A DNA stretch of 40,327 nucleotides from Acidimicrobiales bacterium (GCA_050744105.1 JBOGGP010000001.1:1-40327), one strand, 5' to 3'. Shown: positions 1 to 40,327, counted from the first letter of the stretch. Numbers and translations: made by a program. The notes: generated by a model from the sequence alone, not told the origin.

Positions 1-365
1 ATGCCGGCCTCGTTGGCCCGGTCGAGGGCGGAGGCCACCACGTGGGCCGAGCCAGGCGGGGTGCGCACGACCACCACGTTGCCAGACACCGACACCTCGA
101 CCACCCAGTCGCCCAGGACGCGGCGCAGGTGGTCCTCGGGAGCCACCCGGTCCCGGGGCAGCTCGGGCACGGCGTATACCAGCTCCCCGCCCGGGACCCT
201 CACCTTGACCGCCCCCATCTCCTCCAGATCCCGCGACACGGTGGCCTGGGTGGCCTCGACGCCGGCGGCCGACAGCCGCTCGACGAGCTGGCCCTGGCTG
301 GTGACCGGCTCGGCCTCGAGGAGCCGGGCGATGCGGTAGTGGCGCTGGTTCTTTGCCAGTCTCAC
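1..365 (-). CDS. argR: Arginine repressor ArgR (N-terminal ~120 codons; C-terminus runs off the left window edge)
   Basis: Own translation of the minus strand from GTG at 365-363: VRLAKNQRHYRIARLLEAEPVTSQGQLVERLSAAGVEATQATVSRDLEEMGAVKV..., which carries the ArgR winged-helix signature. GTGA stop/start overlap with argF. Last gene of the arg cluster, as in mycobacteria. Absent from the ORF track, presumably because it runs off the window edge. Confidence 0.85.
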   Translation of the reverse strand, partial: MRLAKNQRHYRIARLLEAEPVTSQGQLVERLSAAGVEATQATVSRDLEEMGAVKVRVPGGELVYAVPELPRDRVAPEDHLRRVLGDWVVEVSVSGNVVVVRTPPGSAHVVASALDRANEAG

Positions 366-1249
366 GGTGCCACCAGCCACCACAGCAGGCCCCGGGCCGA
401 GTGCATGCGGTTGGCCGCCTGGCGCCACACCAAGCTGGAGGGACCGTCGATGACCTCGGCGCTTACCTCCAGACCCCGGTGGGCGGGCAGGCAGTGGAGG
501 AAGGCGGCGCCGGGCGCGGCGCGCGCCATCAGGGCGGGGTCGACCTGGTACCCGGCGAAGGCGTCGGCGCGCGCCGCCGCCTGGTCCTCGTCACCCATCG
601 AGACCCACACGTCGGTGGCCACGGCGTCGGCCCCCTCGACGGCGGCGGACGGGTCGTCGGTCACCGTCACGTCGACGCCGTAGGTGCGGGCCCCGTCCAC
701 GGCCACGGCGTCGGGCGGGTAGCCGGCAGGTGTGGCCAGGCGGACGTCGACGCCGGCCATGGCGCAGGCCAGGAGGAGGCTGCGCCCGACGTTGTTGCCG
801 TCGCCCACCCAGGCTAGCGACCGGCCTTCCAGGCCGCCCCACCACTGCCGCAGGGTGAGCAGGTCGGCCACCGCCTGGAGGGGGTGGGAGATCTCCGAGA
901 GCAGGTTGACCACGGGGACGGCGTCGAGGGCGGCCATGCGCTCCAGGGTGCGGTGGGCGGTGACCCGGGCACCGACGCAGGCGTGGTACTGGGCCAGGGT
1001 CCGGCACACGTCCTCCACGCTCTCCCTCGAGTCGAGGCCGACCTCGTCGCCGCGGATGGCCACCGGGTGGCCACCCAGGGCGGCGGTGGCCATCTCCATG
1101 GAGCTGCGGGTCCGGGTGGACGGCTTCTCGAAGATGAGGCCCACGCCGCGCCCGGCGAGGACGGGCGGTGGCCCGGCGACCTCGGCCAGGTCGAGGACCC
1201 GGGCCAGCTCGTCGGGGGTGAGGTCGTCGACCTCGAGGAGGTGCCGCAT
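362..1249 (-). CDS. argF: Ornithine carbamoyltransferase
   Basis: Track ORF 362..1744 trimmed to ATG at 1249 (MRHLLEVDDLTPDEL...). OTCase motifs STRTR, SHPLQ and HCLPAHRG are present. ATGA overlap with the argD stop. Confidence 0.95.
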   Translation of the reverse strand: MRHLLEVDDLTPDELARVLDLAEVAGPPPVLAGRGVGLIFEKPSTRTRSSMEMATAALGGHPVAIRGDEVGLDSRESVEDVCRTLAQYHACVGARVTAHRTLERMAALDAVPVVNLLSEISHPLQAVADLLTLRQWWGGLEGRSLAWVGDGNNVGRSLLLACAMAGVDVRLATPAGYPPDAVAVDGARTYGVDVTVTDDPSAAVEGADAVATDVWVSMGDEDQAAARADAFAGYQVDPALMARAAPGAAFLHCLPAHRGLEVSAEVIDGPSSLVWRQAANRMHSARGLLWWLVAP

Positions 1250-2436
1250 CAGGTGCCGGCCAGGACCCGGCCCACAATGTCCACCGCCTCGTCGACCTCG
1301 GCCGCGCTCACCAGCAATGACGGGGCCAGCCGCAGGGCTCCCGGCGTCACCGCGTTGACGACCAGGCCGGCGTCGAGGGCGGCCGCAGCCACCGGGCCCG
1401 CTTTCTCCTCCTCCAGGGCGGCGGCGACCAGCAGGCCCATGCCGCGGACCCCAGCCACCCCGGGCAGCCGCTCCAGCCCGGCGGCCAGCCTCTGTCCCAT
1501 GGCCGCGGCCCGGGTGGGGACGTCCTCGGCCTCCATCACCCCCAGGGTGGCCCGGGCCGCCGCCGCGGCCAGCGGCTGGCCCCCGAAGGTGGTGGCGTGG
1601 TCCCCCGGCTCGAAGGCGTCGGCCACCTCCTCGGCCGCCCAGCACGCCCCGATCGGCATCCCGTTGCCGAGCGCCTTGGCCATCGTCACCACGTCGGGGC
1701 CCGAGCCCCGGTCCCCCGCCAACCAGTGCTGGTGGGCGAACCACGCCCCGGTGCGGCCCAGCCCGGTCTGGACCTCGTCGACCATCATCAGGACGCCCGC
1801 CTGGTCACACAGCTCCCGCACGCCGGCCAGGTAGGCGGCGGTGGCCGGGATGACGCCGCCCTCGCCCTGGACCGCCTCGACGAGCACGGCGGCCACGCTC
1901 GGGTCGATGGCGGCGGCCAGGTCGTCGAGGTCGGCCCACGCCACGTGCCGGAACCCCTCGGGCATGGGCCCGAAACCCTGGTGCTTGGCCGGTTGCCCGG
2001 TGGCGTGCAGGGTGGCCAGCGTGCGCCCGTGGAACGAGCCGTAGGTGCTGACCACGGCGTAGCGGCCCCCGGCCGCCGCCCCGCTGGTGCGCCGGCGGGA
2101 CCGGCCCCACTTGCGGGCCAGCTTGATGGCGCACTCGTTGGCCTCGGCGCCGCTGTTGGCAAAGAACACCCGGCCGCCGCCGCCGAGCAGGCGGTCCAGG
2201 GTGGCGGCCACCTCCGGTCCCGGTTGGGTGCCGAACAGGTTGCTCACGTGGAGCAGCGTGCGGGCCTGGGCGCATATGGCGTCGGCCACCACCGGGTGGG
2301 CGTGGCCGAGGGAGGTGACGGCCAGGCCGGACAGGAAGTCGAGGTAGCGCCGGCCGGCGTCGTCCCACAGCCAGCTGCCCTGGCCCCGCACGAAGGTGAC
2401 CGGGGGCTCGGGGTAGGTGCGCATCAGGCGGTTCAC
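1249..2436 (-). CDS. argD: Acetylornithine aminotransferase
   Basis: 395-aa ORF with a GTG start. Class-III aminotransferase features (SGAEANE, DEVQTGLGRTG, TFGGQPLA). Position between argB and argF. Confidence 0.95.
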   Translation of the reverse strand: MNRLMRTYPEPPVTFVRGQGSWLWDDAGRRYLDFLSGLAVTSLGHAHPVVADAICAQARTLLHVSNLFGTQPGPEVAATLDRLLGGGGRVFFANSGAEANECAIKLARKWGRSRRRTSGAAAGGRYAVVSTYGSFHGRTLATLHATGQPAKHQGFGPMPEGFRHVAWADLDDLAAAIDPSVAAVLVEAVQGEGGVIPATAAYLAGVRELCDQAGVLMMVDEVQTGLGRTGAWFAHQHWLAGDRGSGPDVVTMAKALGNGMPIGACWAAEEVADAFEPGDHATTFGGQPLAAAAARATLGVMEAEDVPTRAAAMGQRLAAGLERLPGVAGVRGMGLLVAAALEEEKAGPVAAAALDAGLVVNAVTPGALRLAPSLLVSAAEVDEAVDIVGRVLAGT

Positions 2437-2440
2437 CGCC

Positions 2441-2650
2441 TCGTGGGAGGAGCCGGCGTCGTGGGAGGAGCCGGCCTCGTGGGACGGGCCGGCATCGTGG
2501 GACGAGCCGGCGTCGTGGGAGGAGCCGGCGTCGTGGGAGGAGCCGGCCTGGTGGGACGGGCCGGCATCGTGGGACGAGCCGGCCTCGTGGGAGGAGCCGG
2601 CCTGGTGGGACGGGCCGGGCTAGGAGCCGGCCTCGTGGGAGGAGCCGGCC
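2441..2650. repeat. 18-nt tandem repeat array, ~12 copies (consensus tcgtgggaggagccggcS), filling the argB-stop to argD-start spacer
   Basis: Read directly. Units start at 2441, 2459, 2477 and so on, with one truncated unit at 2621-2632. Variants recur with a 72-nt higher-order period. The last codons of argB (tcatgggacgatcatcg, 2651 onward) resemble a unit. Confidence 0.9.
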
Positions 2651-3529
2651 TCATGGGACGATCATCGTGCCGGTGCCGGAGTTGGTGAAGATCTCCAGCA
2701 GCAGGCTGTGGGGGGCCCGTCCGTCGAGGATGTGGGCGCGGCCCACCCCGGCGCGCATGGCGTCGAGGCAGGAGGTCACCTTGGGGACCATCCCCCCGGC
2801 GATGGCACCGGCGGCCAGCAGGGACTCGAGCTCGGCGGCGCCGGCCGAGGTGACCAGGCTGGCCGGGTCGCCCCGCCGGGCCAGGATGCCCTCGACGTCG
2901 GTCAGGTAGACCAGCTTTCCGGCCCCGACGGCGGCGGCGATGGCGCCGGCGGCCGTGTCGGCGTTGATGTTGAAGGCCTGACCGGTCTCGTCCGAGCCGA
3001 TGGTGGCCACCACCGGGACCAGGTCCTCGGCCAGCAGGCGGTCGAGCAGCTCGGGGTTGACCGCCACCACGTCGCCGACGAACCCCAGCTCGGGGTCCCT
3101 GGCGCTGGCCACCAGCAGGCCGGCGTCCTCCCCCGAGACCCCGACGGCAATGGAGGCATGGACGTTGACCGCCGAGACGATGTCGCGGTTGACCTTGCCG
3201 ACCAGCACCATGCGGGCGATGTCGAGCGTCTCGGCGTCGGTGACGCGCAGCCCGTCGCGGAACTCGGGCGTCTTGCCCAGCCGTCGCATCATCTCGCCGA
3301 TCTGGGGGCCGCCGCCGTGCACCACCAGCGGGCGCATGCCCACCGAGGCCATGAGGGCGATGTCGGTGGCGAACGACGCCAGGGCCCGGGCGGGGTCGGC
3401 CCCGGCCAGGGCGCTGCCGCCGTACTTGACCACCACCACCTGGCCCCAGAACCGGCGGATGTAGGGCAGGGCCTCGACCAGCACGGCGGCCTTGCCGGCG
3501 GCGCCGGCGGTGAGGTCACGTGGGGGCAT
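2651..3529 (-). CDS. argB: Acetylglutamate kinase
   Basis: Track ORF 2651..4531 trimmed to ATG 3529 (MPPRDLTAGAAGKAAVLVEALPYIRRF...). Amino-acid-kinase motifs VVKYGGSA and VVHGGGPQI. Confidence 0.93.
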   Translation of the reverse strand: MPPRDLTAGAAGKAAVLVEALPYIRRFWGQVVVVKYGGSALAGADPARALASFATDIALMASVGMRPLVVHGGGPQIGEMMRRLGKTPEFRDGLRVTDAETLDIARMVLVGKVNRDIVSAVNVHASIAVGVSGEDAGLLVASARDPELGFVGDVVAVNPELLDRLLAEDLVPVVATIGSDETGQAFNINADTAAGAIAAAVGAGKLVYLTDVEGILARRGDPASLVTSAGAAELESLLAAGAIAGGMVPKVTSCLDAMRAGVGRAHILDGRAPHSLLLEIFTNSGTGTMIVP

Positions 3530-3579
3530 CCCTGCCCGACCACCCGAGCCGGCGGGAGCCCGGCTCGCCGGGGGCGGCG

Positions 3580-4596
3580 TCACGGGTACAGCCCGGTCAG
3601 GGGCAGCCCGGCGGGCTCGGGCAGGCCCAGGGCCAGGTTGGCGCACTGGACGGCCTGGCCGGCCGCCCCCTTGGTCAGGTTGTCGAGGGCGGCGACGGCG
3701 ACGACCCAGCCGGTGCGGGCGTCGGCGCGCGCCGTCAGGTGGGCGCAGTTGGAGCCCAGGGTGGCCTTGGTCGAGGGGGATCGCTGGTCGACCACGACGA
3801 ATCGCTCGCCGGCGTAGGCCTGGGCCAGGACGGCCAGTGGGTCGAGGTCGGGCCGGGTGGCGCGGCCGTAGACGGTGGCCAGGATGCCCCGGCTCATGGG
3901 GGCCAGGTGGGGGGTGAAGACGACCTGGGCCCCGGTCGCCTGCTCGATCTCGGGGGTGTGGCGGTGGCCGACCAGCCCGTAGGCGCGGAAGTCCTCGTCC
4001 ACCGCGCAGAATTGCGTGGAGTCCTTGAGCCCCCGGCCCGCTCCCGAGGCCCCGCTGGCGGCGTCCACCACCACCCCGGTCCGCTCGACCACGCCGGCGC
4101 GCACCAGGGGGGCCAGCACCAGGGCGGCGGCGGTCACGTAGCAGCCGGCGGCGGCCACGAGGGGGGCACCGGCCAGGTCGGGGCGGAACAGCTCGGGGAT
4201 GCCGCAGGCGGCCTGAGCCAGCAGCTGGGGGCAGGTGTGCTCCTCGCCGTACCAGGTGGGGTAGAGGGAGGGGTCCTTCAGCCGGAAGTCGGCCGAGAGG
4301 TCCACCTGGGCCTTGACCCGGCCGGCCAGCTGGGGGACGATGCGCTGCGAGGCGCCGTGGGGTAGGGCCAGGAACACCAGGTCGCAGCCGGCCGCGGCAT
4401 CGGGCCGGGTCGGGCTGAGCGCCAGATCCGGGTAGGCGGCGGCCAGGCTCGGGAAGAGGTCGGCCACGGTGGCGCCGGCGTGGCTGTCGCCGGTGGCGAC
4501 GGCGACGTCGATGTCGGGATGGCCGGCGCACAGCCGCAGCAGCTCGGCGCCGGCGAAGCCCGAGGCCCCCATTATCGCCGCCCTGACGCTTCCCAC
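3580..4596 (-). CDS. argC: N-acetyl-gamma-glutamyl-phosphate reductase
   Basis: 338-aa ORF with a GTG start. GASGFAGAELLRL dinucleotide-binding N-terminus and an active-site Cys context (AAAGCYVTAA). Confidence 0.93.
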   Translation of the reverse strand: MGSVRAAIMGASGFAGAELLRLCAGHPDIDVAVATGDSHAGATVADLFPSLAAAYPDLALSPTRPDAAAGCDLVFLALPHGASQRIVPQLAGRVKAQVDLSADFRLKDPSLYPTWYGEEHTCPQLLAQAACGIPELFRPDLAGAPLVAAAGCYVTAAALVLAPLVRAGVVERTGVVVDAASGASGAGRGLKDSTQFCAVDEDFRAYGLVGHRHTPEIEQATGAQVVFTPHLAPMSRGILATVYGRATRPDLDPLAVLAQAYAGERFVVVDQRSPSTKATLGSNCAHLTARADARTGWVVAVAALDNLTKGAAGQAVQCANLALGLPEPAGLPLTGLYP

Positions 4597-4613
4597 CCCC
4601 CCATCATACAGCC

Positions 4614-4633
4614 TATTGCATGGCTATGCAAGC
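4614..4633 (-). promoter_or_regulatory. Candidate ARG box (ArgR operator): TTGCAT-ggct-ATGCAA dyad about 20 nt upstream of the argC start
   Basis: Perfect 6-4-6 palindrome at 4616-4631. It is AT-rich relative to its surroundings and resembles TGCAT/ATGCA-type ARG boxes of Gram-positive bacteria. argR is encoded in the same cluster. Confidence 0.4.
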
Positions 4634-4702
4634 GTGGCCTATGCCCCCCGCAGCGTGGGCTATGCCCCCCGCAGCGTGGCCTATGCCCCCCGCAGCGTGG
4701 CC
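4631..4702. repeat. 21-nt tandem repeat, 3.4 copies (agcgtggSctatgccccccgc), containing the pheT stop codon
   Basis: Units at 4631-4651, 4652-4672 and 4673-4693, plus a partial unit. On the minus strand each unit reads ATLRGA-TAG. The copy at 4681-4683 is the real pheT stop. Confidence 0.85.
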
Positions 4703-7062
4703 CGGTGGGCGGCGGCCACGGAGGCGATGGCGCCCTGGCGGGCGGACGCCACGTCCCGGTCGGTCAGGGTGCGGTCGGGAGACCGCAGCCGCATCCGGAA
4801 CGCCAGGCTGCGCGCACCGTGACCGGCGGCGGGCAGGGCGAACACGTCGAAGAGACGGAGCGACTCGACCAGGTCACCGGCGCCGGCCCGCAGGGTCGCC
4901 GCCACGGCCGCGGCCGGCACGTCGCCGGGCACCACGAAGGCCAGGTCCAGGTCGCTGGCCGGGAACCGGCTCACCGGCTGGGCCAGGGCGTCCCGGCGCG
5001 CCAGCCCGACCAATGCGGCCAGGTCGGCCTGCCAGAAGCCCACCCGCCCGGCCAGGCCGTAGGCCGCCACCACGTCGGCTGCCACCTCCCCGACGCTGCC
5101 CACGGCGGTGCCGCCCGGCCCCCTGAGCAGGGCTGATCGGGTCGGGTGCAGCCCGGGCACCGGCCCGGCGACCAGGTCCAGGGTCTCGAGGCGCAGGGCG
5201 CCGGCCAGCACCGTGACCAGCCGGGCCGCCCTCGGGGCGTCGGCCCCCTCACCGGCCAGGATGGCGGCCACCTCCTCGCGCTCGATGGGCAGCACGTCGC
5301 CGGCCCCCGGCGGCAGGAAGACACGCCCGATCTCGAACAGCCTGACGTCGGGCATCTGGCGGTCGGCGTTGGCGCGCACCGCCTTGAGCAGCCCGGGCAG
5401 CAGCGATGTGCGCAGGACCGACTCGGCGCGGTCCAGCGGGTTTTCCACCTCGACGGCCTCGGTCGCCAGCCCGGCGGCGCCCAGATCCCCGGGGGCCAGG
5501 AACGTGGTCGTCCACGCCTCGGAGACCCCGGCGCCGGCCAGGATCTCTCGGACCCGCCGGCGCTCCCGCTGGAAGCGGCTGAGGCCACCGCCGGCCCGGC
5601 TCCCGGGGGGAAGGGTGCGTTGGATCCGGGAGTAACCGTAACGCCGGGCCACCTCCTCGATCACGTCGATCTCGCGGCAGGTGTCGGGCCGCCAGGACGG
5701 GACCTGGACGTCACAGACGCCGCCGGGCCCGGCGGCGACGTCGAAGCCGAGCGGTCCGAGCAGGTCGGCCACCTTGGTGCCGGCCAGGGTGGTCCCGAGC
5801 ACGGCGTTGACCCGGGCGGTGCGCACGGCCAGCCGGCGGGGTGCGGGCAGGTGGGCCGGGGAGCGCCGGTCGGTGGTCGGTCCCCGGCGGGCCCCGCCGA
5901 GCAGGGTGACAAACCGCCCGACGGCCCGGTCGGCGATGTCGGGGTCGACTCCCCGCTCGAAGCGGTGGCGAGCGTCGCTGGCCAGGCCCAGGCGGTTGCC
6001 GGTGCGGGCCACGGCCGTCGGGGCGAACCACGCACACTCCAGGACGACGGTGGTGGTGGTGGCGTCCACCTCGCTCGACTCCCCGCCCATGATCCCCCCG
6101 ATCCCGACCGGGCCGCCCCGGGCGTCGCAGACCAGGCAGTCCTCGGGCCCGAGGCGGCGTATGACCCCGTCGAGGGTGGTGAGGGACTCACCCGGCCGGG
6201 CCCGGCGCACCAGGAGGCCGCGACCGTCCAGCTTGTCCAGGTCGTAGGCGTGGTTGGGCTGGCCCAGGTCGAGCATCACGTAGTTGGAGGCGTCGACCAC
6301 CGCGCTGATGGGGCGCATGCCGGCCAGTGTGAGGCGGCGGGACACCCAGGGGGGAGAGTGGCCCGCAGGCACGTCGGCGACGACCGTGGCGGTAAAGCGG
6401 GGGCACAGGTCCCCGTCGAGGACCTCCACGCCGGCGACCTCGATCCCGGGGGCCACGGCGGTGGCGCTGCCGGGCAGGGCGGGCAGGACGAAGGGCTCGC
6501 CCAGGCCGGCGGCCAGGTCCCGAGCGATGCCGGCCATCGACAGGGCGTCGGGTCGGTTGGGGCTGACCTCCAGGTCGAAGACCACGTCGGCCGCCAGGCC
6601 CAGGGCGTCGGCGACCGGTGTCCCCGGTGGCGCCAGCCCGGGCCGCAGGACCATGAGGCCCCCCTCGCCGGCCGGTTCGGGCAGGCCCAGCTCGCCGGGG
6701 GCGCACAGCATCCCGTTGGACCACTCCCCGCGGATCTGGCGCCGGGCGATCTCGGTGCCGCCGGGCAGGGCCGTGCCCACGGTGGCCAGGGGGACCAGGT
6801 CGCCGGTGGCGAAGTTCCAGGCCCCGCAGGCGATCTGGACAGCATCGCCGGCCCCGGCGTCCACGTCGACCAGGCGGATCCGGTCGGCGCCGGGATGGGG
6901 CCGGATGGCCAGGACGCGGGCCACCACCACCCCGTCGAGGCCCCCGCCCACGCGGGCCACCGACTCGACCACCAGGCCGAGGTTGGACAGGGTGTCGGTC
7001 AGGTGGTCGACGCTGGCGTCCAGGGGGGCGAAGTCACGGAGCCAGGACAGGGGGGCGAGCAT
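4681..7062 (-). CDS. pheT: Phenylalanine--tRNA ligase beta subunit
   Basis: Track ORF 4681..7668 trimmed to ATG 7062 (MLAPLSWLRDFAPLDASVDHLTDTLSNLGL...). Typical PheT N-terminal tRNA-binding and B3/B4 domains, about 793 aa. Lies downstream of pheS. Confidence 0.95.
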   Translation of the reverse strand: MLAPLSWLRDFAPLDASVDHLTDTLSNLGLVVESVARVGGGLDGVVVARVLAIRPHPGADRIRLVDVDAGAGDAVQIACGAWNFATGDLVPLATVGTALPGGTEIARRQIRGEWSNGMLCAPGELGLPEPAGEGGLMVLRPGLAPPGTPVADALGLAADVVFDLEVSPNRPDALSMAGIARDLAAGLGEPFVLPALPGSATAVAPGIEVAGVEVLDGDLCPRFTATVVADVPAGHSPPWVSRRLTLAGMRPISAVVDASNYVMLDLGQPNHAYDLDKLDGRGLLVRRARPGESLTTLDGVIRRLGPEDCLVCDARGGPVGIGGIMGGESSEVDATTTTVVLECAWFAPTAVARTGNRLGLASDARHRFERGVDPDIADRAVGRFVTLLGGARRGPTTDRRSPAHLPAPRRLAVRTARVNAVLGTTLAGTKVADLLGPLGFDVAAGPGGVCDVQVPSWRPDTCREIDVIEEVARRYGYSRIQRTLPPGSRAGGGLSRFQRERRRVREILAGAGVSEAWTTTFLAPGDLGAAGLATEAVEVENPLDRAESVLRTSLLPGLLKAVRANADRQMPDVRLFEIGRVFLPPGAGDVLPIEREEVAAILAGEGADAPRAARLVTVLAGALRLETLDLVAGPVPGLHPTRSALLRGPGGTAVGSVGEVAADVVAAYGLAGRVGFWQADLAALVGLARRDALAQPVSRFPASDLDLAFVVPGDVPAAAVAATLRAGAGDLVESLRLFDVFALPAAGHGARSLAFRMRLRSPDRTLTDRDVASARQGAIASVAAAHRATLRGA

Positions 7063-7100
7063 GGCAAGGAGGCTTCCTGAGGGTCGAGGAGCGGAGGGGA

Positions 7101-8162
7101 TCAGAATTGGGCGAGGAATCGCAGGTCGTTGTCCAGTAGCACCCGCATGTCGGCCAGCCCGTTGCGGACCTGGGCCAGGCGGTCGATACCGAAGCCGAAG
7201 GCGAAGCCGCTGAAGGCCTCGGGGTCGATCCCCACCGCCTCGAAGACGTCGGGGTCGACCATCCCGCAACCGCCCAGCTCCAGCCAGCCTGACCCCGAGC
7301 AGGTCCGGCAGCCGATCCCCCCGCAGATGGGGCAGGTGACCTCGAACTCGGCGGACGGCTCGGTGAAGGGGAAGTAGAACGGCCGCAGGCGCGAATGCAT
7401 CCCGGGCCCGAAGAAGGCGGTGGTAAAGGCCTCGATCGTGCCGGCCAGGTCGCCGAAGGTGATGCCCCGGTCGACGACCAGTCCCTCGATCTGGTGGAAC
7501 ACGGGCAGGTGGCGGGCATCGGGGGTGTCCCGCCGGTAGCAGCGCCCCGGCATCACCGCGTATATGGGGGGGGCCTGGGCCTGCATCAGGCGGATCTGGA
7601 CCGGCGAGGTGTGGGTGCGCAGCAGGACGGTCCCGGGCGGCCCCAGGCGAAGGTAGAGGGTGTCCCACATACCCCGGGCCGGGTGGTCGGGGGGCATGTT
7701 GAGGGCCTCGAAGTTGTACCAGTCCGTCTCCGCCTCGGGTCCCTCGGCCACCGTGAAGCCCATGGAGACGAAGGTGTCCTCGAGCTCGTCGCGCACCTGG
7801 GTGACCAGGTGGAGGTGGCCCCGGTCCGGGATCCCCATCCGGCAGGCGGCCACCTCGGTCAGGTCCAGCCGGTCCCGGGCGTCCTGGACGGCTCGCTCCG
7901 CTCTGCCCAGCTCCGCCCGCCGGGCGGCCACCCGCTCGGTGATGCGGGCCCGTGCCGCCCCGATGGCGGCCCCCGCCGACCGACGCTGGTCGGGGCCCAG
8001 CGCCCGCAGCCCCGCTTGCAGTTGGGCCAGCTGCGAGCGCCGGCCGACGACGGCGGTCTCGGCCGCCTGCAGCTCGGCGGTGGATCCCAACCGGGCGAGG
8101 AGGTCCAGGGCCTGGGCCTCGATGGCAGCCAGCTGGTCAGGGAGGGGGAGGTCGTCGGTCAA
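7101..8162 (-). CDS. pheS: Phenylalanine--tRNA ligase alpha subunit
   Basis: 353-aa ORF with class-II aaRS core motifs (FEALNMPPDHPARGMWDT, RTHTSPVQIR, GFAFGFGIDRLA). Confidence 0.96.
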   Translation of the reverse strand: MTDDLPLPDQLAAIEAQALDLLARLGSTAELQAAETAVVGRRSQLAQLQAGLRALGPDQRRSAGAAIGAARARITERVAARRAELGRAERAVQDARDRLDLTEVAACRMGIPDRGHLHLVTQVRDELEDTFVSMGFTVAEGPEAETDWYNFEALNMPPDHPARGMWDTLYLRLGPPGTVLLRTHTSPVQIRLMQAQAPPIYAVMPGRCYRRDTPDARHLPVFHQIEGLVVDRGITFGDLAGTIEAFTTAFFGPGMHSRLRPFYFPFTEPSAEFEVTCPICGGIGCRTCSGSGWLELGGCGMVDPDVFEAVGIDPEAFSGFAFGFGIDRLAQVRNGLADMRVLLDNDLRFLAQF

Positions 8163-8182
8163 GAGGAGTCGGGGAAAGGGGG

Positions 8183-9289
8183 CTAGTTGGCCAGGAGCGG
8201 CTCGCGGTCCGCTCGGGGCAGCGTGAAGCGGAACGAGCTTCCTTCACCGGGCAACGAAGACGCAACCAGGTTTCCTCCATGGGCCTCGACCAGCCCGCGG
8301 CTGATCCACAGGCCGAGGCCCGAGCCCGTCGGCTTGCCCCCGGACCGGCGGAAGAACTTGGTGAAGACCTTGGGCACGTCCTGGGGAGGGATGCCGGCGC
8401 CGCGGTCGGTCACCCTCACGGCCACGGCGTCGCCGGCCGCCTCTCCGTCGATGGTCAGGCCGAGGGGGGAGGCGTACTTGCACGCGTTCTCCAGGAGGTT
8501 GGTCAGGACCTGCTCCACCTTGTCGGAGTCGGCCCACGCCTCCGGCAGGCCGGGCGGGAACACCAGGGCGGCGTCGAGGTCGGGGTAGGCCAGGCGCACC
8601 TTGCCCACCACCTCGGCGGACAGCCCGGCCAGGTCCACCGCCTGGCGGCGCAGCACCAGCCGGCCGGTCTCCAGCCTGGAGATGTCGAGCAGCTCGGTGA
8701 TGAGGCGGGTGACCCGGTCGGCGTCGTGGTTGATCTGCTCGAGCATCAGCTTCTTCTGGTCGTCGGAGATCCGCTCCCAGCGGTTGAGCAGCAGGCTGGT
8801 GTAGCCCTTGACGGTGGTCAGGGGGGATCGCAGCTCGTGGCTGACCGTCGAGACGATCTCGATGCCGCTGGGCTCGTGGTGGTTGCGGCGAACCGGGTCC
8901 CGCAGTACCAGCAGCGCACCGCTCAGCCCCCCGCCCGCCGACCGCAGGTAGGTGCCGGTCACCAGCACCCGGATGTCTCGCCCGTCGGCCCGGCGCAGGG
9001 TGAAGTGGTTTTCGGCCAGCGACCTGACGCCGGGCAGGTTCGTGGAGCGGTCCCAACCCCCTGCCCAGGCGGCCCGGCCGTCCCGGGTGCGGACGTTCAG
9101 CATGGCCGCGCAGTCGGCGCCCCGCATCTGGCCGAGCAGGTAGCCGGTCAGGTGCTCGGCGGCGCGGTTGGCGGCCACGATCCGGCGCTGGGCGTCGACT
9201 TCGACCACGGCGTCGGGCATCAGGTCGAACAGGGCCGCCCCCGCCGCTCGGGCGGGCGGGCGGGACGGGTCGCCAGCGGAGGCGGTCAC
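8183..9289 (-). CDS. PAS-domain sensor histidine kinase (no cognate response regulator adjacent)
   Basis: Track ORF 8183..10351 trimmed to GTG 9289, which forms a GTGA overlap with the upstream TrmH stop. H-box SHELRSPLTTV, N-box LTNLLENACKY, G-boxes DRGAGIP and GSGLGLWIS. N-terminal PAS-like segment (LFDLMPDAVVEVDAQRRIVAANRAAEHLTGY). Confidence 0.85.
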   Translation of the reverse strand: MTASAGDPSRPPARAAGAALFDLMPDAVVEVDAQRRIVAANRAAEHLTGYLLGQMRGADCAAMLNVRTRDGRAAWAGGWDRSTNLPGVRSLAENHFTLRRADGRDIRVLVTGTYLRSAGGGLSGALLVLRDPVRRNHHEPSGIEIVSTVSHELRSPLTTVKGYTSLLLNRWERISDDQKKLMLEQINHDADRVTRLITELLDISRLETGRLVLRRQAVDLAGLSAEVVGKVRLAYPDLDAALVFPPGLPEAWADSDKVEQVLTNLLENACKYASPLGLTIDGEAAGDAVAVRVTDRGAGIPPQDVPKVFTKFFRRSGGKPTGSGLGLWISRGLVEAHGGNLVASSLPGEGSSFRFTLPRADREPLLAN

Positions 9290-10119
9290 GGCCGCTCGGT
9301 CCCCGGCCCGCCGTAGGCCGGCCGGCGCTGCCGGGCCGCCTCGAAGCAGACCACGGCCGTCGCCATGGCCACGTTGAGCGACTCGGAGCGGCCGGCCATG
9401 GGAATGGTCAGGCGGCCGTCGAGGCAGGACTCGACCTGCTGGGGCAGCCCGGAGGCCTCGTTGCCCACGACTATGGCGGTCGGCCCCCTCAGGTCGGCGG
9501 TGGCGTAGTCCTGGCCGCCGCGCGCCACCGTCCCCAGCCGGCGTAGGCCCCATCGGCCGACCACCTCGAGCACCTCCTCCGCGGGACCGCCGGCGACAAC
9601 CGGCACCAGGAACACGGCTCCGGCCGATGCTCTCACCGCTTTGGGGTTGAACAGGTCGACCGAGCTGCCACACGACACTACCGCCCCGGCGCCGGCCGCC
9701 TCGGCCGCCCGCAGGACGGCGCCGGCGTTGCCGGGATCGCGCAGGTCGACGCCGACCACCACCAGGTCGGGCCGGCGCGCCCCGAGATCGGCGAGGGCGA
9801 GGTCGTTGGCCATCACCACGGCCACGACCGGCTGCGGGCTCACCGTCGCCGACACCCGGGCCAGGACGCCCTCCTCCAGGTCGAAGACCCGGGCGCCTGC
9901 CTCCACGCAGCGGCGGGCGGCCTCGGCTACGCCGTCGCCGGGGCGCACCATGGCCCGCTCGACGTAGACCGACTCCACGCCGGCGCCGCTGTCGAGGGCC
10001 ACCCCGAGCACCCTGGCCCCCTCCACCACGAAGCGACCCTCCTCGCTGCGGAAGCTCGACCGGCCCACCAGCCGGCGCAGGCGCTGGACCCGGTGGTGGC
10101 GGTAGGCCAGGCCGCCCAT
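9286..10119 (-). CDS. TrmH/SpoU-family RNA 2'-O-methyltransferase (TsnR-like position downstream of rplT)
   Basis: 277-aa ORF with SpoU motifs DPGNAGAVLRAAEAAGA, VVGNEASGL and IPMAGRSESLNVAMATAVVCFE. Same position as tsnR in mycobacteria. Confidence 0.85.
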   Translation of the reverse strand: MGGLAYRHHRVQRLRRLVGRSSFRSEEGRFVVEGARVLGVALDSGAGVESVYVERAMVRPGDGVAEAARRCVEAGARVFDLEEGVLARVSATVSPQPVVAVVMANDLALADLGARRPDLVVVGVDLRDPGNAGAVLRAAEAAGAGAVVSCGSSVDLFNPKAVRASAGAVFLVPVVAGGPAEEVLEVVGRWGLRRLGTVARGGQDYATADLRGPTAIVVGNEASGLPQQVESCLDGRLTIPMAGRSESLNVAMATAVVCFEAARQRRPAYGGPGTERP

Positions 10120-10152
10120 GGCGCTGCCTCGCCCGACCCGGCGGGCGGCGAC

Positions 10153-10530
10153 CTAGCCCGCCGCCGGAGGGGCGGGGGGCCCGGGGGCGCCGGAGGCCTT
10201 GGCCAGGGTGGCGAAGGCGGCCGGATCGCGCACGGCCAGGTCGGCCAGCATCTTGCGGTCGACCTCCACGCCGGCGACCCTCAGGCCCGACATCAACCGG
10301 CTGTAGCTCGTTCCGTTGCTGCGGGCGGCGGCGTTGATCCGCTGGATCCACAGCTGGCGGAAGTCGCCCTTGCGGGCCCGGCGGTCCCTGAAGGCGTACT
10401 GGCGGGAGTGGAGGACCTGCTCGTGGGCGGCGCGGTAGCTGCGGCTCTTGTTTCCGTAGTAGCCCTGGGCTTCCTCCAGTACCGCCCGGCGGTGCTTTTT
10501 GCTCGCGACGGCGCGCTTGACCCGAGCCAT
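10153..10530 (-). CDS. rplT: 50S ribosomal protein L20
   Basis: [35 protein letters not shown]... is a canonical L20 N-terminus. Confidence 0.97.
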
Positions 10531-10596
10531 TCGATGCTCCTTTCTCGGTGGCGGGACCGGTGGGGTCGACCGCCTGGGGGGTTGGTTGGTGGTTGC

Positions 10597-10791
10597 CTAG
10601 CGACCGAGCAGGCGCCTGACCGACTTGAGGTCGCCCGGCGCCACCTCGGCGGGACGGCCCAGGCGGCGGGTCCGGACCGACGACTTCTTTTCCAGGATGT
10701 GGGACCGGAACGCCCGGCGCCGGCGCAGCGCCCCGGTGCCGGTCACCCGGAATCGCTTTGCTGCCCCACGGTCGGTCTTCATCTTCGGCAT
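10597..10791 (-). CDS. rpmI: 50S ribosomal protein L35
   Basis: MPKMKTDRGAAKRFRVTGTG... is a canonical L35 sequence, 64 aa. Confidence 0.97.
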   Translation of the reverse strand: MPKMKTDRGAAKRFRVTGTGALRRRRAFRSHILEKKSSVRTRRLGRPAEVAPGDLKSVRRLLGR

Positions 10792-10795
10792 CGGG

Positions 10796-11740
10796 TCATT
10801 CCTCCCCTGTGGTCGTTCGGTCTGCGGTCGCCCGGTCTGCGGTCGCCTGGTCTGCGGCGGCCCGGTCTGCGGTCGCCCGGTCTGCGGTCGGCTGGTCGGC
10901 TGTGGTTCGGTCTGCGGTGGCCCGGTCTGCGGTCGCCTGGTCGGCTGTGGTTCGGTCTGCGGTCGCCCGGTCGGCTGTGGTTCGGTCTGCGGCGGCCCGG
11001 TCTGCGGCGGCGCGGTCTGCGGTCGCCTGGTCGGATGTGGTCCGGTCCGGGGCAGCGGGGGCCGGGCCGCCGGCCTCGCCGGCCGGAGCGGGCAGCGGTG
11101 GGGGCCCGGCGCCGTTGCTGGCCACCGGGGCCACTTCGTCGCTGGCCACCGCCGGCCCCGGCCCGGCCTCGGCCCGGCTGGCCGTCCTGGCTGCCTTTGC
11201 CGCCGCCTGCTGGGCCCTACGGTCGGGGGCCAGGACCATGATCATGTTGCGCCCGTCGAGCTTGGGGGCGGCCTCCACCTTGGCGATCACCCCGACCTGC
11301 TCGGCCACATGGTCGAGGATCTTCCGGCCCAGCTCGGGATAGCTGGTCTCCCGGCCCCGGAACATGATGGTGATCTTCACCTTGTGGCCGTCGGCGAGGA
11401 ACCTGGCCACCTGGCGGGTCTTGGTGTCGAAATCACCGGTCCCGATCTTCGGCCGGTACTTCATCTCCTTGATGCTGGTGCTCGTGGTCCGGCGCCGGGA
11501 CTCCTTCGCCCTCTGGGCCGTCTCGTACTTGAAACGGTTGAAGTCCATGATCCGGCACACCGGTGGACTGGCCTCGGGCGCCACCTCCACCAGGTCCAGA
11601 TCCAGCCCCCTGGCAATCGAGAGGGCCTCGGGCAACGGCTTGACCCCCAGTTGCACGCCCTCGGGGTCGATCAGGCGGACCTCCCGAGCCCGGATGCGTT
11701 CGTTGGTCCGGTGCTCGTTGTGGTCGGGTGCAGCGGCTAT
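10796..11740 (-). CDS. infC: Translation initiation factor IF-3 with a long low-complexity/pentapeptide-repeat C-terminal tail; proposed non-canonical ATA start
   Basis: The track ORF (10796..11656) starts inside the conserved N-terminus. The same frame upstream reads ...NERIRAREVRLIDPEGVQLGV, the IF-3 N-domain, back to a TGA at 11749-11747. It contains no ATG/GTG/TTG. The only near-cognate candidate is ATA (11740-11738), 10 nt after AAGGAG. The core reads PPVCRIMDFNRFKYE...KEMKYRPKIGTGDFDTK. Confidence 0.85.
   Translation of the reverse strand: MAAAPDHNEHRTNERIRAREVRLIDPEGVQLGVKPLPEALSIARGLDLDLVEVAPEASPPVCRIMDFNRFKYETAQRAKESRRRTTSTSIKEMKYRPKIGTGDFDTKTRQVARFLADGHKVKITIMFRGRETSYPELGRKILDHVAEQVGVIAKVEAAPKLDGRNMIMVLAPDRRAQQAAAKAARTASRAEAGPGPAVASDEVAPVASNGAGPPPLPAPAGEAGGPAPAAPDRTTSDQATADRAAADRAAADRTTADRATADRTTADQATADRATADRTTADQPTADRATADRAAADQATADRATADRTTTGEE
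10811..11049. repeat. 15-nt tandem repeat array (~16 copies, ggtctgcggtcgccc) inside the 3' end of infC, encoding (T/A)ADR(A/T) pentapeptide repeats
   Basis: Read directly. The minus-strand translation is ...DRTTSDQATADRAAADRAAADRTTADRATADRTTADQATADRATADRTTADQPTADRATADRAAADQATADRATADRTTTGEE-stop. The array ends 4 nt before the rpmI start. Confidence 0.9.
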
Positions 11741-11929
11741 GCGGCATCAACTCCTTGCTCGGGAGCCCTCGCCGCACAGCGCGGCGGGGGCAGCGTCCGG
11801 AAGCAACGCCCGCCACCAGGCAGTCGATCAACCCGGGCGCACCTCTCCTCCCGGCTGGCCGGGCGGTCGTGGCCGGGTGGGGGCATCGGCCCCGCTTCCC
11901 GTCTTCGGTTTTCATCGTATGGTAGCCCA

Positions 11930-12337
11930 ATGAGCACGCTGTGGACGCCAGGAGGCGAACATCCGGTCAGCCGTGAGCCCTCCAGTGCCCGGCCGGCCGC
12001 TCCCGGGCCCCCTCCCGAGCCCGGCCCTCCGCCGGCCGAGCCGACCGAGGCGGAGGTGGCGGCCCAGATGGCCGAGCTACGCCAGCGGCTGGCCGGGACC
12101 CCCGCCGAGGTGGTGGTGGCCAACCACGGCTTCGGCCTCTTCGAGCTGGCCGCCCTCCATCTCTCCCTCCAGCCTCCCCAGCTCGACCAGGCCCGCCTGG
12201 CCATCGACTCCCTCGCCGCCCTGGTCGAGGGCATGGCCGGCCGCCTGGGCGAGCCCGAAGCCCAGCTGGTCGACGGCCTGTCACAGCTGCGCATGGCCTT
12301 CGTCCAGATACGGGCCACCCAGGAGACCGCCGGCTGA
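11930..12337 (+). CDS. Conserved hypothetical protein (DUF1844-like), divergent from infC
   Basis: Track ORF 10625..12337 trimmed to ATG 11930 (MSTLWTPGGEHPV...). It has a Pro-rich linker, then VVVANHGFGLFELAALHLSLQPPQLDQARLAIDSLAALVEGMAGRL. From memory this resembles DUF1844 proteins, which I recall being found next to infC in actinomycetes. Confidence 0.55.
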   Translation: MSTLWTPGGEHPVSREPSSARPAAPGPPPEPGPPPAEPTEAEVAAQMAELRQRLAGTPAEVVVANHGFGLFELAALHLSLQPPQLDQARLAIDSLAALVEGMAGRLGEPEAQLVDGLSQLRMAFVQIRATQETAG

Positions 12338-12347
12338 CCGAGCGACG

Positions 12348-12566
12348 TCAAGCCTCGGCGGTCCTGAGGTCGGCGGCCTCCCAGCGCCCGTGACGGCCGG
12401 GGGCCACGGCGAAGCTGACCGCCGTCCCGACGGCGATGGTACGGGAGCCGCCGGCGATCTGGGTGCAGTGGAACGGGTACCTGATGCCCCCGCAGTCCAC
12501 CTGGCCGAGGCCGACCCCCTCGTCGAAGGAGATCACCTGGCCGACCCGCCGGTCTGGCGGCCTCAC
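12348..12566 (-). CDS. Small OB-fold / cold-shock-domain-like protein
   Basis: 72-aa ORF with a GTG start and a GTGA overlap with the hisG stop. The pattern GQVISFDEGVGLGQV...YPFHCTQIAGGSRTIAVGTAVSF resembles the CSD beta-barrel. Confidence 0.5.
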   Translation of the reverse strand: MRPPDRRVGQVISFDEGVGLGQVDCGGIRYPFHCTQIAGGSRTIAVGTAVSFAVAPGRHGRWEAADLRTAEA

Positions 12567-13438
12567 GCCACGATCTTGGAGATGGGAAGCTCGATGATGT
12601 CGCTGGCGCCGCAGTCCTTCAGGGCGGGGATCAGGGTGTTGATGATCGTCTTCGGCACGACCGTCTCCAGGGCGAAGCCGCCCTGGCCCGACAGCTTGGA
12701 TACGGTGGGAGCCTTCATGGAGGGGAGGAGGGAGATGACGGCGTCGAGGGCGGCGGGCCCCACGTTCAGCTTGACCAGCACCCGGCCCCGGGCGGCCAGC
12801 GTGCCCTGCAGCAGCGTCATAAGCTGCTCCATGGCGTGGCGCCGGGCCGAGTTGGCGTACGAGGTCGGATTGGCGATCAGCTCGGTGCTCGACACCATGA
12901 CGGTGTCGGTGATGCGCAGGCCGGCGGCGCGCAGGGCGCGCCCGGTCTCGGTGAGCTCGACGACGGCGTCGGCGATCTCGGGGATCTTGGCCTCGGTGGC
13001 CCCGTGGGATATCTCTACCCTGGCGTCCACCCCGTGGGAGGCGAGGAAGCGGGAGGTGAGGCCGGGGTACTCGGTCGAGACCCTGACCCCGTCGGGCAGG
13101 TCGGCGACCCCCTGGACGGGCGAGTCGGCGGCCACGGCCAGCACTATGCGAATGGGCCGGGAGCTGGACTTGGAGTACTGCAGCTCACCCAGCGAGACCA
13201 CGTCGCTGGCGGTCTCCTCGATCCAGTCCCGGCCGGTGATGCCCAGGTCGAACAGGCCCTGGGCCACGTAGAGGGGTATCTCCTGCGGCCTCAGGATCCG
13301 CACCTCGGCCAGGCGGGGATCGTCAACTGTGGCCCGGTAGTCGACCTCCGAGCTCCGCCTCACCGCCAGGTCGGCGGCGTCGAAGAGGGCGAGAGTGGCC
13401 TGCTCCAGGGAGCCCTTGGGCAGGACGAGGCGGAGCAT
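12563..13438 (-). CDS. hisG: ATP phosphoribosyltransferase (long form)
   Basis: Track ORF 12563..14701 trimmed to ATG 13438 (MLRLVLPKGSLEQATLALFDAADL...). HisG motifs DLGITGRDW and ELTETGRALRAAGL, plus a C-terminal regulatory domain. Confidence 0.93.
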   Translation of the reverse strand: MLRLVLPKGSLEQATLALFDAADLAVRRSSEVDYRATVDDPRLAEVRILRPQEIPLYVAQGLFDLGITGRDWIEETASDVVSLGELQYSKSSSRPIRIVLAVAADSPVQGVADLPDGVRVSTEYPGLTSRFLASHGVDARVEISHGATEAKIPEIADAVVELTETGRALRAAGLRITDTVMVSSTELIANPTSYANSARRHAMEQLMTLLQGTLAARGRVLVKLNVGPAALDAVISLLPSMKAPTVSKLSGQGGFALETVVPKTIINTLIPALKDCGASDIIELPISKIVA

Positions 13439-13470
13439 CCGGCGAGGATAGCGGCCGCCTGCTCCCGCTA

Positions 13471-13574
13471 GGGTCGTCGCCAGCCAGGCAGGGTCCTCGC
13501 CAGCCAGCCAGGGTCCTTGCCAGCCAGGCAGGGTCCCCGCCAGCCAGCCAGGGTCCTCGCCAGCCAGCCAGGGG
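13471..13574. repeat. 20-nt direct repeat array, ~5 copies (gggtccYYgccagccagScag), in the divergent hisG / ORF-13586 intergenic region
   Basis: Read directly; the units align with the 10-nt print blocks from 13471 to 13570. The period is not a multiple of 3. The last unit merges into the GGGAGG Shine-Dalgarno of the 13586 ORF. Confidence 0.9.
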
Positions 13575-13585
13575 AGGCCTTCGCG

Positions 13586-14014
13586 GTGAGCGACTTCATC
13601 ATCCGGACCGGCGACATGCTCAAGGTCACCATCGCGCCGCCGGCTATCGTGCCCATGCTGATCCCCCCGGTGCCCCTGATGGGGACGGGGATGACGGTAA
13701 TGGCCGCCGGCCCCAACATCTGCCTCCTGGGCGACGAGATCCCCCCGGTCCTGCGGGTGCCGCTGCCCTACAACTCTCCCCCGTTCGTCACCCCTGGGAT
13801 GGGCACTCTCACGGTCATCCTCCTGCCCACCAACATGACAAAGCAGACCGTCAACGGCAAGCCAATCCTGCTGAAGGGCGCCGTGTTCCAGGCCATCTTC
13901 ACCGTCACGGTGCCGGCCATCGAGCCGGTGGTGGTGCCGGTGCCCGACCCGGTCGCAGTAAAGCCGGGCACTGCCCAGTTCATCACCACGAACGCCACTG
14001 TCTTGGCCGGCTGA
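13586..14014 (+). CDS. Hypothetical Pro/Val-rich protein (142 aa), family not recognised
   Basis: Track ORF 13517..14014 trimmed to GTG 13586, 8 nt after GGGAGG. Sequence VSDFIIRTGDMLKVTIAPPAIVPMLIPPVPLMGTG...VPLPYNSPPFVTPGMGTLTV...NGKPILLKGAVF. Codon usage looks coding. Confidence 0.5.
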   Translation: MSDFIIRTGDMLKVTIAPPAIVPMLIPPVPLMGTGMTVMAAGPNICLLGDEIPPVLRVPLPYNSPPFVTPGMGTLTVILLPTNMTKQTVNGKPILLKGAVFQAIFTVTVPAIEPVVVPVPDPVAVKPGTAQFITTNATVLAG

Positions 14015-14700
14015 GGGGCCCCCCTCGCAGGCCCCGCCGGCGTCCCGGGGCCGCCCGGGGCCCCGACGGCGACCACCAGCGGCACCACCGCGGTGGTCTC
14101 GTGGAGCGCGGCGCCGGCCAACGGGTCGCCGGTCACCTCCTACACGGTCACGCCCCTGATAGACGCGTCGCCGGCGCCGATCGCCGCCCAGAGCGTGCCG
14201 GGGACCACCCTCACCGTCACCTTCGCCGGCCTGGCGCCCTCCACCCGGTACGACTGCTCGATCGTGGCAGTCGGCTGGAGTGGCGACGACGTCGACCTCT
14301 TCGACTGGCGCCCTCCACCCAGTACGACTACTCGATCGTGGCCGCCAACGCCGCGGGACCGGGCCCGGCCGCGACCGCCGCCGGCGCACCGACGGGGCCC
14401 GGGCCGTCCCCGCCCGTCGAGGTCCCGGTCCCGGGCGGCAACCCGTCCGTGGTGAGCGAGGTGTCGGACTTCCCCGACCCCGCGGCCGCTCCGGACCTGG
14501 CCGGGCCGGCGGGGACCGACTGGCCCCACGGTCCACTACCTCGATGGCCAGTACGTGATGTGGCTCAGCGCCGCGACCATCCCCGGTCACGCCCACTGCC
14601 TGGTCGAGGCGACCTCGACCTCGGGAGGCCCGGGCAGCCTCCTCCTCGACCAGAACCACTCTGCGACAGTTCGTTCCTCGACTCGAGGTGACCGAGGCCA
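14015..14700 (+). pseudogene. Decayed gene remnants: collagen-like linker, fibronectin-III domain with an internal ~79-nt duplication/frameshift, and a beta-propeller-blade-like fragment
   Basis: In frame after the TGA at 14012-14014: GAPLAGPAGVPGPPGAPTATTSGTTAVVSWSAAPANGSPVTSYTVTP...TFAGLAPSTRYDCSIVAV. The FN3 F-strand is repeated out of frame (LAPSTQYDYSIVAANAAGPGPA; nt ~14229-14268 versus ~14307-14346). A third frame reads VHYLDGQYVMWLSAATIPGHAHCLVEATSTSGGPGS. Confidence 0.35.
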
Positions 14701-15710
14701 TGAGCTACGACCAGGTGGTCCCGGCCCTCGGAGGCGAAGGCATCCAAGTGGTCACCGCCCCGCCCTCCAGCCCCTCGCCCGGCACGCTCTACGTCGGGCC
14801 GAACGCTGCTATCGAGAACCGCCTCGTGCTGGTCGGTGGCGGCGACCTCCACCGCCAGGCACCCCCCCGCAGGTGCCGTCGGCCATAACCTCGATCAGGC
14901 CGGACGAGGTGCACAGGGGCTGGCCGGCTGAGGGCTGGCCCGCCGCCGGCAGGTGCGGGCCCGGCTTGCCCGGGTCGGGCACGGATTGCTCCAGCCGGCC
15001 GTGCCCGCCGCTCCAGGGGGACCCGGAGCCTTGGCCATGCCGGCGGCGCTGGTCGACCGGTGGGGCGTGCCGGTGGGCCGGGCTGGCGGCGGCGCAACTG
15101 GCCGTCCTCAGGGTCACTTTTGGACACATTTCGCGGTTTGGACGTTTTCGACCGTATTTGGGTACGATCCGTCCAAACGGCTGAAAGCGTCCAACTCTCT
15201 CCCTTCACAGACCCCGACGGAGCCCATGGACCGGCACCCCGTGCCTGCCTGAGCCGGCGGCCGTTCGGCGACACCAGGACCTAGTCGGCCATGGTGACCG
15301 CAGTGTCCTCCAAGCGACCATCCAGGCCAGCTGGTGCTCCTTGTCGACGAACACCCGCTTGCCCTTCACCCCAGAGCCGCAGCCGCATCTGCAGTCGATG
15401 CAGCAACCCTAGGAGCGTCCCAAGCAGCGACGTCCCGCACAACGATCCCGCTCGGGCGAGGCCATCTGTGTGGGGGTGCCTACCGATCCGAACCAAGTTT
15501 CGCGGTACGATATTCGGGTTGACGGTATGGACCATCGGGAGCGCCCGCAGGCATGGGTTCCCGATGACGACATTCGTCACGCCGTGGATCACCTTGCGTT
15601 CACGGACAACGACGCCGATGCCGAAGCCGGGATCGACGCAGTGTGCACCGGGACCCCTTAAACCATACCTTGGTGCACAACAGTGGTCCAAAGGCCGGGC
15701 GACGGTGCCG

Positions 15711-16214
15711 TCAAGGATCCGGTGGCGGCGGGGCGCCCTGGGTCCTGGTGGACGACAACCGGCGCAGCAGGTCGGCCATCTCCACGGCGGCCAGGGCGGC
15801 GTCGGCTCCCTTGTTGCCACCCTTGCTGCCCGCTCTCTCCATGGCCTGGTCCAGGTTCTCGGTGGTGAGGACCCCGAAGACGATGGGCACGCCGGCGTCG
15901 AGCTGGGCCCGGGTCACGCCGGCGGCGCACTGTCCGACCACTAGGTCGTAGTGGCCGGTGGCGCCGCGGATCACCGATCCGAGCACGGCCAGGGCGTGGT
16001 ACCGCCCGGTCGCGGCCATGGTCCGAGCGGCCAAGGGGATCTCTAGGGCTCCTGGCACCCAGGCCACGTCCACGTCGTCGCCGGCGACGCCGTGGCGGCG
16101 CAGGGCGTCGAGGGCGCCGGCCAGCAGGGCGTCGGTCACCAGCCGGTTGAAGCGGCCGCAGACCAGGCCGATGCGCAGTCCCTGGCCGTAGAGCTGGCCC
16201 TCGTACGTGGTCAC
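15711..16214 (-). CDS. ribH: 6,7-dimethyl-8-ribityllumazine synthase
   Basis: Track ORF 15711..16769 trimmed to GTG 16214, a GTGA overlap with the ribBA stop. Sequence VTTYEGQLYGQGLRIGLVCGRFNRLVTDALLAGA...VPGALEIP...GVLTTEN. Confidence 0.93.
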   Translation of the reverse strand: MTTYEGQLYGQGLRIGLVCGRFNRLVTDALLAGALDALRRHGVAGDDVDVAWVPGALEIPLAARTMAATGRYHALAVLGSVIRGATGHYDLVVGQCAAGVTRAQLDAGVPIVFGVLTTENLDQAMERAGSKGGNKGADAALAAVEMADLLRRLSSTRTQGAPPPPDP

Positions 16215-17422
16215 TGCAGGCCCTCCAGGAGATGGCCCATGCGCTCCCTCTTGGTCCTCAGGTACTGCAGGTTGTCGTCGGTCACCGCCGGCGGGATGGG
16301 TACCTGCTCCACGATGGTAAGGCCGAAGCCCTCCAGTCCACCGAGCTTGGCTGGGTTGTTGGTCATGATCCTCATCGTGGTCAGGCCCAGGTCGACGAGG
16401 ATCTGCGCCCCGATGCCGTACTCCCGGTTGTCGACGGGCAGGCCGAGGGCCACGTTGGCGTCCACCGTGTCGAGCCCGGTGTCCTGCAGCTCGTAGGCCT
16501 GCAGCTTGTGGGCCAGGCCGATGCCGCGCCCCTCGTGGCCCCGCAGGTAGACCACCACTCCGGTGCCTACGGCGGCGATGGTGGCCATGGCGGTGCGCAG
16601 CTGGCTGCCGCAGTCGCAGCGCAGCGATGCGAACACGTCGCCGGTCAGGCACTCGCTGTGCACCCGGACGAGGACGTTGTCGAGGCCGGCCGGCTCGCCC
16701 ATCACGAAGGCCACGTGGCTGTCCTTGTTGAGCAGGCTCTCGTAGGCCACGCAGCGAAACTCGCCCCACTCGGTGGGCACGCGGGCGTCGGCCACCCGGC
16801 GGATCAGCTTTTCCTGGCGGGACCGGTAGCGGATCAGGTCGGCGATGGAGACCATGAGCAGCCCGTGGCGGTCGGCAAAGCGCTCCAGGTCGTCGCGGCG
16901 GGCCATGCCCAGGCCGTCCTCGGTGACCACCTCGCAGAGCACGCCGGCCGGCTCCAGACCGGCCAAACGGGCCAGGTCCACGGCGGCCTCGGTGTGGCCG
17001 GCCCGCTTGAGCACCCCCCCGTCCCGGGCCCGCAGGACGTGGAGGTGTCCCGGCCGGGTCAGGTCCTCGGGCCGGGTGCGGGGGTCGAGCAGGGCCCCGA
17101 CCGTCGCCGAGCGGTCGGTGGCGGAGATGCCGGTGGTGGTCCCGCGCCGGGCGTCGACGGTCACGGTGAAGGCCGTGCGCTGGGACTCGGTGTTGCGGGC
17201 GACCATCAAGGGCAGGTCGAGCGCGTCGGCCCGCTCACTGGTGATCGCCGCGCAGATCAGCCCGGAGGTCTGCTTGACCAGGAAGGCGATGGCCTCGGGT
17301 GTGGCGGCGCTGGCCGCCAGGATGAGGTCACCCTCGTTCTCCCTGTCCTCGTCGTCGACCACGACCACCATCTGGCCCCGGCCGACGGCGGCGATGGCGT
17401 CCTCGATGGGTGCCAGCTCCAC
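16211..17422 (-). CDS. ribBA: Bifunctional 3,4-dihydroxy-2-butanone-4-phosphate synthase / GTP cyclohydrolase II
   Basis: 403-aa ORF. DHBP synthase motifs (DDEDRENEGDL, HTEAAVDLARLAG) and GCH-II motifs (RVHSECLTGDVFASLRCDCG, YLRGHEGRGIGL). Confidence 0.95.
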   Translation of the reverse strand: MELAPIEDAIAAVGRGQMVVVVDDEDRENEGDLILAASAATPEAIAFLVKQTSGLICAAITSERADALDLPLMVARNTESQRTAFTVTVDARRGTTTGISATDRSATVGALLDPRTRPEDLTRPGHLHVLRARDGGVLKRAGHTEAAVDLARLAGLEPAGVLCEVVTEDGLGMARRDDLERFADRHGLLMVSIADLIRYRSRQEKLIRRVADARVPTEWGEFRCVAYESLLNKDSHVAFVMGEPAGLDNVLVRVHSECLTGDVFASLRCDCGSQLRTAMATIAAVGTGVVVYLRGHEGRGIGLAHKLQAYELQDTGLDTVDANVALGLPVDNREYGIGAQILVDLGLTTMRIMTNNPAKLGGLEGFGLTIVEQVPIPPAVTDDNLQYLRTKRERMGHLLEGLQ

Positions 17423-17427
17423 CGACC

Positions 17428-18039
17428 TCAGGCCTCCCCGCCGGGCGCCAGCCCGGCCGCCGGGTGGCCCGCGAGCAGCCGCTCCACGTACTTGGCGATC
17501 AGGTCGACCTCCAGGTTGACGTCGTCACCGCAGGCTCGCAGACCGATTGTCGTCACCTCCGCAGTATGGGGGATGACGGCGACACTGAAGCTGTCGGACC
17601 CGATCCCGACCACGGTGAGGCTGCACCCGTCGACGGTCACCGATCCCTTGACCACGAGGTAGCGGACCATCTCGGGCGTTGCCCGGACCTCGAGGTCGGG
17701 CGCCGCCCTGGTCACCACCCCGGTGCCGTCGACATGTCCCTGGACCAGGTGGCCGCCCATGCGATCCCCGAGCCGGGCCGCCCTCTCCAGGTTGACCCAG
17801 GCCCCCGCGCCCATGCCGCCCAGGTTGGTGCGACCGAGCGTCTCGGCCACGGCGTCGGCCGCCCACCAGCCCGGCCCCAGCTCGGCCACCGTCAGGCAGC
17901 AGCCGTTGACGGCGATGGAGTCGCCCAGGCGGGTGCCGGCGGCGACGGTGGGGGCGGCGAAGACCAGCCGCTCGACCCCGCCTCCCCGGGCCCGCCGATC
18001 GGTCAGGCGGCCCAGCTCCTCGACTATTCCGGTGAACAC
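17428..18039 (-). CDS. ribE: Riboflavin synthase (alpha chain)
   Basis: Track ORF 17428..18258 trimmed to GTG 18039 (VFTGIVEELGRL..., the canonical MFTGIVE start). The upstream in-frame part of the track ORF is only the translated tandem repeat. Confidence 0.9.
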   Translation of the reverse strand: MFTGIVEELGRLTDRRARGGGVERLVFAAPTVAAGTRLGDSIAVNGCCLTVAELGPGWWAADAVAETLGRTNLGGMGAGAWVNLERAARLGDRMGGHLVQGHVDGTGVVTRAAPDLEVRATPEMVRYLVVKGSVTVDGCSLTVVGIGSDSFSVAVIPHTAEVTTIGLRACGDDVNLEVDLIAKYVERLLAGHPAAGLAPGGEA

Positions 18040-18180
18040 GGCGTCCCGGTCGAGCACGGCGTCCCGGTCGAGCACGGCGTCCCGGTCGAGCACGGCGTCC
18101 CGGTCGAGCACGGCGTCCCGGTCGAGCACGGCGTCCCGGTCGAGCACGGCGTCCCGGTCGAGCACGGCGTCCCGGTGAAC
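18037..18180. repeat. Near-perfect 18-nt tandem repeat, 8 copies (cacggcgtcccggtcgag), between the ribD stop and the ribE start
   Basis: Read directly: seven identical units plus a last unit ending gaac. The array is flanked by the direct repeat ccggtgaacacgg (18029-18041 and 18172-18184). Confidence 0.95.
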
Positions 18181-18188
18181 ACGGTGGC

Positions 18189-19196
18189 TCAGGCCGCTCG
18201 CAGCTCGACCCGGAGGTCGGGGCCGAGCCGGCGCACCTCGACGATCTCGCCCCGCCACAGGTCGGCCACGGTGGGCGCCCCGGGGCCGGCGAAGAGCGGG
18301 CGGCTGTCGTCGCCGCCGAAGAGGGCGGGGGCCAGGTAGAGGACGTAGCGGTCGATCAACCGGGCCCGGTGGAAGTCGCCGGCCACCCGGGCACCTCCCT
18401 CGACGAGGACCTGGAGGACCCCCCGCCGGCCCAGGTCGTCCAGGATCTCGCCCAGGTCGCCCCCCAGGCTGAGGGCGGGGCGGACGGCGGCGCCGGCGGG
18501 TATCGATCCCAGGACGACCCGCAGGGGATCCCGGCCATCCACGCCGCGCACGGTCAGGGCCGGGTCGTCGGCTCGCACCGTGCCCGCCCCCACCACCACG
18601 GCGTCGCTTTCGGCCCGCAGGCGGGCGACGTCGGTGCGGGCCAGAGGCCCGCTCAACCAGCGGCTGGAGCCGTCAGGGGCGGCGGTGCGCCCGTCGAGGG
18701 TGGCTGCCATCTTGAGGACCACCCACGGGCGGCCGGTCCGGCGGTGCTTGATGTAGGGCGCCAGGGAGGCGGTGACCTCGGCGGCCATTACGCCCACGAC
18801 TACCTCTATCCCGGCCTGGCGCAGGGCGTGCAATCCGGCGCCCCGCTCCGCCGGGTCGGGGTCGTCGATGGCCACAACCACCCGGGCCACGCCGGCGGCG
18901 ACGAGGCCCTCGGTGCAAGGCGGCGTGCGGCCATGGTGACTGCAGGGCTCGAGGGTGGTGTAGACGGTGGCCCCCCGGGCGGCTGGGCCGGCGAGGGTCA
19001 GGGCGGCGGCCTCGGCGTGCGCCCCGCCCGGAGGCTCGGTGGCGGCCACGCTGACCGGGTCGTCGCCGGCGGGCACCACCACGCAGCCCACCCAGGGGTT
19101 GGGGGTGGTGAGTGTCCGCACCCCGGTGGCCGCAGCCAGGGCCTCGGCCATCCAGATCTCGTCGTCGGCCCGGCCCGTCCGAGCGCCGGCGCTCAC
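18189..19196 (-). CDS. ribD: Bifunctional diaminohydroxyphosphoribosylaminopyrimidine deaminase / 5-amino-6-(5-phosphoribosylamino)uracil reductase
   Basis: Track ORF 18189..19280 trimmed to GTG 19196, a GTGA overlap with the mog stop. An ATG 15 codons downstream (MAEALAAA) is an alternative start. Deaminase zinc motif HAEAAAL...LEPCSHHGRTPPC and a reductase domain. Confidence 0.9.
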   Translation of the reverse strand: MSAGARTGRADDEIWMAEALAAATGVRTLTTPNPWVGCVVVPAGDDPVSVAATEPPGGAHAEAAALTLAGPAARGATVYTTLEPCSHHGRTPPCTEGLVAAGVARVVVAIDDPDPAERGAGLHALRQAGIEVVVGVMAAEVTASLAPYIKHRRTGRPWVVLKMAATLDGRTAAPDGSSRWLSGPLARTDVARLRAESDAVVVGAGTVRADDPALTVRGVDGRDPLRVVLGSIPAGAAVRPALSLGGDLGEILDDLGRRGVLQVLVEGGARVAGDFHRARLIDRYVLYLAPALFGGDDSRPLFAGPGAPTVADLWRGEIVEVRRLGPDLRVELRAA

Positions 19197-19669
19197 GGCC
19201 GGTGGCGGGGGTGGGGGCTGTCCCCGCCGGCCAGGAGCTCCAGGGCGTGGGGGATGACGTCGATCACCGCGTTGAGGCACTCCAGCGCCCCGGCAGAGGA
19301 GCCCGGCGTGTTGAGCACGATGCTGTGGCCCCGGATGCCGGCGATCCCTCGCGACAGCCGGCCGAGGGGGTTGACCAGGCGCATGGCCTCGGCCAGGCCG
19401 GGGGCGTCGCGCTCGATGATCTCCCTTGTACCCTCGGGCGTGTGGTCCCGGGGGCCGAAGCCGGTCCCCCCGGTGGTGACCACCAGGCCGGCGAAGCTGG
19501 CGGTCAGGCGGGCCAGCTCGCCGGCGACGGCGGCCACCCCGTCGGCGATGGCGGAGCGCTCGACCACCTCGAATCCGGCCGACACCAGAGCGGCTCCCAG
19601 GGCCTCGCCCGAGCCGTCCTCCCTCGTGCCGGCCATCACGCCGTCGGAGATGGTGAGGACCTTGGCCAT
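19193..19669 (-). CDS. mog: MogA/MoaB-family molybdenum cofactor biosynthesis protein
   Basis: MAKVLTISDGVMAGTREDGSGEAL...VVTTGGTGFGPRDHTPEGT, the MoCF_biosynth fold signature. The ATG at 19669 is preferred over the track's TTG at 19684. Confidence 0.8.
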   Translation of the reverse strand: MAKVLTISDGVMAGTREDGSGEALGAALVSAGFEVVERSAIADGVAAVAGELARLTASFAGLVVTTGGTGFGPRDHTPEGTREIIERDAPGLAEAMRLVNPLGRLSRGIAGIRGHSIVLNTPGSSAGALECLNAVIDVIPHALELLAGGDSPHPRHRP

Positions 19670-19708
19670 GGCCACCCGGGGCAATCTAGCGCCCTTGCTC
19701 GGTGGATC

Positions 19709-20869
19709 TCAGGGACGGGATCTCAGGGCGAGGAGGAACATGCCGTCGGTGCCGGCGTCTTGGGGGAGCAGCAGGGCGCCCCGCCCGGCCGGGCGCCAGG
19801 GCGCCGGGGGTGGGGGCAGCGCCTCGAGGTCGGGGTGGGCCTTGGCCAGCCAGGAGTCGATGGCCGCCGTCTCCGCCCGGGTCATGGTGCACACGCTGTA
19901 GACGACCACCCCTCCGGGGCGGGCCAGGCCGATGGCGGAGCGCACAAGCTGCCTCTGCAACCCGGCGAGGCGGCCCAGATCCTCCCGGCGGCCACGCCAG
20001 CGGGCGTCGGGGCGCCGGCGCAGCACCCCCAGTCCTGAACACGGGGCGTCGACCAGGACCCGGTCAAAGGTGGAGGCGGCCAGCGGGGACTGGCGCCCGT
20101 CGGCCACCACGACCGAGATCCCAGCGCAACCGAGCCGTCCGGCGTTGGCCGCCACCATGGCTGCCCTTGCCCGGTCCACGTCGGCGGCGACCACGAAGGC
20201 GCCGCCGCCGGCGAGGGCAGTCGCCTTGCCGCCCGGCGCGGCGCACAGGTCGAGGATCCGTTCTCCCCGCCGAGCCTCCACATGAGCGGCCGCCATCTGG
20301 CTGGCCCGGTCCTGGACGTAGCCGTCGGGACGGGTGGTCGCGGTGGCAGCTCGGTTCATCTCGGCCATCGCCGCCCACGCGTCAGCCGGCCCCAGGTCCT
20401 CGACCAGCACCTCGATGATCCAGTCGGGGTAGCTGAGCTGGGTGGCCCGGTCTGGCCACAGCGCCCCGCCGGCGTCGACCAGGTCGGCCACCCGGCGCAG
20501 GACGGCGTTGACCACCCGGCGGCCGGGGCCGTCGACGGCGGAGACGGTGGCCGACACGGCGGCGTGGCGGGGTGTGCCGAGGAAGGCGATCTGGTAGGCC
20601 CCGACCCGCAGGGCGGCGCGCACCTCGCGGTCCAGCCTGCCCCGGGCAAAGCGATCGACCAGCCAGTCGCAGGCCCGGCGCATCCTCACCGTGCCGTAGA
20701 CCAGCTCGGTCACAAAGGCCCGGTCCCGGGCGGCCAGGTCGCTGCGGGCGAGGAGGGCGGGGACGACGACGTTGGCCCGGGCGCCGGCGTCGACGGCGGC
20801 CACCGCCTCGATGGCCAGCCGGCGGGCGCCAGCCGGCGGCCGGGCCCCAGCGCCAGCCGGCGGCTTCAC
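19709..20869 (-). CDS. rsmB: 16S rRNA (cytosine-C5)-methyltransferase RsmB/Sun (Fmu)
   Basis: Track ORF 19709..20914 trimmed to GTG 20869, a GTGA overlap with the fmt stop. NusB-like N-domain. Motifs DLCAAPGGKA, DRVLVDAPCSGLGVLRRRPD and VYSVCT. Confidence 0.88.
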   Translation of the reverse strand: MKPPAGAGARPPAGARRLAIEAVAAVDAGARANVVVPALLARSDLAARDRAFVTELVYGTVRMRRACDWLVDRFARGRLDREVRAALRVGAYQIAFLGTPRHAAVSATVSAVDGPGRRVVNAVLRRVADLVDAGGALWPDRATQLSYPDWIIEVLVEDLGPADAWAAMAEMNRAATATTRPDGYVQDRASQMAAAHVEARRGERILDLCAAPGGKATALAGGGAFVVAADVDRARAAMVAANAGRLGCAGISVVVADGRQSPLAASTFDRVLVDAPCSGLGVLRRRPDARWRGRREDLGRLAGLQRQLVRSAIGLARPGGVVVYSVCTMTRAETAAIDSWLAKAHPDLEALPPPPAPWRPAGRGALLLPQDAGTDGMFLLALRSRP

Positions 20870-21720
20870 CAGCCCAACCGGTCGCCGGGGCCGGGCCGGG
20901 CCCCCCGCACCCACTCGGCGGCTCCGAGGGGGCCCCGCCCCTCGGGCTGCAGCTGGACCAGCTCAAGGGTTCCCTGACCGGTTCCGGCCCGCACGCCGTC
21001 GAGCTGACCCGGAGCCAAGCCGGCATCCTCGGCAGGGCGTGCCTGGAGCACGAGGAGGCGTTTTCCCCGCCATGTCGTCCACGCCCGGCCGATCCGCACG
21101 ACGCGGTCCATCTGGCCGGCAGGCGCCGCCCAGTCGATCCGGCGCTCGCCGGGGCCGATCTTGGCGGCGTAGGTGGCCTCGCCCTCCTGGGGAGCGGCGG
21201 CCCCGAGCCCATGGTGGAGGGCCTCGACCAGCAACTCGCTGCCCAGAGCGGCCAGGCGCCGGCGCAGGTCGTCGGCGGTGTCGCCGGGACCGACCGAGAT
21301 GGCCCGGCTGCGGTAGATGCCGCCGGCATCGAGCTCGGGGGCGACAACCATCAGGCACACGCCGGTCTCGGTGTCGCCGGCGAGCAGGGCCCGCTCCACC
21401 GGTGCCGCACCCCGCCAGCGGGGCAGCAGGGAAAAGTGGAGGTTGACCATGGGCACCTGCTCCAGCACGGGCCGGGCGATGATGCGGCCGAAGGCCACCA
21501 CCACCCCGAGGTCGACGCCGGCGTCCAAGACATCCTCCACCCGGGCCGTCACCGGCAGGCCGAGCTCGGCGGCCGCCGCCTTGACGGGGCTCGGGCCGAG
21601 GGATGCCCCCCGGCCCCGCCGGCGGTCGGGCGCGGTGACGACACAGGACAGCGCGAAGCCGGCGGAGACGAGCCGGCGCATCACGGTGACCCCGACCTCG
21701 GGGGTGCCGAGGAATGCCAG
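20866..21720 (-). CDS. fmt: Methionyl-tRNA formyltransferase (start codon uncertain; conserved N-terminus lies upstream of the first canonical start)
   Basis: Track ORF starts at GTG 21684. The same frame upstream reads ...QRLAFLGTPEVGVTV, the conserved Fmt N-terminus (compare MRLVFAGTPE...). It contains no ATG/GTG/TTG. CTG at 21720-21718 is the best-placed candidate. The core contains NLHFSLLPRWRGAAPVERA. Confidence 0.88.
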   Translation of the reverse strand: MAFLGTPEVGVTVMRRLVSAGFALSCVVTAPDRRRGRGASLGPSPVKAAAAELGLPVTARVEDVLDAGVDLGVVVAFGRIIARPVLEQVPMVNLHFSLLPRWRGAAPVERALLAGDTETGVCLMVVAPELDAGGIYRSRAISVGPGDTADDLRRRLAALGSELLVEALHHGLGAAAPQEGEATYAAKIGPGERRIDWAAPAGQMDRVVRIGRAWTTWRGKRLLVLQARPAEDAGLAPGQLDGVRAGTGQGTLELVQLQPEGRGPLGAAEWVRGARPGPGDRLGW

Positions 21721-21781
21721 ACGCTGTGGTCGGCCCGGGGAAGGCTCGGCGAGAGAGCCGATGGCTCGGACCGGGACCTGG

Positions 21782-22300
21782 CTAGACCGAGACGGCCGGC
21801 TCGGAGGACTCGGCCCGCCGGCGCAGCTCCTTCATGGCCGACTTGCGCTGGCCCTTGTCGAGCAGCTCCAGCAGCAGGCGGCCGTCGAGGTGGTCCAGCT
21901 CGTGCTGGAAGCAGCGAGCCAGGATCTCGTCGGCCTCGATGGAGACCTCGTTGCCGTCGAGGTCGTAGCCGGTCAGGTGGACCTCCTTCGGCCGCACGAT
22001 GGGGAAGTACAGGCCCGGGATGGACAGGCACCCCTCCTCGTACTCCCACTCGCCCCGGGACTCCGAGATGACGGGGTTGACCACGGTCATTGGCTGGGCG
22101 CTGTCCTCGCGCAGCTGGTAGACGAACAGGCGCTTTCCCACGCCGACCTGGGGGGCGGCCAGGCCCAGGCCTCGGGCCTCGTGCATGGTGGTCACCATCT
22201 CGCCGGCCAGCTGCACCATGCTGCCGTCGATATCGGAGACCTCCGACGCCCGCTGCTTGAGCACCGGGTCACCGAAGAGGCGGATCTGGTACTGGGCCAT
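21782..22300 (-). CDS. def: Peptide deformylase
   Basis: 172 aa with motifs GLAAPQVG, EGCLSIPG and QHELDHLDG. Confidence 0.96.
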   Translation of the reverse strand: MAQYQIRLFGDPVLKQRASEVSDIDGSMVQLAGEMVTTMHEARGLGLAAPQVGVGKRLFVYQLREDSAQPMTVVNPVISESRGEWEYEEGCLSIPGLYFPIVRPKEVHLTGYDLDGNEVSIEADEILARCFQHELDHLDGRLLLELLDKGQRKSAMKELRRRAESSEPAVSV

Positions 22301-22344
22301 GGTCCCAGGATAGCGTCATGCCCACCGGTACCCTCCTGGTCGCC

Positions 22345-23118
22345 ATGTCCCCCGCGCACTACTTCGACGACCGGCCGGCGGTCGCCTCCCGGCGGCGGGA
22401 AGTCGACCTGGCGGTCCCCGGTGAGACGCTGCGCCTGGCGAGCGACCGGGGGGTTTTTTCCTCCGACCGCCTCGACCCGGGGACCCGCCACCTCCTCGAC
22501 GTCGCTCTCCACGACCCGGCTGTCCCCCGCCCGCCGGCGGGTGACCTGCTCGACCTCGGCTGCGGGTGGGGGCCCATAGCCCTCTGCCTGGCCCGCTGCC
22601 TGGCCCGCTCAGACCCCGCGACCAGGGTCTGGGCGCTCGACGTCAACCAGCGGGCCCTGGCCCTGGTGGCCGAGAACGCCGGCCGGCTCGGGCTCGACAA
22701 CGTCCGGCCGGTCACCGCCGACCAGGTTCCAGCGGGGCTCGTCTTCGCCGGGATCTGGTCCAATCCCCCGGTCCGGATCGGCAAGGCCGCCCTCCACCAG
22801 CTCCTCGGGACCTGGCTGCCCCGCCTGGCGCCGTCGGGGAGCGCCTGGCTGGTGGTGCACCGCCACCTCGGGGCCGACTCGCTGGCCTCCTGGCTGGGCG
22901 ACGCTGGCTGGGCCGTCCGCCGGGCCGCCTCCAAGTCCGGGTACAGGGTCCTCGACGTGCGACGCCGGCAGGGCGACCGGTCCGAGGACGGTCCCGGGGT
23001 GGACGGACGGTCTGGGGACGGTCCCCGGCAGGGAAACCGGTCCGAGGACGGTCCCCGGCAGGGCGACCGGTCCGAGGACGGTCGGCCGGACCCGGGCGCC
23101 ATCCCGGGGGCATGGTGA
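22345..23118 (+). CDS. Class I SAM-dependent methyltransferase (RsmC/RsmD-like, MTS domain) with a repeat-encoded C-terminal tail
   Basis: Track ORF 22318..23118. The ATG at 22345 (MSPAHYFDDRP...) matches the usual N-terminus of this family, but 22318 is also possible. Motifs DRGVFSSDRLDPGT, LLDLGCGWGPI and WSNPPVRIGK. Confidence 0.8.
   Translation: MSPAHYFDDRPAVASRRREVDLAVPGETLRLASDRGVFSSDRLDPGTRHLLDVALHDPAVPRPPAGDLLDLGCGWGPIALCLARCLARSDPATRVWALDVNQRALALVAENAGRLGLDNVRPVTADQVPAGLVFAGIWSNPPVRIGKAALHQLLGTWLPRLAPSGSAWLVVHRHLGADSLASWLGDAGWAVRRAASKSGYRVLDVRRRQGDRSEDGPGVDGRSGDGPRQGNRSEDGPRQGDRSEDGRPDPGAIPGAW
22965..23084. repeat. 30-nt tandem repeat, 4 copies, at the 3' end of the methyltransferase gene, encoding RQGDRSEDGP-type decapeptides
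   Basis: Units at 22965-22994, 22995-23024 (diverged), 23025-23054 and 23055-23084. The array ends 28 nt before the overlapping start of the next gene. Confidence 0.85.
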
Positions 23119-23636
23119 AGCAACTCGGCCCGACCGACCTCAAACGGCTCCACCGGGAGTGGCACCGGCGCACCGCCGGCCGGGTCGCCCTCCTCCTCGA
23201 CGGGGTCGAGTCCCCCTTCAACGTGGGCGCCATCGCACGCGCCTCGGCGGCCTACCGGGTGGACCACCTCTACCTGGCCGCAGGCTCGACCTCCCCGGCG
23301 CACCACCGCGCCGGCCGGACCGCCATGGGGACGGAGCGTTACCTGTCGTGGACGTCGTTCGAGCGGGGACGCGACGCGGCCGACACTGCCCGGGAGGACG
23401 GCTACAGCGTCGTCGGCCTCGAGCTGGCCGACGCCGCCGTACCCCTCCACCAGCTCAACGCCGGCCCCGACGTGTGCCTGGCCATCGGCCACGAGGACCG
23501 TGGCCTCTCACCGTCCACCCTGGCGGCGTGCGACGCGGTGGCATTCCTGCCCCTGTTGGGCCGCGTCGGCTCGCTCAACGTGGCCACGGCCGCGGCCATT
23601 GCCATCTACGAGCTGCGCCGGCGCGAATGGGGTTGA
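23112..23636 (+). CDS. TrmH/SpoU-family RNA methyltransferase (short form)
   Basis: Track ORF 22566..23636 trimmed to ATG 23112 (MVKQLGPTDLKRLHREW...), giving an ATGGTGA overlap with the upstream stop. SpoU motifs SPFNVGAIARASAAY, AIGHEDRGLS and LGRVGSLNVATAAAIAIYE. Confidence 0.85.
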   Translation: MVKQLGPTDLKRLHREWHRRTAGRVALLLDGVESPFNVGAIARASAAYRVDHLYLAAGSTSPAHHRAGRTAMGTERYLSWTSFERGRDAADTAREDGYSVVGLELADAAVPLHQLNAGPDVCLAIGHEDRGLSPSTLAACDAVAFLPLLGRVGSLNVATAAAIAIYELRRREWG

Positions 23637-23646
23637 GCCAGACCGC

Positions 23647-24804
23647 TCAGCCCGCCCAGTTGGCCTGGGCCCACAGGACGAGGTCCACCAGGGCCTTTCC
23701 GCCGGCCTCGATGTTGTTGTCCTCGTCCCCCCAGCCAAGGAAGCCGCCGGAGATCGACTCCCCGCCGCTGGTGGTGCCGATGGCGTGGGGCCCGTCCTTC
23801 CAGAAGCCGAAAAACGGGCCGCCGGAGTCTCCGGGGGTGGCACTGCCGTGGTGCTCGATCTCCTTGGCGTCGCCGTCGTTGTCGTCGTCGAGGACGGCAA
23901 TGCCCGACTGGTAGGAGGGTCGTTCGGCCCCGGCGATCGAACCGGGGTAGCCGGCGAGGGTCCAGTAGGCGCCACCCTGCCAGCCCGAGTCGTAGACTCT
24001 GGTGCCCATCCACCCCAGCCAGGACCCGATCGGGTCGTACAGGCGCAGGACGGCCATGTCGTGGGCAGCGACGGTGTCGTCGGTGTTCCAGCCGCGGTAG
24101 TCCGAGGTCCACGACTGCGCTCCCTGGCCGTCGGCTGGGGCGCCGTCCCAGTACCCGGGCACGAACTTCATGGCCCAGCTGCGCGATCCCCACGGGCACA
24201 CGTGGCCGGCCGTCACCACGTGGCGGCGGCCCACCAGCACCCCCGAGCCCGACCAGGTCCAACCGCCGCCCTTCCCCCAGTCGGTCCAGGTGAATATCCG
24301 CCCGACACACTGCCAGGGATAGCTTCCCGGCCAGAACACCTGGCGCACGTCGGGCGGGTACACCCCGTAGTAGGGATCGGTCGCCGTGCCCTTGATCCGG
24401 CGCATGGGCGCCCGGGACGCCATCTGGGTCGACGACCGGGCCTGGTAGGACAAGGGAGTCCACTCCGGCCGGAACGGCCCGGTGCTGGCCTGTGCCGGCA
24501 GGTCGTGCTCGGAGCGCTCCAGCCTGTCGCCGGTCCTGCCCGGCTGGCCCAGCTGCACGCCCTCGGGCAGCACCATCTCCCATTCCGTGGCCGGGCCCGT
24601 CGCCGCACCACCGTTGGATGGATGGAGCAGCCTGGACAGGTCTTCGTTATCGGTGTGCGCATGGAATTGCAACCGGGGCCGGGTCAGGCCCTGGTGCACC
24701 TCCATAGGAGCCTTCTGGTTGGCAGGAAGGTCCCACATCCTGGCTAGCTCCTCCGGAAGGAATGGTCTTTCGGCGCGCCTGGCGCGCTCGGCTTGACTCG
24801 ACAT
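23647..24804 (-). CDS. Trypsin-like (chymotrypsin-fold, V8/Glu-endopeptidase-like) serine protease with a ~170-aa N-terminal extension and no recognisable signal peptide
   Basis: 385-aa ORF. Catalytic triad contexts VVTAGHV (His), HDMAVLRL (Asp) and GDSGGPFF (Ser). The N-terminus MSSQAERARRAERPFLPEEL is charged, not signal-like. Confidence 0.8.
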   Translation of the reverse strand: MSSQAERARRAERPFLPEELARMWDLPANQKAPMEVHQGLTRPRLQFHAHTDNEDLSRLLHPSNGGAATGPATEWEMVLPEGVQLGQPGRTGDRLERSEHDLPAQASTGPFRPEWTPLSYQARSSTQMASRAPMRRIKGTATDPYYGVYPPDVRQVFWPGSYPWQCVGRIFTWTDWGKGGGWTWSGSGVLVGRRHVVTAGHVCPWGSRSWAMKFVPGYWDGAPADGQGAQSWTSDYRGWNTDDTVAAHDMAVLRLYDPIGSWLGWMGTRVYDSGWQGGAYWTLAGYPGSIAGAERPSYQSGIAVLDDDNDGDAKEIEHHGSATPGDSGGPFFGFWKDGPHAIGTTSGGESISGGFLGWGDEDNNIEAGGKALVDLVLWAQANWAG

Positions 24805-25193
24805 GATTGCCCCTCTGCCTACCCGTCAATTGTCCGGGATTATCCCGGCCCTCCAATCATACAACGGCGACAAATGGATGTCAAGAGCCGGATGCGGTGC
24901 TGGACCGTGACATGTGTCACCCGGCGATCGACCGGGACACTGCCGGATTCGCTCTGCGGGTGGATTGGCAGCGCGCAAGAGCTGGGAAGGGGGGCTGATC
25001 GGCCGGATCGGCGGTCACGAAGGGCGACCGGTCGCCTCGTCGGCGGCCGGCGGCGAATAGACGTCAGCTGGACCTAGCGCGCTGGGACTTGACGGACTTA
25101 CAGGAGGGACGGATCCCCAACTGCCGGACCTGGAACCGCTTGAGACAACTGGCCGCCGCCCTGCCGCCGTGCTGAGTGTCGGATGGCCTCGCG

Positions 25194-25232
25194 AAGAGGG
25201 ACCAGGCATCGAGTGTCGACCTGGTCCCTCTT
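25194..25232 (-). terminator. 13-bp perfect stem / 13-nt loop hairpin downstream of the CHAP hydrolase gene
   Basis: aagagggaccagg (25194-25206) pairs with cctggtccctctt (25220-25232). No U-tract follows, which is common in high-GC actinomycetes. Confidence 0.45.
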
Positions 25233-25334
25233 GGCACACAGATTGGGCCATAAGACTCGAGTTTAGAGTGCCGTCTCCAGGGGTGGGCTGGTTCGGCGTG
25301 CCCTCGCTCTCACCAGTTCTTGACCCAGCCTAGC

Positions 25335-26138
25335 CTAGCCTAGATAGAGGTAAGGCGGATAGGAGTTGATGTTGAACGTGTGGATGCCAGGAGTCCGACT
25401 GTCGTAGGAGCTGATGATTGTCCCACCTCCTTCGGACAATTCGACGTGTCCGTATCCGGTTGGCGAAGCCACGGACCGCCAAAAGACAAGCGCACCGGCG
25501 GGCGGCGTGCGGTCGCTGTGATGGTTCGGTGCCACCGTCCAGTAGGTGTGGGCAGAGTCATGCGATGGCCCGTACGGCAGGGCATTAGGGTTAGTGATAT
25601 TGACGCCAGCCCAGTAAAGGTACGCCTGGTAGACAAAGCCGAGGCAGTACCCATCCCAGGATGTCTGACCGAGCTTGGACTGTGCCCATGCTATTGCTCT
25701 CTGTGCGTTCGTCGCTGGCGGAGGGGGTGGCGAGCCGCAGGGCGGTACCCCACCGGCGGCCTTGTTGATAGCTGCTCCGTCGTTGACGAAGTGCTCGTTC
25801 ATCCAGCCGGAGCCGTGGCCGGGACCTCCGGCCCACGTGGCGCTAACCCACATAGTGTTGGCACTCCCAGGCACTGTTGTGCCCCCCCGATAGCAGAGTA
25901 CCCTTACGCTGGTCCCGGGATAGAATCCGTTCCCTGTCTGAGCGACCGGGGTGTTCCAGTTCGGGGCCGAGCGCCGGTAGATCCCGCCCTGGTCGTTCAT
26001 GGTGCCAAAGGTAGGAGTTGAGGCTAGTGCAGGTGCGGCTGTAACCGCGGCGGTCGTTGCTAGGGAGATTAGGAAGGCAAGCAATGCGGTCACCGAACCG
26101 ATCTTGCTTGCCGCCTGCTTGGTGGGATGTTGGGGCAT
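25335..26138 (-). CDS. Secreted peptidoglycan hydrolase: signal peptide + SH3b-like domain + Pro linker + CHAP/NlpC-P60-type amidase domain
   Basis: Track ORF 25335..26234 trimmed to ATG 26138, which is preceded by GAGAGGA. Signal-like MPQHPTKQAASKIGSVTALLAFLISLATTAAVTAAPALAS. SH3b-like GGIYRRSAPNWNTPV...VRVLCY. Catalytic Cys context WDGYCLGFVYQAY and His context GYGHVELS. GC and third-position GC are visibly lower than in the neighbours. Confidence 0.8.
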   Translation of the reverse strand: MPQHPTKQAASKIGSVTALLAFLISLATTAAVTAAPALASTPTFGTMNDQGGIYRRSAPNWNTPVAQTGNGFYPGTSVRVLCYRGGTTVPGSANTMWVSATWAGGPGHGSGWMNEHFVNDGAAINKAAGGVPPCGSPPPPPATNAQRAIAWAQSKLGQTSWDGYCLGFVYQAYLYWAGVNITNPNALPYGPSHDSAHTYWTVAPNHHSDRTPPAGALVFWRSVASPTGYGHVELSEGGGTIISSYDSRTPGIHTFNINSYPPYLYLG

Positions 26139-26375
26139 GAGGTGTCCTCTCTTGTCGGATGGTCCAGTCCCGGCGATCGGGGGCCCGGCAAGCCGCACCC
26201 GCCATGTGTGTGCTTGCCGTGAAGCTGGATCCATGCCTTCATTGTGAGGAAGTACAGTTGTGCAAACCAGGGGGCCAATTGCACATCACCAGTCGCCTAG
26301 CTAGTCTAGCTAGTCTCGTCACCCATCGGCGTTCCTGGGTCGCGCATTTCGGGACGGCGACGCACGCTGGCAGTC

Positions 26376-28082
26376 GTGCTGGAAGCCCGTCCTGCGATAA
26401 CGGCCAGCATGCGCCTGGCCACACGGGCGTGGCAGTTGGCCTCACCGCTGGGTGCCGGTGTCAGCCGTCGCCGGCGCGTCCTGGTGGGGGCCTTCGCCGG
26501 AGCGGACGTGGGCCTGTCGTTGGTGCTCCGGCGCTCCAAGCGGCCCTTGGTTGCGCCGCGGGTGGTCGTCGATGCCATCGACGCCCTCGTGTGGAACTGC
26601 CTGGCGGACAACGCCGACCAGGCAGAGGTTTCGATGGTGCCGCTCGGCCCGCTGGCCCTGGAGTGCTCCGTGCGCTATCGCTGGCTCGGCCTTGTCGAGC
26701 CGCTTGCCTGCTCGGCGGTGGCGATCGTCGTCCGGGCCCTGACCGGGCGGCCACTGCGCGCCAGCCAGGCGGCTTGGCCGGTGATAATGGCCATCCCCGG
26801 GCTCAGCATGGGCTTCGCCGACGCAGCCGACGAGGCGGCGGCTCGGGGTCAGGCCCAGGTGATCGCAGCAATGGCGGCCGACGCCGCGGAGCAGGCAGTG
26901 ACCAGGCTGAGCGTGGACACCGACTCCCTCGCCGACCTGGTGCGCGATGCCGCTCACAAGCTGGAGCTGGCCGGGGGCGATCCCACCCGGTGGGCGCTCC
27001 TCGACGACTGGAAGCGTGAGCGCAGCAGCTGGGTGACCGCCACCGGGCTCCAGTACCTGGCCACCGTGCTCCGGTCCTGGGAGGCCCAGCAGTCCCATGC
27101 CGACCTCGGTGCCCACGTCCGCTTCGTCGTCGACCGGGCCGTCGGGTTGACGTTGCTCGACCCGACCCAGGCCGCCACCCTGCTCGACGCCCTGGACGAG
27201 GACGCCCTGGCCGGGCCGACCGAGGTTCGCGTGGACGTGGTCGGTGAGGGACCGAGCGCCACCGTTGTGGTGCGCCTCGGTCCGTGCTCGGTCGTCCTGG
27301 CCGGGCCGGCATCCCTGCCCCGGCCACGGGCGGACTATGCAGTGTCGGCCCTGGCCATCCAGGCGGCGCTCATGGCGATGCCGGCGCTGCCGTCACATGG
27401 TGGCGCCTCGCCACTTGCCTGTCTCGGGCCTGCTCTTGGTGCTGGCACAGCGGCTGTGTGGGCTGCTCGCTCGGTCCCCGTGGACTCGGCCCTGCGGCGC
27501 CGGGCCCTGGTGGGCGCCGCCACCGCCGCACTCGGGGCCCACGTGTGGGGAGTGGCCCGGAGCACCTCACCACCAGGAGCGACACCGCCCAGGACAGCGA
27601 AGCCGCCCACAGGAGCCTGCAGCGCTCTACCCCGACCGGCGTTCCATCCTGCGGTGGCCGGCCACGTCAGCCTGCTGGCCGCGTACCGGTCCAGCATGTC
27701 GGGCCCCGAGCGGCACCTTGCCTGGGCCGGGTTGGCGATGGTCGTGGCCCTGGGCTTCGTGGCCAGCCCGGCGCCTCGCTCGGCCCGGGCCTATCTGGCC
27801 GACTCCGTCTGGTCAGTGGGCGCGTACGCGCTGACCCGCTCGATCGCCGTCGAGTCGGCGCGCCTGGCCTCGACCACCGGGCTGGAGAATGCCGCCATCG
27901 ACGACGCCGTGGGCGCCGCCCTCGACGGGGCCCGGAGCTTCTTCTCCGACCGGGTCCGACTGCTCGACGAGCTCGTGGACCAGGCCGGCGATAGGGTGCC
28001 CGAGGGCATCCTCGCCGAGGTTGCCCAGATGCTTGCCACCGCAGGAGAGCGATGCGCGCAGATACCGGGGTCCAGGTCGTAG
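26376..28082 (+). CDS. Polytopic membrane protein of unknown function (two hydrophobic bundles flanking a ~170-aa soluble domain; soluble C-terminal tail)
   Basis: 568-aa ORF with a GTG start; an alternative ATG lies at 26409. Hydrophobic stretches include VLVGAFAGADVGLSLVL, AAWPVIMAIPGLSMGF, YAVSALAIQAALMAMPAL and HLAWAGLAMVVALGFVA. No H-box or HATPase motifs recognised. Overlaps the next gene by 31 nt. Confidence 0.6.
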   Translation: MLEARPAITASMRLATRAWQLASPLGAGVSRRRRVLVGAFAGADVGLSLVLRRSKRPLVAPRVVVDAIDALVWNCLADNADQAEVSMVPLGPLALECSVRYRWLGLVEPLACSAVAIVVRALTGRPLRASQAAWPVIMAIPGLSMGFADAADEAAARGQAQVIAAMAADAAEQAVTRLSVDTDSLADLVRDAAHKLELAGGDPTRWALLDDWKRERSSWVTATGLQYLATVLRSWEAQQSHADLGAHVRFVVDRAVGLTLLDPTQAATLLDALDEDALAGPTEVRVDVVGEGPSATVVVRLGPCSVVLAGPASLPRPRADYAVSALAIQAALMAMPALPSHGGASPLACLGPALGAGTAAVWAARSVPVDSALRRRALVGAATAALGAHVWGVARSTSPPGATPPRTAKPPTGACSALPRPAFHPAVAGHVSLLAAYRSSMSGPERHLAWAGLAMVVALGFVASPAPRSARAYLADSVWSVGAYALTRSIAVESARLASTTGLENAAIDDAVGAALDGARSFFSDRVRLLDELVDQAGDRVPEGILAEVAQMLATAGERCAQIPGSRS

Positions 28083-28945
28083 TCGTCGACGACGACCCGG
28101 TGGAGCGGGCCGGCCGGGCGGCCCTGCTCGCTGGCGTCGCCGGGGTCCACCTCCACTGCGTGCTCAGCCCCGCACAGGCCCTGGAGCCGAGCCGCGACTG
28201 GGACCGGGTCGACGTGTTGCTGGTCGACCTGTGGGATGCCCGCAGCACCGACTTCGACCACTACCCAGGGGTTGTCGTCGCAGCCGCCGCCCGCACCCGC
28301 CGGCCCCTCGGGCTGCGCGAGGCGCTGGGTGCCGGCCGGCTGGGGGAGCAGCTGACCGTGATCGCCGTGTCGCGCCACCTGCCCAACTCCGCCCTGAACA
28401 AGCGCCTGGTCGAGGCCGGAGTGGACCTGCGTTTCGACCGGGACCACCCTTCCATGCGCGAGCCGGAGCTAACCGTGGAGGTCCTGTGCCACCCCGAGCG
28501 CCACCTCAAGGCCAACGCGGCCGTGTGGGACCGCGACCCCGGCTCGGCCGCCCTGGGCATCGGCCCGCTCACCAGGGTCAACGCGCTGGTGGCTGACGCC
28601 GGCCAGGCCGAGCCTCGGGAGCTGTTCGACGGCGCTCGGGCCTATGGCGACAATGCGGAGCGCATGCGCTGGGACCGTCGCCTCAAGGCCATGGCCGCAC
28701 AGCACGGGCTGGCTCCCCTCGCCGGGCGCCCGAGTGGAGGCCCCCACCTGGGCCGCGGCTTGTCGATCGAGGACTTTCGTTCCGTGATCGATGTCTTCCG
28801 GGGCACCCACCCGGACGGCGCGGACCTGGCCCGCACCTTCCCTCCGCTACCTGGCCGTTGGCGTAGGACTCTGGGCAAGGAGATGGAGCCGCCTATCCCG
28901 AAGGGGATGGAGCCGATGGAGCGCGACATCGACACCGGACGGTAG
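28052..28945 (+). CDS. Receiver (REC)-like domain protein with an unrecognised ~150-aa C-terminal domain
   Basis: 297-aa ORF with an ATG start. REC-like pattern VQVVVVDDDPVERAGRAALL...DVLLVDLWD...LTVIAVS (acidic pocket, phospho-acceptor-like Asp, Ser at the T87 position). No HTH or other output domain recognised. Confidence 0.65.
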   Translation: MRADTGVQVVVVDDDPVERAGRAALLAGVAGVHLHCVLSPAQALEPSRDWDRVDVLLVDLWDARSTDFDHYPGVVVAAAARTRRPLGLREALGAGRLGEQLTVIAVSRHLPNSALNKRLVEAGVDLRFDRDHPSMREPELTVEVLCHPERHLKANAAVWDRDPGSAALGIGPLTRVNALVADAGQAEPRELFDGARAYGDNAERMRWDRRLKAMAAQHGLAPLAGRPSGGPHLGRGLSIEDFRSVIDVFRGTHPDGADLARTFPPLPGRWRRTLGKEMEPPIPKGMEPMERDIDTGR

Positions 28946-29010
28946 GGCATGGCGCCTGCAGCACCGTGGTGATCATCAGTGCCACCTCCGCCCACTGGTC
29001 GTACTAAGAC

Positions 29011-29085
29011 GAGCGTTGCTTCGTTGACTCTGTTGAGGTCTTGACCAGCGTGGATACTCAAAATTCAGTCAACGAAGCAACGCTC
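29011..29085. repeat. 19-bp perfect inverted repeat (gagcgttgcttcgttgact / agtcaacgaagcaacgctc) with a 37-nt spacer, at the convergent junction; possible bidirectional terminator
   Basis: Arms at 29011-29029 and 29067-29085. An extra 5-bp pairing (ttgag/ctcaa) lies inside the spacer. The right arm overlaps the last codons of the helicase gene. Locally AT-richer. Confidence 0.6.
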
Positions 29086-32000
29086 GCCTTGGTAGTGCCC
29101 GCCGGCGGATCCGGCGTCCTCGTGGCCGGAAGCACGGCCATCCAGCAGACCACGCCGAGGTCGTCCTCGGTGATGGGCTCCAGCAGCGGAGGAGCCTCGA
29201 CCGGCTGGAGCCCGTACGAATCGACCACGGCCACTATGTCCTGGGCCGCCCTGTCCGCTGAGATGGTGGCATCGACCAGGCGGGCACGGACCTCGCTGAG
29301 CGCCTGGCGCACCGAGGAGCTTCGCTCGACGGACAAGGCCTCCTCGGCTGCGGCCGCACCGACCGGCAGCGTGACGGTGGGATCGCGAAGCAGGTCGACG
29401 GCGAAGCGCTGCGCCGGACCGATGCGCTCCTGGGCGTAGCGAGGGTCCCCCCTGCGGTTGTGAGCGGCGACGATGTCGGCCACCGCGGCCTGCCATGCGT
29501 CCTCCAGATTCACCCCGCCGTCGGAGAGGCTTACTCCCGGGGCGCTCCCGGGATTGATACGCCGGAGCATCTCCGACTCGACGTCGGTGACTCTGATGTC
29601 GGTGTCTGGGCCGTCGGCCTCCACGTACCGCCAGTAGCGCTCCCCGCCCCGGGTACGGCACGCGAAGAAGAGGCCAGGCGTGCCAGTCGACGGCACACCC
29701 GGTGCCTGCCTCCCGCTCAGGGGGCCGCTCGGGCCCTGGCGGAAGGCGGCGCCGATCCCCCACGGAAGGCCCCGGAGGCGCTGGGTCTCGCCTTCAGATA
29801 TGGCCCGCAGCACGACCGCCCGCAGGTCCTCGCCCGAGAACGCGCCGCCCTGCCCGGCGTCACCGTCGTCGTCGAGCAGGGTCTCGTCCCCGGCGGCCAG
29901 CCGGGCGGCGTAGGAGCGCAGCTCGACTTCGACGCCCTCGATGACCCCCGACTCCATGCCGTAGACACTGGCGGCGAAGATCTTGCGCAGGATGGTGGCC
30001 TCCAGGCGCAGGATCTCCTCCAGCGCCCCCGGCTCGGGCAGCATGGTCGTAAGCCGGACCGTGTCGTGGTCGCTCTTGAGGCGGATGACCCGGCCGTTGC
30101 GCTGCACCACCCGCTGGGGGTTCCAGGGCATGTCGTAGCTGATGACCGCACCCGCCTGTTGCAGGTTCTGGCCTTCCGAGAGGATGTCGGTGGACAGCAG
30201 CAGGTCGACCTCGCCGTCAGCTGGCACGTAGTCGGGGCGCACCACCGTCTTGGGAGAGAAGCGAGCCAGGGCGGCCGCCCGGCTGTCGGGGTCGCTGGCA
30301 GAGCCGATCACCACCACCCGCTCCCGCCCGGCGAAGCCCGGCGCCAGGTGACGGTCCAGGTAGTCGACGGTGTCACCGAAGCCGGCGAAGACCGCCACCT
30401 TCGCCGAAGGCGAGCCCTCGAGGAGCCGGCGGAGCAACACCAGCTTGGGGTCGGAGTCAGCGTCGAGGCCGGCCAGGCGGTCGCGGATGCGGGAAAGCAC
30501 CTCCCGGTCGGCGGCCACCGCGTCGCGGTAGTCCGGCCGGAACTCACCGCTCGGCCTCGACCCGGCGTCGCCGGCGACCTCCTCGGCCACCCACGAGGCC
30601 AGCCCGGCGTCGTCGACCTCCGCCAAGGCGGCCGCCCGCAGTGCGGCGCGCGACGCCACCACTCCGTGGTCGTCCCACGCGGCTATGAAGGCGTCGTGGG
30701 CGGCCAGCATCCGCGACACCGTGGACAGGCACGCCGCCCAGCAGGACTCGAATCGCTTGAGGACGCCCGACTGCAGCAGGCCTCCGAGGGCGGCCTCGGC
30801 GGCCTCCTCCTCGGCCCCGATCTCCCAGGCGCTGGGCCGGTACCGGGCCATGGTCAGCCCCCCGATCGACGCCGTGATGTCGGGGACCAGCCCGGGGTGG
30901 GCCTGGTCCAGGTCGTAGCGGGCGGTGACGAGCACCGGGGTAGGAAAGCGGACGGGGGTGCCGTCGGGAAAGGTGGCGCCGGGGTAGCGGTCCTCGATGA
31001 ACCGGCGGTCGCGCCGCACGCTCACCGCGTCGGCCAGCGGGAACAGCACGTCGGGGTCGAGGTTGCCCGGGTCACGTTCGCTGGCCCCGGCCCGCACAAA
31101 GAGGTCCCGGGCCGAGTCGATGCCGATGGGTGCGAAGGCCCGGTCGTGGCGGGCGAAGGCCATCACCAGGTGGTACAGGTCCCAGAGGCCGTTGTTGATG
31201 GGGGTGGCGGTGAGCAGGACCAGGTCCTTGCGCTCGCCGCCGAGCAGGCGCTCCAGCGCCCGCCGCCAGGTGGTGTCGGGGTTGCGCAGAGCGTGGGCCT
31301 CGTCGACCACCACCAGGCGGTAGGTGTCGCGCCCGGCGTGCAGGTGGCGGCGGCGGTGGGCGGCGTCGGGTGCCAGCTGCTCGTCGCCGGCCAGCTGCTG
31401 GTAGCTGACGACCTGGGCGGGCAGCCGGGCGGCGTCGATGCGCTCGGTCCAGTTGGCCACCAGCTGGGCGGGGGCGACCACCAGGGCGTGGTGGCCGCGG
31501 TGCAGGGCGTACTCCTCGATGAAGGCCAGCCCGATCTCGGTCTTGCCCGTCCCGACCCCGTCGGCGTATATGACCCCGTGGTGCTGGGCCACGATCCGCA
31601 GGGCTTGCTCGTAGCCGTCGCGCTGGAAGCCGGCCAGGGCAACCGCAGAGATCGTCGACGGGGGCAGCGGGGCCTCGAGGTCGTCGCCGTAGAGCTCCAG
31701 CAGTGCCCGCAGGTAGACCGTCTCGGGCTCGACCAGACCGGGGTCGGGGAACAGCAGGGCCTGCAGCGCCTCCTTGTAGTCGGCGGCGTCGGCCCACAGC
31801 CGCTCGAACCACTTCAGGGCGGCGCCGGCGACCGGCGGGTCGTAGTGGGCCAGGCCCAGCTCCAGGTTGGCAAACAGGCCGGCGCCGGTCAGGTTGGCCG
31901 AGGTGACCAGGGCGGCCCGGGCGTCCGCGGTGGTGCCGAACAGGTACGCCTTTCCGTGGAGAAACCGGGTGACGTAACGGCGCACCTCGACCGAAGGCTC

Positions 32001-32339
32001 GGCGAGCCACGCAGCCAGATGGGAAAGGTGGGCCGCGGCGCGACTGGGCGGGAACCGGGCCAGGTCACGATCCGCGGCCAGCGACCGTAGCGCCCGTTCG
32101 AAGCGCGAGATCGGGAAGTCGGCACCGAGCCCGGGGTCGGGAGCGGCCCCGAGCAGGAGCCGGGTGGGCCGGCCGGCCTGTACCAGCGTGGCCAGGTGGT
32201 GGAGGCCGGCCAGGTTGACGTACCCGGTGGCCACGGCGAGGGGGTGGGAGGTGCCGATGTCGCCGAGCAGGTAGCCGAGGGCGCCGGCGTGGGTCGTCTC
32301 GTCCCCCAGGTTGTCGAGCAGGTAGGGCCGCCCGGGCAT
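29058..32339 (-). CDS. PLD-family (single HKD) nuclease domain fused to an SNF2/SF2 helicase, with a long C-terminal extension (about 1093 aa)
   Basis: Track ORF 29058..32606 trimmed to ATG 32339 (MPGRPYLLDNLGD...). HKD motif HGKAYLF...LVTSANLT. Helicase motifs DGVGTGKT (I), VVDEAHALRN (II), LLTATPINN (III), STDILSEGQNLQ (V) and QRNGRVIRL (VI). The start lies 2 nt after the methyltransferase stop. Confidence 0.9.
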   Translation of the reverse strand: MPGRPYLLDNLGDETTHAGALGYLLGDIGTSHPLAVATGYVNLAGLHHLATLVQAGRPTRLLLGAAPDPGLGADFPISRFERALRSLAADRDLARFPPSRAAAHLSHLAAWLAEPSVEVRRYVTRFLHGKAYLFGTTADARAALVTSANLTGAGLFANLELGLAHYDPPVAGAALKWFERLWADAADYKEALQALLFPDPGLVEPETVYLRALLELYGDDLEAPLPPSTISAVALAGFQRDGYEQALRIVAQHHGVIYADGVGTGKTEIGLAFIEEYALHRGHHALVVAPAQLVANWTERIDAARLPAQVVSYQQLAGDEQLAPDAAHRRRHLHAGRDTYRLVVVDEAHALRNPDTTWRRALERLLGGERKDLVLLTATPINNGLWDLYHLVMAFARHDRAFAPIGIDSARDLFVRAGASERDPGNLDPDVLFPLADAVSVRRDRRFIEDRYPGATFPDGTPVRFPTPVLVTARYDLDQAHPGLVPDITASIGGLTMARYRPSAWEIGAEEEAAEAALGGLLQSGVLKRFESCWAACLSTVSRMLAAHDAFIAAWDDHGVVASRAALRAAALAEVDDAGLASWVAEEVAGDAGSRPSGEFRPDYRDAVAADREVLSRIRDRLAGLDADSDPKLVLLRRLLEGSPSAKVAVFAGFGDTVDYLDRHLAPGFAGRERVVVIGSASDPDSRAAALARFSPKTVVRPDYVPADGEVDLLLSTDILSEGQNLQQAGAVISYDMPWNPQRVVQRNGRVIRLKSDHDTVRLTTMLPEPGALEEILRLEATILRKIFAASVYGMESGVIEGVEVELRSYAARLAAGDETLLDDDGDAGQGGAFSGEDLRAVVLRAISEGETQRLRGLPWGIGAAFRQGPSGPLSGRQAPGVPSTGTPGLFFACRTRGGERYWRYVEADGPDTDIRVTDVESEMLRRINPGSAPGVSLSDGGVNLEDAWQAAVADIVAAHNRRGDPRYAQERIGPAQRFAVDLLRDPTVTLPVGAAAAEEALSVERSSSVRQALSEVRARLVDATISADRAAQDIVAVVDSYGLQPVEAPPLLEPITEDDLGVVCWMAVLPATRTPDPPAGTTKASVASLTEF

Positions 32340-32341
32340 GC

Positions 32342-35300
32342 CTACGGCTTGTCGGACAGCACGGAGAGCTCGGCCAGCCGGCGGCGGAGGGCCTGGCGGT
32401 AGGCGGCGGGCACGGCGCCGGCGGTGAAGTCCCCGAGGACCAGGTCCAGCTCGCCGGCGCTCAGGCTCCACGAGCGGGCCACCCGGGCGTCGATCTCGAC
32501 TCGCAGCCGCCGGCGCTCCTCCTCGGGAAGGGGTCCGGGCTCGATGCCGAAGGACCCGGCGAAGTCGGCGTAGCGGTCGTCCACGCACGACAGGCGGGCG
32601 GAGCACTCGGCCACCGCCTCGAAGTCCTCGTCGCCGAGATCGGGGACCACCAGGCCTTCGAGGATGAAGAAGTTGAGGTTGATCTCCACGAAGCGGCGGG
32701 CCTGCCAGTCGAAGGGGAGGCTGTCCATGATCGCCAGGCAGGCGGCCCGCTCGCGATCGTCGCCCGCGGCGAAGGCCAGGTAGGGCGCCTTGTTGGTGAG
32801 AAAGACCCCCGGCGGGACGAGGCAGGCCCGGACAGTGCGCGAGTCGTTGCTCCGGCTCACGTCCCGGAAGGCCACCCGGGCCGGGTCGATCTGGTCGGCC
32901 ACGGCCCGGCGGCGGACCGCCACCGGGATCTCTGCGGCCAGGATCGAGCCACTACCTGGGCGCAACTTGGTGACCTTCTGGCGGACCGCCTCGGTGTCGG
33001 GGCAGGGGCGGGCGCCGGCTCCGTGGGGGTCGTAGCCGTCGAAGCTCTCGCCCTTCCACAGGGGCCGGCCGCTGCTGGCGCCCTGCCACAGGCGGCGATC
33101 GTTGGTCTCGTCAAGTTCCCGAACGGGTAAGCAGCGCCAGCGGCCCGCCGGCCCATGGGGGAAGGCGTGGCCCACCCGCACCTTGGCCAGCAGGTCGGCC
33201 TCGGCCTGGGTGCCGATGAGCGGCGTCGCCCATCCGGGGCCGAACGCTTCCCGGCGCAGGGCGATCCCCGGCGACGCCACCTGGGCTTCCCAGGCGGGGA
33301 GCGAGTCGGCGGGCCCGGCCACGCGCACCTCATGATCAGCACTGGGAGCCCTTCGTTCTGCGGCCACCAGGGCGACGCCATATTGGGGGTGGGTGTCGAA
33401 CATCCACAGGCGCCGGTTGATGAGGAAGTCCGTGCGACGGCACGTGGTCTCCTCGAATCGCCAGCGCCGGAAGCCCTCGGACCCGTCGGTGACGAACGTG
33501 CTCCTCGGCAGCACCACCCCGAGCGCGCCCCCGTCGCGCAGCACCGCCCGGTAGCGCTGGCAGAACAGCTTGTAGAGGTCCGGGTCGCTGGGCATCGCCT
33601 GGTACTCACCGGCTCCGACGTACCGGCGCACTGTGGCCGCCTCGGCCTGGGCCTCCGCTAGGAGGACAGGAAGCTCCGGTCGCTCGGCCACGAGCTGGTC
33701 GATAGCAGCGGCCCGAGCTGCTTCGGGCAGGCCTCGCAAGTCCGGTCGGTACAGCCCGTAGAACGCCAAAGCCTCGACCGTCACCTCCTCCCACGGGGGA
33801 TTCCCGACGACCGCGTCGAAGCCGGGCTGGGACCGGGAGAAGACGCGGGGGAAAGCGAGCGGCCAGTGCAAGAAGCGATGCCGCTCCCCTTTCTCCTCCG
33901 CGGCATCTACGAGTCGGTTGGTGCGCCCCTCGATGATCGCCGCGCCGTGCAGCTCGGCCTCCTGGCGGCCCCCGGCGACGCCGAACGGCTCGGCCGTCCA
34001 CAGGTCGAAGAGGCGCTGCAGGCCGGCGACGGCGTGGTGGGCCTCGGCGTCGGCCGCCTCGCTGGCGGAGACCTCCTCGGGGGTGCGGTCCTCGCCTTCG
34101 GCCACCCGCAAGGCGGCCTCTCCGGCGGCGGCCAGGGCGGCGGACACCGCCTCGTCGAGCATGCCGGGCTGGTCGGGGTGGGTGACGCGTAGAGCCTCGG
34201 GCCGGGCCACGCCGACGAGAGAGTTGCCGACCACGACGTTGCGGCCCAGGTAGGCCAGTGACAGGCCGGGGACGAACGACGCCAGCCACAGCGACAGCTT
34301 GGCCACTTCGGCTCCTATTGGGGCTCACGTCCACGCCGAACACGCAGCGCTTGAGCACCAGCCGGCGCAGGAGGGCCACGTCCTCGATCACCGCGCCGGG
34401 GCTGGCACCGGCCCGCAGGCGGTCCAGGGCGCCGCGGACGGCGGGAAGCGGGCTCTGGCCGAGGAAGCGGACCACGGCGTCGGCCAGCTCGTTGACGACT
34501 ACGACCAGGAAGTGGGCGCTCCCGCAGGCGGGGTCGAGCACGGCGAAGTCGAACAGCTCGGCGGCGGCGGCGGCCGGGTCCTCGCTTATCCGGCTGCGCA
34601 CCCGTGCGAGGTGGGCCTCGAAGGCCGGCACCACCGTCTGGCGCACCAGGTGACGGACCAGCTCGCTGCGGGTGTAGTACACGCCGCCGCTCTTGCGGCC
34701 CCCCTCGTGGGTCTGCCACAGCAGGTCACCGGCCTCGATCTCCGGTGCCTCACCCGACCGGGCCGGCCGGTAGCGATCGGCGCGAGCGTCGTAGACCAGC
34801 GGCGCGTCCGCCACCGACAGGTGCAACGACAGCAGGTCCTCGTAGATGTGGCCCAGCTGGCCGATCTCCAGGGTCGAGTAGTCGACGCCCTCGCCAGTCT
34901 CGGGGTCGCGGCCGATCGCCGCCAGGACGGCGGCGAAGTCGGGGTCGGCGATCTGGGCCCGTTCGAGGGTGGCGGCGCCGTCAAAGCCGTCGGCCGCGAA
35001 GAGCGCCCCGTTGTAGGCGGGGACCCCCCATGCCGGGTTCCCGGTGCGCATGGCCTTGACCAGCAGCATGAAGCGATCCCACAAGGAGGTCGAGCGCGAG
35101 CCGACCCGGTCGGCGCTCTCGGCTGCCTCCTCGGCCAGGGCGGCGAGGGAGGCCTGGCGGTAGGCACGGTTGTCTGTCGGCAGGTAGCCAGCACTCTCGG
35201 CGTAGGCGACGAACAACACCCGGAACACCAGCGTCATGGCCGCCCGCTCCAACTCGTCTCGGGTGCCCTCGACGGTGGCGTCGTGGCCCTGGGCGCCCGC

Positions 35301-36329
35301 CCAGCGGCCGAGGGCGCGTGCGATGGTAGGCATCACCGACTGCCGGAGGGTCTTGTCCACCCGCTGGCGCAGGGCGGCCCCGAAGCTCTGGGCCTCGGCG
35401 ACGAGGACCTCGAACCCGCCGGCCCCCAGGTAGTCCGGGCCGAGCAGGGCCAGGAACGGAAGGTCGTCGGGTTGGAGGGCGGCGGCATCCATGTCCACGT
35501 AGCGCGATGCCGCCGATCCGAGCCGGGGGTCGGCTTGGAACAGCCTCAGCCGCCCGGCGCAGGCCAGCAGGCCGAAGGGGGCACCGTCGGCGGCGCAGTC
35601 GTTGAGCAGCAGCCCCTCGGGGGGACGTCCGTCGTCGTCGAGACGTGACAGGGCGGCGGGCTCCCGGACGGGGTGGACGACGGCGACAGGGCGCCCGTCG
35701 TAGCGGGCCAGGAAGCCCCGGTGGCGCCGGCGCTCCAGCTGGTAGCCGAGTTCGGTCAAGACCGCACGCCAATCCGAATGGCGGCCGATGCCCTTGGCGG
35801 TGTCCCGGGCTGCGGCCCAGCGGGCCGGGTCGCGGCGGAGCCGGACGTCGAGGGTGTGCAGCGTCAGCAGGCCGGCCAGCTTGAGGCCGGGCACGCCGGC
35901 CTGGTCGAGGCGGTCCAGCTCGGCGGCCAGCTCCCGCACGGCGTCCAGCCGGGGGCGGCCGTCCAGCCGGGCCAGCACCTCGAAGAGGGAACCCGCCTCG
36001 ACCGACCGCAGGGGCCCGGACCCGTCGGCCACGCCGAGGACGGCCAGGCAGCCGGGGCGGGCCGGGTCGTCGGACACCAGCAGCAAAGGGACGGCGCCGC
36101 CGCCGCGACGGTCCCGCCACAGCTTGCGCAGCGTTCGCTCGCTGGCCGGCGCGGCGACGGCAACCTCGATCCCGGCGACCAGGACGGCGGCGGACAGCGG
36201 CGGGTTGACCGGGACGCGCCGCGCCGAGGGCCCGGCGAGCAGCGCGGCGACGACCTCCTCGGCCTTCACCGGCAGCACGGATACGACACGTGGCCACGAT
36301 AACTGTGGCCGCCTCACGACCAGGGCCAT
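32342..36329 (-). pseudogene. Very large gamma-class N6-adenine DNA methyltransferase (Eco57I/PglX/type IIG-like architecture), interrupted by a single frameshift near 34306-34316
   Basis: Two overlapping track ORFs (33606..36440 and 32342..34306). The upstream frame carries motif I (VLDPACGSAHFLVVV) and ends sensibly at CVFGVDVSP. The downstream frame continues (I)GAEVAKLSLWLASF... to HWPLAFPRVF...FDAVVGNPPWEEV (motif IV) and a ~500-aa C-terminal region. The span length is 3n+1. Proposed start ATG 36329, 6 nt after GGGGGAG. Confidence 0.85.
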
Positions 36330-36502
36330 GACGGCTCCCCCAGGTTGCAGTACGGGCGGGACGCGAGGGGAGTCGGTTGTCCAGCATCGCGCCGGGGTGT
36401 GACATCGCGACTGCTCGAGCGAGGAACCAGGCCCAGGCATGTGACGGGGAGAGCTCCGTCTGCCGGTCGCCTACCGACCTCCCCGGGTCCGCAACGCCTT
36501 TC

Positions 36503-36533
36503 TTGACCTTCCAGTAACTGGAAGGCATACAAT
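36503..36533 (+). promoter_or_regulatory. MerR/CueR-type promoter: -35 TTGACC, 19-nt spacer containing the dyad CCTTCC-N7-GGAAGG, -10 TACAAT
   Basis: TTGACC at 36503-36508, dyad at 36507-36525, TACAAT at 36528-36533. From memory the half-sites match the CueR operator of E. coli PcopA (unverified). A merR-family gene closes the operon. Confidence 0.75.
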
Positions 36534-36556
36534 GAGGACAGGTCCCCAGCAGAGAG

Positions 36557-36772
36557 GTGAACGCCGTGGAGGAGATCGTGTTGACCGTGACCGGTATGGA
36601 CTGCCGGGCGTGCGAGGAGCGCATCGAGCGGGCCGTGGGCAAGCTGGGCGGGGTGCGGCGGGTGTCCGCCGACCACACCGCCGGCCAGGTGCGGGTGGTG
36701 CTCGATCAGTCCGGGCCCGAAGCTGCGGTGCGGACCGGTATCGCCGCCGCTGGATTCGGGGTGAAGCCATGA
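36557..36772 (+). CDS. copZ: Heavy-metal-associated (HMA) metallochaperone, CopZ-like
   Basis: 71 aa, LTVTGMDCRACEERIERAVGKLGGV (GMxCxxC motif). ATGA overlap with the ATPase start. Confidence 0.85.
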   Translation: MNAVEEIVLTVTGMDCRACEERIERAVGKLGGVRRVSADHTAGQVRVVLDQSGPEAAVRTGIAAAGFGVKP

Positions 36773-39261
36773 GCGCCGTAGCCACCCAGAAGCCAGAGAG
36801 CGAGACCGAGGACCGGGCTTCGCGCTACTGGGCTGAGGCGCGGCCCGGGGGCGGCGCCCGGTTCCGGGTGAAGATCGGTGGTCTGCACTGCTCGTTGTGC
36901 ACCGGCACCATCGAGGCGGCCCTGGGCCGCCGCGACGGGGTGGACAAGGTGGCCGTCAGCCTCACCCACGAGCAGGCCCTGGTCGACTACGACCCGGCCC
37001 GGGTGAGCCCCGAGGAGCTGGTCGGCACCCTCAAAGACATCGGCTACACCATCTGGGATCCCCGCAAGACCCGCCCCTACGAGGAGGAAGAAGCGGCCCT
37101 GGTCAAGGAGGGCCGTCGGCTGTCGGTGGCCATCGGGGCCAGCCTGGCCGCCGTCGCCCTGATCGTGGACCTGGCCGACCCCGCCGCCTACGCCATCCCC
37201 GTGCTGGTCGGCGCCTTCCTGTTGAGCGCGAGCTACCTGGTGCTCCGGGGCCAAGGCCAGAAGATCGCCGCCGGCGGCACCCTGGCCGCAGCGGCAGTGG
37301 GCGGGGCAGCCCTGGCCGCCAACGCCACCGGCGCCGCCCGAGGGGCCACCCCCTATGTGGTGGGCGTGCTGGCCGCGGCCGTGGTCTTCGGTCTGGCCAA
37401 CCACATCTTGTCGATGGCCGCCCAGTCGCTGCGCCGGGGCATCCTCAACCAGCACGTGATGCTCGAAGCCGGGGCGTTCGCCGGTCTGGCCGGCGGCACC
37501 GTCGGTTTGGCCGCCCGCTACCACGGCTTCCCTACCGCGGCGTTCTTCGCCGTGTCGGTGCTGGTAGTCAACTACCACGTCTTCTCCGAGTGGCTGTCGC
37601 TGCTGGTCAAGACCCGCAGCTCCCAGGCCGTCAAGGGCCTGCTGGACCTCGCGCCCGACGTCGCCCGGGTCATCAGGGACGGGGCCGAGGTCGAGGTCCC
37701 CCTCGCCGAGGTCAGCCTGGCCGAGTTGGTCCGGGTCCGCCCCGGTGAGCGGATCCCCCTCGACGGGACCGTCGCCCACGGGCACTCTGCGGTCAACCAG
37801 GCCCTGGTCACCGGCGAGCCCGTCCCCGTCGAAGCCGGCGTCGGCGACACGGTGATCGGCGGGTCGATCAACTCCACCGGCACCCTGGTGGTCGAGGTGA
37901 GGGCGCTGGGCGACGAGGGCTTCTTGGCCCAGGTGGTGCGCCAGGTCGAGGACGCCCGGGCCCTCAAGCCCGGCATCTTGCAGCTGGTGGACCGCATCCT
38001 GCGGGTCTACACCCCGACCGTGCTGTCGATCTCGGTGCTCGCCCTGCTCGGCTGGCTGGCGGGTAGCTGGGCGGTCACCGGCACCGTCGACGTGCAGCGG
38101 GCCGTCTTCGCCGCCCTGTCGGTGCTGGTCATGGGCTACCCGTGCGCGGTCGGGATCGCCGCGCCGCTCTCGATCGTGCGGGGCGGCGGGGAGGCCGCCG
38201 ACGCCGGCATCCTCATGCGCACCGGGGAGGCCTTCCAGTCGTTCCGGTCGGTGGGCACCGTGGTGTTGGACAAGACCGGGACCCTGACCGAGGGCCGCCC
38301 GGCGTTGCGGGAGGTCCTGGCTGCGGGTGGGACCAACGACGACGAGGTCGTCTCCTTGGCCGCGGCGGCGGAAGCCCCTTCGGAGCATCCCCTGGCCCGG
38401 GCCATCGTCGACGCCGCCTTGGACCGGGACCTTTCCGTGGTGGGCACCGAGGACTTCGAGTCCCTCACCGGCCAGGGGGTCCGGGCCCGGGTCGCCGGCC
38501 GCCAGGTGGTGGTCGGCCGGTCCTCGCTGCTCGCCGGCGACGGCGTCGACGTCACGGCGCTGGCCGAGCGCATCGAGGCCCTCGAGGAGGCCGGTCGCAC
38601 CGTGGTCGCCGTCGCCGGCGACGGTGTCCTGATCGGGGCGCTCGCCCTCGGCGACGAGCTGCGCCCCGACGCCCCCCAAGCCGTGGCCGCCATACGCGCC
38701 GCCGGCCTGCACCCGGTGCTCGTCACCGGCGACAACCCCAGAGCCGCCGCTCAGGTGGCGGCCCAGGTCGGCATCCACACCGTGCACGCCGGGGTGCTCC
38801 CCGGCGACAAGGCCGGCATCGTGGCGGACCTGCAGGCTGCGGGTTCGGTGGCCATGGTCGGCGACGGCATCAACGACGCCCCCGCCCTCATGCAGGCCAA
38901 CGTGGGCCTGGCCATGGGCGGTGGGACCGACATCGCCATGGAATCGGCCGACATCATCATCTTGTCCAACCGGCTGACCTCGGTGATGGTGGCCCGGGAC
39001 ATCTCCGCTCGCTCCTACCGCAAGACCCGCCAGAACGTGGCCCTGGCCTTCGCCTTCAACGGGTTGGGCATCCCCCTGGCCGCCACCGGGCTGCTCTACC
39101 CGGTGTGGGCCATGGCGGCCATGGCCGTCAGCGTGACCGCCATCTTCGCCAACTCCCTGTGGGGGCGCCCGGCCCTGCTCTTCGACGCCGTGGGCAGCGT
39201 CGGGCACCACCAAGAGCCCAGCGGTGAGGCGAAAGAGGCTGCGGTGGCCAGGGTGCCATGA
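36769..39261 (+). CDS. P1B-type heavy-metal-translocating ATPase with atypical transmembrane metal-site residues
   Basis: Track ORF 36532..39261 trimmed to ATG 36769 (MSAVATQKPE...). N-terminal HMA-like GGLHCSLCTGTIE. Motifs DKTGTLT, TGDN and GDGINDAP. TM motif YPC (MGYPCAVGIAAP) in place of CPC. Confidence 0.92.
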   Translation: MSAVATQKPESETEDRASRYWAEARPGGGARFRVKIGGLHCSLCTGTIEAALGRRDGVDKVAVSLTHEQALVDYDPARVSPEELVGTLKDIGYTIWDPRKTRPYEEEEAALVKEGRRLSVAIGASLAAVALIVDLADPAAYAIPVLVGAFLLSASYLVLRGQGQKIAAGGTLAAAAVGGAALAANATGAARGATPYVVGVLAAAVVFGLANHILSMAAQSLRRGILNQHVMLEAGAFAGLAGGTVGLAARYHGFPTAAFFAVSVLVVNYHVFSEWLSLLVKTRSSQAVKGLLDLAPDVARVIRDGAEVEVPLAEVSLAELVRVRPGERIPLDGTVAHGHSAVNQALVTGEPVPVEAGVGDTVIGGSINSTGTLVVEVRALGDEGFLAQVVRQVEDARALKPGILQLVDRILRVYTPTVLSISVLALLGWLAGSWAVTGTVDVQRAVFAALSVLVMGYPCAVGIAAPLSIVRGGGEAADAGILMRTGEAFQSFRSVGTVVLDKTGTLTEGRPALREVLAAGGTNDDEVVSLAAAAEAPSEHPLARAIVDAALDRDLSVVGTEDFESLTGQGVRARVAGRQVVVGRSSLLAGDGVDVTALAERIEALEEAGRTVVAVAGDGVLIGALALGDELRPDAPQAVAAIRAAGLHPVLVTGDNPRAAAQVAAQVGIHTVHAGVLPGDKAGIVADLQAAGSVAMVGDGINDAPALMQANVGLAMGGGTDIAMESADIIILSNRLTSVMVARDISARSYRKTRQNVALAFAFNGLGIPLAATGLLYPVWAMAAMAVSVTAIFANSLWGRPALLFDAVGSVGHHQEPSGEAKEAAVARVP

Positions 39262-39680
39262 GGATCGGGGAGGTCGCCGGCGCCGTAGGGGTCAACCCCA
39301 AGACCATCCGGTACTACGAGGAGATCGGCCTGCTACCTGATCCACAACGCACCCCTTCGGGCTACCGGGACTACACCGACGAGGACCGGTCCCGCCTGGT
39401 GTTCGTCAAGACCGCCCGACGCCTCGGGCTGTCCCTGGCCGACATCGGTGAGATCCTGGCGTTGCGAGAACGCGGCGAACGGCCCTGCGACTACGTGCTC
39501 GGCGTGCTCGACCGCCAGGTCGCCGACGTCGACCGGCGTATCGCCGAGCTGGAGGCCCTGCGGGCCGAGCTGGCCGGCCTGAGGTCCCAGACCGACCGAC
39601 TGCCCGGGACCGACACCGGCTATTGCTCGCTCATCGAGCACGCCGCGGCGATGGCCGGTAGCTCCATCACCTCTTGCTGA
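39258..39680 (+). CDS. MerR-family metal-responsive transcriptional regulator (CueR/ZntR-like)
   Basis: MRIGEVAGAVGVNPKTIRYYEEIGLLP...GYRDY is the MerR HTH. It also has a coiled-coil dimerisation helix and Cys residues in ERPCDYV and GYCSLIEH. ATGA overlap with the ATPase stop. Confidence 0.9.
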   Translation: MRIGEVAGAVGVNPKTIRYYEEIGLLPDPQRTPSGYRDYTDEDRSRLVFVKTARRLGLSLADIGEILALRERGERPCDYVLGVLDRQVADVDRRIAELEALRAELAGLRSQTDRLPGTDTGYCSLIEHAAAMAGSSITSC

Positions 39681-39704
39681 TATCACGCTAGCTAGTATCA
39701 TCGT

Positions 39705-39959
39705 ATGGTGATACCCCGGAGCGAGGAGCCCGAGGAGTACGTGATCTCGGTCCCATCCGACCTCGGTGCGGCAATCAAGCGCTACCGGATGGCCAAGGGC
39801 GTCACACAACGGCAGGCGGGGGACCTCGAAGGCGTAGGGCAATCCTATCTGTCTGCCCTCGAAGCCGGAAAGTTCGGGTAATCGCTCAGGCACGCCCTCC
39901 GGCTCCTCAGGCTGCTCGGGTTCGAGGTGGTGGTTCGACCCAGGGCCTCCGGTGGCTGA
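39705..39959 (+). pseudogene. HipB/XRE-family antitoxin-like gene with an in-frame TAA (39879-39881)
   Basis: Own translation: MVIPRSEEPEEYVISVPSDLGAAIKRYRMAKGVTQRQAGDLEGVGQSYLSALEAGKFG-TAA-SLRHALRLLRLLGFEVVVRPRASGG-TGA. The HTH and the C-terminal GFEV strand are typical of HipB. Below the track's apparent ~60-aa cutoff. Confidence 0.45.
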
Positions 39960-40187
39960 CAAGCTCGTAGCCTGGCTCTACGGGACCCCCGTCGCTCTCT
40001 TCCTTTGGAAGAGGTAACCCGACAAGACCTTCTTGACGAGGGAAGGAGCTGGGGTATGCGCTCGCAGACCGCAGCCGAGATCATCGACCACACCCTGCTG
40101 GGAATCAGCGCCGCCGAGATCGCTCAGCCGTGGTTGGTCAAGGTGGTCTCCTCGAACCTCAAGCGAGTGTGTCGAACGGGCGCCTAG
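39952..40187 (+). pseudogene. HipA-like toxin remnant (N-terminal ~20 codons and C-terminal ~60 codons; kinase core deleted)
   Basis: A GTG at 39952 overlaps the hipB-like stop (GTGGCTGA). It reads VADKLVAWLYGTPVALF..., like the HipA N-terminus, then hits a stop. Track ORF 40005..40187 resembles a HipA C-terminal helix region. Weak, impression-level call. Confidence 0.3.
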
Positions 40188-40327
40188 GCGCTGGCAAGGG
40201 AGTTGTTGAGCGCCACTCGTTCTGAGCGCGGAGCGGCCTGAGGCGTCATCGGTTCTGATTGCAGCGTCGGTCGCGGGCTGGTCGGGGTTGCGGTGTGGGG
40301 GTGGGGCGGACAGCGTGTTGAGCGTCC

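What the first reader, a model, noticed from the sequence alone, without database searches (positions are those of the whole stretch)
29058..36329. Tightly coupled giant N6-adenine methyltransferase + PLD-nuclease/SNF2-helicase fusion: candidate two-gene defence system (DISARM-like parts list without the DISARM core)
Seen in sequence: gene 1 (36329 to 32342, about 1328 codons once one frameshift is repaired) has three parts. These are a ~550-aa N-terminal region I cannot assign, gamma-class adenine MTase motifs (DPACGSAHFL; HWPLAFPRVF...FDAVVGNPPW), and a ~500-aa C-terminal region of the size of a target-recognition module. Its TAG (32344-32342) is followed after 2 nt by the ATG of gene 2 (about 1093 aa). 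Gene 2 has a single HKD phospholipase-D nuclease motif fused N-terminally to a complete SNF2/SF2 helicase motif set, plus a ~330-aa tail. Both flanks are unrelated genes in convergent or divergent orientation, so the module appears complete with two genes. Established knowledge: class 1 DISARM combines DrmMI (adenine MTase), DrmD (SNF2) and DrmC (PLD) with the core DrmA/DrmB (DUF1998). BREX needs PglZ and BrxC. Type I, type III and type ISP systems have different subunit or domain orders. None of those cores is present here. Inference: a stand-alone modification-plus-translocating-nuclease system in which the DrmC-like and DrmD-like functions are fused.
Basis: partly seen in the sequence, partly recalled or inferred. 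Interest (0 to 1): 0.78.

Follow-up and report, generated by a model that had tools for sequence, protein, structure and literature searches.

The report
Two-gene methylase plus helicase-nuclease defence module
A giant DNA adenine methylase gene, broken here by a one-base insertion, is tightly coupled to an intact nuclease-helicase fusion gene; the pair recurs as a stand-alone module in bacteria and archaea and is most likely an unnamed ATP-dependent restriction-modification-like defence system.

Summary
Gene 1 (36329→32342, minus strand) is a 1328-aa Eco57I/DrmMI-like N6-adenine methyltransferase once one extra base at about 34318 is removed. Its TAG is followed after 2 nt by gene 2, a 1093-aa fusion of a single-HKD PLD nuclease, an SNF2 ATPase and a conserved tail.

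The pair is a real two-gene module. All 78 related genomic loci with upstream DNA carry the methylase 5' of the helicase, usually with stop and start codons within 12 nt. No third gene is conserved: no DrmA/B, PglZ/BrxC or DUF499/DUF3780.

Three observations point to defence:
- The pair sits in defence islands and mobile elements.
- Other defence genes are inserted between the two genes in about a quarter of loci.
- A 29-34%-identical sister clade lies on plasmids of cultured actinobacteria and haloarchaea.

Methylase genes are often frameshifted, and some carry simple-sequence repeats at one fixed position. Helicase genes almost never are. This suggests that restriction needs the methylase subunit, as in Type I and Type III systems.

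A REBASE-derived Type IIG profile in PADLOC matches the methylase, and annotation calls the partner "helicase-related protein". I found no paper describing the pair. Verdict: a new variant of a known kind. Function is untested, and the window's copy is probably inactive.

The parts
32342..36329 (-). Gene 1: giant gamma-class N6-adenine DNA methyltransferase. It is 1328 aa after removal of one base; as it stands it is a frameshifted pseudogene.
   Evidence: Pfam Eco57I. PADLOC REase_MTase_IIG PDLC03620 E = 1e-114 over residues 273-1304, and DrmMI E = 2e-61 over the MTase core. Intact homologues are 1293-1331 aa.
34712..36329 (-). Gene 1 residues 1-540: a family-specific N-terminal region. It holds two alpha/beta modules with restriction-endonuclease-like topology (about 23-122 and 187-300) and a helical domain (about 305-500).
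   Evidence: AlphaFold model, pLDDT 86. Foldseek gives only weak hits: BpuSI 3S1S E = 0.01, Hjc resolvases at TM about 0.35-0.47, and DrdV. There is no invariant Lys in residues 1-300. Residues 1-300 find only 228 cluster representatives among 1.84 billion, and the full-length ones are MTases of about 1250-1354 aa matched at their N terminus.
33721..34711 (-). Gene 1 residues 541-870: methyltransferase catalytic domain. Motif I DPACGSAHFL lies at 34506-34535 and motif IV NPPW at 33791-33802.
   Evidence: Both motifs are conserved in at least 90% of the 55 aligned sequences.
34316..34320 (-). Frameshift site. There is one extra A in CCCC-AA-TAGG, plus ATA where the family has ATG. The site separates motif I from motif IV.
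   Evidence: The same lesion is present in the second assembly L006. There is no simple-sequence repeat here.
32345..33720 (-). Gene 1 residues 871-1328: C-terminal region, a putative target-recognition and/or partner-docking module. In several homologues, simple-sequence repeats are inserted just upstream of (or, in L083, at the end of) the motif that corresponds to 33086-33142 (RWRCLPVRELDETNDRRLW).
   Evidence: TIGR02987 Alw26I/Eco31I-family MTase hit over residues 1070-1213. PADLOC MTase_II hit over 1144-1217. SSR mapping. A Nostoc relative is annotated as carrying a TaqI-like C-terminal specificity domain.
32337..32344 (-). Stop-start junction TAG-gc-ATG, indicating translational coupling.
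   Evidence: In 61 of 87 related loci the stop-start gap lies between -10 and +12 nt, with a mode of -1.
29058..32339 (-). Gene 2: intact PLD(HKD)-SNF2 helicase-nuclease fusion of 1093 aa.
   Evidence: PADLOC 'HKD+Snf2' PDLC01075 E = 7e-38 and DrmD E = 2e-23. More than 1891 homologues; the top 120 are at least 62% identical over about 98% of the query in all but two (85%).
31742..32339 (-). Gene 2 residues 1-200: single-HKD phospholipase-D-type nuclease domain. HGKAYLF lies at 31938-31958 and SANLT at 31887-31901.
   Evidence: Pfam PLDc_2 over residues 106-182. H128, K130, S147 and N149 are invariant in 23 homologues.
29972..31741 (-). Gene 2 residues 201-790: SNF2/SF2 ATPase core. Walker A lies at 31539-31559, DEAH at 31281-31304 and motif VI at 30078-30104.
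   Evidence: The best solved relatives by profile are RapA, Sulfolobus Snf2/Rad54 and Ino80.
29061..29971 (-). Gene 2 residues 791-1093: conserved C-terminal tail, made of a small beta module and a helical bundle. Its fold is unassigned.
   Evidence: AlphaFold model of residues 770-1093, pLDDT 85.6. No PDB fold match (best E = 0.02, TM < 0.15). The tail is conserved across the family and aligns in the 34%-identical sister clade up to residue ~1075.

Best explanation
The locus is a two-gene, ATP-dependent restriction-modification-like defence module.

Shown:
- Gene 1 encodes a giant gamma-class N6-adenine methyltransferase with a Type IIG/DrmMI-like layout: an N-terminal endonuclease-like fold without the canonical catalytic signature, then a helical domain, the MTase domain and a large C-terminal region.
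- Gene 2 encodes a single-HKD PLD nuclease fused to an SNF2 ATPase and a conserved tail.
- The two genes are translationally coupled.
- Across at least six phyla they co-occur as the only conserved genes at the locus.
- They lie in defence islands.

Inferred mechanism:
- The methylase recognises a short DNA sequence through its C-terminal region and methylates host sites. The site is probably asymmetric and probably hemimethylated, as in the MmeI family, BREX and MANTIS.
- The PLD-SNF2 protein dimerises through its PLD domains to form one active site, as BfiI, SauUSI and MtsD do.
- It is recruited or licensed by methylase bound at unmethylated sites.
- It uses ATP-driven dsDNA translocation to reach and cut foreign DNA.
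- Restriction therefore depends on the methylase subunit, following Type I/III logic.

In this window the methylase carries a disabling +1 insertion between motifs I and IV. This copy is probably switched off or decaying, while the nuclease-helicase gene is still intact.
For: - Architecture and motifs.
- Co-occurrence: the methylase is upstream of the helicase in 78/78 loci with upstream DNA. All 7 methylase-ascertained metagenome loci with room for a full-length downstream gene carry the helicase.
- Coupling: the stop-start gap is at most 12 nt in 61 of 87 loci.
- No third conserved gene family. The recurrent flanking clusters that could be annotated are metabolic or regulatory genes, shared by at most 9 loci.
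- Defence context: McrBC, HNH and NERD; nSTAND; TIR, AbiE, Nmad2 and SLOG; an integrase/relaxase element; a phosphorothioated-DNA-binding restriction endonuclease and DUF262.
- Defence genes are inserted between the two genes in about 19 loci. They include AriA/DUF4276 (PARIS-like), HEC-01A/B, NsnB, AbiLi, Old and GmrSD_N.
- The methylase is tolerated in the OFF state while the nuclease-helicase stays intact. The methylase occupies more than one reading frame in 13/78 loci plus the window, against 1/80 for the helicase (Fisher p = 2.6e-4).
- There are 11 simple-sequence repeat tracts inside methylase genes and none inside helicase genes. Five sit at the same position, about residues 1053-1081, and use different repeat units: (AG)18, (CCCA)16, (CCAG)30, G10 and G12.
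- Mechanistic precedent: in MANTIS/Gao_RL the MTase directs the specificity of a dimeric PLD-SF2 effector (bioRxiv 10.64898/2026.09.23.753747).
Against: - No phage, plasmid or methylome experiment exists for any family member.
- The frameshift asymmetry is partly an ascertainment effect. The 80 genome loci were found and ranked by helicase similarity, and the methylase-ascertained control is small (7 loci).
- Some frameshifts or repeat tracts may be assembly artefacts. One example is the 52-base G run in L063, a low-coverage contig.
- The C-terminal region shows no hypervariable segment of the kind typical of target-recognition domains among homologues of at least 52% identity.
- No physical interaction between the two proteins has been shown or modelled.
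- The module is absent from IMG/VR viral contigs, which is neutral.
Confidence: 0.6

Rival explanations
1. Gene 1 is a self-contained Type IIG restriction-modification enzyme that cuts with its own N-terminal PD-(D/E)xK nuclease. The PLD-SNF2 protein is an accessory or a separate neighbouring system.
For: - PADLOC REase_MTase_IIG PDLC03620 matches at E = 1e-114. Sister-clade methylases match it over their full length at E = 1e-242 to 1e-258.
- The N-terminal model has endonuclease-like alpha-beta-beta-beta-alpha-beta topology. Its weak Foldseek hits are BpuSI, DrdV and Hjc.
Against: - No canonical D...(D/E)xK signature and no invariant Lys in residues 1-300 across 55 homologues.
- The Foldseek hits are all at E >= 0.01.
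- The helicase gene is translationally coupled and present in 78/78 loci. An optional accessory would not be expected to show this.
- The PADLOC profile derives from REBASE predictions, not from a characterised enzyme, as far as these tools show.
Confidence: 0.12
2. The PLD-SNF2 protein is an autonomous effector with its own target recognition through its tail, in the manner of SauUSI. The methylase only protects host DNA, as in classical toxin/antidote R-M logic.
For: - The layout of PLD, SF2 ATPase and C-terminal tail resembles SauUSI, as discussed for MtsD in bioRxiv 10.64898/2026.09.23.753747.
- The tail is highly conserved.
Against: - Methylase-disrupted or phase-OFF alleles coexist with an intact helicase-nuclease gene in the window and in about 13 other genomes. 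Under this model that state should be self-toxic.
- The tail has no recognisable DNA-reader fold.
Confidence: 0.1
3. The module is not primarily antiviral. It could be a phase-variable epigenetic regulator (a phasevarion), or a maintenance or competition module of a mobile element.
For: - Simple-sequence repeats in the methylase gene are typical of contingency loci.
- The module occurs on plasmids and on an integrative element.
Against: - A regulator gives no reason to retain a conserved, catalytically intact nuclease-translocase.
- Embedded and neighbouring genes are overwhelmingly defence genes.
- Phase-variable methylases are also a normal feature of genuine Type I and Type III R-M systems (established knowledge).
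Confidence: 0.08
4. The pair is a decayed remnant of a larger DISARM class 1 or MANTIS/BREX-related system that lost its core genes, and it is non-functional.
For: - The next-best PADLOC hits, after REase_MTase_IIG (gene 1) and 'HKD+Snf2' (gene 2), are DrmMI and DrmD.
- Distant methylase relatives lie next to SNF2 helicases in the reverse gene order.
- The window's copy is itself frameshifted.
Against: - The same two-gene layout recurs in 78/78 loci from several phyla, and in a 29-34%-identical sister clade in bacteria and archaea.
- Conservation over the full length is high, with mean column identity of 61-73%.
- No core genes remain anywhere in the related loci.
Confidence: 0.04

Closest known systems
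MANTIS (Gao_RL / Gao_29; Type-2 DUF499-centred BREX-related system): MtsA-D
   Same: - It is a methylation-based defence whose effector is an N-terminal HKD/PLD nuclease fused to an SF2/Swi2-Snf2 ATPase.
- The effector is dimeric with one PLD active site.
- The N6-adenine MTase directs specificity.
(PMC12839542; bioRxiv 10.64898/2026.09.23.753747.)

Gene 2's best PADLOC hit is an 'HKD+Snf2' model (E = 7e-38). Its best NCBIfam hit is the anti-phage PLD-helicase model NF042964.
   Different: - MANTIS needs a DUF499 AAA+ ATPase (MtsA) and a DUF3780 protein (MtsB). Neither is present here or in any related locus.
- The NF042964 score is 110 bits against a cut-off of 1100, and only part of the helicase region (residues 516-777) aligns.
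- The methylase here is a 1328-aa Eco57I/DrmMI-like protein with its own large N- and C-terminal regions. The BR-system methylase is described as COG1743 (PMC7641849).
Class 1 DISARM (DrmD, DrmMI, DrmA, DrmB, DrmC)
   Same: - The parts list matches: a DrmMI-like adenine MTase, collinear with the 1347-position DrmMI profile over the core (E = 2e-61), an SNF2 ATPase like DrmD, and a PLD nuclease like DrmC.
   Different: - No DrmA or DrmB/DUF1998 core.
- PLD and SNF2 are fused in one protein.
- The NCBIfam DrmD and DrmC equivalogs score far below their cut-offs (99 against 610; 33 against 133).
Type III restriction-modification (Mod + Res)
   Same: - Two subunits. One is a methylase that carries DNA recognition. 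The other is an SF2 ATPase-nuclease that is inert without it.
- mod genes are commonly phase-variable through simple-sequence repeats (established knowledge).
- Gene 2 matches Pfam ResIII.
   Different: - The methylase here is gamma-class and Eco57I-like with terminal extensions, not a beta-class Mod.
- The nuclease is an N-terminal PLD, not a C-terminal PD-(D/E)xK.
- The motor is SNF2-type.
Type IIG/IIL enzymes (MmeI, BpuSI, DrdV) as catalogued by REBASE/PADLOC
   Same: - The overall order is an N-terminal endonuclease-fold domain, a helical spacer, a gamma-MTase and a C-terminal recognition region.
- PADLOC PDLC03620 matches. BpuSI is the top fold hit.
   Different: - No conserved catalytic PD-(D/E)xK residues.
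- An obligatory partner helicase-nuclease gene.
- About 400 aa longer than the characterised Type IIG enzymes (my own knowledge of their sizes).
SauUSI (Type IV) and the N protein of CglI/NgoAVII
   Same: - A PLD nuclease fused to an SF2 ATPase in a restriction role. SauUSI is dimeric with a C-terminal extension (cited in bioRxiv 10.64898/2026.09.23.753747; the CglI/NgoAVII comparison is from my own knowledge).
   Different: - SauUSI is a single protein that targets modified DNA.
- CglI/NgoAVII use a C5-MTase and a separate R protein.
- Neither appeared in the sequence-profile searches against PDB chains.

Membership tests
DISARM class 1 | DrmA helicase and DrmB (DUF1998) core genes in the locus | tested here: not met
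   Pfam and PADLOC scans of all window neighbours find none. No such gene family recurs in the related loci analysed (window, L001, L003, L008, L010-L089). None appears in the contexts with precomputed Pfam.
DISARM class 1 | DrmD, DrmC and DrmMI equivalog-level matches | tested here: not met
   NCBIfam NF038317 DrmD scores 99.4 bits against a cut-off of 610. NF038319 DrmC scores 33.4 against 133. The PADLOC DrmMI profile matches the MTase core only.
BREX | PglZ phosphatase, BrxC ATPase and a PglX methylase | tested here: not met
   No PglZ or BrxC in the window or in related loci. NF033452 PglX scores 18.9 bits against a cut-off of 500.
MANTIS / Gao_RL / Type-2 BREX-related | DUF499 AAA+ ATPase (MtsA) and DUF3780 protein (MtsB) encoded with the MTase and the PLD-helicase | tested here: not met
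   Both are absent from the window and from the conserved neighbourhood. The definition is taken from PMC12839542 and bioRxiv 10.64898/2026.09.23.753747.
MANTIS / Gao_RL / Type-2 BREX-related | N-terminal HKD nuclease fused to a Swi2/Snf2-type ATPase as effector | tested here: met
   Pfam PLDc_2 with SNF2-rel_dom and Helicase_C. PADLOC 'HKD+Snf2' at E = 7e-38. However, NF042964 scores 110 bits against a cut-off of 1100, so the match is to the architecture, not to the family.
Type IIG restriction-modification | Endonuclease and methyltransferase active sites in one polypeptide | tested here: inconclusive
   The MTase motifs are present. An N-terminal endonuclease-like fold is predicted. No conserved D...(D/E)xK signature or invariant Lys is found. 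The profile match to PADLOC PDLC03620 is strong.
Type III restriction-modification | Beta-class Mod with an internal recognition domain, plus Res with a C-terminal PD-(D/E)xK nuclease | tested here: not met
   The motif order is gamma-class (motif I before NPPW) and the domain is Eco57I-type. The nuclease is an N-terminal PLD.
Type ISP restriction-modification | Nuclease, helicase, MTase and recognition domain in a single polypeptide | tested here: not met
   There are two separate genes in the window and in all related loci.
Any methylation-based defence | Demonstrated DNA methylation and protection from phage or plasmid | not testable with these tools
   This needs methylome sequencing and infection or transformation assays.

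The most novel reading that the evidence does not exclude
The pair defines a widespread, so far unnamed class of ATP-dependent restriction-modification system found in Bacteria and Archaea. It would work like Type III (a recognition and methylation subunit that licenses a motor-nuclease), but it is built from a giant Type IIG/DrmMI-like methylase with a degenerate endonuclease domain and a dimeric PLD-SNF2 translocase. Databases currently file it as 'Type IIG' plus 'helicase-related protein'. In marine-sponge and other symbiont lineages, a repeat cassette at one fixed position in the methylase gene, reached with different repeat units in different lineages, would switch the whole system on and off between a long and a short isoform.
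Probability: 0.45. Interest if true: 0.75.

Novelty: new variant of a known kind. Interest (0 to 1): 0.6.

Why it matters
- If the pair works as proposed, it is the minimal form of the methylase plus PLD-helicase defence logic seen in DISARM and MANTIS. It would show that this logic needs neither DrmA/B nor the DUF499/DUF3780 loaders.
- It would correct a systematic mis-typing. The giant 'Type IIG' entries actually come with an obligatory motor-nuclease partner.
- It offers a simple two-protein system for studying how a methylase licenses a PLD-SNF2 translocating nuclease. That step could not be reconstituted in vitro for MANTIS.
- The phase-variable methylase alleles give a natural genetic argument about which subunit controls restriction.
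- Cultured carriers make the idea directly testable: Mycobacterium sp. pUA109, M. gallinarum JCM 6399, R. erythropolis R138, Euzebya pacifica and Halorubrum lacusprofundi.

Tried and rejected
- DISARM, BREX and MANTIS membership. No core genes are present and the equivalog scores lie far below their cut-offs.
- A third conserved component. All-against-all clustering of flanking ORFs from the window, L001, L003, L008 and L010-L089 found nothing beyond the pair. Of ten recurrent flank clusters scanned, seven are metabolic or regulatory genes (MTTB, ETF, GcvT, IclR, RACo, GFA), three have no Pfam match, and none is shared by more than 9 loci.
- The three unannotated ORFs next to gene 2 in the window (25335-28945) as system parts. 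They have no Pfam, PADLOC or informative PHROG hits and are not shared with any related locus.
- Programmed ribosomal frameshifting at the window's lesion. There is no slippery or repeat context, 65 of the 78 homologues read through in a single frame, none breaks at this position, and the site also carries a substitution.
- Fold assignment of the gene 2 tail. The model is confident but has no PDB match.
- Sequence and profile searches of gene 1 against PDB chains. Only spurious designed-protein hits and a short BsaXI stretch were found.
- Viral carriage. No relative was found in IMG/VR.
- Promoter and terminator scans. Nothing exceeded the shuffled controls.
- tRNA or integration-site landmarks. 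There are none in the window.
- A hypervariable target-recognition segment in the methylase. None is seen among close homologues.

Full report
**1. What is in the window**

On the minus strand, two overlapping ORFs (33606-36440 and 32342-34306) are two halves of one gene. They are joined by deleting one A in AGCCCC-AA-TAGG at 34318/34319. From the ATG at 36329 the repaired product is 1328 aa. It reads ...GVDVSPIGAEVAKLSLWL, and 55 homologues read ...GVDVSPMGAEVAKLSLWL. The lesion is therefore a one-base insertion plus a substitution.

A second assembly carries the same lesion. L006 (GCA_975101115.1) differs from the window at four positions over 19.5 kb. There is no repeat or slippery context at the site. 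I read it as a real inactivating mutation that separates motif I (DPACGSAHFL, residues 599-608) from motif IV (NPPW, residues 843-846).

The TAG at 32344-32342 is followed by 'gc' and then the ATG of gene 2. Gene 2 is an intact 1093-aa ORF ending at 29058.

**2. Domain content**

- Pfam finds only Eco57I in gene 1. In gene 2 it finds PLDc_2 (106-182), SNF2-rel_dom, ResIII and Helicase_C.
- In PADLOC, gene 1 best matches a REBASE-derived 'Type IIG' profile, PDLC03620 (E = 1e-114, residues 273-1304). DrmMI profiles match over the MTase core (E = 2e-61). Gene 2 best matches an 'HKD+Snf2' model (E = 7e-38) and then DrmD.
- No NCBIfam model comes near its cut-off. The scores are DrmD 99 against 610, DrmC 33 against 133, PglX 19 against 500 and the anti-phage PLD-helicase model 110 against 1100.
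- In 23 homologues of gene 2, the PLD residues H128, K130, S147 and N149, the Walker A GTGKT and the D-E-x-H motif are invariant.

**3.

*N-terminal 590 aa of gene 1.* The region models confidently (pLDDT 86). It forms two alpha/beta modules and a helical domain, and module 2 has the alpha-beta-beta-beta-alpha-beta order of the restriction-endonuclease fold.
- Foldseek gives only weak hits: the Type IIG enzyme BpuSI (E = 0.01), archaeal Hjc resolvases (TM 0.35-0.47) and DrdV.
- There is no invariant lysine or D...(D/E)xK pattern in residues 1-300.
- An exhaustive HMMER search with residues 1-300 finds only 228 cluster representatives among 1.84 billion. The full-length hits are MTases of about 1250-1354 aa matched at their N terminus.
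- The module is therefore family-specific and looks like a degenerate nuclease fold.

*C-terminal tail of gene 2 (791-1093).* The modelled segment (residues 770-1093) is also confident (pLDDT 85.6) but has no PDB fold match.

*C-terminal region of gene 1.* It has weak similarity to the C-terminal parts of Type IIS methylases.

**4. Is it a two-gene module?**

- Gene 2 has more than 1891 homologues. The top 120 are at least 62% identical, all but two of them over about 98% of the query.
- A scan of one genome per species found relatives in 218 stretches, and 80 loci were fetched. They come from Actinomycetota, Gemmatimonadota, Acidobacteriota, Dormibacterota, Chloroflexota and one gammaproteobacterial MAG.
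- In all 78 loci with DNA upstream of the helicase, a full-length gene 1 homologue lies 5' of it.
- In 61 of 87 loci the stop-start distance lies between -10 and +12 nt.
- Clustering all flanking ORFs shows no other family shared by more than 9 loci. Of ten such clusters scanned, seven are metabolic or regulatory genes of related genomes and three have no Pfam match.
- Methylase-ascertained metagenome contigs give the same pairing, in all 7 loci with room for a full-length downstream gene.
- A sister clade has the same layout: about 29% identity for the methylase over its full length (one pair compared) and about 34% for the helicase including the tail. It lies on plasmids of Mycobacterium gallinarum, Rhodococcus erythropolis, Euzebya pacifica and the archaea Halorubrum lacusprofundi and Halalkalicoccus. 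There the genes are annotated 'hypothetical protein' plus 'helicase-related protein'.
- The sister-clade methylases match PDLC03620 at E = 1e-242 to 1e-258 over their full length. This shows that the 'Type IIG' profile was built from this superfamily.

**5. Evidence for a defence role**

- Neighbours include McrBC, HNH and NERD, nSTAND, TIR, AbiE and SLOG genes, an integrase/relaxase element, and a phosphorothioated-DNA-binding restriction endonuclease with DUF262.
- In about 19 loci the two genes are separated by 0.6-9.3 kb. These inserts encode other defence proteins, including AriA/DUF4276 (PARIS-like), HEC-01A/B, NsnB, AbiLi, Old and GmrSD_N.
- The same embedding behaviour has been reported for the Hma operon (PMC11232893).
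- None of this is a functional test.

**6. A genetic clue to mechanism**

- The methylase gene occupies more than one reading frame in 13 of 78 loci. The helicase gene does so in 1 of 80. Counting the window, this is 14 of 79 against 1 of 81, Fisher p = 2.6e-4.
- Ascertainment by helicase similarity inflates this contrast. However, methylase-ascertained loci point the same way: 0 of 7 helicases are broken, and one methylase carries two frameshifts.
- Eleven simple-sequence repeat tracts lie inside methylase genes and none inside helicase genes.
- Five tracts sit at the same position, about residues 1053-1081, and use different units: (AG)18, (CCCA)16, (CCAG)30, G10 and G12.
- In the four loci from Longimicrobiales/Gemmatimonadota and sponge-associated Acidimicrobiia where it is visible (L031, L039, L041, L084), the tract is followed by two copies of a conserved motif in different frames. 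One frame stops just after copy A, which gives a short isoform. Another frame reads on to the C terminus, which gives the long isoform. L039 is in the long, ON frame and L041 in the short frame.
- These are hallmarks of phase variation. A methylase that can be switched off next to an intact nuclease-translocase argues that restriction needs the full-length methylase. This is the logic of Type I and Type III systems, and the methylase also directs effector specificity in MANTIS (bioRxiv 10.64898/2026.09.23.753747).

**7. Most likely mechanism**

*Shown:* the domain content, the catalytic motifs, the coupling, the co-occurrence and the genomic context.

*Inferred:*
- The methylase recognises and methylates a short sequence.
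- The PLD-SNF2 protein dimerises to form one PLD active site.
- It is recruited by methylase at unmethylated sites and uses ATP-driven translocation to cleave foreign DNA.
- The helicase tail and the methylase N-terminal module are candidate docking surfaces.

The window's copy, with its methylase interrupted, is probably inactive.

**8. Comparison with known systems**

- It works like Type III R-M and like MANTIS/Gao_RL, and it shares parts with class 1 DISARM.
- It fails the defining features of each: no DrmA/B, no PglZ/BrxC, no DUF499/DUF3780, not a beta-class Mod with a PD-(D/E)xK Res, and not a single polypeptide.
- Type IIG membership is inconclusive. The profile match and the fold fit, but no catalytic nuclease signature is present and a partner gene is obligatory.
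- The DUF499-centred systems with HKD-Snf2 effectors have been described (PMC12839542, PMC7641849, PMC11232893). My five full-text searches found no description of this two-gene form.

**9. Verdict**

- The pair is a new variant of a known kind: a minimal methylase plus PLD-SNF2 restriction-like module. It is widespread, currently mis-typed or unannotated, and has unexpected phase-variable relatives.
- It is experimentally untested and is pseudogenised in this particular window.
- Interest: 0.6.

Noticed in passing
L041 9025-9146; L039 9084-9147; L031 4839-4874; L083 4844-4853; L084 5774-5785. These correspond to the site just upstream of (L083: at the end of) the motif at window 33086-33142.: Homologous methylase genes carry perfect simple-sequence repeats at one fixed position: (CCAG)30, (CCCA)16, (AG)18, G10 and G12. 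In L031, L039, L041 and L084 the tract is followed by a duplicated motif in two reading frames. One frame gives a short isoform that stops early and the other gives the full-length isoform. This looks like a phase-variation cassette. The window itself has no such repeat.
   Followed up: yes
L076 9795-9822; L071 2558-2580; L069 4689-4708; L063 4511-4683: Further repeat tracts lie at other positions in methylase homologues: (TC)14, G23, C20, and G52/G10/C13. The 52-base G run in L063 is on a contig with about 5x coverage and may be an assembly artefact.
   Followed up: partly
Between the methylase and helicase genes in L010, L013, L015, L023, L025, L034, L036, L044, L052-L055, L065, L069, L071, L072, L081, L084, L089, L095: The short junction between the two genes is an insertion hotspot for other defence genes. 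These include PARIS-like AriA with DUF4276, HEC-01A/B, NsnB, AbiLi, Old, GmrSD_N, DUF5131, SLOG and Schlafen/AlbA_2. In L069 and L081 the methylase is on the opposite strand.
   Followed up: partly
window 23647-28945: A segment of lower GC content (0.63-0.68, against about 0.73 elsewhere) lies between the housekeeping genes (rsmB, fmt, def) and gene 2. It holds a trypsin-like peptidase ORF and three ORFs with no Pfam or PADLOC hits. The 557-aa ORF looks like a membrane protein. None of these ORFs is shared with any related locus. The segment may be the rest of an acquired island.
   Followed up: partly
L110 6567-13921: A pair in the reverse gene order: an SNF2 helicase (1006 aa, no PLD detected) directly followed by a 1445-aa Eco57I-type methylase. 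It is flanked by housekeeping genes (gltX, SpoU, DeoC) and has no DISARM core. It may be another minimal helicase-methylase module.
   Followed up: no
L150 3619-10979 (Nostoc sp. C052 plasmid pC052_A): Upstream of a related PLD-SNF2 gene, three consecutive ORFs (747, 183 and 420 aa, about 1350 aa in all) take the place of the giant methylase. The first is annotated as carrying a 'TaqI-like C-terminal specificity domain'. An IS630 transposase lies just upstream. DUF262 and EVE-domain genes lie downstream.
   Followed up: no
L146-L149 (plasmids of E. pacifica, H. lacusprofundi, M. gallinarum and R. erythropolis): Sister-clade pairs in cultured bacteria and archaea are annotated only as 'hypothetical protein' plus 'helicase-related protein'. 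Their methylases are the best full-length matches to PADLOC's Type IIG profile PDLC03620. That profile therefore represents this two-gene family rather than characterised single-chain Type IIG enzymes.
   Followed up: partly
window 32340-32606: The mechanical ORF for gene 2 extends upstream to a GTG at 32606 (1182 aa) and overlaps the 3' end of gene 1. Homologues start at the conserved MPGRPYLLDNL, so the ATG at 32339 is the real start.
   Followed up: yes
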